This document shows positions 1 through 64,000 of a DNA stretch of 64,000 nucleotides, piece after piece (within the stretch, counting starts at the first letter, position 1; every line of letters begins with the position of its first letter). The position numbers and the translations under genes are program-made. This DNA is from Octopus vulgaris (lineage: Eukaryota). Location: assembly GCA_951406725.2 (NCBI GenBank), contig OX597818.1:15190001-15254000 (forward strand), read 5' to 3'. The notes beneath the pieces are model-generated. The model was not told the DNA's origin, made no database searches, and saw only the letters and a list, made by a program, of their open reading frames with translations.

Positions 1-197
1 GACATACTCATTGGTTCGTTTGTTCAAGATATGTACCCAGTAGGCACTTCATGAAACTCCAACAGTCTCTTGTATAAATCTTTAGAAAAGAAATACCACC
101 AGATTTGAGTTATTGATAGGCTGCAGTTGTTCAGCCACTGAACCAAATGCACATTGTGTTATTTTATAATATCACTTCACTTTTAACTTTATTTCAG

Positions 198-344
198 AAT
201 AAGATCCTCATAATATGTGAAAGGAATTCAGTTGTAGAGTTTGAAACACCACAAGAAGCAGAGTTTGATACTGAACATACATACTTCCTCGAAGCGCTGA
301 AACCAAGAATTTACACATTTAAAAGTATAAAATCAATCCTACTG
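198..344 (+). CDS. CFAP44: CFAP44/WDR52 coding exon (1st in window), NKILIICER...SIKSILL
   Basis: tttcag acceptor, gtgagt donor, 147 nt, phase 0 to 0; joins in frame to the next exon. Confidence 0.85.
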
Positions 345-646
345 GTGAGTGATGAATTTAATTGAACTATAACAGCAAATGACATTATGATTATTCAAAA
401 CAATAAAATATTAGATAAAAAGATTGGATGTCACATACAAACAGAAGAGTTTATGCTTTAGATTGCAGGACTGTTTCTGGATTTTGCCTTGAGTTATTAG
501 TAGAGCCAAAAGTGCAACATTTGGCACTTATAATGAAAACATGAGCTCTGCAAACTACATTGCATACTACGCATTTAGGATGGCAGCAACTCTAAATAAA
601 GACTGATACTGATACAGATCTGGGGGGAACCTTTAGTGTTGATGTA

Positions 647-1502
647 CAGGGTACTTGGGCTAAATTTGAAAGTTTCCATAAAAGGAAAAGAAAACACGAT
701 ATCCCATCCAAAATAAAACCATTCTAAAAAATAAAAAAATATCAATTAAATTATGGCTGGGAGGCAAAAGTTTCTCAAAGTAGATGCCCTCAGCTTCCAT
801 GATGGCCTTAAGATTGTTCTAAAAACTGGTGCTCATTTTCCTCACTGTGTCCCTGGGAAGATCATAAAACACCTCTTTGATCTTGGCCACCAACTTGGCC
901 TTATTTTCATTAGCAGAGTGGTTGGTGCCTTTCTCAACAGCACTCCACACATAAATAATCCATGGGATTACAATCAGGGGGTTAACAGTTTAGAAATTAT
1001 AGCTGGTGAAGTTGTAGAAATTCTCTGATAATTACTTCTGCCTCTTTCTGGAAGTATGGCAAGGAGCTGAATTTTGTTGCCACACACTTGGCCTTCCAGT
1101 AGCAATCCTTTCCAGCCAAGATTGACCACAGTCTTTGGCAGCTTCACATATCTGATCAAATTGAGCCTAAGGCCCTGTTCAAAGATATGGGCATGAATTC
1201 CAGTGTGCAGACATAGTTAGAACACCTGCAGTTGTCCATGTTATGTCTTTACAGCCTTTACAGTGTTCACAGAGCAAGAGCAGTACTCATGATGATAGCC
1301 AGCACAAATCATCATGATACAAGCAACTCAATTCTAATATTTAGATGGCTTCCAATCTTCCATGTCAGCTAACATTTTCTCAACTACAACTTTAATCTTT
1401 TTGTTACTGAAGGCTGTTGACTTTTCATCAATACATCAAGGTGTTTCTAAAGAAAAGAAAAAAAAAGACATAAACATTTTAAAATTTAGTTCAAATACCT
1501 TG
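647..1502 (-). mobile_element. Decayed Tc1/mariner-type DNA transposon
   Basis: TA|cagggtacttgggctaaattt ... aaatttagttcaaataccttg|TA imperfect TIRs; disrupted transposase-like interior. Confidence 0.6.
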
Positions 1503-2247
1503 TAGATATTGACTCTATTGCTAGTGATGTGATAAAATGAATATTATCCATGCTGGATGGCAGTCACATCAAGGCCAGGTTTTCCTATTGTTGTGTGTGC
1601 CTGATGATGACACTCAGTAAAACCTGTTCAAACCATACAAGCAAGAAAAGTTAATGTATAGTGATGACGGTGATGATAAAGATGATGATGATGTGAGGCA
1701 TGTTTTGACTACTAATTCTAGCATACTTCTAATTATGGAATATCATACCATAGCATCTTAACAAAGAGACAGACACATTAGATAATGAAGTCCTAAATAC
1801 ACTTCAGAAGACAAGGTGGATATGGCTGGAACATCTCTCATTCTAGGTCTATTCAAGGAGAGTTGACCTACAGTTAAACAACAATGAAACACGTCTTAAG
1901 CAGAATATATTCTTATAAAAATGTGATTGATTTTCCACCTCGTGTACTTGTTTTACCATTTCTTGCAAACAATATTTTCAAGGTTATCCTGGATTAGATG
2001 GAACTACAAAATTTTTGGATGCGAATATTGAGTTTCCTTTTCCTTCTATGCAAACTTTCAAATTTAACCCAATTACCCTGTACACCAGGGCTTAAGAATC
2101 CTCTCAGATCTGTATCAGTTCTTATTTGGACTTGCTGCCATCTTAAGTGGGTTGTTTGTTCTATTTTCATATTGCATTTTTCACTTTGTCTTTTCAGTTA
2201 CTGAGGTAATGAAGGAAGCCTCATTTAATATTTAGAAGCTTTTAGCC

Positions 2248-2440
2248 TGGTGAGCTGGCAGAATCATTAACATGCCAGGCAAAATGCTTAGTGCCATTTT
2301 ATCTGTCTTTATGTTCTGAGTTCAAATTCCATTGAAGCTGACTTTACCTTTCATCCTTTCGAGGTTGATAAAGTATGTACCAGTTGAGCACTGGGGTTGA
2401 TGTAATGGACTTAACCACACCCCTGAACTTGCTGGCCTTA
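2248..2440 (+). mobile_element. tRNA-derived SINE family B (ggtgagctggcagaatc...gagttcaaattcc). Other copies ~9055-9450, 17515-17746(-), 21028-21200, 25400-25615, 27511-27730, 30310-30505, 40073-40280(-)
   Basis: Recurrent sequence with A-box/B-box-like motifs. Confidence 0.75.
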
Positions 2441-2564
2441 GTATTTACAAGCCCTACGTTGACTTCATTTAAAATTGCTTGCTACCTAAGAAGAAAACCA
2501 AAACAATGGCCTTCAAAGATCTCTTATATATAAGACATCTACATATTCCAGCTAATGCAGACCC

Positions 2565-2600
<36 letters not shown>

Positions 2601-3529
2601 GTAAATATGTACAGAGAGTGTGACTTAGATAATAGATAGACAGCTTGGTAGATAAATAGACAGGCAGACATACTGACATGAAGGTATATGTTCATCATCA
2701 TCATCATCATTTAACAGCCACTTTCCATACTGACATGGGTTAGACGATATGATTGAAAACTGGTAAGCCAGAGAGCTGCACCAGGTTCCTGTCTGATTTG
2801 GCTTGGTTTCTATGGCTGGATGCCCTTCCTAACACCAACTACTCCAAGAGTGTAATGGGTGCTTTTCACATGCCATTGGCATAGGTGCCATTTATATACA
2901 CTGGCAATAGGAACAACGATGATTTCACTTGGTTTGCCAAACCACATGATGCTTGTAAATAAGTATCACTATCATACAAACAGCATTATCCATTTCCGCT
3001 TTCCCTTAAAAATGTGTCAGGCCATTAGAAAATTTGGTCCATGCATGCTTGGAAAAGTTGGCATTAAGATGATGATGATGGAAATGGTAAAGAAGCACCC
3101 AGCACACACTGCTAAGTGGTTGGTGTTAGGAAAAGCATCCGGCTTTAGAAACCATGCCGCAATAGACAGTTGGAGTCTGGACATCTTCCTGCTAACCAGC
3201 TCCATGTCAAATCGTCCAACCCATGCCAGCATGGAAAGCAGATGTTAACAATAATGGTGATGTGTGTGTTTGTGTGCATTTGTGTGTGTGCATGTGTGCA
3301 CGCACTTGTGTGTATGTATAAATATATGCACATACATGTATATGTATGTATGTAAATATGTATGCATGTAAAAGCCTTGCAAATCTCTCACTCTGACTGT
3401 ATACCTTTTTTTTTACCTCTCTGATACTATGAATTCCAGTGCTTTCTACTGCTTAACCAGATTAGATTCTGCAAATTCAGCATCTAATAATCTACAGATA
3501 ATTTGCGATAATTTCAGTCAGTATATATA

Positions 3530-3942
3530 CTCTTTTACTCTCTTTTACTTGTTTCAGTCATTTGACTGCGGCCATTCTGGAGCACCACCTTTAGTCGAGC
3601 AAATCGACCCCAGGACTTATTCTTTGTAAGCCTAGTACTTAGAATAAGTCTCTTTTGCCGAACCGCTAAGTTACGGGGACGTAAATACACCAGCATCGGT
3701 TGTCAAGCGATGTTGGGGAGACAAACACAGACGCACAAACACACACACACAGGGAGAGGCACATACACATATATATACATATATACGACGGGCTTCTTTC
3801 AGTTTCCGTCTACCAAATCCACTCACAAGGCTTTTGTCGGCCTAAGACATTTGCCCAAGGTGTCACGCAGTGGGACTGAATCCGGAACCATGTGGTTGGT
3901 AAGCAAGCTACTTTACGACACAGCCACTCCTACGCCTATATT
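3530..3942 (-). mobile_element. tRNA-derived SINE family A (internal TA/TG microsatellite, gtaaaaga tail). Other copies ~5713-6115, 6873-7145, 36340-36650(-), 43533-43943, 49791-50175, 54510-54950(-), 58620-58790
   Basis: Many near-identical copies; head ggcgcaggagtggctgtgtgg...ggttcagtccc. Confidence 0.85.
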
Positions 3943-4012
3943 CTTATATATATATTCTTTTATTCTTTCATTTGTTTTAGTCATTTGACTGCGGCCATGC
4001 TGGAGCACCACC

Positions 4013-4048
<36 letters not shown>

Positions 4049-4299
4049 CACACACATACACACACATGCAATTAATGTGAGTTTGGAGGGATATATAATC
4101 TGGACGGATATCATAGTGGTTCTCAGTTATGTTCCAAGTTATGGCTAACTGCATTGATTAGTATTTAATGTCATGCTGTAAATCCCTCTGAAGGGTAATT
4201 CTGTGTTCGCTTCTCTAGATGGTAATATTATCTGGAGTGTATATTAGCAATGATTATAACAATATAGAATATGGAGATTTGTTCATTCCCAAAATTTAT

Positions 4300-4530
4300 T
4301 TCCTTTATTTTGCAATTTCATACAACATATTTTCATGGTTATTACAACCTACATGTGTTCCATGCACAGAGTACAGACAGTAGCTAATGGACAGAACATG
4401 AATGAAGCTGCACAGAAAATTATGCCTGGTTTTATGTGCAACTGCCTGTATGTACTTTGCATAGTTGAAACACATGTAGGTCGTAACAACCATAAAAATG
4501 TGCTGTATGAAATTATAAAATAAGAGGAAG
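4300..4530. repeat. Fold-back element with ~80-bp imperfect inverted arms
   Basis: ttattttgcaatttcatacaacatattttcatggttattacaacctacatgtgtt is matched in reverse complement at ~4468-4523. Confidence 0.75.
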
Positions 4531-4595
4531 TAAATCTTGATGATGTACAAGTCTCCTTATTCTATATCATTATAATGATTACTACTCTCTCTCTT

Positions 4596-4628
<33 letters not shown>

Positions 4629-4629
4629 G

Positions 4630-4817
4630 ATAGATATGATAGATCGTTAGCTACTACACACATTTTTTTTCTCTTCTTGTTTTTCTGTGTACCTTTCTGT
4701 AGAAGAGCATAGGCTCAAAACGTATAAGACTTTTTCTATTCCTGAGCACTATACTAATACATCTGTTTGTTTGTACACCACCTGCCTTTGTCTTTCACTT
4801 ATTTTCGTAAACTTTCC

Positions 4818-4822
<5 letters not shown>
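4630..4822 (+). mobile_element. Short repeat inserted in (TA)n, with a degenerate hammerhead-like core; same 3' end at ~63462-63552
   Basis: Shared tgtttgtttgta..ccacctgcctttgtcttt...aaac/gcttccc.ttatata end. Confidence 0.55.
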
Positions 4823-4886
<64 letters not shown>

Positions 4887-4987
4887 GGACTTCTTTCAGC
4901 CTCTGTCCACCAACCCTACACACAATATAGAAACATTTCTCATGGCCCCCACCATTTCCTAATTAGAAATCTTTGTTGTTTTGGCAG

Positions 4988-5108
4988 CATGAAGAAGAGT
5001 TGGAAATTGAAAGGAAGTTAGAAGAAGAGCGTCTCCAAATGGAAGAACTGGAACGTCAGAGACGTAGAGACCATGGCGAGGAATCGGATCCAGAAACTGA
5101 AGAAACTG
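4988..5108 (+). CDS. CFAP44: CFAP44 exon 2 (Glu-rich, HEEELEIERK...ETEET)
   Basis: ggcag acceptor, gtatga donor, 121 nt, phase 0 to 1. Confidence 0.85.
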
Positions 5109-5199
5109 GTATGACTCTTTATTGGCTCTATTTTGGAATAAAAAAACAAGAGTGTTCCAACAGTTTCACAGAGTAAAAGACAGTGGTTTGAAATTGGCA

Positions 5200-5503
5200 T
5201 GTAAAAAGCACCATCAGAACGTGGTTGATGCCAGCGCTGCCTGACTGGCATCAGTATTGGTGACACTTAAAAAGCACCAACCGATCATGGCCATTTGCCA
5301 GCCTCCTCTGTCCCCTGTGCCGGTGGAATGTAAAAAGCACCCACCACACTCATGGAGTGGTTGGCGTTAGGAAGGGCATCCAGCTGTAGAAACACTGCCA
5401 GATGAGACTGGAGCCTGGCACAGCCTCTTGGCTTCCGAGACCCCATTCAAACTGTCCAACCCATGCTAGCATGGAAAACGGACGTTAAACGATGATGATG
5501 ATG
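5200..5503 (+). mobile_element. SINE family C ((GAT)n tail). Other copies ~2693-2880(-), 22812-23240(-), 46771-46960(-), 53031-53290(-)
   Basis: Recurrent gagtggttggcgttaggaagggcatccagctgtagaaac...ggacgttaaacgatgatgatg. Confidence 0.75.
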
Positions 5504-5509
5504 GCAGAG

Positions 5510-5582
5510 TTTTATGGCCAGATAATCTTCCTGTTTTATGGCCAGATAATCTTCCTGTTTTATGGCCAGATAATCTTCCTGT
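5510..5582. repeat. 24-bp tandem repeat x3
   Basis: (ttttatggccagataatcttcctg)3. Confidence 0.9.
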
Positions 5583-6570
5583 TACCATTTTCACTTGTCA
5601 TGATGGCAGTCATTTACTACTATCCCATGATATCAAGACAAGGAGAAATACAGGCATACACACAAGCACACACACACACACACACACACACAAAGATGCT
5701 TTTATTTTCTGTCAGGAGTGGCTGTATGGTAAGTAGCTTGCTTACCAACCACATGGTTCCTGGTTCAGTCCTACTATGTGGCACCTTTAGCAAGTGTTTT
5801 CTACTTTAGCCTCAGGCCGACCAAAGCCTTGTAAGTGGATTTAGTAGATGGAAACGGAAAGAAGCCCGTTGCATATATGTATATATATATATGTATGTGT
5901 GTGTAAATGTTTGTGTCTATGTTTGTCCCCCAACATCACCTGACAAGCGATGCTAGTGTGTTTACGTCCCCGTAACTTAGTGGTTCAGCAAAAGGAGACC
6001 GATAGAATAAGTACTAGGCTTACAAAGAATAAGTCCTGGGGTTGATTTGCTCGACTAAAGGTGGTGCACTAGCATGGCCACAGTCAAATGACTGAAACAA
6101 GTAAAAGAAAAAAAGAACCAAATGCATTCACAAAGTTTTGGTCAGCCTGGCTCAAATGTGCCACACATTGGGACTGAACCTGAAACTATATGGTTGGGAA
6201 GCGATCTTCTTAACCACACAGCCATGGCTATACCTACATTCTAAGCACTGTATTTGCTAACATATAAGATGCACTTTTTTACCTATGTCTCCAAAAAAAT
6301 CATCCCAGTCTTATATGCAAAGTTGAGTCTCCTATGAGCTTTTAATGCACTAAAAGCTTTTCTCCTAAATATGCACTGCTGAACATAAGATGTGGCTTTT
6401 ATGCTGTCAAATATGGTATACACTCTAATGATAATGGTAGTAGTCTAGAAACATTATGATCTCATCAATGTTAAACAGATTTAAAATATGTATATGAAGT
6501 TTATTTTTGTTTTCCCACCTCTTCCATTGCCTTGTGTGATTGTCTTGTCTTTGCCTGTTCTTTTATTTAG

Positions 6571-6695
6571 AAGAAAAAGAAGAATCTAAAGAAGAGGTTG
6601 TAGAAGATACCTGGGAACCGTACATCCCTGAAGTTCCTAGTCCCATCTTATGTGGCATGTATTCTCCAGATGGGAGAACTTTCTGGTTGACATTG
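6571..6695 (+). CDS. CFAP44: CFAP44 exon 3 (WEPYIPEVPSPILCGMYSPDGRTFWLTL)
   Basis: Polypyrimidine tract + tttag acceptor, gtatgt donor, 125 nt, phase 1 to 0; PSPILCG.YS...FW.L resembles vertebrate CFAP44 as I recall it. Confidence 0.92.
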
Positions 6696-7653
6696 GTATG
6701 TTTATAACACACTACATGACACCATCATTATTGCTTTAAAGTTAGCTATTTTTTTTTATTCTCATGTTGGCACGGGCTGGATGAAGCTTATCAAGGTAGA
6801 ATTCTATGACTGGATGCCTTTCCTGCTACCAACTCTTACCCATTTTTCATATCAGGCATTTTTATTCCTATTAGTAGATGGAAACTGAAAGAAGCCCATC
6901 GCATATATGTATATATATATATGTATGTGTGTGTAAATGTTTGTGCCTATGTTTGTCCCCCAACATCACCTGACAAGCGATGCTAGTGTGTTTATGTCCC
7001 CGTAACTTAGCGGTTTGGCAAAAAGAGACTGATAGAATAAGCACTAGGCTTACAAAGAATATGTCCTGGGGTCGATTTGTTCGACTAAAGGTGGTGCTCT
7101 AGCATGGCCACAGTCAAATGACTGAACTAAGTAAAAAAAAAAAGAACCAAATGCATTCACAAAGTTTTGGTCTGCCTGGCTCAAATGTGCCAAAACAGTG
7201 GGACTTTTCAAGATAGTCAATTCATACATTGAAGCTGTCAAATAACAGAATGTATTGCTTGCAAGAAATGATTGTCAATAAGAGACATAGCCATAACACC
7301 ACTATCAACTAAATAACATCACACAAAACAGAGTAATAGTGATTCACATACCTGCATTGACACACACATGCACACACTTATAAATAGATGTACACTCACA
7401 TGCATCTACACACATATATAGACATGCACATTTTTACACATACATAAATAACAAGCTTTCATACAGTTTCAATGTACCAATTTCACTTCCCAGGCATTAG
7501 TCAGACCAAAATTTATACAAAAACATTTGCCCAAGGTGCTACCCAGACACCATAAATGTATGTAATCAATAGCAATAATAATTTCTAACTATCAACTAAT
7601 TGTAATATTGCCTGATATTACTATGTACAGTGACAAACATATTCTCAACATTA

Positions 7654-8935
7654 TGAGGGTTGGTTGAAAAGTTCATAGGCTGATCAAGATACCCTCATGA
7701 GCTGTGACCAAAATGAGGTTTATTTTTCAACATAATCCTTCTGGTGGTCCACATACTTCTTTCATTAGAGTTACAATGCTTGAATCCTATTGGCGAAGAA
7801 GCTTTCATCCTATCCTGTTGGTCAGAAAAGTCATCAACAGCAGATATGAGATCATCATTACTATGATACTGGCTCCCAGCCTAGTGTTTTTTTCATGTCA
7901 GGGAACAAATGATAGTCAGATGGAGCCAGATCAGAAGAATAGGGACAGTGATCAACCAGCTGAAAGCCACAGTCATGCACAGCACCTACTGAAAGCAAGC
8001 ATGGTCCTAATGAAACAAGACCACTTTTGTCAGTTTCCCTGTGCATTTGATCTTGATAGCCTATCATAACTGCCTCAGCAAGTTGGCATAGTACTCTTCA
8101 TTGATGGTGTGGCCCTTTTCAAGATAGTCAATAAACATAATGATTTTTGCATCCCCCAAAAAAGGAAGCCATCATATTCCCTGCAGATGAAGCAACCTTG
8201 GCCTTCTTTGGAGCTGGTGAGGAGGGGTGTTCCCACTGCATTGATTGTCTCTTTGTCTCTGGTTCAAAATGATGAAGCCATCACTCATCTTGGCTAAGGA
8301 AACTTTGGGGAAACCAGCTGGATCTGCCTCAAACAATGAAAGATTTTGCTGTGATATGATTATCCTGGTGTACTTTTGATAAGGTGTCAGAAGACGTGAC
8401 TCCCACTGAGCAGAAACCTTCATCATGCCAAGCTCATTGTGCAGAATATTCTCAACTTTCTCACTGGATATGCGAATAGCATTGGCTATCTGATTTCTAG
8501 TCAGTTACTTGTCATCTATCACTGTGTCGTGAGCATAGTCAGTTTTCTTTGGTGGTGGCAGTTGCAGGATGTCCAGACTTTGGGTAATCTTCAAGACTCT
8601 CCCTTCCCCTCCTCAATATAGCGGCCTACTTTTGAACTGTTAATAAAGTTGGAGCATCATCCCCTAATGCAGCAACCTTGTCAGCATGAATGTCCTTGAG
8701 GTTAAAGCATTTTTCTGTGGGTACTTGATAACATCACAATGCCAAATTTTGTCCATTTTCAAGAGAAGATGCTACTAGTTAATTTGAAGTATTCTTTGAA
8801 CAGTCAGATGTCAATTTACCTGGAACAAAAAAATGCAGTTATTGAAAAGTAGAGTTGAAACTAATACATGCAAGATTTCACAGCTCTAGCATAACTCCTT
8901 CATAGTTACTTAATGAACTGTTCAGTCCACCCCTG
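7654..8935 (-). mobile_element. Mariner transposon relic (~1.28 kb)
   Basis: HCPYSSDLAPSDYHLFPDMKKTLG matches the mariner YSPDLAPSD motif; imperfect TIR tgagggttggttgaaaagttcat / atgaactgttcagtccacccctg. Confidence 0.85.
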
Positions 8936-10739
8936 TGCTTATCATATGAGTAATACTCTAGTTAGTATATAGTGACCAAAGGAGATAAATCCAGTTAGAA
9001 TGGAATTATTTCACTTTGGGGAATGGACAAACAGTAACAGAGTTGGATGCATTAAAGGCGGTGAACTGGCAGAAACGTTAACACGCCAGGCGAAATGCTT
9101 AGTATTTCGTTTGTCTTTACGTTCTGAGTTCAAATTCCGCCGAGGTCGACTTTGCCTTTCATTCTTTCGGAGTCAATTAAATAAGTAGCAGTTACGCACT
9201 TGGGTCAATATAATCGACTTAATCCGTTTGTCTGTCCTTGTTTGTCCCCTCTGTGTTTGGCCCCTTGTGGGTAGTAAAGAAATAGGTATTTTGTCTACTT
9301 TTATGTTCTGAGTTCAAATTCCACCTAGGTCGACTTTGCCTTTCATCCTTTCAGGGGTCAATAAATTAAGTACCAGTTGCATACTGAGGTTGATCTAATC
9401 GACTGACCCCACTCCCCCAAAATTTCAGGCCTTCAGTCTAGAGCAGAAAAGAATAGAGATGAACACATTAATAGATTGTAATTGTGACTTGGATGGAAAC
9501 TTTTTCTACCACAGGTAAAAGCCATCTACTTCTAACCAATATCTCGGTAAATGATGGCAGTAGGTTAAATAATGAAAATCAGCATGGAATTTGAATATCT
9601 AACCTATAAGTTAATTTCTTCCCTATGAGTGAACTGTACAGTAAACTAATGTAGCCCCTCTTATCATCAGGAATGTTAATTTATAGTGCATTACATTCTG
9701 AATCACTTTTTAAAATGGTAATCCAAATGTTCTTTCCTGTAAAGTAGACCAGGATCACTTCAGCTATCACAAATACCACAGTCACCTTCCCCGCCGACAT
9801 CCTAACCACTAGGCCATGCACCATCATACACACCCACACTCACACACACACACACATATGTGCACGTATGTGTGCATGTGCGCACACACACATGCACATA
9901 CACAGACACACACACACACACACACACACTAACTTAAAAGCCACCCTCCATGCAGACTTTTCAGTGAGGGCTAACTGGGCCTGCAGCACAAATGTAAAAA
10001 GAGCAAAATTGCATGACTACCATACACCTATAATGACCATATGCCCTGGTGGTGTTTGATCAGAGGTTAAGGGTGGATGAAAATTAATTCCGTAATCCAC
10101 TCATTCTATTGTTCCAGTCCCAAGTTGAATTCCAACTGTTGGCTAATTTGTCCCAAAGTTCTTATCTCAATGTAAAATTAATGAAGCAAATGTTCTTTTT
10201 CTCCTGCTTGATCTCTGACATCATCTGACAAATGCCAACCAAGATGGCATGAATCAGCCAAGCATTACCTGCTAGAAATAGCAGCCCAAATGCTTTCAAA
10301 CCAGATTCTAATGCTGGATGTTCAAGAATCAAATGAAGGGCAAATTTTCAATCTTGGGATTATCCTGATTCCAAAAATGTATAATATGTCTAAGCTGAAG
10401 AAATGTAAACTGAGATACAGGGGTCCCGAACAGACAGACAGGATTTCGTGTTTATTTATACAGATGTGTATGTCTGTATGCATATGTATGAGTAAGTAGC
10501 TTCCCAATTACGTGGCTCTGGATTCAGACCGATTGAGGGGTACCTTGGGCAAGCATCTTCAACTATAGCACTGAGCTGAACAAAGCCTTGTGAGTAGATT
10601 TGGTAGTTGGAATCTGAAAGAAGCCTATCTAATATTTATATCTATGCATGTGTGTGTGTGTGTGTGTGTATGTACATATATATATACATAATTGCATAAA
10701 TGTACACATCCACACACACACACACACGCACACACACAT

Positions 10740-12627
10740 ATAATTAGATGAAGGTAGTTATGGCCAGTCTATAGAGTTACCCAGGATTTCATGTGGATAA
10801 AGTGCTTAGCTTTAAGGAGTTTCTTAAGACCCTAATGGCTAGTGGCCTATAACCTCTCTTCAAAGTGGAGTGAGAAAAGACCTTGTAGCTACTTGTTGAA
10901 CACTTGGACAAAGGGTTAAGCAGGATGGATTGTCTCCCTTAGATCACTATCTGTAATCAACATGGTCGGCTTGTGGGTTCCAGGACGTCATAGGTTCACA
11001 GGTACTGATGCATTTTCAACAGACACAAACTAAGAGCCTCTTTTAGTTGTGACCCTAATATTAAGAGTATTTTAGTTAAAATCCCTAGACTATAAGTGAA
11101 AGTCTCTGCTTATGCAGAGACTACAGGAGATCCCAATGGGAGGCCAATGTGAAACCAAGGGGTTTATTTACCAAGCTGATGTGGTATCTGACACTAATAG
11201 CAGCAGCAGCTTTCCCAACTACTACTACACTAGCAGAGATGGCTGTATTAATGGCAATAGCAACAGCTCTAACAGAAATAGCAGCAGAACCATCGCTAAT
11301 GAAGATGCTAATAATGATAACGATAATAACAATGACTCTAATAACAACCATCACCAGTATAGTACCAATAACAGCTCCAACAGCAATGACAAGAGCCATA
11401 GCAGCACCAACAGAGTCGGAACCAACACGACCACCAATGATGTCCCCTGTGCCAGTATTAACGATGCCAACACCAAGACTAACACCAACAACACCAGCAC
11501 CAGTGAAGCTGCAATGGCCCAGTGGTTAGGGCAATGGACTCGCAATCATAAGAACACGGTTTCAATCCCCAGACTGGGCATTGTGAGTGTTTATTGAGCA
11601 AAAACACCTGAGCTCCACGAGGCTCCGGTGGGGTGGGGAGATGGGGGAACCCTGCTGTACTCTTTCACCACAACTTTCTCTCACTCTTTCTTCCTACTTT
11701 TGTCACAAAGCAGAGGAACCATGGTTTAAACCACTATGGTGTGGTAAACTTTCAGACCCTAGTCTAGATTGCGAATCCTCTGTACCCCAGGATGGTTCAG
11801 CTCTCCACCCGTTAAAAGCCACTGTTTACGGAATGTGGATATCAATGTAGCATTTGCACCTGTGCAACCACCAGTCTATTGCATGCAGTGGGTGGATCTT
11901 CAAGTTGCCACACGCATTCTTAGTAGCTTAGAGTAGGCTCGAATTAGAGATTATTGTTTGTGGTTAATGGCATGAGTCCTGATTTGAAGAAGACACCAGC
12001 ACCAGCAACAGCAGAAGTTGCAGTGTCAACATCAACAGAAGTAGCATCGCCAGCAGTGATATACAAAGATACATTGGTTGTTAAAGAAACACCTTCAAGT
12101 AGCTCCTTTCAGACCACAGGTCCTCATTCAGGATCCCACAGTGTCGATATGCCACTACTTAGGCCAGTCATGTGTGGTGCCTGAAGAATGAAGGGACTCC
12201 ACATAATCTCATGGAAGATCCTAGAAGAACTGAGCCCCTACATCAACAGGAGAAAGTGCTGCAAGTTGTACATAGCTGAATGGGTGAGAATATCAAAAAA
12301 CTCCTTTGATCCAGGGAACATATCAAATTCCAGGCCAAAAGTCTTCAAACCCTGTTTACACTTCAGGAGATTCCTATTGAAGTTCTGGAAACCACAAGCT
12401 GACCACATAAAGTATAGATAACGATCTAAGGGAGACAATCCCTCACACTTTACCCTTTGTCCTTGTATTCAAGAAGTAGCTACAAGGTCTTTTCTCCCTC
12501 CGATGGGAAGAGAAGTTACAGGCCTTTGGCCATTAGGGTCTGAAGGAATACCATAAAGCTAAGCATTTTACAGCCATGAAACTCCGAGTAACCCCATTGA
12601 CCAGCCATAACTATCTTTATCTAATTA
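10740..12627 (+). mobile_element. Decayed Penelope-like element (PLE) 3' part with inverted pseudo-LTRs (10740-10955 / 12414-12627)
   Basis: PLE-type motifs PMGGQCETKGFIYQADV and PYINRRKCCKL...NSRPKVFKPCLHFRRFLL; ~210-bp inverted terminal repeats; SINE inserted ~11505-11690. Confidence 0.7.
12536..12594 (+). ncRNA. Degenerate type-I hammerhead ribozyme motif in PLE pseudo-LTR (inverted copy ~10774-10832, - strand)
   Basis: GGGT-CTGAAGGA...GAAA-CTC-C-GAG-TA-ACCC: stem I GGGT/ACCC, stem III ACTC/GAGT, GUA triplet. Confidence 0.6.
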
Positions 12628-12672
12628 CTCTACTGCTCTATAGCTTAGAGTGTGCTTCTCAAAAGATTTGCT

Positions 12673-14930
12673 GATGATGGACACATAAGAGGTGCAGCAA
12701 CATCAAAGGAAAATTAACTGAGAAGATAGCTTTCGTGTGTGACAGATGCACAGGGGCAATAGACACCACAGATACTCAGAAAACAGATTCCATCACACTC
12801 CAGGGGAAGAAACTAGAAGTAGTTAATAGCTTCCACTACCAAGTTAGTAGTGGGGGTGGATGCTCAGAGTGTTACCACTAGAATAAGAATAGCCTGGGCA
12901 AAGTTTAGAAAGCTTCTTCCCCTACTGGCAACAAAGGGTCTCTCGCTCAGAGTGAAAGGTAGATTTTTGCAACATTGACTCTAAGGCCCTTCAATTCTAA
13001 ACCTTGATTTCACACCTGAAATTTCTTCTAGTTCTGGTAGTGATTCTGCTATGAGGGCCAAGTCATCAGCATAGAGGAGCTCCCAGGGGTAACATGTCTT
13101 GAATTCCTCTGTTATTGCCTGGAGGACTATGATGAATAAGAGGGGGCTAAGAGCTGATCCTTGGTGGACCCCTACTTCTATCCAGAATTCTTCACTATAC
13201 TCATTGACAATCCTTACCTTACTAACAGCATCTCTGTATAGGGCCTGTACAACCCTTATTAACCATTTGTCAATCCCCAGTTTCTGCATAACTCACCAGA
13301 TAAGAGATCGGGAGTCACCTGTCAAAGGCTTTCTCCAAGTCCACAAAAGCCAAGTATAGAGGTTTATCTTTGGCTTGGTATTTCTCCTGCTGTTGCCGTA
13401 CCAGGATCAGTGGTGCTTCTACCTGGTACTAAACGGAACTGCATCTCATCTAAGCAGACTCTCTCCCTAATTAGTTGGGCTATGAGCCTCTCCGTGACCT
13501 TCATCACCTGATCCAGCAGTTTGATACCCCTGTAGTTATTTCTATCTAAAGCATCACTTTTACCCTTGTAGCAGTTGACTATGGTGCTGATATGCCAGTC
13601 ATTGGGTATGACTCCATCATGAACTATCTGGTTTACAAAATGGGTGACTAGGCCATAGCCCACACCACCAGATGTTTTAAGCATCTCAGCAGTGACTCCT
13701 GATGGGCTGGGGGCTTTTTCTGGCTTCATACCCTTAATTGCTTTATCTACCACATGCTGTCTATTCGGATAGCTAGTCCCTCTACTGGATCAACATTTGG
13801 CACGCTCTCCTCCCCCCATTCATTTTCCACATTCAGTAATCTTTCATGGCATCTCCATGCCTCTTTCTTTTCTGAATCATTAAAAGCAAGTGCACCATCA
13901 TCCATATGGGCACATTTCTTTCCTGTGACATCACAATTTTCTCTCACACACTGTCTTGCAATCTGAAGTACTTCAGTTCTTTGGTCCTCACGTCGCTGGA
14001 CATTGGCAAACTTCTTCTTTTCTACTTCACCCTTGGGTATCTATACATGTCGCCCAGTCTCCCTTCTGGCTATCTGGTACAGTTTCCTGCTACCTCCACC
14101 CTTCCAGGCTTTCCAGGCCTTTTTCTTTGCTCTAATGGCTTTGTCTACCACCACATTACTCTAGGTCTGGAGAGACTTTGCACCAGCCACAGATTTGGTA
14201 TGTGGCACACAGTAAGCTGTCCCGTAGGAATTTCCAGCTACCTTCTATGGGTGAGGTCTGTAGCTCCCCCTCCTCAAATTTCTTGATGAAGATGTCCCTA
14301 AATCTCTGACCATGTGAAGGGTTCTTTAGCTTCCAAATCCTTCTTTTTTGGATTGGTCTGCTTCTCGGCATCCTTCTGACCTCAAGTGTAAAGTCATTAA
14401 TTACTAGTCTATGCTGGGGGGTACATTCTTCACCTGGGAGGGTCTTTGTATTTAAGAGCAACCCTGCATCTAGCTGTCTGGTGGGAATGAAATCAGTTTG
14501 GCTAGCAGAGGTACCTGATTGATAGGTTTTCAGGTGGTTGTCTGGCTTCCTGAAATTAGTGTTGCAGATTAAAAGGTTACATGCATCACAGAACTCCAGT
14601 AGCCTAGTTCCCACATTGTTTCAGGAACCAATACCATGGCCCCTGCGTAAACCAGTGAAGATAGCGGATTGCTGCCCAACATACTCATTAAAATCTCCAG
14701 CTGCAAAGATGAGGTCATTACCATTCATCTTTCAGGTAGCCTGTAGAAGGGTATCATAAAAATTGCCCTTCTGATCATTTGGTAGGCCCGCTTGTGGGGC
14801 ATAGGCAAAGATAATTGTAGCTGTGCTGTTCTGCAGGACTAGCCTAAGTTTAAGCACTCTATCACATATCCTGACGACCTCTATGACCTTATCCTCCCAT
14901 TTCTCCACAAGGAGTATGCCTGCACCCCAG
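12673..14930 (-). mobile_element. RTE-clade LINE relic (APE + RT); the 12673-12963 segment is inverted (+)
   Basis: NCYKGKSDALDRNNYRGIKLL, GVHQGSALSPLLF, ELLYADDL; frameshifted. Confidence 0.88.
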
Positions 14931-15442
14931 ATGTTTAACTTGACACTTGAGAAGTGTTGAAAAGTCTTTCACATTTCAAGCACTACAGTCTTTAACAGAA
15001 AGGATTGAGAGTAAAAAAAAAAGAAAAAAAAGTGAGAGAGAGAGAGAGAGAGCGAAATATGTAGGGAGGGATTAACAGTTCAGCATGATGAAATGACTGG
15101 AAGAAAGAGGCTGAGTGAATGGGAGATAATAATGGTAACTTGGCTGAACTAGAGTGTGCAAGTGCATGTGTGTATGTAAGAATGGTGTATATTAGTGTAT
15201 ATGTGTCAATGGGGGGAATGCTTGGGTGGGTGAGCTTAAAATAATGTTGGCCTGTGTGTGTATGTACATACATACATGCATAAATACATACATACATATA
15301 TACATACATATATATGTACATACATACATACATACGCTTTCATAGTGAGCAGATAGCTATACATATCCACTTTCTTTATTTCAAATTTTGCTACACACAA
15401 AATAATGTTAATCATATAAATTGCATAAATTCTATATTGCAG

Positions 15443-15594
15443 GGTGATTACGATGCTGGTTATATATACGAATGCGCATTTCCAGGTGAGCGTGATTCTC
15501 AGAGAGCTATTCCTGACAGTGATCCAGCAACCCCGCTTAGAGCTGTTGCTGTTGTTAACAATAATGATGCTGGAATTACAATAATGAAATTTAG
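15443..15594 (+). CDS. CFAP44: CFAP44 exon 4 (GDYDAGYIYECAFP...)
   Basis: tgcag acceptor, gtaaaa donor, 152 nt, phase 0 to 2; G.YD.G..Y.C.FP motif. Confidence 0.9.
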
Positions 15595-15990
15595 GTAAAA
15601 TTATCCATCTTAATTGCCTTCTTATTAAAGTATTCCAAGGCTGAGTGTCTATAATATAAAATTTACAAGATTTAAGGATCTTTGACACTTACATCCTTCT
15701 CTGCTGTTGTTTCCAGAAAAGTAAACAGTTTGAAAGGGTTGGTTAATATTTTATGAATTGGCGATCTAGTACTTTCATATATTGAATCAACATTGTGTTG
15801 CTGATGTCATTGTTTAGGCTGAGATCGATTCTGATAACAAAAGATTTATGATCAAAGGCATTCAAGAGGTGAACATCTCAGGTGTTTTTAGGAATAAGCA
15901 TGAATACAAGATTTCTATGGATCTTCTTTTCACCTTGGTAGTGATGAACACTGTTGAAGCTTGCTCTGTGTGTGTGTGTGTGTCTGTGTG

Positions 15991-16028
<38 letters not shown>

Positions 16029-16825
16029 TGCGTGCATGTGTGTATGTGTGTGTATAAGAAAACTACAAGTGGGGTTCAAAATTCACAAAAGCTGTTTGGA
16101 CAGCATTTTATGAATGCATTCTAGATTACATCATGTAAACGTATAAACAAGTAAGGAAGAAATGAAAAAGTTTCCAGTCCACCAACAGTCATGGTGGAAC
16201 ACTTGTTTCATGACGTTTAGTAATTTGGGTAAGTGTTCTGAGCTATAGCTGTGAAATGAGCAAAGCTCTGTAAGTGGATGGATTTAGTGGACAGAAACTC
16301 TGTGTGTGTATGTATGTGTGTGTGTGTGTGTGTGTGTCTCCTTAATGAACAATAAGATTTATTGAAGAAAATTTTTTTTCATATTCTACAGAATTAGTAT
16401 ATTCATTGAACAATATCATGTCTTATATGCTTTGACAGGCCATGCTTAACAATTATATGGCTAATATTACTGAAACTATTTATAATGTGTCATGTACAGT
16501 ATGGCCAGTTAATAGTAGACTGTTATATAGTGAAAGTCCCATTAATTACTATAGTCTCCTTGTTTTGTGTGTGTCTCCTTGTTTTGACATTGCATGGTTG
16601 TTGTAAATGAATGTCATTCCCTTTCAATATTCTACAAAAATATGTCTAATCATGAAGAAATATTAGCTTGCTTGGGAATAGATTAGTGTTGGCAACAAGA
16701 GAGGCATTTGGGTTTAGAAAATCTACTTCAATATGCTCCATCCAACCCATGCAAGCATTGGAATGTGGATGTTAAAATGACGATGATGATGTATTTGTGT
16801 GTTTCTATGTATATGTTTGCAAATC

Positions 16826-16859
<34 letters not shown>

Positions 16860-18814
16860 TATGTATGTGTGTGTGTGTGCATCTGTGTGTTTAATTATAC
16901 CTTTGTAAATGTTTAGTTGCATGGGTTTAAATTAGTGTCCCCATAATGCAATCTATATTATAAAAGTCAAGCTGATCTTCATCTGTTTGTCCATCACAGT
17001 ATATATTGCACATTTTTTAGTGCTTATTGTACCAGCACATTTGCCATACACAAAGACTATATTCCCTGTTAACCTTCCCTTGATATTATTACATCTCTTA
17101 TGTGTCTAAAGCTTGCACTGGGTAAAATGTATGGAGTTTCTACCAACACACTTCTTAAATACAGAGCAGGGCCATCACCCAGAAGGGACTTGTGATTTGT
17201 CCGTTTTCCTACTTACTAAGACTTTAGTTTTTGCTAAATTAACTCTAAGGCCCTATGTATCATCATCCCTGCTTAATTAAGACTGGCCAAATGATCTTGA
17301 AATCAGAACATGCCATAGGAGGGTTAATACAAGGTAATGAGGAAAACTGTGGAAGCACCTTCTCCAAAGATTAATGCAAATTCATTCCCATAGTGCATTC
17401 TACCATTGGAAACAAATGTAAAATTGTTTAAGAATGCTATAGTATAGTTGTTAATGTGAAAGCTTCTTGCAAACAAATGATTTTTTAGAGCATTTAAGTT
17501 AGAAAATATAATACCTATTTCTTTACTACCCACAAGGAGCTAAACACAGAGGGGACAAACAAGGACAGACAAACGAATTAAGTCGATTATATCGACCCCA
17601 GTGCATAACTGGTACTTAATTTATCGACCCCAAAAGGATGAAAGGCAAAGTCGACCTTGGCGAAATTTGAACTCAGAACGTAACGGCAGACGAAATACAG
17701 CTACGCATTTCACCCGGCATGCTAACGATTCTGCTAGCTCACTGCCTATCAGTGCTGTAGTGAAACATGGACACTGACAAAGAAATTATTAAACAGTTTA
17801 GATCGATGATACACAAGGATGCTATGAATGGCCCTAAATGTGAAATGACAGCAACATATGACAAATGATACCTGCTGAAAATTAGTGAGAAGATCAAGCA
17901 AAGATGGCTGTGACTCTCTGGTCACTGTATGTGCCACCCTGAACTGGTGGCATCCAAATTAGTCCTGTGAAATCCACTTCATGGCAATGTAAGAAGAGCA
18001 AAACGTCCTTACACTTACATCAACAATTTGATTGCAGATACTGGCTTGAAATGTATCCAGGACCTCAAGGCAGTGATGTTGAACTGAGAAGTGTGGCAGA
18101 GTGGACTTTGTTGCTGTGGCTTAGGCTGGAACCTTTCCATAATAATAACTAACAATCGTTATTATCATCTTACATTCACTTTTCATATTAACATGAGATG
18201 GACAGTCCAACAGAATCTGATGAATAAGAGGACCACATAAGGCTCCAGTGTCACATACTTATATTATTTTTAAGCCTGCATTCACTCCCTAACGCTGGGC
18301 ATGTTTGATATGCAGAAAGGAGTAAGAAGCTCTATGAGCAGTGGGGTCACTGGTTCATTAATGACATCAGCACTATACTGTTTGGAAGTTCAAATGGCAA
18401 TGTAAACTGAGTGTTTCATTACTTGCAGTGGCAAAATAAAATGTTGCAAAGAATTTTTGAATAGCGAAGCAATGGGCCCTAACAAATGGATATACTGCAC
18501 AAAGACAAAACCATTCACTTGGTGGTCCCCAACACCCTTTTCATTATGGGATTCCATTGTTACTACTTTTACAGTTGTGTTTCTGTTAAACCAGTTGACA
18601 AGAGTTAGAATGTCCATGACAATTCATTCCTCACACCAACACTTTCACTCTTACTCCTTTTTTAAATGAACTATATTTTAGAATTATCATTGTTGATGCT
18701 GTAACAGTTTTGTCATTTTATATTCCAGTAGTATTACATCTTTTAGTTTGGTTGTTGAGTAAACCTGAATTAAAACGAAAATAGCTAAACAAAATATTAG
18801 TGACAGCTCACTGC

Positions 18815-18816
<2 letters not shown>

Positions 18817-18845
<29 letters not shown>

Positions 18846-18861
18846 TGTATGTATGTATGTA

Positions 18862-18895
<34 letters not shown>

Positions 18896-18923
18896 CATGC
18901 ATGTATGTATGTATGTATTTATG

Positions 18924-18955
<32 letters not shown>

Positions 18956-19163
18956 GATGGATGGATGGATGGATGGATGGATGGATGGTTGGATGAATGG
19001 ATGGATGGACGGATGGACGGACAGAGGGATGGATGAATGGACGGATGGACGGATGGATGGATGGCTGGTCAGATGGATAGACGGACTGACAGATGGATGG
19101 ACAAATGGATGCACAGATGGATGGATGGATGGATGGATGGACGGATGGACAGAGGGATGGATG
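18817..19163. repeat. Compound (TATG)n/(GGAT)n microsatellite
   Basis: Read directly. Confidence 0.95.
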
Positions 19164-20679
19164 AATTGTTTGACTATTTATTTGTTTTTTAATAAATAAT
19201 AAACAAGAAGAGTAACTCAACACCAGTTTATAACTAGGACTTGACATGGATGTACAATGTTTTAAAATTTAGAATTATAATACATTAAGAAATATAATAT
19301 ATTCACAAAGTTAATAATAATTGAAATTAAATCACTATCTCCAAAGCCATTTGCACTGTCTTATGCGTGTATGTTATTATCATCATGAAACATTCCTGTG
19401 TCCTCATGTACAACTCAGTGACACAAGTAATAGAGGTTTCTCATTACAGAACAGAACATGATAGCATTAATGAGTTTAGGGGTTAGTCATAAACAGTGAA
19501 AAGAGTAGTCAGTGCTGGTATCATTGTCATCATAAAGATAATGATCATGATCATCATTATCATTATCATCATCACCACAACTATTGTTTTAATGTCCACT
19601 TTTCCACATATGTGTGTGACCCAAACAGAATTCACTGAGGCAGATTTTCTATGCCCTTCCTGGTTGCCATCCTTCTCTTGTTTCCAAGCAAAGTAATATT
19701 TCCCAATAAGCAAACACATTTCCATGGAAGATTAGAAATGAATGCTCTCAGATGATGATGACACTTTTTTACAACTGTCTGCAAACCCAAGATATAGACA
19801 CAAGCATGCATGCATGTGCACACACACAAACACACACACATGCACAACTCATACACACACAAACACACACACACATGCACAACTCATACACACACACACA
19901 AACACACAAACATACGCACACACATATGCACACACAAACACACACACATACACATACACACACAGTGGTCTTCTGCAGTAGTTTTGCAAGATAGTAGGTT
20001 GTGATTTGAGGGAGATTTGGTTGATATTTCTAGCAAGTTTCACGAGCACATAAAAGCTTTTTGTTGGTTTCCTGATAACAGTGGCAGAACCTGTTATCCT
20101 CAAAGTATCTCGTTGCAGCTGAGTGTACTTATATTCGAGTGTTTTGGCTATGAACAAAGCACAAAAACATGAATAATAAACTCTACATTTTATCTCAGAC
20201 ATCGCGATCTTTTATTTATATTTTGTTGTACATATATCTTGTTTTAGCTCTGTTTTCTTTTCTCTCCTTTGTTTTTTTATGTGTATGCCAAGCATTTTTA
20301 TCTCATATATTTATCTAATAAAAGAAAGAGAGACAAATTAGATTGGCCCATAGCTTGAGACTTACTTCAAAGTGGTATCTGCTTTAACAAAACATTTGAT
20401 GCAACCTCTGTCCTTTCTTTCTTTCTTTCTTTCTTCATTTTCTCTTTGTTTTGGGTGTCTTGTTGTGTCCAGTTTGGCCACTCTGCTTTTATTGCATGTT
20501 AAAAGGTTATGAAATTGCATGACGTTTCTGTAATTGGGGCTCAAAATATCAATTTAGATTCAACACAGTAGGTAACTATTTGTATGTTTTTCATAGAAGA
20601 CTGATTTAATCTCTCAACAAATGACAAAGGCCCGTTAATAATAAATGCTTCTTATCTCTCTGCTTCATTTATTCAACAG

Positions 20680-20956
20680 CAAATTCCAAACCCAGCTGTT
20701 GCTAGGTATGACTGATGGCAAGATCAGAGTGCATCACTTACCTGTTCCTGGTTCCATCAAAGAGCTCGGTCCATACTGGGAGTTTGGGATACATGATTCA
20801 GACTATGGCTACCTAACTGGTTTAGTAGTCAACTTTCAGGACAATTGCCTAATAACTTCTGGTGCTGATGGAAATATCTTTATCTTCTCTTATATGTCAC
20901 TAGACAAAATTGAAGAAAAAATTGTTGCTGCAGAGCCATATACTTTCCGAGCGAAG
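20680..20956 (+). CDS. CFAP44: CFAP44 exon 5 (WD40 blades, ...HDSDYG...LITSGADGNIFIF...)
   Basis: aacag acceptor, gtaagt donor, 277 nt, phase 2 to 0; WD40 signature GADGNIF. Confidence 0.93.
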
Positions 20957-21229
20957 GTAAGTAAAAGTTATACAATGTATTCTCCTATCATTTTATTTTA
21001 AGCCTACCCATGGTTATTAAAAGAGAGTAATGAGCTGGCAGAATTATTAGCTTGCTGGGCAAAATGTCTGGCAGCATTTCATCCATTTTTATATACTGAG
21101 TTCAAAAAGGTTAATAAAATAAGTACTAGCTGAGCACTGGGAGTGACATAATTGACATACCCTCTCCTTTGAACTTACTGGTGCTGTGCCAAAATTTGAA
21201 ACCAATATTAAATACAGTCTCTATATTTA

Positions 21230-21750
21230 CCGTAAATCCTCAACTATAATCTGCATTTTTTTCCCAAAATTTAAAGGTCAAAATCCCTAGTGCGTACTAT
21301 ATACAAGGTTAAAAATGAAAAATATTCTCTAAGCAATGTCTGAGTCTCTATTTGCTGTCCAGCAATGTTTATTCAGATGCATTTTGTGATGTTGGGGGCG
21401 ATAATACCTTAAGCTAAGCCTGAAAGCAATGAAGTCATAAAAGAATCATCCATAACTTGCAGTAAGCAACATTTATTAAACGTTATTACTGTTATTACTG
21501 ATATTTCTTTATTTTCTGCAAACAAAATGCACAAAAAAACTACACGTTTGCATTATGTTATATATACAATAATAATAAAGGACGTTACCTTATACATTTT
21601 TATAAACCAAGGACGTTATATAGACCTCCTTGACTCAAGTTAGAGAAGGGGTGTGTATTATACACAAGGTTTAGGTTTTTCAGAGGTACAGCCTCCTAAA
21701 AATCCCCTGCGTATTATACTCAAGGGCAGACTATACTCAAGGATTTACTG
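21230..21750. mobile_element. MITE with TA TSD (pogo/Tc1-type TIRs)
   Basis: TA|ccgtaaatcctcaactataatctgc ... gcagactatactcaaggatttactg|TA. Confidence 0.8.
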
Positions 21751-22299
21751 TAAGTGGCCAGAGTATCAATGTCATTTGTATTCTTATTTTTATATGAGCA
21801 CAAATATATATTTGGGATTGATGTAGTCTACTTACCCACTCCCCTAAAATTTCAGGCCTTGTACCCTATGTTAGAAAGAATTATTATTATCACTATCATC
21901 ATCATCTTCATCATCATTATTGGAGAACATTCTGCTCATTAGTGTTAGTGGGTAAATGGACATAAGCCAGAACTGTGCGGTTGTAACTGTTCGAGGAAGA
22001 GGTAAAAGCCTTGCAAACCTTCTCAGGCAGTTTCAGCTGATTGACATGTAACCAACTGTTACACAAATATGCTAATGTGGGCTTGGGCATCATCATCATC
22101 ATCATCATATATCATCATCATCTTCATTTAATGTCTGTTTTCCATGCTGGAAGGATTTGGACAACTGTTCAGGCTCCCTGTCTGTTTTGGCATGGTTTCT
22201 ACAGTTGGACGTCTTTCCTAACGCCGACTGTATATTACCTATCCAGCAAAGCATGCTGGCTTCATTGCTTTCAAATTTTTGCACCACATTAAATCGTTC

Positions 22300-24620
22300 T
22301 GATAATATCTTGATTAAAATTTTGTTACATCAGTAGATAAGGATAACATAGGGTTACTCCAGTTTTATATGGTGATCACAAAAGGTTATGATCTTCACAA
22401 TAAACTTAGATAAGACATGCAGACCAAAATATGTTTACAGAAGCTGAACTTATCATTCCTGGCATGAAGTGTTTACTGCAACTGGATTGAAGAATTACTT
22501 AGGAAGTGTTAACAAAGCTGATCATCAATATTGGTGATGGGACCCTCTAAAATGAACTATTAGAATAGAATCCATAGCATATAGTAAAATGAGTGAGGAT
22601 ATAAAACAATAGATTTAGAAAAACTAGGGATCAAATAAGAAAGGACAGTTAGGAAAAGTATCACAACTAGTATCTTTGCAGAAAAATGGCCTTCAATGAA
22701 TCTTTAAAGTGAAATAATGAAGGTTTAGCTAAAGTACTTGCAAAATTGTTGGTTCTTGTCATCAGTTTTGTATAATTTCTAGCTAATCTCTCTGGAACAA
22801 TTTTCTTTTTGTCATCATCATCATCATCTTTAACGTCCGTTTTTTTATGCTGGCATGGTTTGGACAGTTTGACTCAGGACTGGCGAACCAGGAGGCCACA
22901 CCAGGCTTCAATCTGATCTGGCAATGTTTCTACAGCTGGATGTCCTTCCTAACACCAACCACTCCGAGAGTGTAGTGGGTGCTTTTTACGTGCCACTGGT
23001 ACAGGAACCAGTCAGGTGGCACTGGCATCGGCCACGTTCTGATAGTGCTTTTATGTGCCACCGGCACAGGAGCCAGTCGGGGTGGGGGTGGGCTGACATT
23101 GACCATGCTCAGATGGTGCTTTTTATGTGCCACTGGCATGTGGAGCCAGTCAGGCAGCTCTGGCAGTGACCCATGCATGAATGGCGCTTATTGCATGCCA
23201 CCAGCACCGGTATCAGCCACAACTACAATTTCCATTTGATTGAGATTTGATTTGATTTTGATTTACTAGACTCAATAGGTCTCCTCAAGCACAGAATGTC
23301 ACCTGGCGATTATTGTAATGTCTGACACATTATTGTAAGGATAGGTAAAAATTTGTCTTCAGTGGTGCTATAATAAATTTAGTTTAATTGAAAGCTTTCA
23401 GTTGGGGTGGCCATCATTATCTAATGGCTATCTTAACCGTTGTTGATTTTGATCCATTTTTCTGAGGTTGAGTCACTTCTATGTAGAATGGCCTTGGTGG
23501 GATCAAACTAAATTCCAGCTATTAGAACCATTTAATATAACATATTTAGTACATTAAGGGTGTCCTCTCAAATTGTTGTTACATGTTTTGAGTCTTGAAG
23601 CACAGCTAAGGAATTTTACTATTTTGGATTCTGAAAACCAGGTGGTTGGTACTCTTCTAAAGGTATTTAGTGGTAACAAGCATGCTTTAAGTGGAACAAG
23701 CCAGGTGATCTTAAACTCATCCTTTGGAATGGCAAGTCCATACTAGTTAGGGAGTATTTCTTGACTGACAGTTCAGTTTATGATGTTTGATGTTTTCTTT
23801 GGTCCAGACTTCTTGGTGGATAGAAACTGGGATGATGTTACAACTGGAATAAGTAGTTTCCTTCAGAAATGAGCTGAGTGGAGGCTATCTCTGGCAGATT
23901 AGGTAGACAAAGTGAATACCAGCATTAGTTTTCTAATTTATTATTTACCTGTTTGTCTGTTGTGCTTTGCTCTAGTCTATTCTACTGAAATTTCAACCTG
24001 ATGAATACGGAAAACTTTTAAAATTTCCTAGCCAGTCAGAACTTCTGGGGAGCATTGCTGGTTTGAGGTAATCTATACAGGTGTGATAGTGCCATCAGGT
24101 GTGATAGTGCCATCAGGTGTGATAGTGCCATCAGTCTATTCTGCTCAGTGTGTATGCATAGTGATGAAGTGGTCTTTCATGCACAGTCATTGAGTATACA
24201 CTACTGACTCATGGTGTTATGTCAAACAGTTGTTGTTATATGTAGGATGGATCAGGCTATCAACCAAGTTCATGATCTCTCAACCATTTCCTGTGGCATG
24301 AAAGTTTAGTTTTTATCTAACTGATGGCTGTGGTGAGAGTGCTGGTGTGATGTAGTAGATTGAGATGATTAATAAAGGGTCTTTCTTTTTAACCTAGCTC
24401 TTATCAACAGTTTCAAGTACCACTTAAAGAGAAATGTCACATTGCAGGAAATATTTCTTTCACTACAGTTTCCTGGAAATCAATTAGAGTTGCTATCATA
24501 GGCTGGATAAATGGGCTTACTGCAAACATGTGACTTAGGTTGAGATAAAGTTTGGGGAGAAGGTACTTGTATATGGATTATTCTGGTTTACTCAAGGTGG
24601 CTATCCCTCTCTTGGGACAC
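22300..24620 (-). mobile_element. Very decayed retroelement sequence, possibly PLE, interrupted by a SINE
   Basis: Only weak peptide hints (PFVIT-like) on the - strand. Confidence 0.25.
24078..24134. repeat. 18-bp tandem repeat x3
   Basis: (caggtgtgatagtgccat)3. Confidence 0.9.
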
Positions 24621-25331
24621 TTTTTTTATTTCATTTACATACATATTACTAGCTGTATTTGATCAAACTTGTAGAATTTTTCAATATTTTTACAAACTTC
24701 CTACTCATCCACGAGTGAGATGGATAAATGGGTAAAATAAAAGAAATCACCACCACATTGTCATCGTTGTCATCATCATCATCACTGTCAAAGAATAGGG
24801 TTTCATATGTAATAAAAGAATTGAGGAATGTACTAACAAGACAAAGACGCCTGCATGTGAATTTGTTTAGTGTGTAAGTGTTGCACTCCAAGAAGCACAC
24901 AACCCTTCACAAATTCATAAACTGGGTCCAATGGCATAGAGAACCAAGACAACTGAAGTTGACAGATTCATTGCAGCGTTCATCCACCTTCACAGCTGCT
25001 GTGTTGGTTCAACGACAACTTCCTCCTCCTGATCCACCATTGAGGACTTGAATTCACCAGAGCCCCATTAACCAGCTCATTTCAGGGTTCCTGTTGAGCT
25101 TCCATGGCTACCATAGTAGTCATAGGGATCATGAAATCCTGCTGTATTTCACCCCAACAGTTCCAAGTTCAAATTCTGCCGAGGTCAGCTTTGCCTCACA
25201 TTTTGGGATCGTTGAAATAAGTACCAGTCAAGAATTGGGGTTCATGTAATTAACTATGACCCTTCCCGGAAATGTTGGACCTTTCACTAAAAATTTGAAA
25301 CCATTGATGTTGTTGTTATTATTATTATTAA

Positions 25332-25374
<43 letters not shown>

Positions 25375-25835
25375 GCTAATATTATTATTATCATTACTAA
25401 GGTAACAAGCTGACAGAATCGTTAGCATGCCAGGCACAATGTCTTGCAACATTTCGTCTGTTTTTACATACTGATTTCAAATACTGCCGAGGTCAGCTTT
25501 GCCTTTCATCCTTTCAGGGTTGATAAATTAAATACCAGTGAAACACTGGGGTCGATGTAATTGACTAGCCCCTCCCCCACAATTTCAGGCCTTGTATCTA
25601 TAGTAGAAAGAGAATGTAGTAAGTGAAGCAAGAACATACACAAAAATGAAAAGTGCTGCTGAAGAGGTCACAGATGTGTGACAAAAGATTTCCGGACAAC
25701 GGACATGAATTAAAATAATAAAATAAGAACAGTAATAAATGATTAAAGAAAATATATGTAGAGAGAGCATGTGTTTATTTGGCAAAAAAAAAAAATAACC
25801 ATTCCAGAATACAACAACATTATTATTATTATTAT

Positions 25836-25869
<34 letters not shown>

Positions 25870-25886
25870 ATTATTATTATTATTAT

Positions 25887-26465
25887 AGATGTTGCACAGT
25901 ATACAATATTGTGAGGTTGTTGATTGAAGATATTGTGTCTACCGGAGGGTTTGAACTTTCTGTAAAATTACAAGGACCTCAGACAGACAGTACTTTACAC
26001 AATATGCATGCAGTTCCCAGTAATGCTGACTTTTGCAATACATCTAGATTGTAGGGTATCTGTTAGGTTTTCAGATGTTTTTTACTATTGAACCCAATGC
26101 TCCAATCACAATAGGGACAACCTTTATATTTGACTCTTGCAGCTGCCACAGCTTAGTGATCTCAATTCTCAGGTCTCCATATTTATCAACTTTTTCTCTT
26201 TCTTCATGGGTGATATGTTGATCTCCTGTCACTGCCATGTTGATTATTAAGCACTTTTGTTTGGCCTTCAGCGCTCCCAGAGGATTTTTACCTTCCCCTT
26301 TTCGAACATTACCTTTTCCATTGTATGTTGGTATTAAGCACCCATAACCTCATATTCATACTTACGGGATAGTAGCCAGTGGAGGTTTTGGGCTACCTTG
26401 TGATGTCTATGCTTGAACTCTTTCTGCACAAGACTTTCACAAGCACTAACAATGTGAGTCATGCT
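25887..26465 (-). mobile_element. 5'-truncated RLE-type LINE (R4/Dong-like) 3' fragment between (TTA)n tracts
   Basis: - strand encodes HIVSACESLVQKEFKHRHHKV and VVPIVIGALG; TTA repeats on both sides. Confidence 0.7.
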
Positions 26466-26488
26466 TTATTATTATAATTATTATTATT

Positions 26489-26551
<63 letters not shown>

Positions 26552-27287
26552 GAGGTGGGGCACTATCAGTTCAAGACAAACTCTACAGGCATGGATGTGC
26601 TGTTAGAAACACTTGTTTGAGGTGTGCATATAGATATGAAACCATTCTGCACATACTCATTCAAGGTCCAGGCATTGTTGACTGATGGAGTTATGTTGAG
26701 CAGCTGTTGTTGAATGTGGGATGGATCCATCTATAAACTGAATCCATAGTGATGACTGCCCCACTGTCCTCCTTTAATTGGGCAATTAAGGCACTTTTCC
26801 TTTGCCTGGTGGCTGTGGTGAAAGAGGTTGTCTGGTGGATGAGATTGAAAGGTATGAGGACAGATACATTCCTTTTAGGTAGAGGCTCCATCAACGTTGA
26901 AAGAGGTGCTCTCCTCTAGTGAATTTATCAAAAGCTGGGTGAAAGTTGCGAAAATGGCAAAAGTGGATCCTACTACTCTAAGCGTAGGCCTGTGAGTCAG
27001 AGAAAGGGGATTGGAGAAGGTACTTGCCTTTAGTGTTCAGGGAGATTTTGGATGGTAGGGTTCCTCTATTACCCCTATAGGTTCTCCTGTATCAGGAGGA
27101 CCCCCATCACTAGCACCCTTTTGTTTTCATTCTATGTATACTTTCCTTCTTTTAATGTATACAGTGTATACTTTTCTATCATTTCCTTATATATAAACTC
27201 CCACATTTTATGTCTCTCTTTGTATTGTTCCTTCATCCTTTGCCCTGGTGACAAAATAAAAGAAATCGCTATTATCATTATTATTAA

Positions 27288-27508
27288 CCCTTTCGTTACT
27301 GTATTTATTTTGAGGTGCTCTGTGTTTCTTTCAATTATCTTAAATATAACAAAGAATTTAGTAAAATAACTTAGTTATCATTAAGCTAATGTTAGGAATA
27401 TAAATTGCGACTAAGGTTTGGTGGTATATTTTAATGAAAAACTTATGAAAACAAGACATTTATACTACAGAGCCAGAGCCGGTTTTGGCCGGGTTGGTAA
27501 CGAAAGGG
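27288..27508. mobile_element. piggyBac-type MITE
   Basis: TTAA|ccctttcgttac ... gtaacgaaaggg|TTAA. Confidence 0.85.
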
Positions 27509-28519
27509 TTAAGGTGGTGAGCTGGCAGAATTGTTAGCGCACCAGGTGAAATGCTTCGCGGTATTTCATCCGTCTTTATGTTGTGAGTTCAAATTTCATC
27601 GAGGTCAACTTCACCTTTCATCATTACGAGGTCAATAAAATTAGTACCAGTTACACACTGGTGTCGATGTAATCGACTTGCCCCCTCCTTCAAAAGATTT
27701 CAGGCCTTGTGCCTATAGTAGAAAAGATTATTATTAGAAATGTTTCAGAGAGGAAGTAAGAGAAAAGAGAGAGAGGGAAAGAGACAGTGAGTGGTGATGG
27801 CGTTCATATTGTGTTTTTAAATGTTTATCCCATTGCAACAAAAATAGATACACAGATCGAGAATAAAGTTGATATATAAATACATACACAAATTGTTAAA
27901 TTAAAAATGGGAGAGAGGAGGGACACAGAGGAAGTGAGAGAGAAAGTGAGAGAGAGACAGTAGATACATAGATCCAAAGAAAAGTTATAGTTACATAAAC
28001 ACAGCAAATATTAGATGTCACTTTCACTTTTCATTACCACACGAGGATAAAATTAACTCGCAAGTGGCTGAGTACTCCACAAACATGCATATCATTAACG
28101 TAGTTCTCGGGGAGATTCAGCCTTATACAGAATATGACAAGGCTGGCCCCTCAAGAATTTCAACTACAACTCATTTTGGCCAGCTGAGTGGACTGGAGCA
28201 AGATAAACCTTCAAATGGTTGGAAGAAAATGAAAAAAGATCCTATATAGGGGCAGGAAAATCTTTTTAGTCGTTAGGGTCACTATGGGTGTGAATCCGGT
28301 CCCAAAATTCAGCATCTGTGGGTCTTACAGACCTGGAGGCCAAGCCCTCAGACAAACACTGATGTGCAGGCTGTTATTGTCAAACTGAGCATGGGTTAAA
28401 GGTGAATACACGATGGAATAGCAATTATTTCATCTTAGCTTTCACTGCTTATACTGAGCTAATACTAGACATTTTTGCTTTACAATATGAAACATTTCCT
28501 TTCCTTTCTCTTAAAAAAT

Positions 28520-28841
28520 GGCACTTTGTCAGCTACGACAACAAGGTTCTTGTTTATCTGATCAATGAACAATCTGTTCATAAAATTAACATGCAAGTGG
28601 CTGAGTACCCCACTGACATGCATACCATAAGGTAGCTCCTGGGGAGATTCAGCCTCACACAGAATGTGACAACGCTGGCCCCTTTGAATTACAGCTACAA
28701 GTCATTTTTGCCAGTTGAGTGGACTGGAGCAAAGTGAAGCAGAGTATCTTGCTCAAAAGCATAGCATGCCACAGGGAATTGTACTCATGGCTTTACAATC
28801 ATGAGCCGAACATCCCTAACCACTGAGCCACACACCTTCAC
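28520..28841 (-). mobile_element. tRNA-derived SINE family D. Other copies ~28040-28200, 31690-31940, 47655-47985
   Basis: Head gtgaaggtgtgtggctcagtggttaggg...atgagtacaattcc; recurrent body. Confidence 0.7.
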
Positions 28842-28974
28842 TCTCTTAGCTGTAGAGAAAAGGACTGAAATACGATCAATCTTTTTTAGCTTCTTTACTT
28901 TTAACAATGAAGAAGCAGAAAAGACATTTAGTAATGAATGGAGGCAAAGTCTTTCAGGTGTTTACATTTTTATT

Positions 28975-29470
28975 CTGGGAGTTCTACGATTGACTGTCTT
29001 TGCTCTTTGTAGGCTGTGATTTCTACAGAGCTCCTAATGGATCGTCCTTGCCACATTGTCATGGTATCTTTTGTATTTGCGTTCTGTCAATTTTGGGATT
29101 TGCTAACGATGTGCCATACCACTTCACCCCTCTCACCATGCATTCTGTATTTGTTGCTATCAGTAGTGTTGTCTATTCTGCACTCCATATAAATGGTCCT
29201 TAACGCTTGTTCCTGAGCTGTGCATGTGAGTGCTTCTGTCTCTATCTTCAGGGCACTCCTTCTCATCCAAAGCCACTGGTCCTCTGTATCTGTCTTGTCA
29301 TTCACGTCTCTTGCAAACTGACAGTACATTTTTTTCTTTCCATGCGTTTTCTTTTTTTTTTTTGTTCATTTCTTGTTTAAATTTTTCTTTAGTTACACAA
29401 TTTTCAGTTTTGATGATGCTGGCCCTCTTCATGTGTTTCAATAGTGGGCCCACGGCATTTTTTTATATAC
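28975..29470 (-). mobile_element. RLE-type LINE fragment (R4/Dong-like), next to (TTA)n
   Basis: WLWMRRSALKIETEALTCTAQEQALRT is homologous to the 40.7-42.8 kb element. Confidence 0.7.
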
Positions 29471-29472
29471 CA

Positions 29473-29505
<33 letters not shown>

Positions 29506-29506
<1 letters not shown>

Positions 29507-30058
29507 GAGTGAGAGAGCAGTTCATGCCATCAAAGTGACACTGGGGTAAAATATACGAAGCCCAATATACCCATCATGACTACCCGTCTGATAAAGGTAC
29601 ACCAGGCACATGCATCACAACCATATGTGCACGACATGGTGATCTCATATCAAGATAAACAGCACATGACCTTGCAGGTGGGGCCCAGTTAGAATTTTCT
29701 TCAGGTTGAGTAGCCCATCCTGCTCAAAAGGTCCCTGAATAAGGGTTGCTTTAGGATGTTGAACGAAACACCTATGTTTCCAGAGGTGAACCATTCAAAC
29801 TCCAAAGAATCCCTCTCAACACATGGCCATGATGCTCCCCCACTACTTCTGCTCGTGATCAGAGATGCACGTATTGTCAGCCACTAAGGGACATGCTCAA
29901 CTGGTTAAGGTCAAACAACTGACAAGCAAATCTGTGGTATTGAGCAGAATATTTGCTGTAGCCCATCTTTTATACCAAGACAAAACAATGTACATGACAA
30001 CACTTCCAATCAGTTAAGATCAGAAGCCATGAGAGCCACTGCCTGGTACTGCATCAGA
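29506..30058. mobile_element. Interspersed repeat between (TTA)n tracts; interior shared with 51490-51572 and 53520-53680(-)
   Basis: caaagaatccctctcaacacatg...gctcccc...gatcagagatgcac recurs. Confidence 0.6.
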
Positions 30059-30582
30059 TTATTATTATTATTATTATTATTATCATCATTATCATTGTTA
30101 TTATTACTATTATTATTGATATTGATATGGATAAGAGCAGTAGATTGATAGAATTGCTTGAGTGTTGGGAAATTGTCTTGCAGTATAAGTTCTGGCTCTT
30201 TACATCCCGAAAATAGATCCCACCACAACTAACTTTACTTCTCATCCTATCAGGATCAATAAAACAAAGTGCCAGTCAAGTACTGGGAGCGATTTAATCA
30301 ACTAATTATTTAGGCAACAAGCTGATAGAGTCATTAGCACAAAAGACAAAATACTTAGTGGAATTTCTTCTGGTATTCTACATTCAGAGTTCAAATTCAG
30401 CAAAGATAGTGTAGTCAAAAAAATAAAGTACCAGTTTGGTGCTGGGGTTGATGAAATCAATTAAGCTCCTCCAACTAAAACTGTTAGCCTTGTGCCAAAA
30501 TTTAAAAAAATACCATTATTTATATATAAATATAAACAAACCAATATTTGTTTTTTATATATAAGAGTTCAAATGTGTAGTG

Positions 30583-30949
30583 TAAGATACAAATAAGACA
30601 ATAATTTATTTTCGAATGCAGAAACTCCCTTAGAACAGCAGAAATATTGGGTAAATAACCCTTACAAAGTGGAAAAATTTGTCAGCAGACAGCCATATAT
30701 TTATATACACATAGTTGTACATTCTGCTTTATAGCATCTAAAATGTGGATTAATTTGTCAGTAGGCAGGTTAGCTTAATGGTAAAGCACTTGGCCAGAGT
30801 CTTCAAGAAATGTGGGTTCATGTTCCATGGCTGTTTGTTGATCAATTTATCCACTTTGTAAAGGTAAGTTACCCAAGTTTCCCAATATTTCTGCTATTCT
30901 AATGGCGTTTCTGCATTTGAAAATTAACTATCATCTTATTTGTGTCTTA
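30583..30949 (+). mobile_element. Fold-back element with a tRNA-like head in the spacer (arms ~30583-30695 / 30826-30949)
   Basis: Arms are reverse-complementary; spacer contains ggcaggttagcttaatggtaaagcac...gggttcatgttcc. Confidence 0.65.
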
Positions 30950-30978
30950 TAATACCATCATTATTTTCTGTTCCACAG

Positions 30979-31022
30979 GAGAAACACTATGTTGATGATT
31001 TGGAAGATTCAACAGCTTACAG
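30979..31022 (+). CDS. CFAP44: CFAP44 exon 6 (44-nt small exon, EKHYVDDLEDSTAYS)
   Basis: ccacag acceptor, gtattt donor; phase 0 to 2 is needed to join exons 5 and 7; D.ED..AYSIE motif. Confidence 0.85.
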
Positions 31023-31285
31023 GTATTTTTTAAAAATTCTTACATAAGTAACCCATGTAGGAATCCTTATATGATCACTTGATCTGCTTGAAATTGTAGC
31101 TAAAAAAATTGTCAAATTACATCATACTCTATAATTACCAAAATCATAGAACACATTTGAAAATCATAGCTAGGATGATTTTTATTATAAGTCTATTTGG
31201 CTAGGATTACCCTGGAGCTAAACAAGTGAGAGATAGTGCTTAAATCTCCTTGATCCTGTAATCTCATTTGAGCTGTGTCTCCTTT

Positions 31286-31333
<48 letters not shown>

Positions 31334-31344
31334 CTACTACTACT

Positions 31345-32415
31345 ACATGGTCCTGTGGATTCTCAACGAAACTACTATTTTACAACACTGTCCTGCAAAA
31401 TTGTGGAGTTTTCCCATACCTTGGAAGCCACCTGTTCAGCAATTGTACCATTCAGAAAGACATCAAGGATAGGATCAGCACAGCCCATATGGCTTTCAGA
31501 AGACTCTCCAAACAAGTCTTCCTAAACCACAGCCTCACCTTCCAAATGAAAATCATGGTATTCCAAGTCATCGCCCTTTCCACACTGCTCTATGACTATG
31601 AAATTTGTGTATTGTATTAACAAAATCAAACCTTTCCAACATCACAAACTTTGAGCAATCATGAGGATTCAATGGAAAGACTATATTAAGGTGCAGGTAA
31701 AGTTACCTTTCCAAGTCATACTGACTCATAAGGGCTAGTTTCCTGATTTCCATGGTGTATATATTCCCTACTTGGATGGGACAGCGATCTATTGCAGGAT
31801 TGCTAAATTTTTCCAGACTGGAGCAACATGAAATGAAGTGTTTTGCTCAAGAACACAACGTGTCACCCAGTTCATGAATTGAAATCATAAGCTTACGATC
31901 ATGAGTCCAACACCCTAACCACTAAGCCACGTGTTTCCACAAAGACTATATAACCAATGAAGAGGTTCTGCTCGACTGCCCGGCATTGAAGCTACAATGG
32001 CATGCCACTACCTCTGCTTGTCAGAACACATCATTTATATGTCTCAAACACACCACCCCCATCAATTCCTCTTCATAGACTAAACCTCAGGCACCAGACT
32101 TCGCATAACCTCCAAATTCCGTTTCCATGACCAGCTCAAGACCACTCTCCTCCACTGCTCTATTGCCCCAAGTACCTAGGAGACAATTGCCAAAGACCAC
32201 CCAAAGTGGCAGCATGTCATTGTCTAGTGAATGGACCCAATGGAAGATAACAGACATCAAGAGGTAGAGATTAGACATCAAAAACACAAAGAGCAACTCA
32301 CACTTCCTTATCCTTCACCAACTCTCCCTTGTGATAAATGCCCCTGGCTCTTCTATCCCAACTTTGGCCTGAACATCCATCTCAGGTACTGGCACATTTC
32401 ACCTCCATCAGGATG
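31345..32415 (+). mobile_element. Decayed RTE-like LINE 3' fragment, interrupted by a SINE with 11-bp TSD aaagactatat (31676-31686 / 31941-31951)
   Basis: IQWKDY-ITNEEVL rejoins across the SINE. Confidence 0.6.
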
Positions 32416-32581
32416 AAGAGGATCAATCAATTGCTACAGATTTATTACTCAGATACAAGTTAATACCACCACCACTGTGATATATATATATGTATGTATA
32501 TATGCATATATTTATATACTATTTATATTATTATATGATCGAACGCCACGCATCCTTTTCCAAGTACGTTTTATCTATCTA

Positions 32582-32639
<58 letters not shown>

Positions 32640-33007
32640 TATATATATGTATGTATGTGTGTGTGTATATATATATATATATGAATCCATCCTTCCATTC
32701 ATATATATGAATATATATGAATGGATGGATGAAATGCTGTTGCCATTGATGAGAGCAATGACGGGTGGGGCTGACAATGACAACAACAACAGCAGCAACA
32801 ATGATAATATCGTATAACAATTTTGTGTAACAACTACATGTAAGTGTCTTTTTGTTTGGGTTTTTTTTTTTGTCAGCTTTGTAAATACTTTCATTTCCCT
32901 CTATTTTGATGATACAAGATAGTAATTCATGCAGCTCTATTCCCTCGTGCAACAAAGCCTTTTCATAAACCTGTACCTAATTTATTGAACGTTCTCTGTG
33001 ATTCCAG

Positions 33008-33170
33008 TATAGAAGATGCAAAACAAAAGGCCGAATACGACCGGATCATGGCAGAAGCTAACCAAAAGAAAGATGAAGTCCACCAGCATATTGCACTTCT
33101 CCGCCGAGATTATAAACACCTGATTGAACAAAATGCTTGCTTGCCAGAAAATCTTAGACTGAGCCCAAAA
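33008..33170 (+). CDS. CFAP44: CFAP44 exon 7 (IEDAKQKAEYDRIM...RLSPK)
   Basis: tccag acceptor, gtaaac donor, 163 nt, phase 2 to 0; coiled-coil-like sequence. Confidence 0.9.
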
Positions 33171-33485
33171 GTAAACATTCTGATATTTAAAAAAATTTTA
33201 TAACGTCACTTTGTTTTTATTGTAGAATGTGAATGGAGACTGCTTGGAAATTTGTTGTGTGTAGGGCAAGAGAAGGGGTGTTAATGTTGCCATTTCTACT
33301 TACCACTGAGATTGTTTTGAGTGAGAAAATGGTGTTGTCATGTAGTAGAATAAAAAATAGAATTTAAAATATCCACATCTTATAAAGCAGGTAAGAGCTG
33401 GTAACCAGAGGAGCATCCAGCCATAAAAATACCATAAAAATACCAAAAAAAAAACTGCCTCAAAATTCCTGGCAGCTGGTATTTA

Positions 33486-34038
33486 CATATTAATGACTTG
33501 TAGGAACACCGTATTTCATTACACAACCATAATATACTACAAAGTTTATTAAATGCTTTATAAGTCATTACCATGTCCTATGGTGCTAGCAATGCTATTA
33601 AATCACTTATTAAGGTTATCTCTACAGATTTTCAATTGAAATTACAGCCAGTTTGTTATGGCATTTCATATCTGAGTATGCCTAATGTAAACAACAAGGT
33701 GATTGAAGATGAAAAATGGGTAACGGATGTGTATGCCATACTTCAGGAATTCAGATGAAAGAGCAGGAACTCCTGAAATATGGCATATACACTCATTACT
33801 TATTTTTCATCTTTGATCTCATTGTTATTTACATTAGGTGTACTCAAATACAAAACGTCATAACAAATCAGTTCTGACTATATTTCCATAGAAAATCTGT
33901 AAAGATAGCCTTAACAAGTGATTTAACAGCACTGCTAACACAGTAGGACACAGTATTAACTTATAAAATGTTTAATATACTTTGTAGTATATTATGGTTG
34001 CATAAAGATATACCATGTCCTTACAAGTCATTAATATG
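33486..34038. repeat. Long fold-back element (~270-bp arms, ~15-nt loop)
   Basis: catattaatgacttgta...gtatgccatacttcagga / tcctgaaatatggcatatac...tacaagtcattaatatg. Confidence 0.85.
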
Positions 34039-34845
34039 CCTCAAATACAGTAAGTATGCTTTGAACCTAAACCAAAAAAGGATTAAAAAATGTTAAACAA
34101 ATACACAAATAAACAACGTCACTTATTTAGTATTACCCTACACAACCTGATTAACTATTCAGGTGACCAGGCTGTATCCTATTCTGCCAGTTATTATAAA
34201 CATCTCAGTGGTGACCCCTGATGAACCAAGGGATTTTCCTACTTTCATATTCAAAATTGCTTTGTCTATCATACTGATATCAACAAAGATAACTACGCCC
34301 TTCGTTGGGTCACACTGGAAATACCTCACCTCTCTCTCTCTCTCTGTGTATGGGACATGGTTTCAATACAGTTTCCATCAATCAAATGCCTTAATCTCTG
34401 TTTCTTTCTGTAGTTCAATTCCAGTATTATGAACACTGAGTAAAAATACAAGAAAAGTGTAGAAATAAATTTATACACTTATTCAATACATCATACACGT
34501 TTCATTCACAACAATATCTGCAATACAAAGGAAACTTTATAAACAGATTACTTCACCAAATATCCAGAGATTGTATAACAAACATAAATAACCCTTTAAG
34601 TTATATAATGGGCATTAGACAGTGTTAGGGTATCAACAAACATAAAAGCAGTGTTAAGATGGCTCAACAATTTTACTTAAATACTAAAGCACTAAAAGGA
34701 AAGAATTTTCTCTTATCATTGCGAAGAAAGGAATATGTATGTTTTGCTTCCTCAGAGATAACCCTAACTATCAGATTTCAAAATTCAAGAGTTATCATTC
34801 TTTTTGGTTGCACTTCTGATGTTTCTCTTTTTATCCATTTATTAG

Positions 34846-34976
34846 GAATTTGAGATTGATACTACAATAAAAGAGGAAGTGTTTTCTCAAATAGACAAGA
34901 AAATACAGGAAGCGAAAATGAAGGTTTCCTGGATAACCGAGAAACATTCACTTGCCCTGATGAAACTAAGGAAATT
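34846..34976 (+). CDS. CFAP44: CFAP44 exon 8 (EFEIDTTIKEEV...SWITEKHSLALMKLRK)
   Basis: attag acceptor, gtaagc donor, 131 nt, phase 0 to 2. Confidence 0.88.
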
Positions 34977-35202
34977 GTAAGCATTTGTCATTGACCTTCT
35001 GAATTAAGGAAAACACTGAGTGCTTTTTCTTTTAATATAATAAAACCTTTACCGAAGTGAGACCTAAATGAAGTTAGTCTGCTTGTAAGAGACACACAAC
35101 ATTTGGATAATATTGTAGATCTAGCAGATTAAGTTTCTTCAAAAACTTCATATATTATTATTATTATCATCATCATCATCATCATCATCGTCATCATCGT
35201 CG

Positions 35203-35248
<46 letters not shown>

Positions 35249-35520
35249 TATTTAATGTTGTAAGATTAAAGTACAGTAACACCTCTATATACGAGTTAAT
35301 TTGTTCCCAGAGACTGCTCTTAAAGCAAAAACACATAAAGCAGAGCAATAATTTCCCATAGTAGCAATGTTATAAGTTGTAATTTGTTCCCAGAAAAATA
35401 TTTTACCTATAAAATACACAATACTTGTAAATAAATGGCAATAAAAACAACAAGAGAATATAAAAAATATTCTATGTAAAGTAAAAGGAATGTCAAGATC
35501 ATTTACGATAAAAAATATTA

Positions 35521-35885
35521 TTATCACCTCCGCCCTAGTGAAGGCGGAGGTATTGTTTGCAGTCATATTTGTTTCTTTGTCCATGGACAAGATATCTCAA
35601 GAACCACTGGAAGGATTTGGATGAAACTCTCAGGGATGTTTGGCCTCATGACTGGCACAAACTGATTAGATTTGAGGATCAATCCGAACAAGGATTCTGG
35701 ATATATTTTTCCTGTTTTTTTTACTTGATTTTTGAGAACAGTTGGGTTCATTTTTAGTATTCGCATTTGTGAGAGAAGTCAAGTTTATTTCAGATATTCT
35801 CATTTTAAAAGTCATTTCTGGTTAATCATTGAGAGGACATTGGTGTTGCATTGGCAGAGGTTTGCACTCCTTGAGTGCTCTTGTT
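35521..35885 (+). mobile_element. HINE/DINE-1-like non-autonomous Helentron
   Basis: acctccgcc...ggcggaggt 5' palindrome, 3' subTIR ggcagaggt, terminal hairpin gcactc-ctt-gagtgc, T-rich ends. Confidence 0.65.
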
Positions 35886-36217
35886 ATAATTTTCTGAATC
35901 ACTTTTACTTGCACTAGACTTGCACACACCATCACTTGTAGATGTGATCACTGATTCACAAGCACTCATTGACAGACTTGTAGATTTCTTTTTAGAAAAC
36001 AAGTTTAGAGTTGTTTGCTTTGATGAAGTTTTTTTTTGCTCTCTATAAATTTCTTGGTAACTCGCAGAAGCATTTGTTATGGAAGCAGAAACTTGTACAC
36101 TTTGTTTGAAATTTGGATCTTGTGCATGGAAAATAAAACTTGTAAACCTAGGGTCTTGTAAAGCATTTCCTCATAAAGTAAGGTATTACTGCATATGTTT
36201 GTGCATATGTGGGTATG

Positions 36218-36300
<83 letters not shown>

Positions 36301-36301
36301 A

Positions 36302-36332
<31 letters not shown>

Positions 36333-36985
36333 GTCTGTATGTCTGAATATTTATCAGTTTCTTTTGCTGAACTGCTAAGTTATGGGGGAATAAACAAAGT
36401 AGCACCAGTTATCAAGTAGTGAGTGGGGGTGGGAGACAAACACAGACACAAAGATACACACACACAACCCCCCCCCCCCCCCCCCACACACACACACATA
36501 CCACATACAACAGGCATCTTTCAGTTTCTGTCTCACAAGGCTTTGGTCGGTCCAATGTTATAGTGGAAGACACTTATCCAAGATGCAACAGAGTGGGACT
36601 GAACCTGGAATCACATGGTTGAAAAGCAAGCTCCTTACTGCACAGCCACATCTAAAGAGTCTGGTAGTTCTGCTCTTTTAAAGGCAAGTGGAATGTAGAT
36701 TTCCTTACTTGAAAAATAGATAGAGTTAATCACAGGAAAGACATCTGGTTATAAAAAAAAAACCTCAATAATATGCAGTCATCTAACCCATACTGGCATG
36801 AGCAAATGAATATAAATAAATGAATGAACAAATATGTGTATATATAGGTGTTTGTATATGTAAGTGTTTGTATATGTAAGCATTTGTGCATGATGTGTAT
36901 ATGTGTGTTTGTCTGCATCTAGTAATGTTGTATTATAAGCAGTGGATATGTTTTTATTCTAAGATATTTTCTCATGCTATTCCAG

Positions 36986-37167
36986 TTATAAAGATTATGT
37001 GAAATGGGACCGCATTGTGGTTTATGCATTTAATTCACCTTACAAAGTCAGTACAACTCGTTTACCATGTCTCCCAAATAATTTCTACCAAAAGAAGAGT
37101 GATTTGGATCAAAAGAAAAATGGCAAGAGGTTCACTCTTGACGGTCTCCAGCAGAAAGAATTAGATG
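36986..37167 (+). CDS. CFAP44: CFAP44 exon 9 (YKDYVKWDRIVVYAF...QKELD)
   Basis: tccag acceptor, gtcagt donor, 182 nt, phase 2 to 1, open frame. Confidence 0.85.
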
Positions 37168-37497
37168 GTCAGTAAAATTTCATTTGTTTCCATTTCCATT
37201 TCTATGTATTTCCTTTATCTGCTTTTCTAAGCTAGAATAATGAATACTCAAACCAATATACACCACTGAAAGGACAAATTAAGAACAGGATGATTCTGTG
37301 GTGGTCTAAAGGTATCACTCCAGTTGGATATCCAACCGGAGTCAACTTCATTTGATCAACCTATATGTCAACAAGATTTGCTGTAATTTGAATGTCATCA
37401 ATTAAAAAAGAATAGAATTCATATAGGAAATCAAACCTTCTTCCATTACAGAGTAAAACTCTGAAATCTCTGTAACTAGGATGATATTATTTTCAAG

Positions 37498-37800
37498 TGA
37501 GGATGCATGGCCTAGTGATCAAGGTGTTGCCCTAACAATCGCAAAATCATAGTTTCAATTCCTAGACCAGGAGGTGAGTCATGTTCTTGAACAAAACAGT
37601 TCATCTCACATTGCTTTGCGATCATTTCGACATCTGACACATGAAGCACCATGCAACTGTTCAGGTAACATTGTTTTCATGAAGACAGTGAACTCATGTA
37701 TGACAAACATTTGATAACTATAAACAAATCATTTGTGGTGTGGGTCATTCGGCAAAAGTTGAACACTCATATGTCAAGTTGGACAGGAGAGTCCATCATT
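37498..37800 (+). mobile_element. tRNA-headed SINE (related head at ~11508-11590)
   Basis: tggcctagtgatcaagg...gtttcaattcctagacc. Confidence 0.55.
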
Positions 37801-37959
37801 ATGTATCTTCAAACTGATTGGCAAGGATGGCATCATGGAGGTTTGGTTGATTGACATCTGTAGGCATGAAACATACCATTAATTCAACAGCCTTATCTTG
37901 TACCAGCAAGCAGCTTAAGGATTTTGCCAGCCACAATCTGAAGTAAATCTCCACAACTA

Positions 37960-39188
37960 TATATAACTTTATCTTTTCTTATTCACTTACACCTTCTACC
38001 AATTAACATCACAACTATGTTCAGTACCTCCATTATTTACATCCTCAAAATCCACAAACCAGACAAACCTGGCTACTTTGTTATCTCTGTCTGTAGCCAC
38101 CAGTTTGTCAAGGTACCTTGACAAACTAGTATCACTCCTTTTCCTCAACACACATTAAGGATAGGTACAAGCATAGCTAGTGGGGCAGGGGGCGGTCCGT
38201 TCTGGCAGCACCTTTAAAGGGGCACCACTTTCAGGTCTGCTGTAGGCAATGTGTGTTTTTTGTAGGGTCCAGGGGTGGCAAACAGAAGGGCTGCCCCAGA
38301 CAGCACACATTCTAGCTACACTAGTGAGGACAGGAACCAAGTCCTGAACATCTTCAACTTATTCTCTTTTCCCCTAGCCCATTAAATAACTCTGTATGAT
38401 TATCTGCCATGGAGGGGCTATCATTTCAAAAGCTCTTTGTAGACTGTCAGCCCTATTTGTACCTAACACAGCCACCTTCTACCTTCTACACAAACTCACA
38501 CTTACTGTGAATTACTTCTCTTATGGTGAGTTTTACAAGCAAGTTATTGAAGGGTGGGGTCACAATGGGCATTAATATGGACCTAAATTATGCACACCAC
38601 TTTGTAGGCCACATTAAAGCACATTTTGGCCCAGTTCACTAAAATCCCTCCAGAGATCTATGGGTGCTATGCTGATACCACAATCACTAGGTTGTGACTC
38701 AACAGCTTTATTTCTCTACTAATTCATTCCACACTACTCTAGAATTCATGTTCTCCATCTCTGACGTTGTTATCATCTTCTTAGACATCTCTGTCACTCT
38801 TAACATTCTTCACTGAATGGCACTGCTTCTTCCTTATTCAATGGTGCACCCTCAGATTTAGAAAATACAGTTTACTAAAATCATCCCTCAATACAAATTA
38901 GTGCCCACCCAGAATATTCTGAAGCATCCCACTGTACCAAATTCTGGAGATTGGCCTGCACCCCAGCCACACATAAACAGTTAAATTTCAAGTTATTTTC
39001 TGTGTATGACATACCTGTCCATCCACTAGTAACACCATACTGCTGATACCAATTCTCAGTACCAAATCACCCAAAACTTCGCTGCTCATCTGCCAACATT
39101 ATATACTGCATCACATACAAACTCCACGTTGCTATGTGCTTTGGTGAAATAGATCATCACCTGAATGATCACCTTTGCAAATATGTCA
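37960..39188 (+). mobile_element. Decayed Penelope-like RT/GIY-YIG relic
   Basis: GEFYKQV..GVTMGINMDLNYA (PLE RT motif) and NIIYCIT...GEIDHHLNDHL (GIY-YIG-like). Confidence 0.55.
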
Positions 39189-39379
39189 TTATTTTACTGT
39201 GATACTGTGCATGAGCATGCACATGTGCTTGTGTGTGTGCATGTCTGTCTGTCTGTGTGTAAGAGAGAGTGAAAGAGAAAAAGTGTGCACAAATATGTAA
39301 GTTGCGACTCCAGCTTTATTGTTTGTGTGTTTATGTGACCCCATGCATATATGTATGTGTTTGAGCTTCCACTGATTGC

Positions 39380-39580
39380 ATGAGTGTGTGTGTTTCTGCA
39401 AATGTGTAAGAGTTCATGTGTGTGTGTGTTTCTGAAAATGTATAAGAGTTCATGTGTGTGTGTGTGTTTCTGCAAATGTGTAAGAGTTCATGTGTGTGTG
39501 TGTCTGTGTGTGTGTGTTTCTGAAAATGTGTAAGAGTTCATGTGTGTGTGTTTCTGAAAATGTATAAGAGTTCATGTGTG
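39380..39580. repeat. Minisatellite, (tg)n-tttctg(a/c)aaatgt(g/a)taagagttca, about 5 copies
   Basis: Read directly. Confidence 0.85.
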
Positions 39581-39600
39581 TGTGTATGTGTGTGTGTGTA

Positions 39601-39656
<56 letters not shown>

Positions 39657-39679
39657 CGACCGATTGCCTCATCACCATA

Positions 39680-39970
39680 AGCTTGCTAAAGCATGATCAA
39701 TGACTCTGTATCAGAATTCTTGAGTCTAACGCAAAATATCACATTGACTCTTTGTTCCAACTTCCTGTCCATGACAAAAATCACAGACTACAGCATGCAC
39801 GTTATCACAAAAACACAAATTTCCCAGCTTGCGACGTAAACGCAGTGATGTCATTTAGCACACTGCCTCATGAAGATCACTGCTGGCTCTCACTGTGCAT
39901 GCAACTGTGTGCTGCCTTCTGTTGGCACACAACAGAACTAGTCCACAAATGTTTTGATACCACCTCATGC
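39680..39970 (-). mobile_element. Mariner terminal fragment, same family as 45581-46515
   Basis: Homologous to ~46270-46515. Confidence 0.7.
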
Positions 39971-40549
39971 ATATCTCAGTATTGATATGAATATTGAGCC
40001 TTGTGCCTACTAGAATAGAAAAGAGTGTTGATACGGATATGAATGAATTTATTTCATGTGTTATAAAATATTGGTTTCAGATTTTGGCACAAGGCCAGCA
40101 ATTTTTGGGAAGGGTGTAAGTTAATTACATCAACTCCAATATTCACCTGGTACTTATTTTATCGGCCCTTAAAGGATGAAGGCAAAGTTGACCTCAGCTG
40201 AATTTTAACTCAGAGCATAAAGACAGACAAAATGTCACTAAGCATTTTATCTGGCATACTAACGGCTCTGCTAGCTCACCATCTCTGTGTTATAAAGTAT
40301 TCACATAATTTTTCGCCATAATCATACACATTACCCATTTCAAAGTTAGTAAATCTTTGCTGTATGATGGATACTCCTTGCACTCAGTTATTGCTATTTA
40401 TCTACAAATATTCACTGAGATGTTGAAGACTTGCCATTCTCTGATGGTAAGACATCAATACAGTTCTACATTTAAGAGATGAGGAATTATGTACATTATT
40501 TACATTATGTACAATTGATGGATATTTGTCCTCATCTTGTTTGTTGTTA

Positions 40550-40593
40550 ACACAACTTTTCAGCTGATATACCTTCAAGCCTTCATCAGGTGT
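40550..40593 (-). ncRNA. Minimal hammerhead motif, copy A (stem III mutated)
   Basis: ACAC-CTGATGA-AGGCTTGAAGGTATATCAGCT-GAAA-AG-TT-GTGT. Confidence 0.55.
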
Positions 40594-40650
40594 CTTGGGG
40601 GAAATTTTGAACCCAGGTTCTCATTCCTAAGGTATTTTTTGATGTTGTTG

Positions 40651-40690
<40 letters not shown>

Positions 40691-40692
40691 CA

Positions 40693-42783
40693 TTGTCATT
40701 TACTTTTAATCTGCATGTTTGATGCAATCACCTGCCGGGGCACACCCAGCGCCCTAGGGCAAGTGAAGGTTAAGAGTTGTTGAAATATAGCTGAAAGCTT
40801 GGGGAGGGGAAGTAGAGAAATATCTCCATGTAATACAAACACAAACATTTACATTGATAGGGTTTTTCTAAGGATGTGGGCAGTACTTGTTAGCACAATC
40901 TTTTGGATTTCCTTGAGACATGGTTTTCCAGGGATATTGTCTAGGTGTTTCTGACATCCCTTTTTTATCATACCTAGGGCACCTACAATAACAGGAACAG
41001 TTTTTGTTTTAAGATTCCACATCCTCTGTATTTCGATTTCCAGGTCCTTATATTTACTAAGTTTGTCAAATTCCTTGACAGATACATTTTTATCAGTGGG
41101 GACGCTTACTTCTATTAGTCTGCAGGTATTTTCTTCCCTGTCTTTAACAATTATGTCTGGTCGATTAGCCTTGATCGTTCTGTCAGTGTTGACTGGAAAA
41201 TCCCAGAGGATGGTGACATCTTTACCTTCAACAACTGGCTGAGGATGGTGTTCATACCAGTTAGCAGGAGTGTCGGATTTGTAGTGTTTACATATCTTCC
41301 AATGTATATACTGTCCTACCCTATCGTGGCGATTTTTGTATTCGTTTGGTGTCAGCACAGGACATCCCGAAACGAGATGGTCTATTGTTTCGTCAAATGT
41401 GTCACAGAATCTGCATTTAGGGTCAGTACCGTTTCGGAGAACGTTAGCCTGGTAATTTCTGGTAAACAAGCTTTGATCTTGTGCTGCCATTATGAAGCCT
41501 TCAGTCTCTGCTTTCAATCCAGAACTCTTCAGCCACTGATGGGTTGTTGCTTGGTCTACATCAGCATTTTGGCTTCAGAGAATGTATTGTCCATGCAGGG
41601 GCTTCTGGCTCCACCGCCTCTCAATTTGATTCTGCCCATTCTTTTTTGCAGTCTGCCTGATTCGCTTTGCTTGCTTGGTAGCAGTGGTTTCTGGCTCTTC
41701 ACCTGATTCAAGGTTAATGCCTAGTTCCCTTTCGAACTTATAAGCTTCCTTGACAATAGAATGCAGCTTTTTGCTGCTTTCGTGTTCACACACAAGTCGC
41801 AGCATCCAGTCTTTTGTACTAGATAGGTACCTGTTCATTCCTACAGTAGAGGTCTTATAGCACAGCTCCAATTGCATCATTCCTCTCCCCCCGCTGCTTC
41901 TAGGTAGGTACAAGCGGTCTACATCTGCCTTAGGGTGGTGCATGCTCCTGGATGTCAGTAACTTTCTTGTCTTCCTGTCCAAGCGTTGGAGTTCCGTAAG
42001 GTTCCAGTTAATGATGTTAAAACTGTACTGGACTACTGGAAGTGCCAGGGTGTTAATGGCCTCAATGCAATTTTTGGAGTTGAGTTCAGTCTTCAGTACA
42101 AGCCTTATTCTCCTATAGTACTCCTTTCTTATTTTTTCCTTCATAGTAGCATGATGTATACCATCTCCTTCGTTGATTCCTAGGTATTTGTAGCTTTCTT
42201 GTGGGTCAAGTTCCTTGATGGTAGTGTCAATATCTAATTTAACAGAAGCTGTTTGCCTGAGCTTGCCTCTTACAAAAGTTGCTTTAGCACACTTATCAAG
42301 GCCAAAATCCATTCCGATATCATTGCTAAACTCTTTAACAGTTGTTAGCAGCCCTTCTAGCTCTTGGTCATTCTTGGCAAACAGCTTTAGATCGTCCATA
42401 TAAAAAAGGTGGTTTATTAACTTGCTAAAAACTTTGTACCCATATCTGGCACTATCCAATTCGTTTGAGAGTGGGATCAGTGCCATGCAAAAAAGTAATG
42501 GAGAGAGGGAGTCACCTTGAAAGACGCCTCATTTGATGTTGATGCTGTTGGACTGGCTCATCCCATTACTATGGTTTAGAAAGAGACGTGTGTTCCACAT
42601 GGTCATGCTATTCTCTAAGAATTTTGAGACGACAGGGGAGATCTTGTATATCTCAAGGGCCTTGAGTATCCATTTATGTGGGACACTGTCATACGCTTTC
42701 CTGTAGTCTATCCATGCCATACTCAGGTTTTTGTTTTTGCTCCGGCAATTCTCTACAATCATTCTGTTTATGAGCAATTGGTC
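40693..42783 (-). mobile_element. 5'-truncated R4/Dong-like non-LTR retrotransposon (RT + zinc knuckle + restriction-like endonuclease)
   Basis: WIDYRKAYDSVPH, LFYMDDLK, CRFC...HLVSGC, RHD, RPDI..IEV..K; flanked by (TTA)n; frameshifts. Confidence 0.9.
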
Positions 42784-42814
<31 letters not shown>

Positions 42815-42816
42815 CA

Positions 42817-42888
<72 letters not shown>

Positions 42889-43110
42889 TCACTGCCTGGA
42901 ATCGAAATCGGAATCTTGGGGTTAGTAGCCCGTGCTCTTAACCACTATGCCATATGTCCATGGCTGTAGTGGTTAAGATTCTGAGTTCGATTCCTGGCAG
43001 TGACCTGAATAATAATAATGATAATAATAATAATAATAATAATGATAATAATAACAACAACATAGAAAAATACCTAAGGAATGAAAACCCAGTTTCGAAA
43101 TTTCCTCAAG

Positions 43111-43154
43111 ACACCTGATGAAGGCTGGAGAGTACATCAGCCGAAACATTGTGT
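43111..43154 (+). ncRNA. Minimal hammerhead motif, copy B
   Basis: ACAC-CTGATGA-A-GGCTG-gagagtacat-CAGCC-GAAA-CA-TT-GTGT. Confidence 0.62.
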
Positions 43155-43690
43155 TAACAACAAACAAGATGAGGACAAATATCCATCAATTGTAAATAAT
43201 GTAAATAATGTAAATAAGAAATCAATGTTTAATGTTTTCTTATCTCTGATAACATTTTAAATACAACTACATCAGGTAGAGCCACCACATTTGTTAATCA
43301 TTTCATCTCTATCAACTCTACTTACAAGCACATATGCACACAAAACAAATCTCTTCTTCCAAATTTTCCATCTCTCTCTCTCTCAAGGTACATACATACA
43401 TAATGCAATGCTAAATTTTTCAAGGCCCTTTAAAATATTGTTGTGGATCCCTGATTTACTATTTTGTTCAAGGACCCTGGTTGGGAAACACTGGTGTATA
43501 TCAAAACTTTCACACCATTCTGTTTTATCATCGGTGCAGGAGTGACCATGTGGTTGGTAAGCAAGCTACTTACCACATAGTTCCAGGTTCAGTCCCACTG
43601 CGTGGCACCTTGGGCAAGTGTCTTCTACTATAGCCTCGGACCGACCAAAGCCTTGTGAGTGGATTTGGTAGACAGAAACTGAAAGAAGCC

Positions 43691-43738
<48 letters not shown>

Positions 43739-44019
43739 GTGTCTATGTTTGTCATCCAACATCGCTTGACAACCGATGCTGGTGTGTTTACGTCCTCGTA
43801 ACTTAGCGGTTCGGCAAAAGAGATCGATAGAATAAGTACTAGGCTCACAAGGAATAAGTTCTGGGGTCGATTTGCTCAACTAAAGGTGGTGCTCCAGCAT
43901 GGCTGCAGCCAAATGACTGAAACAAGTAAAAGAGTAAAAAGAGTATAGTAACATTTCCTTCTTCAATGTATTTTCCTAGTAAATTTATGGATTACATTAT
44001 TTACAGTCTTCCTTTTCAG

Positions 44020-44180
44020 TAAAAAAAGATGCAAAAGCAGGTGATGCAGAAGGTAAGAGGTCTGGTGCAAGAGACAGTGTAACTGCTAGCAGTTTGAAAG
44101 GTGTTGCTGGAGAGCGGATTCTGAAAGCTCTTCAGAAAGTAGAAGAAATTAAACAAAAGAGAGTTAAAAGAAAAGAGCAG
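44020..44180 (+). CDS. CFAP44: CFAP44 exon 10 (KKDAKAGD...KRVKRKEQ)
   Basis: tttcag acceptor, gtgagt donor, 161 nt, phase 1 to 0. Confidence 0.85.
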
Positions 44181-44974
44181 GTGAGTTTGGAAGTAAAATT
44201 CCTGAGCAAGATTCTCAACACTTTCTTTTTCATAATTTTATGTCTGCAAGTAATTGCAGCAGTTGTATTAAATATCCAACTATTTAATTAGAGTTAAGAC
44301 TATTGAAAAGGTTGCAAGACGCAACGAAAATTTTAGGAAAATAAAAATAAGAAATAAGTGGAAATTTTACCGGTGAGTGTGTTACATTATAAGGCACAAA
44401 AAGAAAATGACTCTTCCCAGACACAACAGAATAATTAGTTCAAGTTTTTCTGCAAAACTATGAAAGGTAATGTATCAGAAAGTACAGTCCAGTGCCCAGC
44501 CTTTAATGAAGATCTTCACTCTTTCTGGTCATTTGATCCAGATCTTCGTTCCAATTCATTCTGTTTCATTGCCAGTTTACAAAAGTAACACAAAGGTAAC
44601 TGTTTATTAATATCTTACACATTTGTCAGAGATTATACAGCTACGAAATATCTAATGAGTTTACTTACAGTGTCATTTACATTAAGATATTTTACTTTGT
44701 AAAACCTAGAAGGAAGAATGCAGTTATCATAAAACATATTTGATTTCTTTCGAAGGTTTCACAGTTTCATATTAGTTTATTAAATTCAAATTAATTCTTC
44801 TTGGAATCAGTATAATCCTGAGGCAAAGTAAAAATCGTTAAAATATCCAGTAGTGTGCTATGTTTGGTACTTGGTCCATGCAGCCATCATCATGAATTAT
44901 CATAAATAATTTTAACATATTTTAAATGATCAAAGGAAAATCTACATTAGTTGTTTCATATTACTTGTTGCCAG

Positions 44975-45163
44975 TGGGATAAACTTTACAGTGAAAAACC
45001 AGCTGATGACTATGAAGATCCAAACGATTTGGCTGCAATTAAAGAAGCCAAAGAAAACATGGGTGATTATAAATTAAAAACTGCTGAAGATTATGTTGTA
45101 CCAGACCTTTTGAGGATGAATACAACCAAAGCTAGGCTCAAGCTCTTCCTGCTTGTTGAACAT
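44975..45163 (+). CDS. CFAP44: CFAP44 exon 11 (WDKLYSEKPADDYEDPND...MGDYKLKTAEDYVVP)
   Basis: gccag acceptor, gtgagt donor, 189 nt, phase 0 to 0; KP.DDYEDP.D...MGD..LKTA.DY motif characteristic of CFAP44. Confidence 0.95.
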
Positions 45164-45580
45164 GTGAGTAACTTTAACCCTGTTGACACCAATTCACCCA
45201 ATATTGCCTTGGTTCTATGATGTGTTTCTTTATTAGCTACATAAGGCTTAACACAGAGGGGACAAATTACAAAGTAGAGCTTTTCTTTTGGGGGAGAAAA
45301 ACAAAAAGAAAGGAAAAAGAAGTGGGGTAGGTTTTCGATCAAAAGGGATCGTAAAAAAGAAAGAAAAAAAACAATCAATAGGGATCGTGTATCACAGAAA
45401 TGTCATGATGTACATTGTAAAGGGGGAAACAGATAAGGGTTTATCCATGGAAAGAAAAGCCTATGGAAAAGACCACGGTAACCTCGGTCAATAATGTCAC
45501 ATGTTAACACATTTATTTACAGAAACTTATCTTTTTAAAGTGATCTAAATCAAAACCTATCAAATTTACATGTTAATCTA

Positions 45581-46515
45581 TGAGGTGGTGTTAAAAGGTT
45601 CCTGGACTACTTATGTTTAATAGCAAAAGTAACTTATTTACTTTAGTTTTTACATGATCTCCTTCAAAATAATCACCTTGTGTAGCAATATACCAGTCCC
45701 AGCATTCCTGCAACTTTTAGAATCTGGTCTGGAAGTCGTTTTGCATAAGTAAGTTGAGGACCTTTTGTGATTCACTCTTGATTTCGACAACAGAGTTAAA
45801 ACGGTGACCTTTGAGCTTCATTTTTATCTTGGGGTTGAGATAGAAGTCTACAGGTGCTAAATCTTGCAAATAGGGTGTGTCCAGAAATGATACCATGTTG
45901 TTCTTGGCAAGAAACTCATGAGTGAGGAGAGATCAGTGACAGGGTGTATTGTTGTCATGGAGAAATCAGTGACAGGGTGTGTTGTTGTCCTGAAGACTCC
46001 AATTCTTCGCACTCAATAGATCCGGTCACTTTCACTGAATGCCCTCCCTCAAACACTTCAAAACATCACACCAGAGCTCTTGATTAATCGTCAAGCTCTG
46101 GGGAACAAATTCTTGATACATAATACCACAGATGCTGAAAAAAACCATGAGCATGCTCCTGATTGATCTGTGGCTCTGTTGTGCCATTTTTGAAATGCCT
46201 GTGCCACTCAAAACTTTGCATACAACCCATTACTGTATCCCTGTATACCCAATGTCTCTGTAGTAGATTTCCCAAGTTTAACACAAAATTTCACGTTGGC
46301 TCTTTGTTCCAACTTCCTGTCCATGGCAAAAGTCACAGACTACAGCATACATATGGTCACAAAAACACAAATATTCCAACTTGCAAAGCAAGCAGTGATT
46401 TCACTTGGCACACTGCCTCATGAAGGTCACTGCTAGCTCTCACTGTGCACATACCCATGTGCTGCCATCTGTTGGCACATTACAGAACTAGTCTGGGAAC
46501 TTTTTGATACCATCA
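45581..46515 (-). mobile_element. Mariner relic
   Basis: TIR tgaggtggtgttaaaaggttcctggacta / tagtctgggaactttttgataccatca; FEWHRHFKNG helix-turn-helix-like peptide. Confidence 0.75.
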
Positions 46516-47093
46516 AACACCAGCTTATCAGTGGAAGTCATTTTACTAAATTCTTCATTTTCTTAAAGATTAATTGAAACTTGCAGTTCTAAAGACTAAT
46601 TCTATATCCTTATACATCTTGGTTACCTGACATCTACAAGGCCTAAAGTTTTCAAATGATTCATGAAATACTTCACTCGATAGCTATCTTTTGACAACAG
46701 CCATATTTTTAACAAGACAATAGCATAACTGAATACGCACACACACACACACACATTTAGAGGGTTAATTTCATCATTGTTTAACGTCCGCTTTCCATGC
46801 TAGCATGGGTTGGACGATTTGACTGAGATCTGGTGAACCAGATGCCTACACCAGACTCCAATCTGATCTGGCTGAGTTTCTACAGCTGGATGCCCTTCCT
46901 AATGCCAACCACTCCGAGAGTGTAGTGGGTGCTTTTACGTGCCACCGACATGAGGGCCAGTTGAACTAAAACTCCTTAAGACTGCTCTGGCAGAATCACA
47001 GTTCACTGATTAAAACAAGTAAAAGAGAAAATTATTCAGTAAGTTATTTGGTCTGTTTCAAAACTGTTCCTCTTTTCTTCCCTTTTATTTCAG

Positions 47094-47278
47094 ATATCTC
47101 AATATATATCGGATTTCAATGAGAAAATTCTAGAGTTACGCAATGAGAAAAAGAAGCTAGTCAATATAATAGCATTCCTGCATGATGATATTTATAGCAT
47201 TCAAAGCAATATGTCAGCAGAACAAAGACTAACTCTCTCTGAACAACCAAAAATGGTACTAGAAGAGACCCCTGAAAA
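47094..47278 (+). CDS. CFAP44: CFAP44 exon 12 (ISQYISDFNEKILELRNEK...EETPEK)
   Basis: Long pyrimidine tract + ttcag acceptor, gtaata donor, 185 nt, phase 0 to 2. Confidence 0.9.
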
Positions 47279-49399
47279 GTAATATGGCTTTTGTTTTATT
47301 AAATACTTTTGACTAGGCCAAATTTTGTAAGCAATTGAATTGTATAAGTATTTTAATTATTAACTTTTTATTTTAATTAGATTAGATTGGATTAACCTTG
47401 AGGAAGGGATTGTGTTGATGGTCTCCTTGGGTCCTTGATATGGTTAATGTTATCCTCAAAATAGTCGCAAATTGACTGCTGTAGAAGAATCATATGCTGG
47501 GAGAGAATTCCAAAGGCCAACATTCTGAGGAAGAAGGTACTGAGAATGGTGATTTGTTCAAAGAAATCAGATGAATAACTAAAATAATTGTTGAACAGGA
47601 CACCAGTGTGTTCTAGGGTTGATGTTCAGTGGCAGTTAGTATGCATTTAGCAGCTGGCACTCTGTTGGCTATGACGACAAGGGTTCCAGGTGATCCAATC
47701 AAAGGAACAACCTGCTTGTGAAATTAAAGTGCAAGTGGCTGAACACTCCACTGAAATGCATACCGTTAATGTAGTTCTCAGGAAGATTCAGCATGATGCA
47801 GAATGTGACAATGGTGGCTCTTTCAAATACAGGTACTACTCATCTTTACCAGCTGAGCAGACTACCAGCTGAGCAACATGAAATAAACTATCTTGCTCAA
47901 AGACACAACATGCCACTGGGAGTTGAACTCACGATCTTACAAATGTGAGTCAATTACCCTAACCACTAAGCCATGCACCTTCACGGTACTCATTTATAAT
48001 GAGTACTCATTTATAAAGCAATGTGAAATGAAGTGCCTTGTTCAAGGACACAGCACACCATCAAGTTCACAAATGAACTTTACAATTATGAGTCCACTAT
48101 CCTACTCACTTGGCCATGTGTATCTAGGGTTACACTATCTAATGTGCAGATTTCTTTCTTAACTCAGTAACCTTGTGATATGCAAAAAATTTGGCTGACT
48201 TTTCATGGTAGTAGAGTAACCATGTTGCTTAACATTTGTAGTTAGTCTGATGAAGTGGCTCAGTGCCCACATCTCTCCAAGGCAGTAATTCTTAATCTGG
48301 ATGGAAGTGCCCTTTAAAAGGTATTGTGAGTTTACCAGGAGGTAGTAAAATGTCCTGTGGTTTCTACATGAAGCACTAAGTCTTTAGAAGAAGTGTGTGA
48401 TTTTTCTTAGCATTAAAATATTTAAACCAGGTACCATACTTATATTTTGAATACATTTTCAACAAAAATCTTTGTCAGGATTAATATAGGAATAGATATG
48501 TTATCAAGGAGGAGAAATAGGACTGATGATATGTTGAGGTCCAATATAATTTTATTGTAAAAATCTGTCCTTCCTTAGTAACTTCCATAAAGATTTAACT
48601 CAGGGGTTACTAGTCCATGCAAACATTTTGAGGTGAATATTGGATAAGATAACATAAGGACATATAGATAATTAACAACTGTACAAAATTAGCTCCTGGT
48701 TCACTGTTTGACTAAAATAATGATTTTAATTTTTTTTTTACAGCTCCACCTCCATTTTTTTTTCTGCAAAACATTCTTAGGGGACATTTGTAAAACACTG
48801 TTTGATGACAGGTGACCATGAGTTACAAAATGTTGAGAACCATTAATCTAAAACAAAATCTCACTAGATGATAGGGTTTTGACTGGGTGAGACTAACAAC
48901 GTCATTTTACTTTCTGGTTAGTGGTAGAAATAAAAACCTGGATTGAGAAAAAACTTAAAGAGATATATTTCTAGGAGAAGTAGGGACTTTATTGTATTGA
49001 AGAATGTCTAAGGAAAAATACCAAAGAATGATTGCTGCATGAAAACTTAAAAATTAAGTAAGGTGCTAGTATAAAAGAAATTTCATTAATCAAAATAACA
49101 CTTGTCTTAGTGATAAGAACAATTTTATTTGAATGACTAATTCTGATCCAGAAAGGCAGGGGAGGCAACCCTTGAATTTATAGTCATCATCATCATTGTC
49201 ATTGCTGTCGTCATCATCATCATCATCATCATCATCACCATCATCATCGTTTTAACCCCCACTTTACCATGTTTTGCCAAAATTCATTGAGGCCAATTTC
49301 CTATGGTCAGATGCTCTTTCTGTCATCAATGCACTCCTGTCTCCAAGCAAATAATATTTCTACTACTCTTTTGAATGGAAAACAGCACTACAGTCAATC

Positions 49400-49504
49400 A
49401 TGTATTTACATTATTTACATTTTGACGGATTTTGTACTCATCCTGTTTGTTGTTAAGACATTCCTAAGGTATTTTTCGATGTTGTGACCTGAATAATAAT
49501 GATG

Positions 49505-49579
<75 letters not shown>

Positions 49580-49752
49580 TCGAAAAATATCTTACAAATA
49601 AGAACCCTGGTTTGAAATTTCCCCAAGACACCTGATGAAGGCTGGAGGGTATATCAGCTGAAACGTTGTGTTAACAACAAATAAGATGAGGACAAATCTG
49701 TCAAACTGTAAATAATGTACATAATTCCTCATCTCTTAAATATAGAACTGTA
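49400..49752 (+). mobile_element. Second inverted-pair copy of the hammerhead SINE-like element (tRNA head deleted)
   Basis: 49400-49484 is a deleted reverse copy of 49577-49725; same 3' end cctcatctcttaaatatagaactgta. Confidence 0.8.
49628..49671 (+). ncRNA. Minimal type-I hammerhead motif, copy C (intact core)
   Basis: ACAC-CTGATGA-A-GGCTG-gagggtatat-CAGCT-GAAA-CG-TT-GTGT; palindromic stem III (ACGT), GUU triplet. Confidence 0.72.
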
Positions 49753-51789
49753 GAATCATGTTTTTGTGCAAAATTGCAAACAAACATCACTAGGCGCAGG
49801 AGTGGCTGTGTGGTAAGTAGCTTGCTAACCAACCACATGGTTCTGGGTTCAGTCCCACTGCGTGGCATCTTGGGCAAGTGTCTTCTGCTATAGCCCTGGG
49901 CCGACCAATGCCTTGTGAGTGGATTTGGTAGACGGAAACTGAAAGAAGCCTGTTGTATATATGTATATATATATATATATGTATGTGTGTGTTTGTGTGT
50001 CTGTGTTTGTCCCCCTAGCATTGCTTGACAACCGATGCTGGTGTGTTTACGTCCCCGTCACTAGCGGTTCGGCAAAAGAGACCGATAGAATAAGCTTAAA
50101 AAGAATAAGTCCCGGTGCTCCAGCATGGCCGCAGTCAAATGACTGAAACAAGTAAAAGATTGAAAAAGAGAAAGAGTGATATGCATATGCTACACACACA
50201 TGACAGGCTTCTTTTCGTTTTCATTGACTAAATCAGCTTACAAGGCTTTTGTTGGTTCACTAAAAGACACTCACTGAAAATACTGCACTGTGGACATGAA
50301 CTTAAAATCATACGATTACAAAATGAACTTTGTAACCGCACAACTATTTCTGAGCCTGCCCATCCACATGAAGTGAGGAATACCATGAGAACTGAGTCCA
50401 ATCTTTGGTTGTCCAGGACATCTTTGCACTTGTTTCAGTTTCTTTAGACCGAACCAGCCAAGCATAACTGTGCAGTACAACATTTGCCCTTGGTTAGCAA
50501 CTGCTATTTCCTATTTGCTTACTCCTAGAAAGAGAAAAAAAGAAAGCTGAATAGTAGGCAAAATGTACACTGCTTTTCTTTCTGTCTACTAACTGACCTT
50601 CAACGTTTATATTAAGGTAGCAAGCTGTCTAAGTTGTTAGAGCATCTGATAGAATGCCTCACAGAATTTGTCCTGACTCTCATTCCAACCACAACCATTC
50701 TCTCTTTCTCTATCATTCTCCAATATGTACTCTATCATTCTCCAATATGTACAATCAGATATGATATGAAGAAGATCTCACTGGTTTTACTAGCTGGCAA
50801 TAACAGCAGTTGACAAAAGTAGAAGTGGGTGCTGAGATAAAGGCAAGAGTAGGTGAAGGGTAGCAACAGAGGTTGTTCAGAGAGGAATAGGAGTGCTGGC
50901 TGGCAACACAGCATAGTGAAGTTAAAGTGTATTGGATAGAGGATGATGGTAGCCAAATGCAGCTTCTTATATACTACTGAAGGGCAAGTGGGCAGTGATG
51001 AAGATGATGTGATCAGCAGCAGGTGGTAAGGACATGATAGATGGAGAGCTCTTAGGCAAAAGGGAAGGTAGGAGCAGAGATGATTAGGTAGAGAGATGGA
51101 GGTGGAGCAAGGATGCTAAGTGAAGTGAAACAAACAAAGGCCTGGGTAGGTAGAGGGCAGCAAATGTAGGCTTAAAAGTACCACATTATGGGGTGACAGT
51201 AGATTTTCATGATGGAGCACTGGAATAACAGGTGATTACTAGACTAAGCTACCATCTTTTTCTATTTTCTATTTTTTCAGTTTCTTTTATTTTTTAGCTT
51301 ATATTTTAATTCAGCACTGTACAATCTCTTCTACATCCAACATTATTAGCTCTTTATATTGAATAATCAGATAGAATTAATTATACTGTGTAACATGATC
51401 TTTGTCTTTGGGTAGCAACTGTTATTTTTTATTTGCTTATTAATAGAGAGTTTGAAAAAAAGCTAATGTTTCTTTCAAACTTTGCTTTTGCTACATTCAT
51501 TCAAACCGCAAAGAATCCCTCTCAACACATGACTGCAATGCTCCCCTGCTATTCCTGCTCATGGTCAGAGATATATCATGTATAAATTTTGTAGTTTATA
51601 TTGTAGAATAGTAGGAGAAAAACAGTAATAAAAAAGAAAAAAAACAGGCAGCAGCTACAAAGTGTTAGTAAGGGTCAGGAGATAAAATGAGCAAGAGCAT
51701 AAGTCAACTGAGTTATATATATATAGAATAGCCTTGTTCAATATAACAGTGTCATTTATCTGTTCATATGCTCCACATATCAAATTGGC

Positions 51790-53033
51790 AGATGATCAGA
51801 AGGATCATTTCTATTAATATTTTTTGCAGACTACCACGATGACAAAGGACAAAGACATTATCATCATGGCTGGGACTTCAATGGTCGGATTTTATGGAAT
51901 GCTTGGAGGTTATGGCTTTGGCTCCAAAAATGAGGAGGAACAAAGCTGCTGGAGTTTTATGATATAATGACTTACTGGTTTGCAATATAAACTTTAGGAA
52001 ACTGCCAGCCATTTCATCACTTACCAATCTGGTGGGCTCGCTAGCCAGATTGACTTCATTCTCACCAGAAACCTGGACAGGCAGTTGCTTGTAAATGCAA
52101 AATCCTTCTCATGTGAAGAATGTGCAATTCAACGTAGGTTAGCGGTTAACGACTTAGGGCCTGAAGGACCCAGAGATACAAACCACTTTGGAAAATGAGG
52201 TTACAGGAGATAAGGAATCCTTCAAATAGGCAGAAATTTAGAGATGTTCTCAATGAAGCATTTGATGAGGAGGAAAAGACAGAGATATGACATAGAGGAC
52301 AACTGGAAGTTCTTACTGGATAATCTACTCAGGGCAATAGATGAAATCTGTGGTTGGAGCAAAGGTTCAGCAAGATCAAGTGCAACATTGTGTTGGAACA
52401 GTGAGGTTGACAGGACTATAAAAGGGAAGAGACAGGTTTGGAAAGAGTATAAAAGTATGGGTAATGAAGAAGTATATCAGATAGCTAAAAGGGAAGTTAG
52501 GGATCTCATTTATCTAGTTCAGGCAAAAAGAGAATGGAAGAAGTTTGCCAATGTCTTGCAGCATGAAGATCAGAGACTTGAGGTGTTCCAGATTGCTGGA
52601 CTGTGTGCCAGAGAGTATCGAGGTATTGTGAGAGATAAGTATGTATGGATGGATAATAATATGCTTGCATTTAGTGATTTTGAAAAGAAAGAGGTGTGGA
52701 AGAGTGACTGTGAAAGGCTATTAAATGTGGAGGATGAATATGAGAAAGGGAGCAGCCCCCATGTGAACACAACAGAAGGACCAGCTTCTTAGTGGACAGC
52801 GGTAAGGTAGATAAGGCAATTAAAGATATGAAGACAGGGAAAGCCTCTGGTCCATCAGCAGTCACTGTTGAGGTGCTTAAAATATCTGGTAGAGTAGGAT
52901 ATGGCCTAATCACCTGTATAGTAAATCAGGTCATTCAGGAAAGCATAATCCCCACTGACTGGTGTAGCATCATCATGGTCAATAGTTACATGGATAAAAG
53001 AGATGCCTTAGATAGAATTAATTATAGAGGCAT
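51790..53033 (+). mobile_element. RTE-clade LINE relic (related to the 12.7-14.9 kb copy)
   Basis: KAIKDMKTGKASGPS, DALDRINYRGI; cut off by a family C SINE. Confidence 0.8.
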
Positions 53034-53339
53034 CATCATCATCGTCGTTTAACATCCGTTTTCCATGCTAGCATGGATTGGACGGTTCGACTGGGGTCTA
53101 GGAAGCCAGGAGGCTGCACCAGGCTCCAGTCTGATCTGGCAGCGTTTCTACAGCTGGATGCCCTTCCTAACGCCAACCACTCTGTGAGTGTAGTGGGTGC
53201 TTTTTACATGCCCCTGGCACAAGTGCCAGGAGAGGCTGGCAACGGCTATGATCAGTTGGTGCTTTTTACGTGCCACCAGCACAGAAGCCAGTCACTGTAA
53301 CAGATACTGTAACAAAATTATTTTTGAGGGTTTTTTTGT

Positions 53340-53785
53340 GTTTTTGGTCAGTAAGTGTTATTTCCTATTTGCTTCTATCTAGAAATCAAAGGAAATGACT
53401 ACTATTCCCTTCAAAGTTTGCTTTTGTGACCTGGACATCAGTGTTTTGAAACTGACCTATTTTTCATTACATTTCAGACAAATTCAGTGCTGAGTTGCTG
53501 AAGCAGAAATATCAATATAACAAATATTCTGCTCAATACCACAGATTTCCTTGTCACTTGCTTGACCTTAATCACTTGCATATGTCCCTTAGTGTCTGAT
53601 AATATGTGCATCTCTGATCATGAGCAAGAATAGTGGAGGAGCATTATAGTCATGTATTGATAGGGACTCTTTGGGGGTTTGAATAAATGCAACAAAAGCA
53701 AAGTTTGAAGGAAATATTAGCCATTTTTCATATTTTCTAGGGGTAAGCAAATAGGAAATAACAGTTGCTACCCAAGGACAAAAAA
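53340..53785. mobile_element. MITE-like element with ~90-bp imperfect inverted ends (related ends at ~50485-50530 and 51400-51495)
   Basis: gttatttcctatttgctt...cttcaaagtttgcttttg / caaaagcaaagtttgaag...aagcaaataggaaataac. Confidence 0.6.
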
Positions 53786-53958
53786 TTGTGTTACAAAGTC
53801 TTATCTTATGTCATTTGACATCTTATTATCCAGAACTTATATGAAATTGATAGAGCTCATGCTTCACATTTTCAATGCCTGTGTTGCAATATCTATGTTT
53901 AATAATGTTCAAACATTCGTCATTCTCAAATATACTTATTTCTACTTATTTTCAATAG

Positions 53959-54094
53959 GAAATATGACTTTGAAACAGAGGATCTGATATTTTTTAAGAA
54001 CAAGTTACTTAGTGTGGACAACAGCCTAGTATTGGGGATAAAGGAGCAAACACTAAAGGAGCAAGAGACAACACCAGCTACTGCTGCTCCAAAG
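53959..54094 (+). CDS. CFAP44: CFAP44 exon 13 ([15 protein letters not shown]...AAPK); gene continues past the window
   Basis: aatag acceptor, gtattt donor, 136 nt, phase 2 to 0. Confidence 0.82.
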
Positions 54095-54127
54095 GTATTT
54101 GTAATCAACTACTACGAACACTTTGTG

Positions 54128-54504
<377 letters not shown>

Positions 54505-54735
54505 CTTTTATCTTTTATTTGTTTCAGTCATTAGACCGTGGCCATGATGGAGCACCACTTTGAAGAATATTTTAGTTGAATGAATCATTCTCAGTACTTA
54601 TTCTATTAGTGTGTTTTGCCAAACTGCTAAATTACAGGGATGTAAACAACCCAACATCAGTTCTGAAGTGGTAGTGAGGACAAACATAGTCACAAAGACA
54701 CACATATGCACATGCACGCACACACACACACACAC

Positions 54736-54785
<50 letters not shown>

Positions 54786-55234
54786 GCGACAGGCTTCTTT
54801 CAGTTTCTCTCTACCAAATCCACTCACAAGGCTTTGATCAACCTAAGGTTATAGTAGAAGACACTTGTTGCCCAAGGTGCCACACAGTGGAACTGAACCC
54901 AGAACCATGTGGTTGGAAAGTAGGATTCTTACTACACAGCCATGCTTGTGCTTATATCTATATTTACTAACTCCTACAGTCAATAATGAATGGCTATATA
55001 CACACACACACATATACAAAGATTAGGTCAGTTAAAATATGTTTGTGACATATTTTAACTGCTAAAAGGCAAATTCACTGCAGTTACCTATGTGTGTGTG
55101 TGCATGTGTGCGTGTGTATGTATGCATGTGCGTGTGTATGTATGCATGTATGTGTGTATATGTATGTTTGCAAGTGTTTGTGTGTGTGTGAGTGTGTATA
55201 TATATATATATATATACACACACTTATATATATA

Positions 55235-58200
55235 CTAGCAGAATTGCCCGGCGTTGCTCGGGGCTGAATTGCTTGAAAGTACTGTTAATGATTGCACTGA
55301 ATTATGATGATTATTCAGGCAAATATTGATATAAGTTTACGGCGAATGAATGTATTTGTAAGTGTATAGAAAGCCGTGTAAAGGAGTTCCTACCCCCTCG
55401 TAGAATGGTGTAAGAATTGAATGCGAGGTTGCCTTGAAAAGAGCCATGTTATTGTTCTCATAATTATAAGAATTTGATATTCGTGGAAGGTGATGTAAAA
55501 CGTTCGCAGGTGAATAGGGTCTCTTCGTTTTGCACGAACGGCAGCGGATGTGCTGTTACAAAACTTCATGCTGTGTTAAAAGAGAGTGGATTTCCTATGT
55601 AGGCAAGAGACAGGCCCAAAAACCTGCCCTTTTTTAATTAAATGAATGAGCTTAGCCAGTTTCTGCCTGAAAACCCTTGCAATAATATCATGGCGATGAC
55701 AGTACTGCTGCCCTGGGAGAAGTTCTCGCGTTACCTCAACCCACTTTGGGTTACATGTAAAGGTAATGAATAAATCGGGTCGCCCATAATGCCAAACGTA
55801 AGTCATAGCGTCTTGTGTTCGCTCGTGCATGTACCATGGGCCCCTGTATAGGTTGAGGGGAGAATGCACATTTTGCCGATATTGTGGCCGTCAGTGTCAT
55901 TCCTGATGCCATCACGCAAATGGATGTAGGAGTCTGAGCGCAGCTGCTTCTGATTCAATTTGATAAAGCACAGTCTCTCGGACTCCATCTTTGCAGCCAT
56001 GTCAACTGCAAACTGGTGAAACAGTTCCCGTGATCTGTGCAGGGGGTTGAAATCATTATGCCTTGTCATGAAGCGGTATGAGTAAAATGCCATACATGAA
56101 ACGGTTTTAGATGTCGCAGCCGAGAGCTCGTTTGGTTTGTGGTGAGGAATGCCGAAATGGTACCCGTCTTCTCCATACGGAAAAAGAAGGAGATACGTCT
56201 CATTAATACGCTGAAGACCACTGTCGCAGCTTTGAAGAACTATGTCTCGCTGCTTGTGCTGTTCACCATGGAGAACTATGGCCACTTCATTGCACGAAGG
56301 AGCGTTATATCGGCACGCGTGCTCCCCATGGTGAATGTTGGTGAAGGGGCTGTTTCCAAGGTATATTTGAAACTGCGAATATAGCTGTTGTGGTCATGAA
56401 GCATGTTTTGCAGAGTGAGCAGCACGTCCCTGTCGAAATTGTCAGCATCAGTGTTTGCAGGTTGTGGAATTACGTTGAAACGCAAATCAAGTTGCCTATT
56501 GTAATTTGTAATGAAATAAATTTGAAGGAACGAAGGTTTGCAATTTTGTAGTGGCTGTAGTGACCCAATAAGGTGGTACACCTGGCCCTGGACCTTGAAA
56601 GTAGGCATCCAACCAGTTTCTCTGACAATGTTAGCCCCGAAAGAAGTCATCTGAAATGCACAATTGTACTTCGTGATGAGTTGAAGGAATTTTGATGACC
56701 TTGAGGTGGAACCAGTAAGTAATTCCTTCAAAGGGTCTGGCAGCTCCCGAATAGGGGGCAAGCTGACCTTACCGTTTAAGCAGCACATCGCAGGTGGTTC
56801 CCCAGCCCACTTTTTAGCAATGCAGAATTGGCAATTGACGCACATTTCCCCAATATTTATGTCAGCGTGCATCGAGTAATTGAAGTTGGGCTCATACTTG
56901 AAAGCCCGTAGATGCCAGTAAGGGCTGTTTGGACTCGTCAGACCGTGGCGTCGACTCTTCTGCTGGAATGTAGAACGTTGCTGGTCTGAGTCGTGGGAAT
57001 GTGTCGAAAATGTTGAAACAGCAGTAGCCGCAGCGTTTGTAGCCAGTTGAGTGGCCCTTTGTTGTGGGTCCTCTGAAGCCCCTTGTGCAGCAACAGCAGA
57101 AGCCTTTATGGCGCTACGCTTCGACCTTGTTTCCGGACCGTCTGAAGCCATAGAAGCAGCATCGTATGAAGCCATTTTTGCTAGGCATGCGTTGCGCTGT
57201 TGTAAATTTTCAGCAGCTCATGATTGCACTGAACGTAAGGCGCTCTGTGAAAGTCTGAAAGCGTTTTTGTCGGAGGACTCGTTTGCGATAATCGCCTTTT
57301 GCGCCGCTGCTGCTGCAGTATGGCGGCCAAGGCGACTTCTCTTTTTCGGTGGCATTTTATGTGAAAAAGAAAGTGTGAAAGTTACTTAAAGATAGAAATT
57401 GTAATGTGAATGAAATGTGGAAAAATGTAAACCGTGGAAGGAAAAGAAAGAAATATTTGCAGCTGAAAGAAATTTTTTATGCAAGTATAGCGACAGAGTG
57501 TGTAAAATGTATTGAAATTTGAGTTAAAAGCAAGAAAATAAAGTTAGATTTGCAAGAATGGAAATAGTTTACGTACATGTTCGAAATGTGAAGTGTTTTA
57601 GTTGTTTAATCAAATATTTGCGTAAAGTGTATAGAAACGTAAATTGAAAAAGAAAATGAATTGAAATTTTTAAGAAAGGAATTTGTTTACATACATGTGT
57701 CAAATGGCAAATGTTTGTGCAGTTGTCTGAAATGGAACCAGGGTAAATGTGTGGAACTGATGTATTATAATGAATAGTCCTTCTTGAACTGAAAACCAGT
57801 GGTGTAGCATATAAGACCATAGGGGATCTTCTTCTAGCAAAAAGGGATAACCAGTCTGAATGGCTCATCCCTGTCACACACACACACAGACACACACACA
57901 CTCACACACACACACGCACACACACACACGCACACACACACACACGTTAGCTTACAATTTCTTTCAACAATTGACACTGTCGTATATATTTGCTTGTGTA
58001 TGTGTGTAAAGAGGAAGTGGGAGTAATAGGCAGAGTAAAGGCTTTGAAGTGAAAGAGTGAAATGGTAAAATATTGAGTTTTGTCGAATTTTTTCTTAAAT
58101 GGGGGTCAAATTGAAAGAAATTTTGTATGGCATGACCGAATGGAAGTACTTGGAAAAATCATAGGTAAACTCTAATTGAAGAAATTGTGTGATGTATTTA

Positions 58201-58607
58201 TTTGTTTTTGTTTGCTGTTTTTTTTTTGAGTAGTGGTTTAAGGTACACTTGCAAAGAGAAAGTAGGAGAAATTAGGGTGATAGCATGAGTGAAGCAGTTC
58301 ATCCCTGTTATATAAAAAGTTTCACTTTAATTGTTGCACACTTGCAAAGAGAAAGTAGCAGAAAGTGTGGTGGTAATGGTATGAGTGAAGCAGTTAAAAT
58401 GAAAGAGGGAAATCTAAAAATATTGAGTTTTCTCGAATTTTTGCTTAAATGGGGGTGAAATTGGAAAAACTGTACCTGCCACGACCCGATGGATTCTACT
58501 CGTAAAAATGATAGGTAAATTCTAATTGAAGAAATTCCATATTGTAGATTTGTATAAAAAACAAACGGTTTGGGAGGCAGATAAAATCTGCCTTTTATAA
58601 TAAGAGA
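55235..58607 (-). mobile_element. Internally deleted Helitron (3373 bp) with both termini intact
   Basis: - strand A|TCTCTTATTATAAAA ... CCCG-agcaacgc-CGGG hairpin ... CTAG|T; AT target site; Rep motif YGRPDLFITFTCNPKW. Confidence 0.92.
55600..57355 (-). pseudogene. Helitron Rep/helicase N-terminal half (zinc finger + Rep motif 1); helicase domain absent
   Basis: MPPKKRSRLGR start; CQFC...CCLNGKV; YNCAFQMTSFGA; FKVQGQVYHLIGSL; one stop and two frameshifts. Confidence 0.88.
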
Positions 58608-58781
58608 TACACATATATAGGTGCCATCAAAGCTTACTTCCTAGCCACATGGTTCTGGGTTCAATCCCATTGCATACCACCTTGTCTTCTTCTATAGCCT
58701 TGGCTAACCAAAACCTCATGAGTGGTCTTGATAGATAGAAACTGAAAGAAGCTATCATATGTATTTGTGTGTGTGTATATG

Positions 58782-58880
<99 letters not shown>

Positions 58881-58881
58881 T

Positions 58882-58964
<83 letters not shown>

Positions 58965-58970
<6 letters not shown>

Positions 58971-59610
58971 CATTATATAATTAGGGCTTAGTAAAATAAA
59001 TTACTTTGCCACATACTGAACTTAGTAGAAATAGCAGCCAAAAAAATTTTCTTAGCATTTCTACTACTTAAAGAAAATTTCTCTCAGATAATGTTTACTC
59101 TAGACAGCTCACGAAGGTTTGGGGGTAAATACAGAAAAATATCACAAGTACATAGATCGTTTGAGTACGTCAACGTTTCAAGATTAGCCAAATAAATCAG
59201 CATTTCTTTCGTCAGCTCAAAATTTCTTAATTTGGATTTGGAAACACTAAAAAGAAGGAACTTTACCTATCAGCGAACTTGTCGCTTCAGATGAACCACT
59301 CCAACTAAACAGTGTCAACAAATTCAAACGATCTATGTACTTGTGATATTTTTCTGTATTTACCCCCAAACCTTCGTGAGCTGTCTAGAGTAAACATTAT
59401 CTGAGAGAAATTTTCTTTAAGTAGTAGAAATGCTAAGAAAATTTTTTTTTTTTTGGCTGCTATTTCTACTAAGTTCAGTATGTGGCAAAGTAATTTATTT
59501 TACTAAGCCCTAATTATATAATGTAATATTTTGAATTCGCCTTAAATGGTCCTTTTACATACTGAATACTTGGTGAAATTGATTATTTAATTAATTTTAC
59601 CCTCAATTGT

Positions 59611-59612
<2 letters not shown>
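58965..59612. mobile_element. Young fold-back element between (TA)n tracts (arms 58965-59164 / 59324-59529)
   Basis: Arms appear identical except for poly(A/T) run length. Confidence 0.9.
59160..59221 (-). ncRNA. Type-I hammerhead ribozyme motif with complete core
   Basis: TTTGAG-CTGACGA-AAGA-aat-GCTGA-tttat-TTGGC-taa-TCTT-GAAA-CGT-tg-ACG-TA^CTCAAA. Confidence 0.8.
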
Positions 59613-60545
<933 letters not shown>

Positions 60546-60548
60546 TAC

Positions 60549-63427
60549 TAATCCTTAAATCCTTAAAAATGTTTTAGCCCGAAGGCCGCGGCCATGCTGG
60601 GGCACCACCGCTGAATGAGCCACACTAGTTTGTGAATCCACCTCTGATACGTGGCACTTGATCAACAAGGGAGTTCGATGCTGCTGCCCGCATCCGTGTC
60701 TCCTGTCGTGAGGTAGGTTCATCTGGGACTCCCAACAAGAAGAGATCCAGTTTAGTTTTAAAGAAACCCACATCCACACCATGTAAGTCTCTCAGGCATT
60801 TAGGGAGGATGTTGAAAAGCTGTGGTCCTCTGAAACCCAAGCTGTTGCAGTATCTGGACCTGTATTTTGATGGTGATGTTGGAATCCTTGGCACCACGCA
60901 GCGGCGCCCGTTCTGCGGTTGGAGTAACTTTGAATGCCAAAGTTTGGGACAAGACCCTCCAGGATTTTCCAGATGTATATTACTGCATATCTCTCCCGCC
61001 TCCGCTCCAGGGAGAAGAGGTTTAATACCTTCAGTCTTTCCCAGTAGCTGACATTTTGCATTGAGACGATTTTCTTTGTGTAGCTTCTCTGAGTTGCTTC
61101 GAGTTCTGCTGTTTGTTTTATATTGTGTGGTGACCAAAGTTGGGAGCAGTAGTCCAAGCGGCTGAGGACAAATGTTTTCCATAGGACCATCAGTGTCTCC
61201 TTCTCTCTTGTTCTGAAAGTTCGGAGAATCCATCCAGCTAGCCGTCTGCATTTTATCACCAGATTAGCAATATGCATTTGGAAAGATGCATCATTGCTCA
61301 TGTCAATGCCCAGGTCACGCACTGATTTTGACTCAGGGATTGCAATTCTTCCTGGGCCAGTGTATCCAGTCTTCACGTCATTTACCTTTGTGTGCCAGTA
61401 GCGCAGGGCCTGGAACTTACCTGCATTAAACTGCATGTTGTTGTCCTCAGCCCACCTGTATATTGTGTCCAGCTCATGTTGCAGATGCGCAATATTTTCA
61501 GGGTTCTGTATTGCGTGGGAGACCTTTGTGTCATCTGCATAGCTAGCAAGGGTGGTCATCGTAGCAACTGAAGGCATGTCTGAAAGGGCCACTATGAACA
61601 TCAGTGGCCCCAAGACAGTGCCCTGTGGGACACCGCTTGTTATTTGCGTTTCCCTGGAGGTGGCTCCATTGCTCACAACTCCCTGTTTTCTGTCTTTTAG
61701 GAAGTTGTGCAGCCACTCTCCAAGTTTCCCGCCTATGCCGAGACCACGCAGTTTGTGACAGATCATACCATGGTCGACTTTATCAAAGGCTTTTGCAAAG
61801 TCAAGATATATTACATCCACATTTGAGCCATTTAGTAGCTGTTTTCAACACCCAGTCATAGTGTTGCAGGAGCTGTGTTAGGCAGCCTCTACCTGGTCGA
61901 AATCCATGCTGGGTGTCAGACAGTAAGTCATTTTCTTCAAGGAACATGATTAGTTTCTTACGGACTATTCGTTCCATGACTTTGCTGATGTGTGAGGTCA
62001 GAGAGATAGGCCTATAATTTTTAGCATCTGCTCTGCTACCTCCCTTATGGATAGGGCATATTACCCCCTCTTTCAGTTTGACTGGGAGCTTACCACTTGC
62101 AAGAAAGCTCTGAAAAAGAAGCTGTAGCGGTTTTGCAAGGGCTCGTTTGCACGATTTGAGAAGGATCGCTGGGAATCCATCAGGTCCAGCAGCTGAGTTT
62201 GTGTCAATCTCATCAATGGCTAGTGTGATATCATCTTCTTCGATGTTGATGTACTCAATTTTTGTCTCTTTGGCCGCTGGTAAAGTGGCAAAGAATTCTT
62301 CTGGGTTGTTTACTTGCCTGTGTCCTAGAGGTGTAGTGAATACACTTTGGAACTGTTCGTTCAGTATTTCACTTATCCTCGTGGGATTTCCTGTGAGAGA
62401 GCCATCTTTTTGGAAGAGAGGTCCTATTCTCTGGTGCACTGTGGCTGTCTCTTTGGCAAACTTAAAGAAAGCTTTAGGGTTTGATTTTATATTTTCTATT
62501 ACCCAAGCTTCTTTATCTTCTCTCCTTTTCATGGGACTGATGTAGACTTTTCTCAGTTTCCATTAGCATTCTTTCGAGCCGAGACTTCTCACCACTTTTG
62601 GTGTGCTTGCTCAGGCGGTTTGCAATCCTTGTCCGTCGTCTCATAAGAATCCTCCTTTCTCTAGGGATCCTGTTTTTATTCTTGTGTGTGCTGGCCCTGC
62701 ACATTGGGACATATTTGTCACATATGGCTTGTATTATGGACATGAAGTGTTTGTGTTTCATGTTTATGTCCGGTGTGGAGAGACATTCAGGCCAATCCTG
62801 TTTGAGGATCTCTTTCTCAATCGACTTCCAGTTGGCTTTATGAAAGTTTAAGTTGGAGAGATATAGGCTGTGTGTCTGCGGGGGCTTTTGTTCCATACGT
62901 AGACAGCTCTATTATGTTGTGATCCGAGATCATTGTCGGCATCACATTAACATTATGGATAATATCCATATTGTTTGTAAAGCAGAGATCCAGTATATTA
63001 TCTGCCCTTGTTGGTTGCAGAACTATTTGCTCCATGAAAGAGGTATTTGTGAGATGGAGCAGGGACTCCACCTGTGCCTGCTGATGGTGTGTCATCCCTG
63101 GGAGCATCTGCCCCCAGGCCATTCCACATTGGGGAGGTTAAAGTCACCCATGAAGAATACACTGTTGTGCTGTTCAAGGTTGGTGAGGACTTCTCCTATT
63201 TTTGTTAGGCAGTCTTCAAACATGCCTGAGTGTTTTGGGGCGTCTGGTGGGCGATATGTAGTGCATATGACGATATTCAGTTGTCTTATGTGTACAATTT
63301 GAGTTTCACATACTGAGTTTGAATATGACAGCAGGACCTGGGGCGTGAGGTCATCTCGGATGTACATTGCAACTCCACCATGGCTCCTCCCTTTTCTATC
63401 TGTGCGTATGATATATTGCGGCATGTG
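60549..63427 (-). mobile_element. CR1/L2-group LINE ORF2 (APE + RT), 5'-truncated, short taaggat tail
   Basis: YRPP, MGDFNLP, SDHN, NYRPISLTS, YLDFAKAFDKVDH, GVPQGTVLGP, YADDTK; several frameshifts. Confidence 0.9.
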
Positions 63428-63550
63428 TATTTCTTATACCTATATCGGGTTCAAGATGCAATTGTTTGTTTGTATTCCACCTGCCTTTGTCTTTTATTTA
63501 TTTCCGTAAACCTGCCTTCGTCTTTTGTCTATTTTCATAAAGCTTCCCGT

Positions 63551-63585
<35 letters not shown>

Positions 63586-63591
63586 ATATAT

Positions 63592-64000
63592 ATCAGGTCA
63601 TTAAGAATGAAATGTTCAATTTTGAACTAAAAATTTATTTTATTTTATCTCAACAAAAAGCAATGCAGTTAATCAAAGCATGCACCTAAATTATCAACAC
63701 AATTTTGCCATTCTATCGGTAGCTTATTTATGCTGGCAGTGAAGAATTCTGGAGAGCAAAAGGTGTTGAAATCATGAAAGGCTGTTTTTGCATCTTCTTC
63801 AGATTTTTAGTTTTTACCTTGCAAAATGTTGTCTAATACCTGGAAAACATGATAGCCAGTTGGTGCAAGGTCTGATGAATATGGTGAATGACAGACTATT
63901 TCCAAATTCAGGTCTTGTAACTTGAGTGTGTTTTTTGTGCAACATGTGGTTGAGCATTGTCTCTGTTGACCAATCTCAGTTGTTTAATTGCAAGTTCACT
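63592..64000 (-). mobile_element. Probable mariner-like relic running off the window
   Basis: Starts at TA after a microsatellite; decayed transposase-like 3' sequence. Confidence 0.4.

Follow-up and report, generated by a model that had tools for sequence, protein, structure and literature searches.

Animal non-LTR retrozymes are built from units of 150–450 nt (Cervera & de la Pena 2020, PMC7229834), or of 51–972 nt in the survey of Li, Clavereau & Pollet 2026 (bioRxiv 10.64898/2026.07.22.740005), and their mobility by the enzymes of Penelope-like elements (PLEs) is inferred in these accounts from shared ribozymes, co-occurrence and pLTR phylogeny. PLEs leave an inverted, 5'-truncated copy, often with a tail at one end, at (TA)n targets, and the origin of the inverted copies and one-sided tails has been named as an open task (PMC8557442). 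For an anole PLE in vitro, two internal reverse transcriptase (RT) start sites bound the tail and both strands are cut and extended; the enzyme is a predicted dimer, and ribozyme cleavage is dispensable (PMC11167929).

We show here that the fold-back element in the window (the whole 64-kb stretch of DNA that was analysed) is made up of two pieces of a single 567-nt unit, which overlap and meet at the 5-nt microhomology TCAAA, and that by its sequence the locus is a copy of a young non-LTR retrozyme family with this unit. With +1 taken as the base after the predicted ribozyme cut in the 567-nt reference unit, the order is (TA)n, an inverted piece 405–567–204, the 5-nt microhomology, a forward piece from +2 to +291 and again (TA)n, with the following features (positions in the window).

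58790–58964, no strand: left part of the (TA)n target tract, start approximate
58965–59328, minus strand: left arm, unit 405–567 then 1–204, running through an intact hammerhead motif
58965, minus strand: outer end of the left arm, the 'short' site S, its exact base blurred by an ATAT overlap with the tract
59160–59221, minus strand: motif of a type I hammerhead, with the cut predicted at 59166/59165
59324–59328, no strand: inner head-to-head junction, TCAAA, unit 405 joined to +2
59324–59612, plus strand: right arm, unit +2 to about +291, its outer end being the 'tail' site T
59474–59601, plus strand: predicted RNA structure of several helices, conserved and covarying, in which S falls in an AU-rich loop and T directly follows the last helix
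59530–59612, plus strand: 'tail' of about 85–90 nt, on this arm only and absent from the left arm
59613–60547, no strand: right part of the (TA)n target tract
60553–63459, minus strand: LINE-type element with an RT domain, a neighbour separate from the retrozyme, co-duplicated on contig C22

A sequence-only reading of the window had described two arms of about 200 bp that differ only in a homopolymer run and lie between (TA)n tracts. Alignment of 58965–59164 with 59324–59529 bears this out, with zero substitutions and a 6-base gap in an A/T run as the sole difference, and the tracts are present on both sides. The arms of that description stand; what it took for a spacer is part of the left piece, and the right piece extends to 59612. 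No reading frame of 100 aa was found inside the element at the window locus.

In the assembly searched (2.8 Gb, 227 contigs) the 567-nt repeat unit forms head-to-tail arrays, and copies of the family are mostly embedded in (TA)n. Forty-two places were scored among 1161 candidates, the 40 long ones being 99–100% identical, and the 20-nt word directly past the cut has 409 exact matches in the genome. The earlier proposal of a young, non-coding, hammerhead-bearing mobile element of the retrozyme/Penelope kind is upheld, the window locus being one of about 400 young copies. The unit (34% GC) has no LTR and no protein coding, and its predicted circle is strongly folded (z −6.3 vs 40 shuffles). Sequence features of a non-LTR retrozyme, namely tandem units of a few hundred bases, a type I hammerhead in consecutive units and low GC, are found here; animal non-LTR retrozymes likewise consist of non-coding tandem units that are low in GC and each contain a single type I hammerhead, their predicted circle is strongly self-paired, and they co-occur with PLEs. 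A unit of 567 nt lies above the range of 2020 (150–450 nt) and within that of 2026 (51–972 nt). Head-to-head insertions, fixed ends and tails, present here, are not described in the parts of PMC7229834 and bioRxiv 10.64898/2026.07.22.740005 that were consulted, and, unlike animal non-LTR retrozymes, the family has no pLTR partner among the PLE loci searched here.

At least four sister families (B, C, D and E) accompany the 567-nt family (A); unit lengths of 546 nt and of about 598 nt were found among them. Family B, with a 546-nt unit about 75% identical to that of family A, forms arrays of up to 13 units. One family-B array occurs twice on a single contig (L196 and L205, G000:C24), 60 kb apart, inverted and with a different number of units, so that arrays do alter in length after insertion. 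Two other family-B arrays (L201 and L194) show a periodic recurrence of unit variants, the period being 2 or 3, which hints that some templates were multimers, possibly circular, or that the arrays were reworked later.

On the minus strand, 59221–59160 contains every element of the complete type I hammerhead that the sequence-only reading had proposed: UUUGAG, CUGACGA and a stem II of AAGA/UCUU with an inner 5-bp hairpin in the first half, followed by GAAA, a stem III of ACG-UUGA-CGU, GUA and CUCAAA in the second. Its placing of the predicted cut at 59166/59165, with the plus-strand arm starting one base into the 3' product, is likewise correct. The curated Rfam models, to which it had looked for confirmation, give no hammerhead match: a scan of 57000–62000 returned 11 matches at E ≤ 5, and a hammerhead is absent among them. 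The unconstrained fold is without the active hammerhead core (z −0.42), the hammerhead fold reaching −9.6 kcal/mol vs a minimum of −9.9 kcal/mol, which leaves the active core 0.3 kcal/mol short of the free fold. Stem III has an energy of +0.4 kcal/mol as a hairpin and −10.8 kcal/mol as a 10-bp self-duplex, and in family B it is a perfect 8-nt palindrome. Dimer-acting animal hammerheads have a stem III that is weak as a hairpin and stable as a self-duplex (PMC4209133); the short palindromic helix III of dimer-acting metazoan type I hammerheads is found in the 567-nt family too, and the window hammerhead, with its self-complementary stem III, is predicted to act as a dimer.

The motif is intact in successive units of one array (L004) and across loci. 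Sister families preserve CUGANGA, GAAA and UH while the free position varies; in family D stem I has become CCUAUG/CAUAGG and stem II GGAA/UUCC with all pairs retained, and when families A, B and C are aligned, pairing holds in 46 of 48 cells and a double change occurs once. In family E the core is mostly decayed. Since the core persists in diverged sister families, where stems I and II differ by paired changes, the putative ribozyme is more than a chance occurrence. Unrelated type I hammerhead motifs lie in the flanks of seven other loci (L006, L007, L080, L097, L133, L137 and L148), and the genome, judged by such motifs, carries many repeat families with a candidate ribozyme.

The insertions have their outer ends at two fixed sites separated by some 90 nt, S (about +190 to +204) and T (about +291), and both kinds of end merge into (TA)n, where a target-site duplication is unreadable. 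A head-to-head arrangement was found in 51 of 101 clusters, and 40 of these 51 have both ends at the preferred sites, 39 as S+T, one as T+T and none as S+S; copies in one direction end at T in 23 cases, at S in 23 and elsewhere in three. In the sample from contigs C1–C3 (40 head-to-head copies in 70 clusters, seven with one end elsewhere; five rows hand-corrected) the S+T combination accounts for 32 of 33 head-to-head copies (P 4e-9). It recurs in all 13 head-to-head copies of family B (20 loci chosen for long arrays) and in the single examples from families C and D. Elements of PLE-type architecture are present: head-to-head arrangement, inverted 5'-truncated copy and a tail at one end. Insertions seldom end at the other ATAT/TATA words, those of +24 and +339, and family B has no ATAT at T, which argues that microhomology alone does not choose S and T.

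The region +151 to +300 is the most conserved between families A and B (90–97% identity, vs 50–77% over +301 to +480). Within it, +150 to +290 can be drawn as covarying helices with 96% of pairs kept and four double changes among six sequences, all of them related, so that covariation of the structure has moderate support; we predict that this structure is a binding signal for the reverse transcriptase. Arms nearly equal in length (697/684, 603/589 and 660/634 nt) occur among L027, L050, L062, L072, L075 and L082, and look as if they had been extended in step.

The two arms of an insertion are more alike than are separate insertions, differing at 102 of 12250 sites (0.83%, unmasked) vs 1.93% between insertions; tandem units differ at 0.87%. 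Minor variants are common to both arms 12 times more often (0.42% vs 0.035%, the highest of 500 permutations being 0.14%). In family B the arms differ by 0.28% vs 2.1% between insertions, and haplotypes of up to 11 variants are present in every unit of both arms. Such sharing could also stem from gene conversion after insertion.

We suggest, with a probability of about 0.72, that these insertions arise by two-ended target-primed reverse transcription carried out in trans by a PLE enzyme, with S and T both used on one uncut or re-circularised RNA and the resulting cDNAs joined by microhomology. A Penelope-like RT–endonuclease, probably a dimer, would bind the conserved structure at +150 to +290 of one RNA and cut both strands of (TA)n, after which one strand would be primed just upstream of the tail (S) and the other just downstream (T). 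The template would be an RNA with an intact hammerhead site, either an uncut multimer or a re-ligated circle, and both cDNAs would stop at random and then be joined by microhomology. The ribozyme would act earlier, as a dimer, cutting array transcripts to unit length for circularisation, and would not set the insertion ends. More tentatively, and at somewhat under even odds, a single PLE RT dimer may serve one circular RNA, its subunits starting on each side of the 90-nt tail and both rolling round.

If this rolling-circle reading is correct, multimeric head-to-head arms of one haplotype would be a genomic record of two-ended rolling-circle target-primed reverse transcription, retrozyme circles would be linked directly to PLE enzymes and an RNA signal of about 140 nt would be defined. 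The family offers countable signatures of insertion (one S and one T per event, one haplotype and ribozyme read-through), together with a short covarying RNA element usable in the existing in vitro PLE assay.

The sequence-only reading had instead taken the inverted arm to be a cDNA of the self-cleaved 3' product, such that the right arm of the window copy would be a run-off cDNA ended at the 5'-OH of the ribozyme-cleaved RNA. We consider this unlikely. It draws on the start of the window arm at +2, on six events genome-wide that start at −2 to +2 and on two further partner arms that start at +1 and +3 (L056 and L039). The 409 matches comprise 403 with C at +1 and six without it, four of the latter being point changes in an intact ribozyme and two being the window and a locus on contig C22. 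The latter locus agrees with the window locus in the junction, the TA tract and, at 98.9%, over 2.9 kb of the LINE next to it, so that the two were counted as one event, and the C22 junction was rejected as independent support because it duplicates the window locus (4.4 kb in common). Break patterns at +1, −1 and −2 have one, one and seven matches, among which one, one and three are true 5' ends, one of these (L121) possibly a small deletion instead. Starts at −2 to +2 of the cut thereby amount to 7 of 409 copies, or six events, where 3.3–4.8 are expected (P 0.12–0.34). The background rate was taken from the first 100 matches as listed, on contigs C1, C2 and some of C3, where 29173 nt of sequence upstream of the cut contain 85 ends; it gives 4.8 events for four positions (P 0.34); a rate from the nearest 100 nt gives 3.3 (P 0.12). 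With partner arms included, three of about 106 arm ends in the C1–C3 sample fall at +1 to +3 (expected 1.1–1.9, P 0.10–0.29).

A slight excess of ends at the cut is possible on these counts, and we find no evidence for a cut-site junction as a general rule. Clustering of inversion junctions at the cut had been set beforehand as the test of the run-off claim: the inner junctions are spread across the entire unit, and their number at the cut is not significant, an outcome that goes against the claim. The cut site is unbroken in 402 of 409 exact matches and read through in 99 of 100 sampled copies, as it is by the left arm of the window insertion itself, which does not fit a run-off cDNA from cleaved RNA; the main template of the anole PLE is unprocessed RNA (PMC11167929). 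Moreover, the window junction lies on a 5-nt microhomology, as do most inner junctions on an overlap (at least 1 nt in 32 of 51), and the position of the window's inner joint beside the predicted cut is likely to be a coincidence.

Alternatively, priming could be one-ended, with the nascent strand folding back or switching onto its own cDNA and the second arm being trimmed at the other site; self-priming has been proposed for Penelope palindromic junctions (PMC3846280). As a general account this is quite improbable, even if it would explain both the common haplotypes and the single tail per insertion. Copying one arm from the cDNA of the other is geometrically possible in 24 of 33 S+T pairs, and fails in the remaining nine, where neither arm can have been copied from the other's cDNA; these include the window, whose arms each hold sequence (164 and 87 nt) that is absent from the other. 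Junctions symmetric within 1 nt number three in 40 copies (expected 0.2) and those within 12 nt five (expected 1.8, P 0.03), against 34 of 40 that are asymmetric by more than 30 nt. The few symmetric junctions suggest that fold-back does occur in a minority of insertions.

Rearrangement of a satellite at the DNA level, by recombination or repair between copies in (TA)n and with no RNA step, is very improbable: duplication of the window locus together with its LINE neighbour and the changing unit number of arrays speak for such events, which nevertheless predict neither the fixed outer ends, the S+T rule and the ragged 5' ends nor the fact that both the ribozyme stems and the 3' structure change in pairs. 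An assembly or read fold-back artefact beside (TA)n is scarcely credible, as the window flanks are different sequences, the junction occurs at two loci with separate later changes and dozens of other junctions obey an asymmetric rule not expected from a read artefact; contigs of four public runs cover the hammerhead region and none spans the junction, which counts neither way.

The family lies close to several described systems. Endonuclease-bearing PLEs (PMC8557442, PMC3846280, PMC11167929) share with it partial tandems, an inverted 5'-truncated copy, a tail on one side, insertion into AT-rich or (TA)n DNA, two internal start sites and a hammerhead inside the repeat and not at its ends; they differ in that the 567-nt family has no ORF, its tail is about 90 nt whereas theirs is 30–40 nt, and multimers can occur on both sides of the junction, reaching about 6.5 + 3 units in family B. 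Non-autonomous elements of Chlamys such as MRC1 are also non-coding, multicopy, head-to-tail and moved by PLEs; the MRC1 type resembles an autonomous partner at its 3' end, whereas no partner was found here, and the Chlamys clade is reported to be without canonical hammerheads, whereas the motif is present here (PMC8557442). By analogy, the S+T reading would extend the in vitro result with the anole PLE (PMC11167929). In the articles searched, we found no account of the 567-nt family or of counted S+T pairing in retrozymes. The element behaves like PLE cargo and, as it has no RT + GIY-YIG ORF, would not be an autonomous PLE. In LINE-1 twin priming, a single RNA is primed twice and the product is a 5' inversion with a microhomology join, made of pieces that are free of overlap and with a variable second site. 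The 567-nt family, by contrast, has overlapping pieces, two fixed sites and no poly(A).

One RT + GIY-YIG element does occur in the genome in great abundance (L153–L158 and L161); it has intact frames of 781 aa, ends in (TA)n and is apparently active. Upstream of the 781-aa frame lies another, of up to 479 aa, that matches nothing in Pfam; the pseudo-LTR of this element measures 456 nt, and a variant hammerhead core, UUGAUAA, is found about 100 nt ahead of the end joined to TA. Its loci have no homology to the 567-nt unit or to the conserved region of the unit, the 5' ends of 100 mapped retrozyme insertions show no common ORF junction, and no coding frame lies upstream of families D and E (50 loci); 150 of 6136 GIY-YIG candidates were scored. 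The one profile match within a PLE locus (L137) was rejected as a partner, since it belongs to a separate insertion of family D that occupies a TA tract close by.

Around the window locus, a block of 4.4 kb comprising part of the retrozyme, the TA tract and the young LINE (window 59054–63459) is duplicated at about 98.6–98.9% on contig C22 (L068:2049–6592, G000:C22). Both LINE copies end at the same point, and the block may have originated by either LINE 3' transduction or DNA duplication. Further along the minus strand of the window lie broken Helitron helicase-like frames (55803–57217, Pfam Helitron_like_N) and a second broken LINE-type RT fragment (40849–42528).
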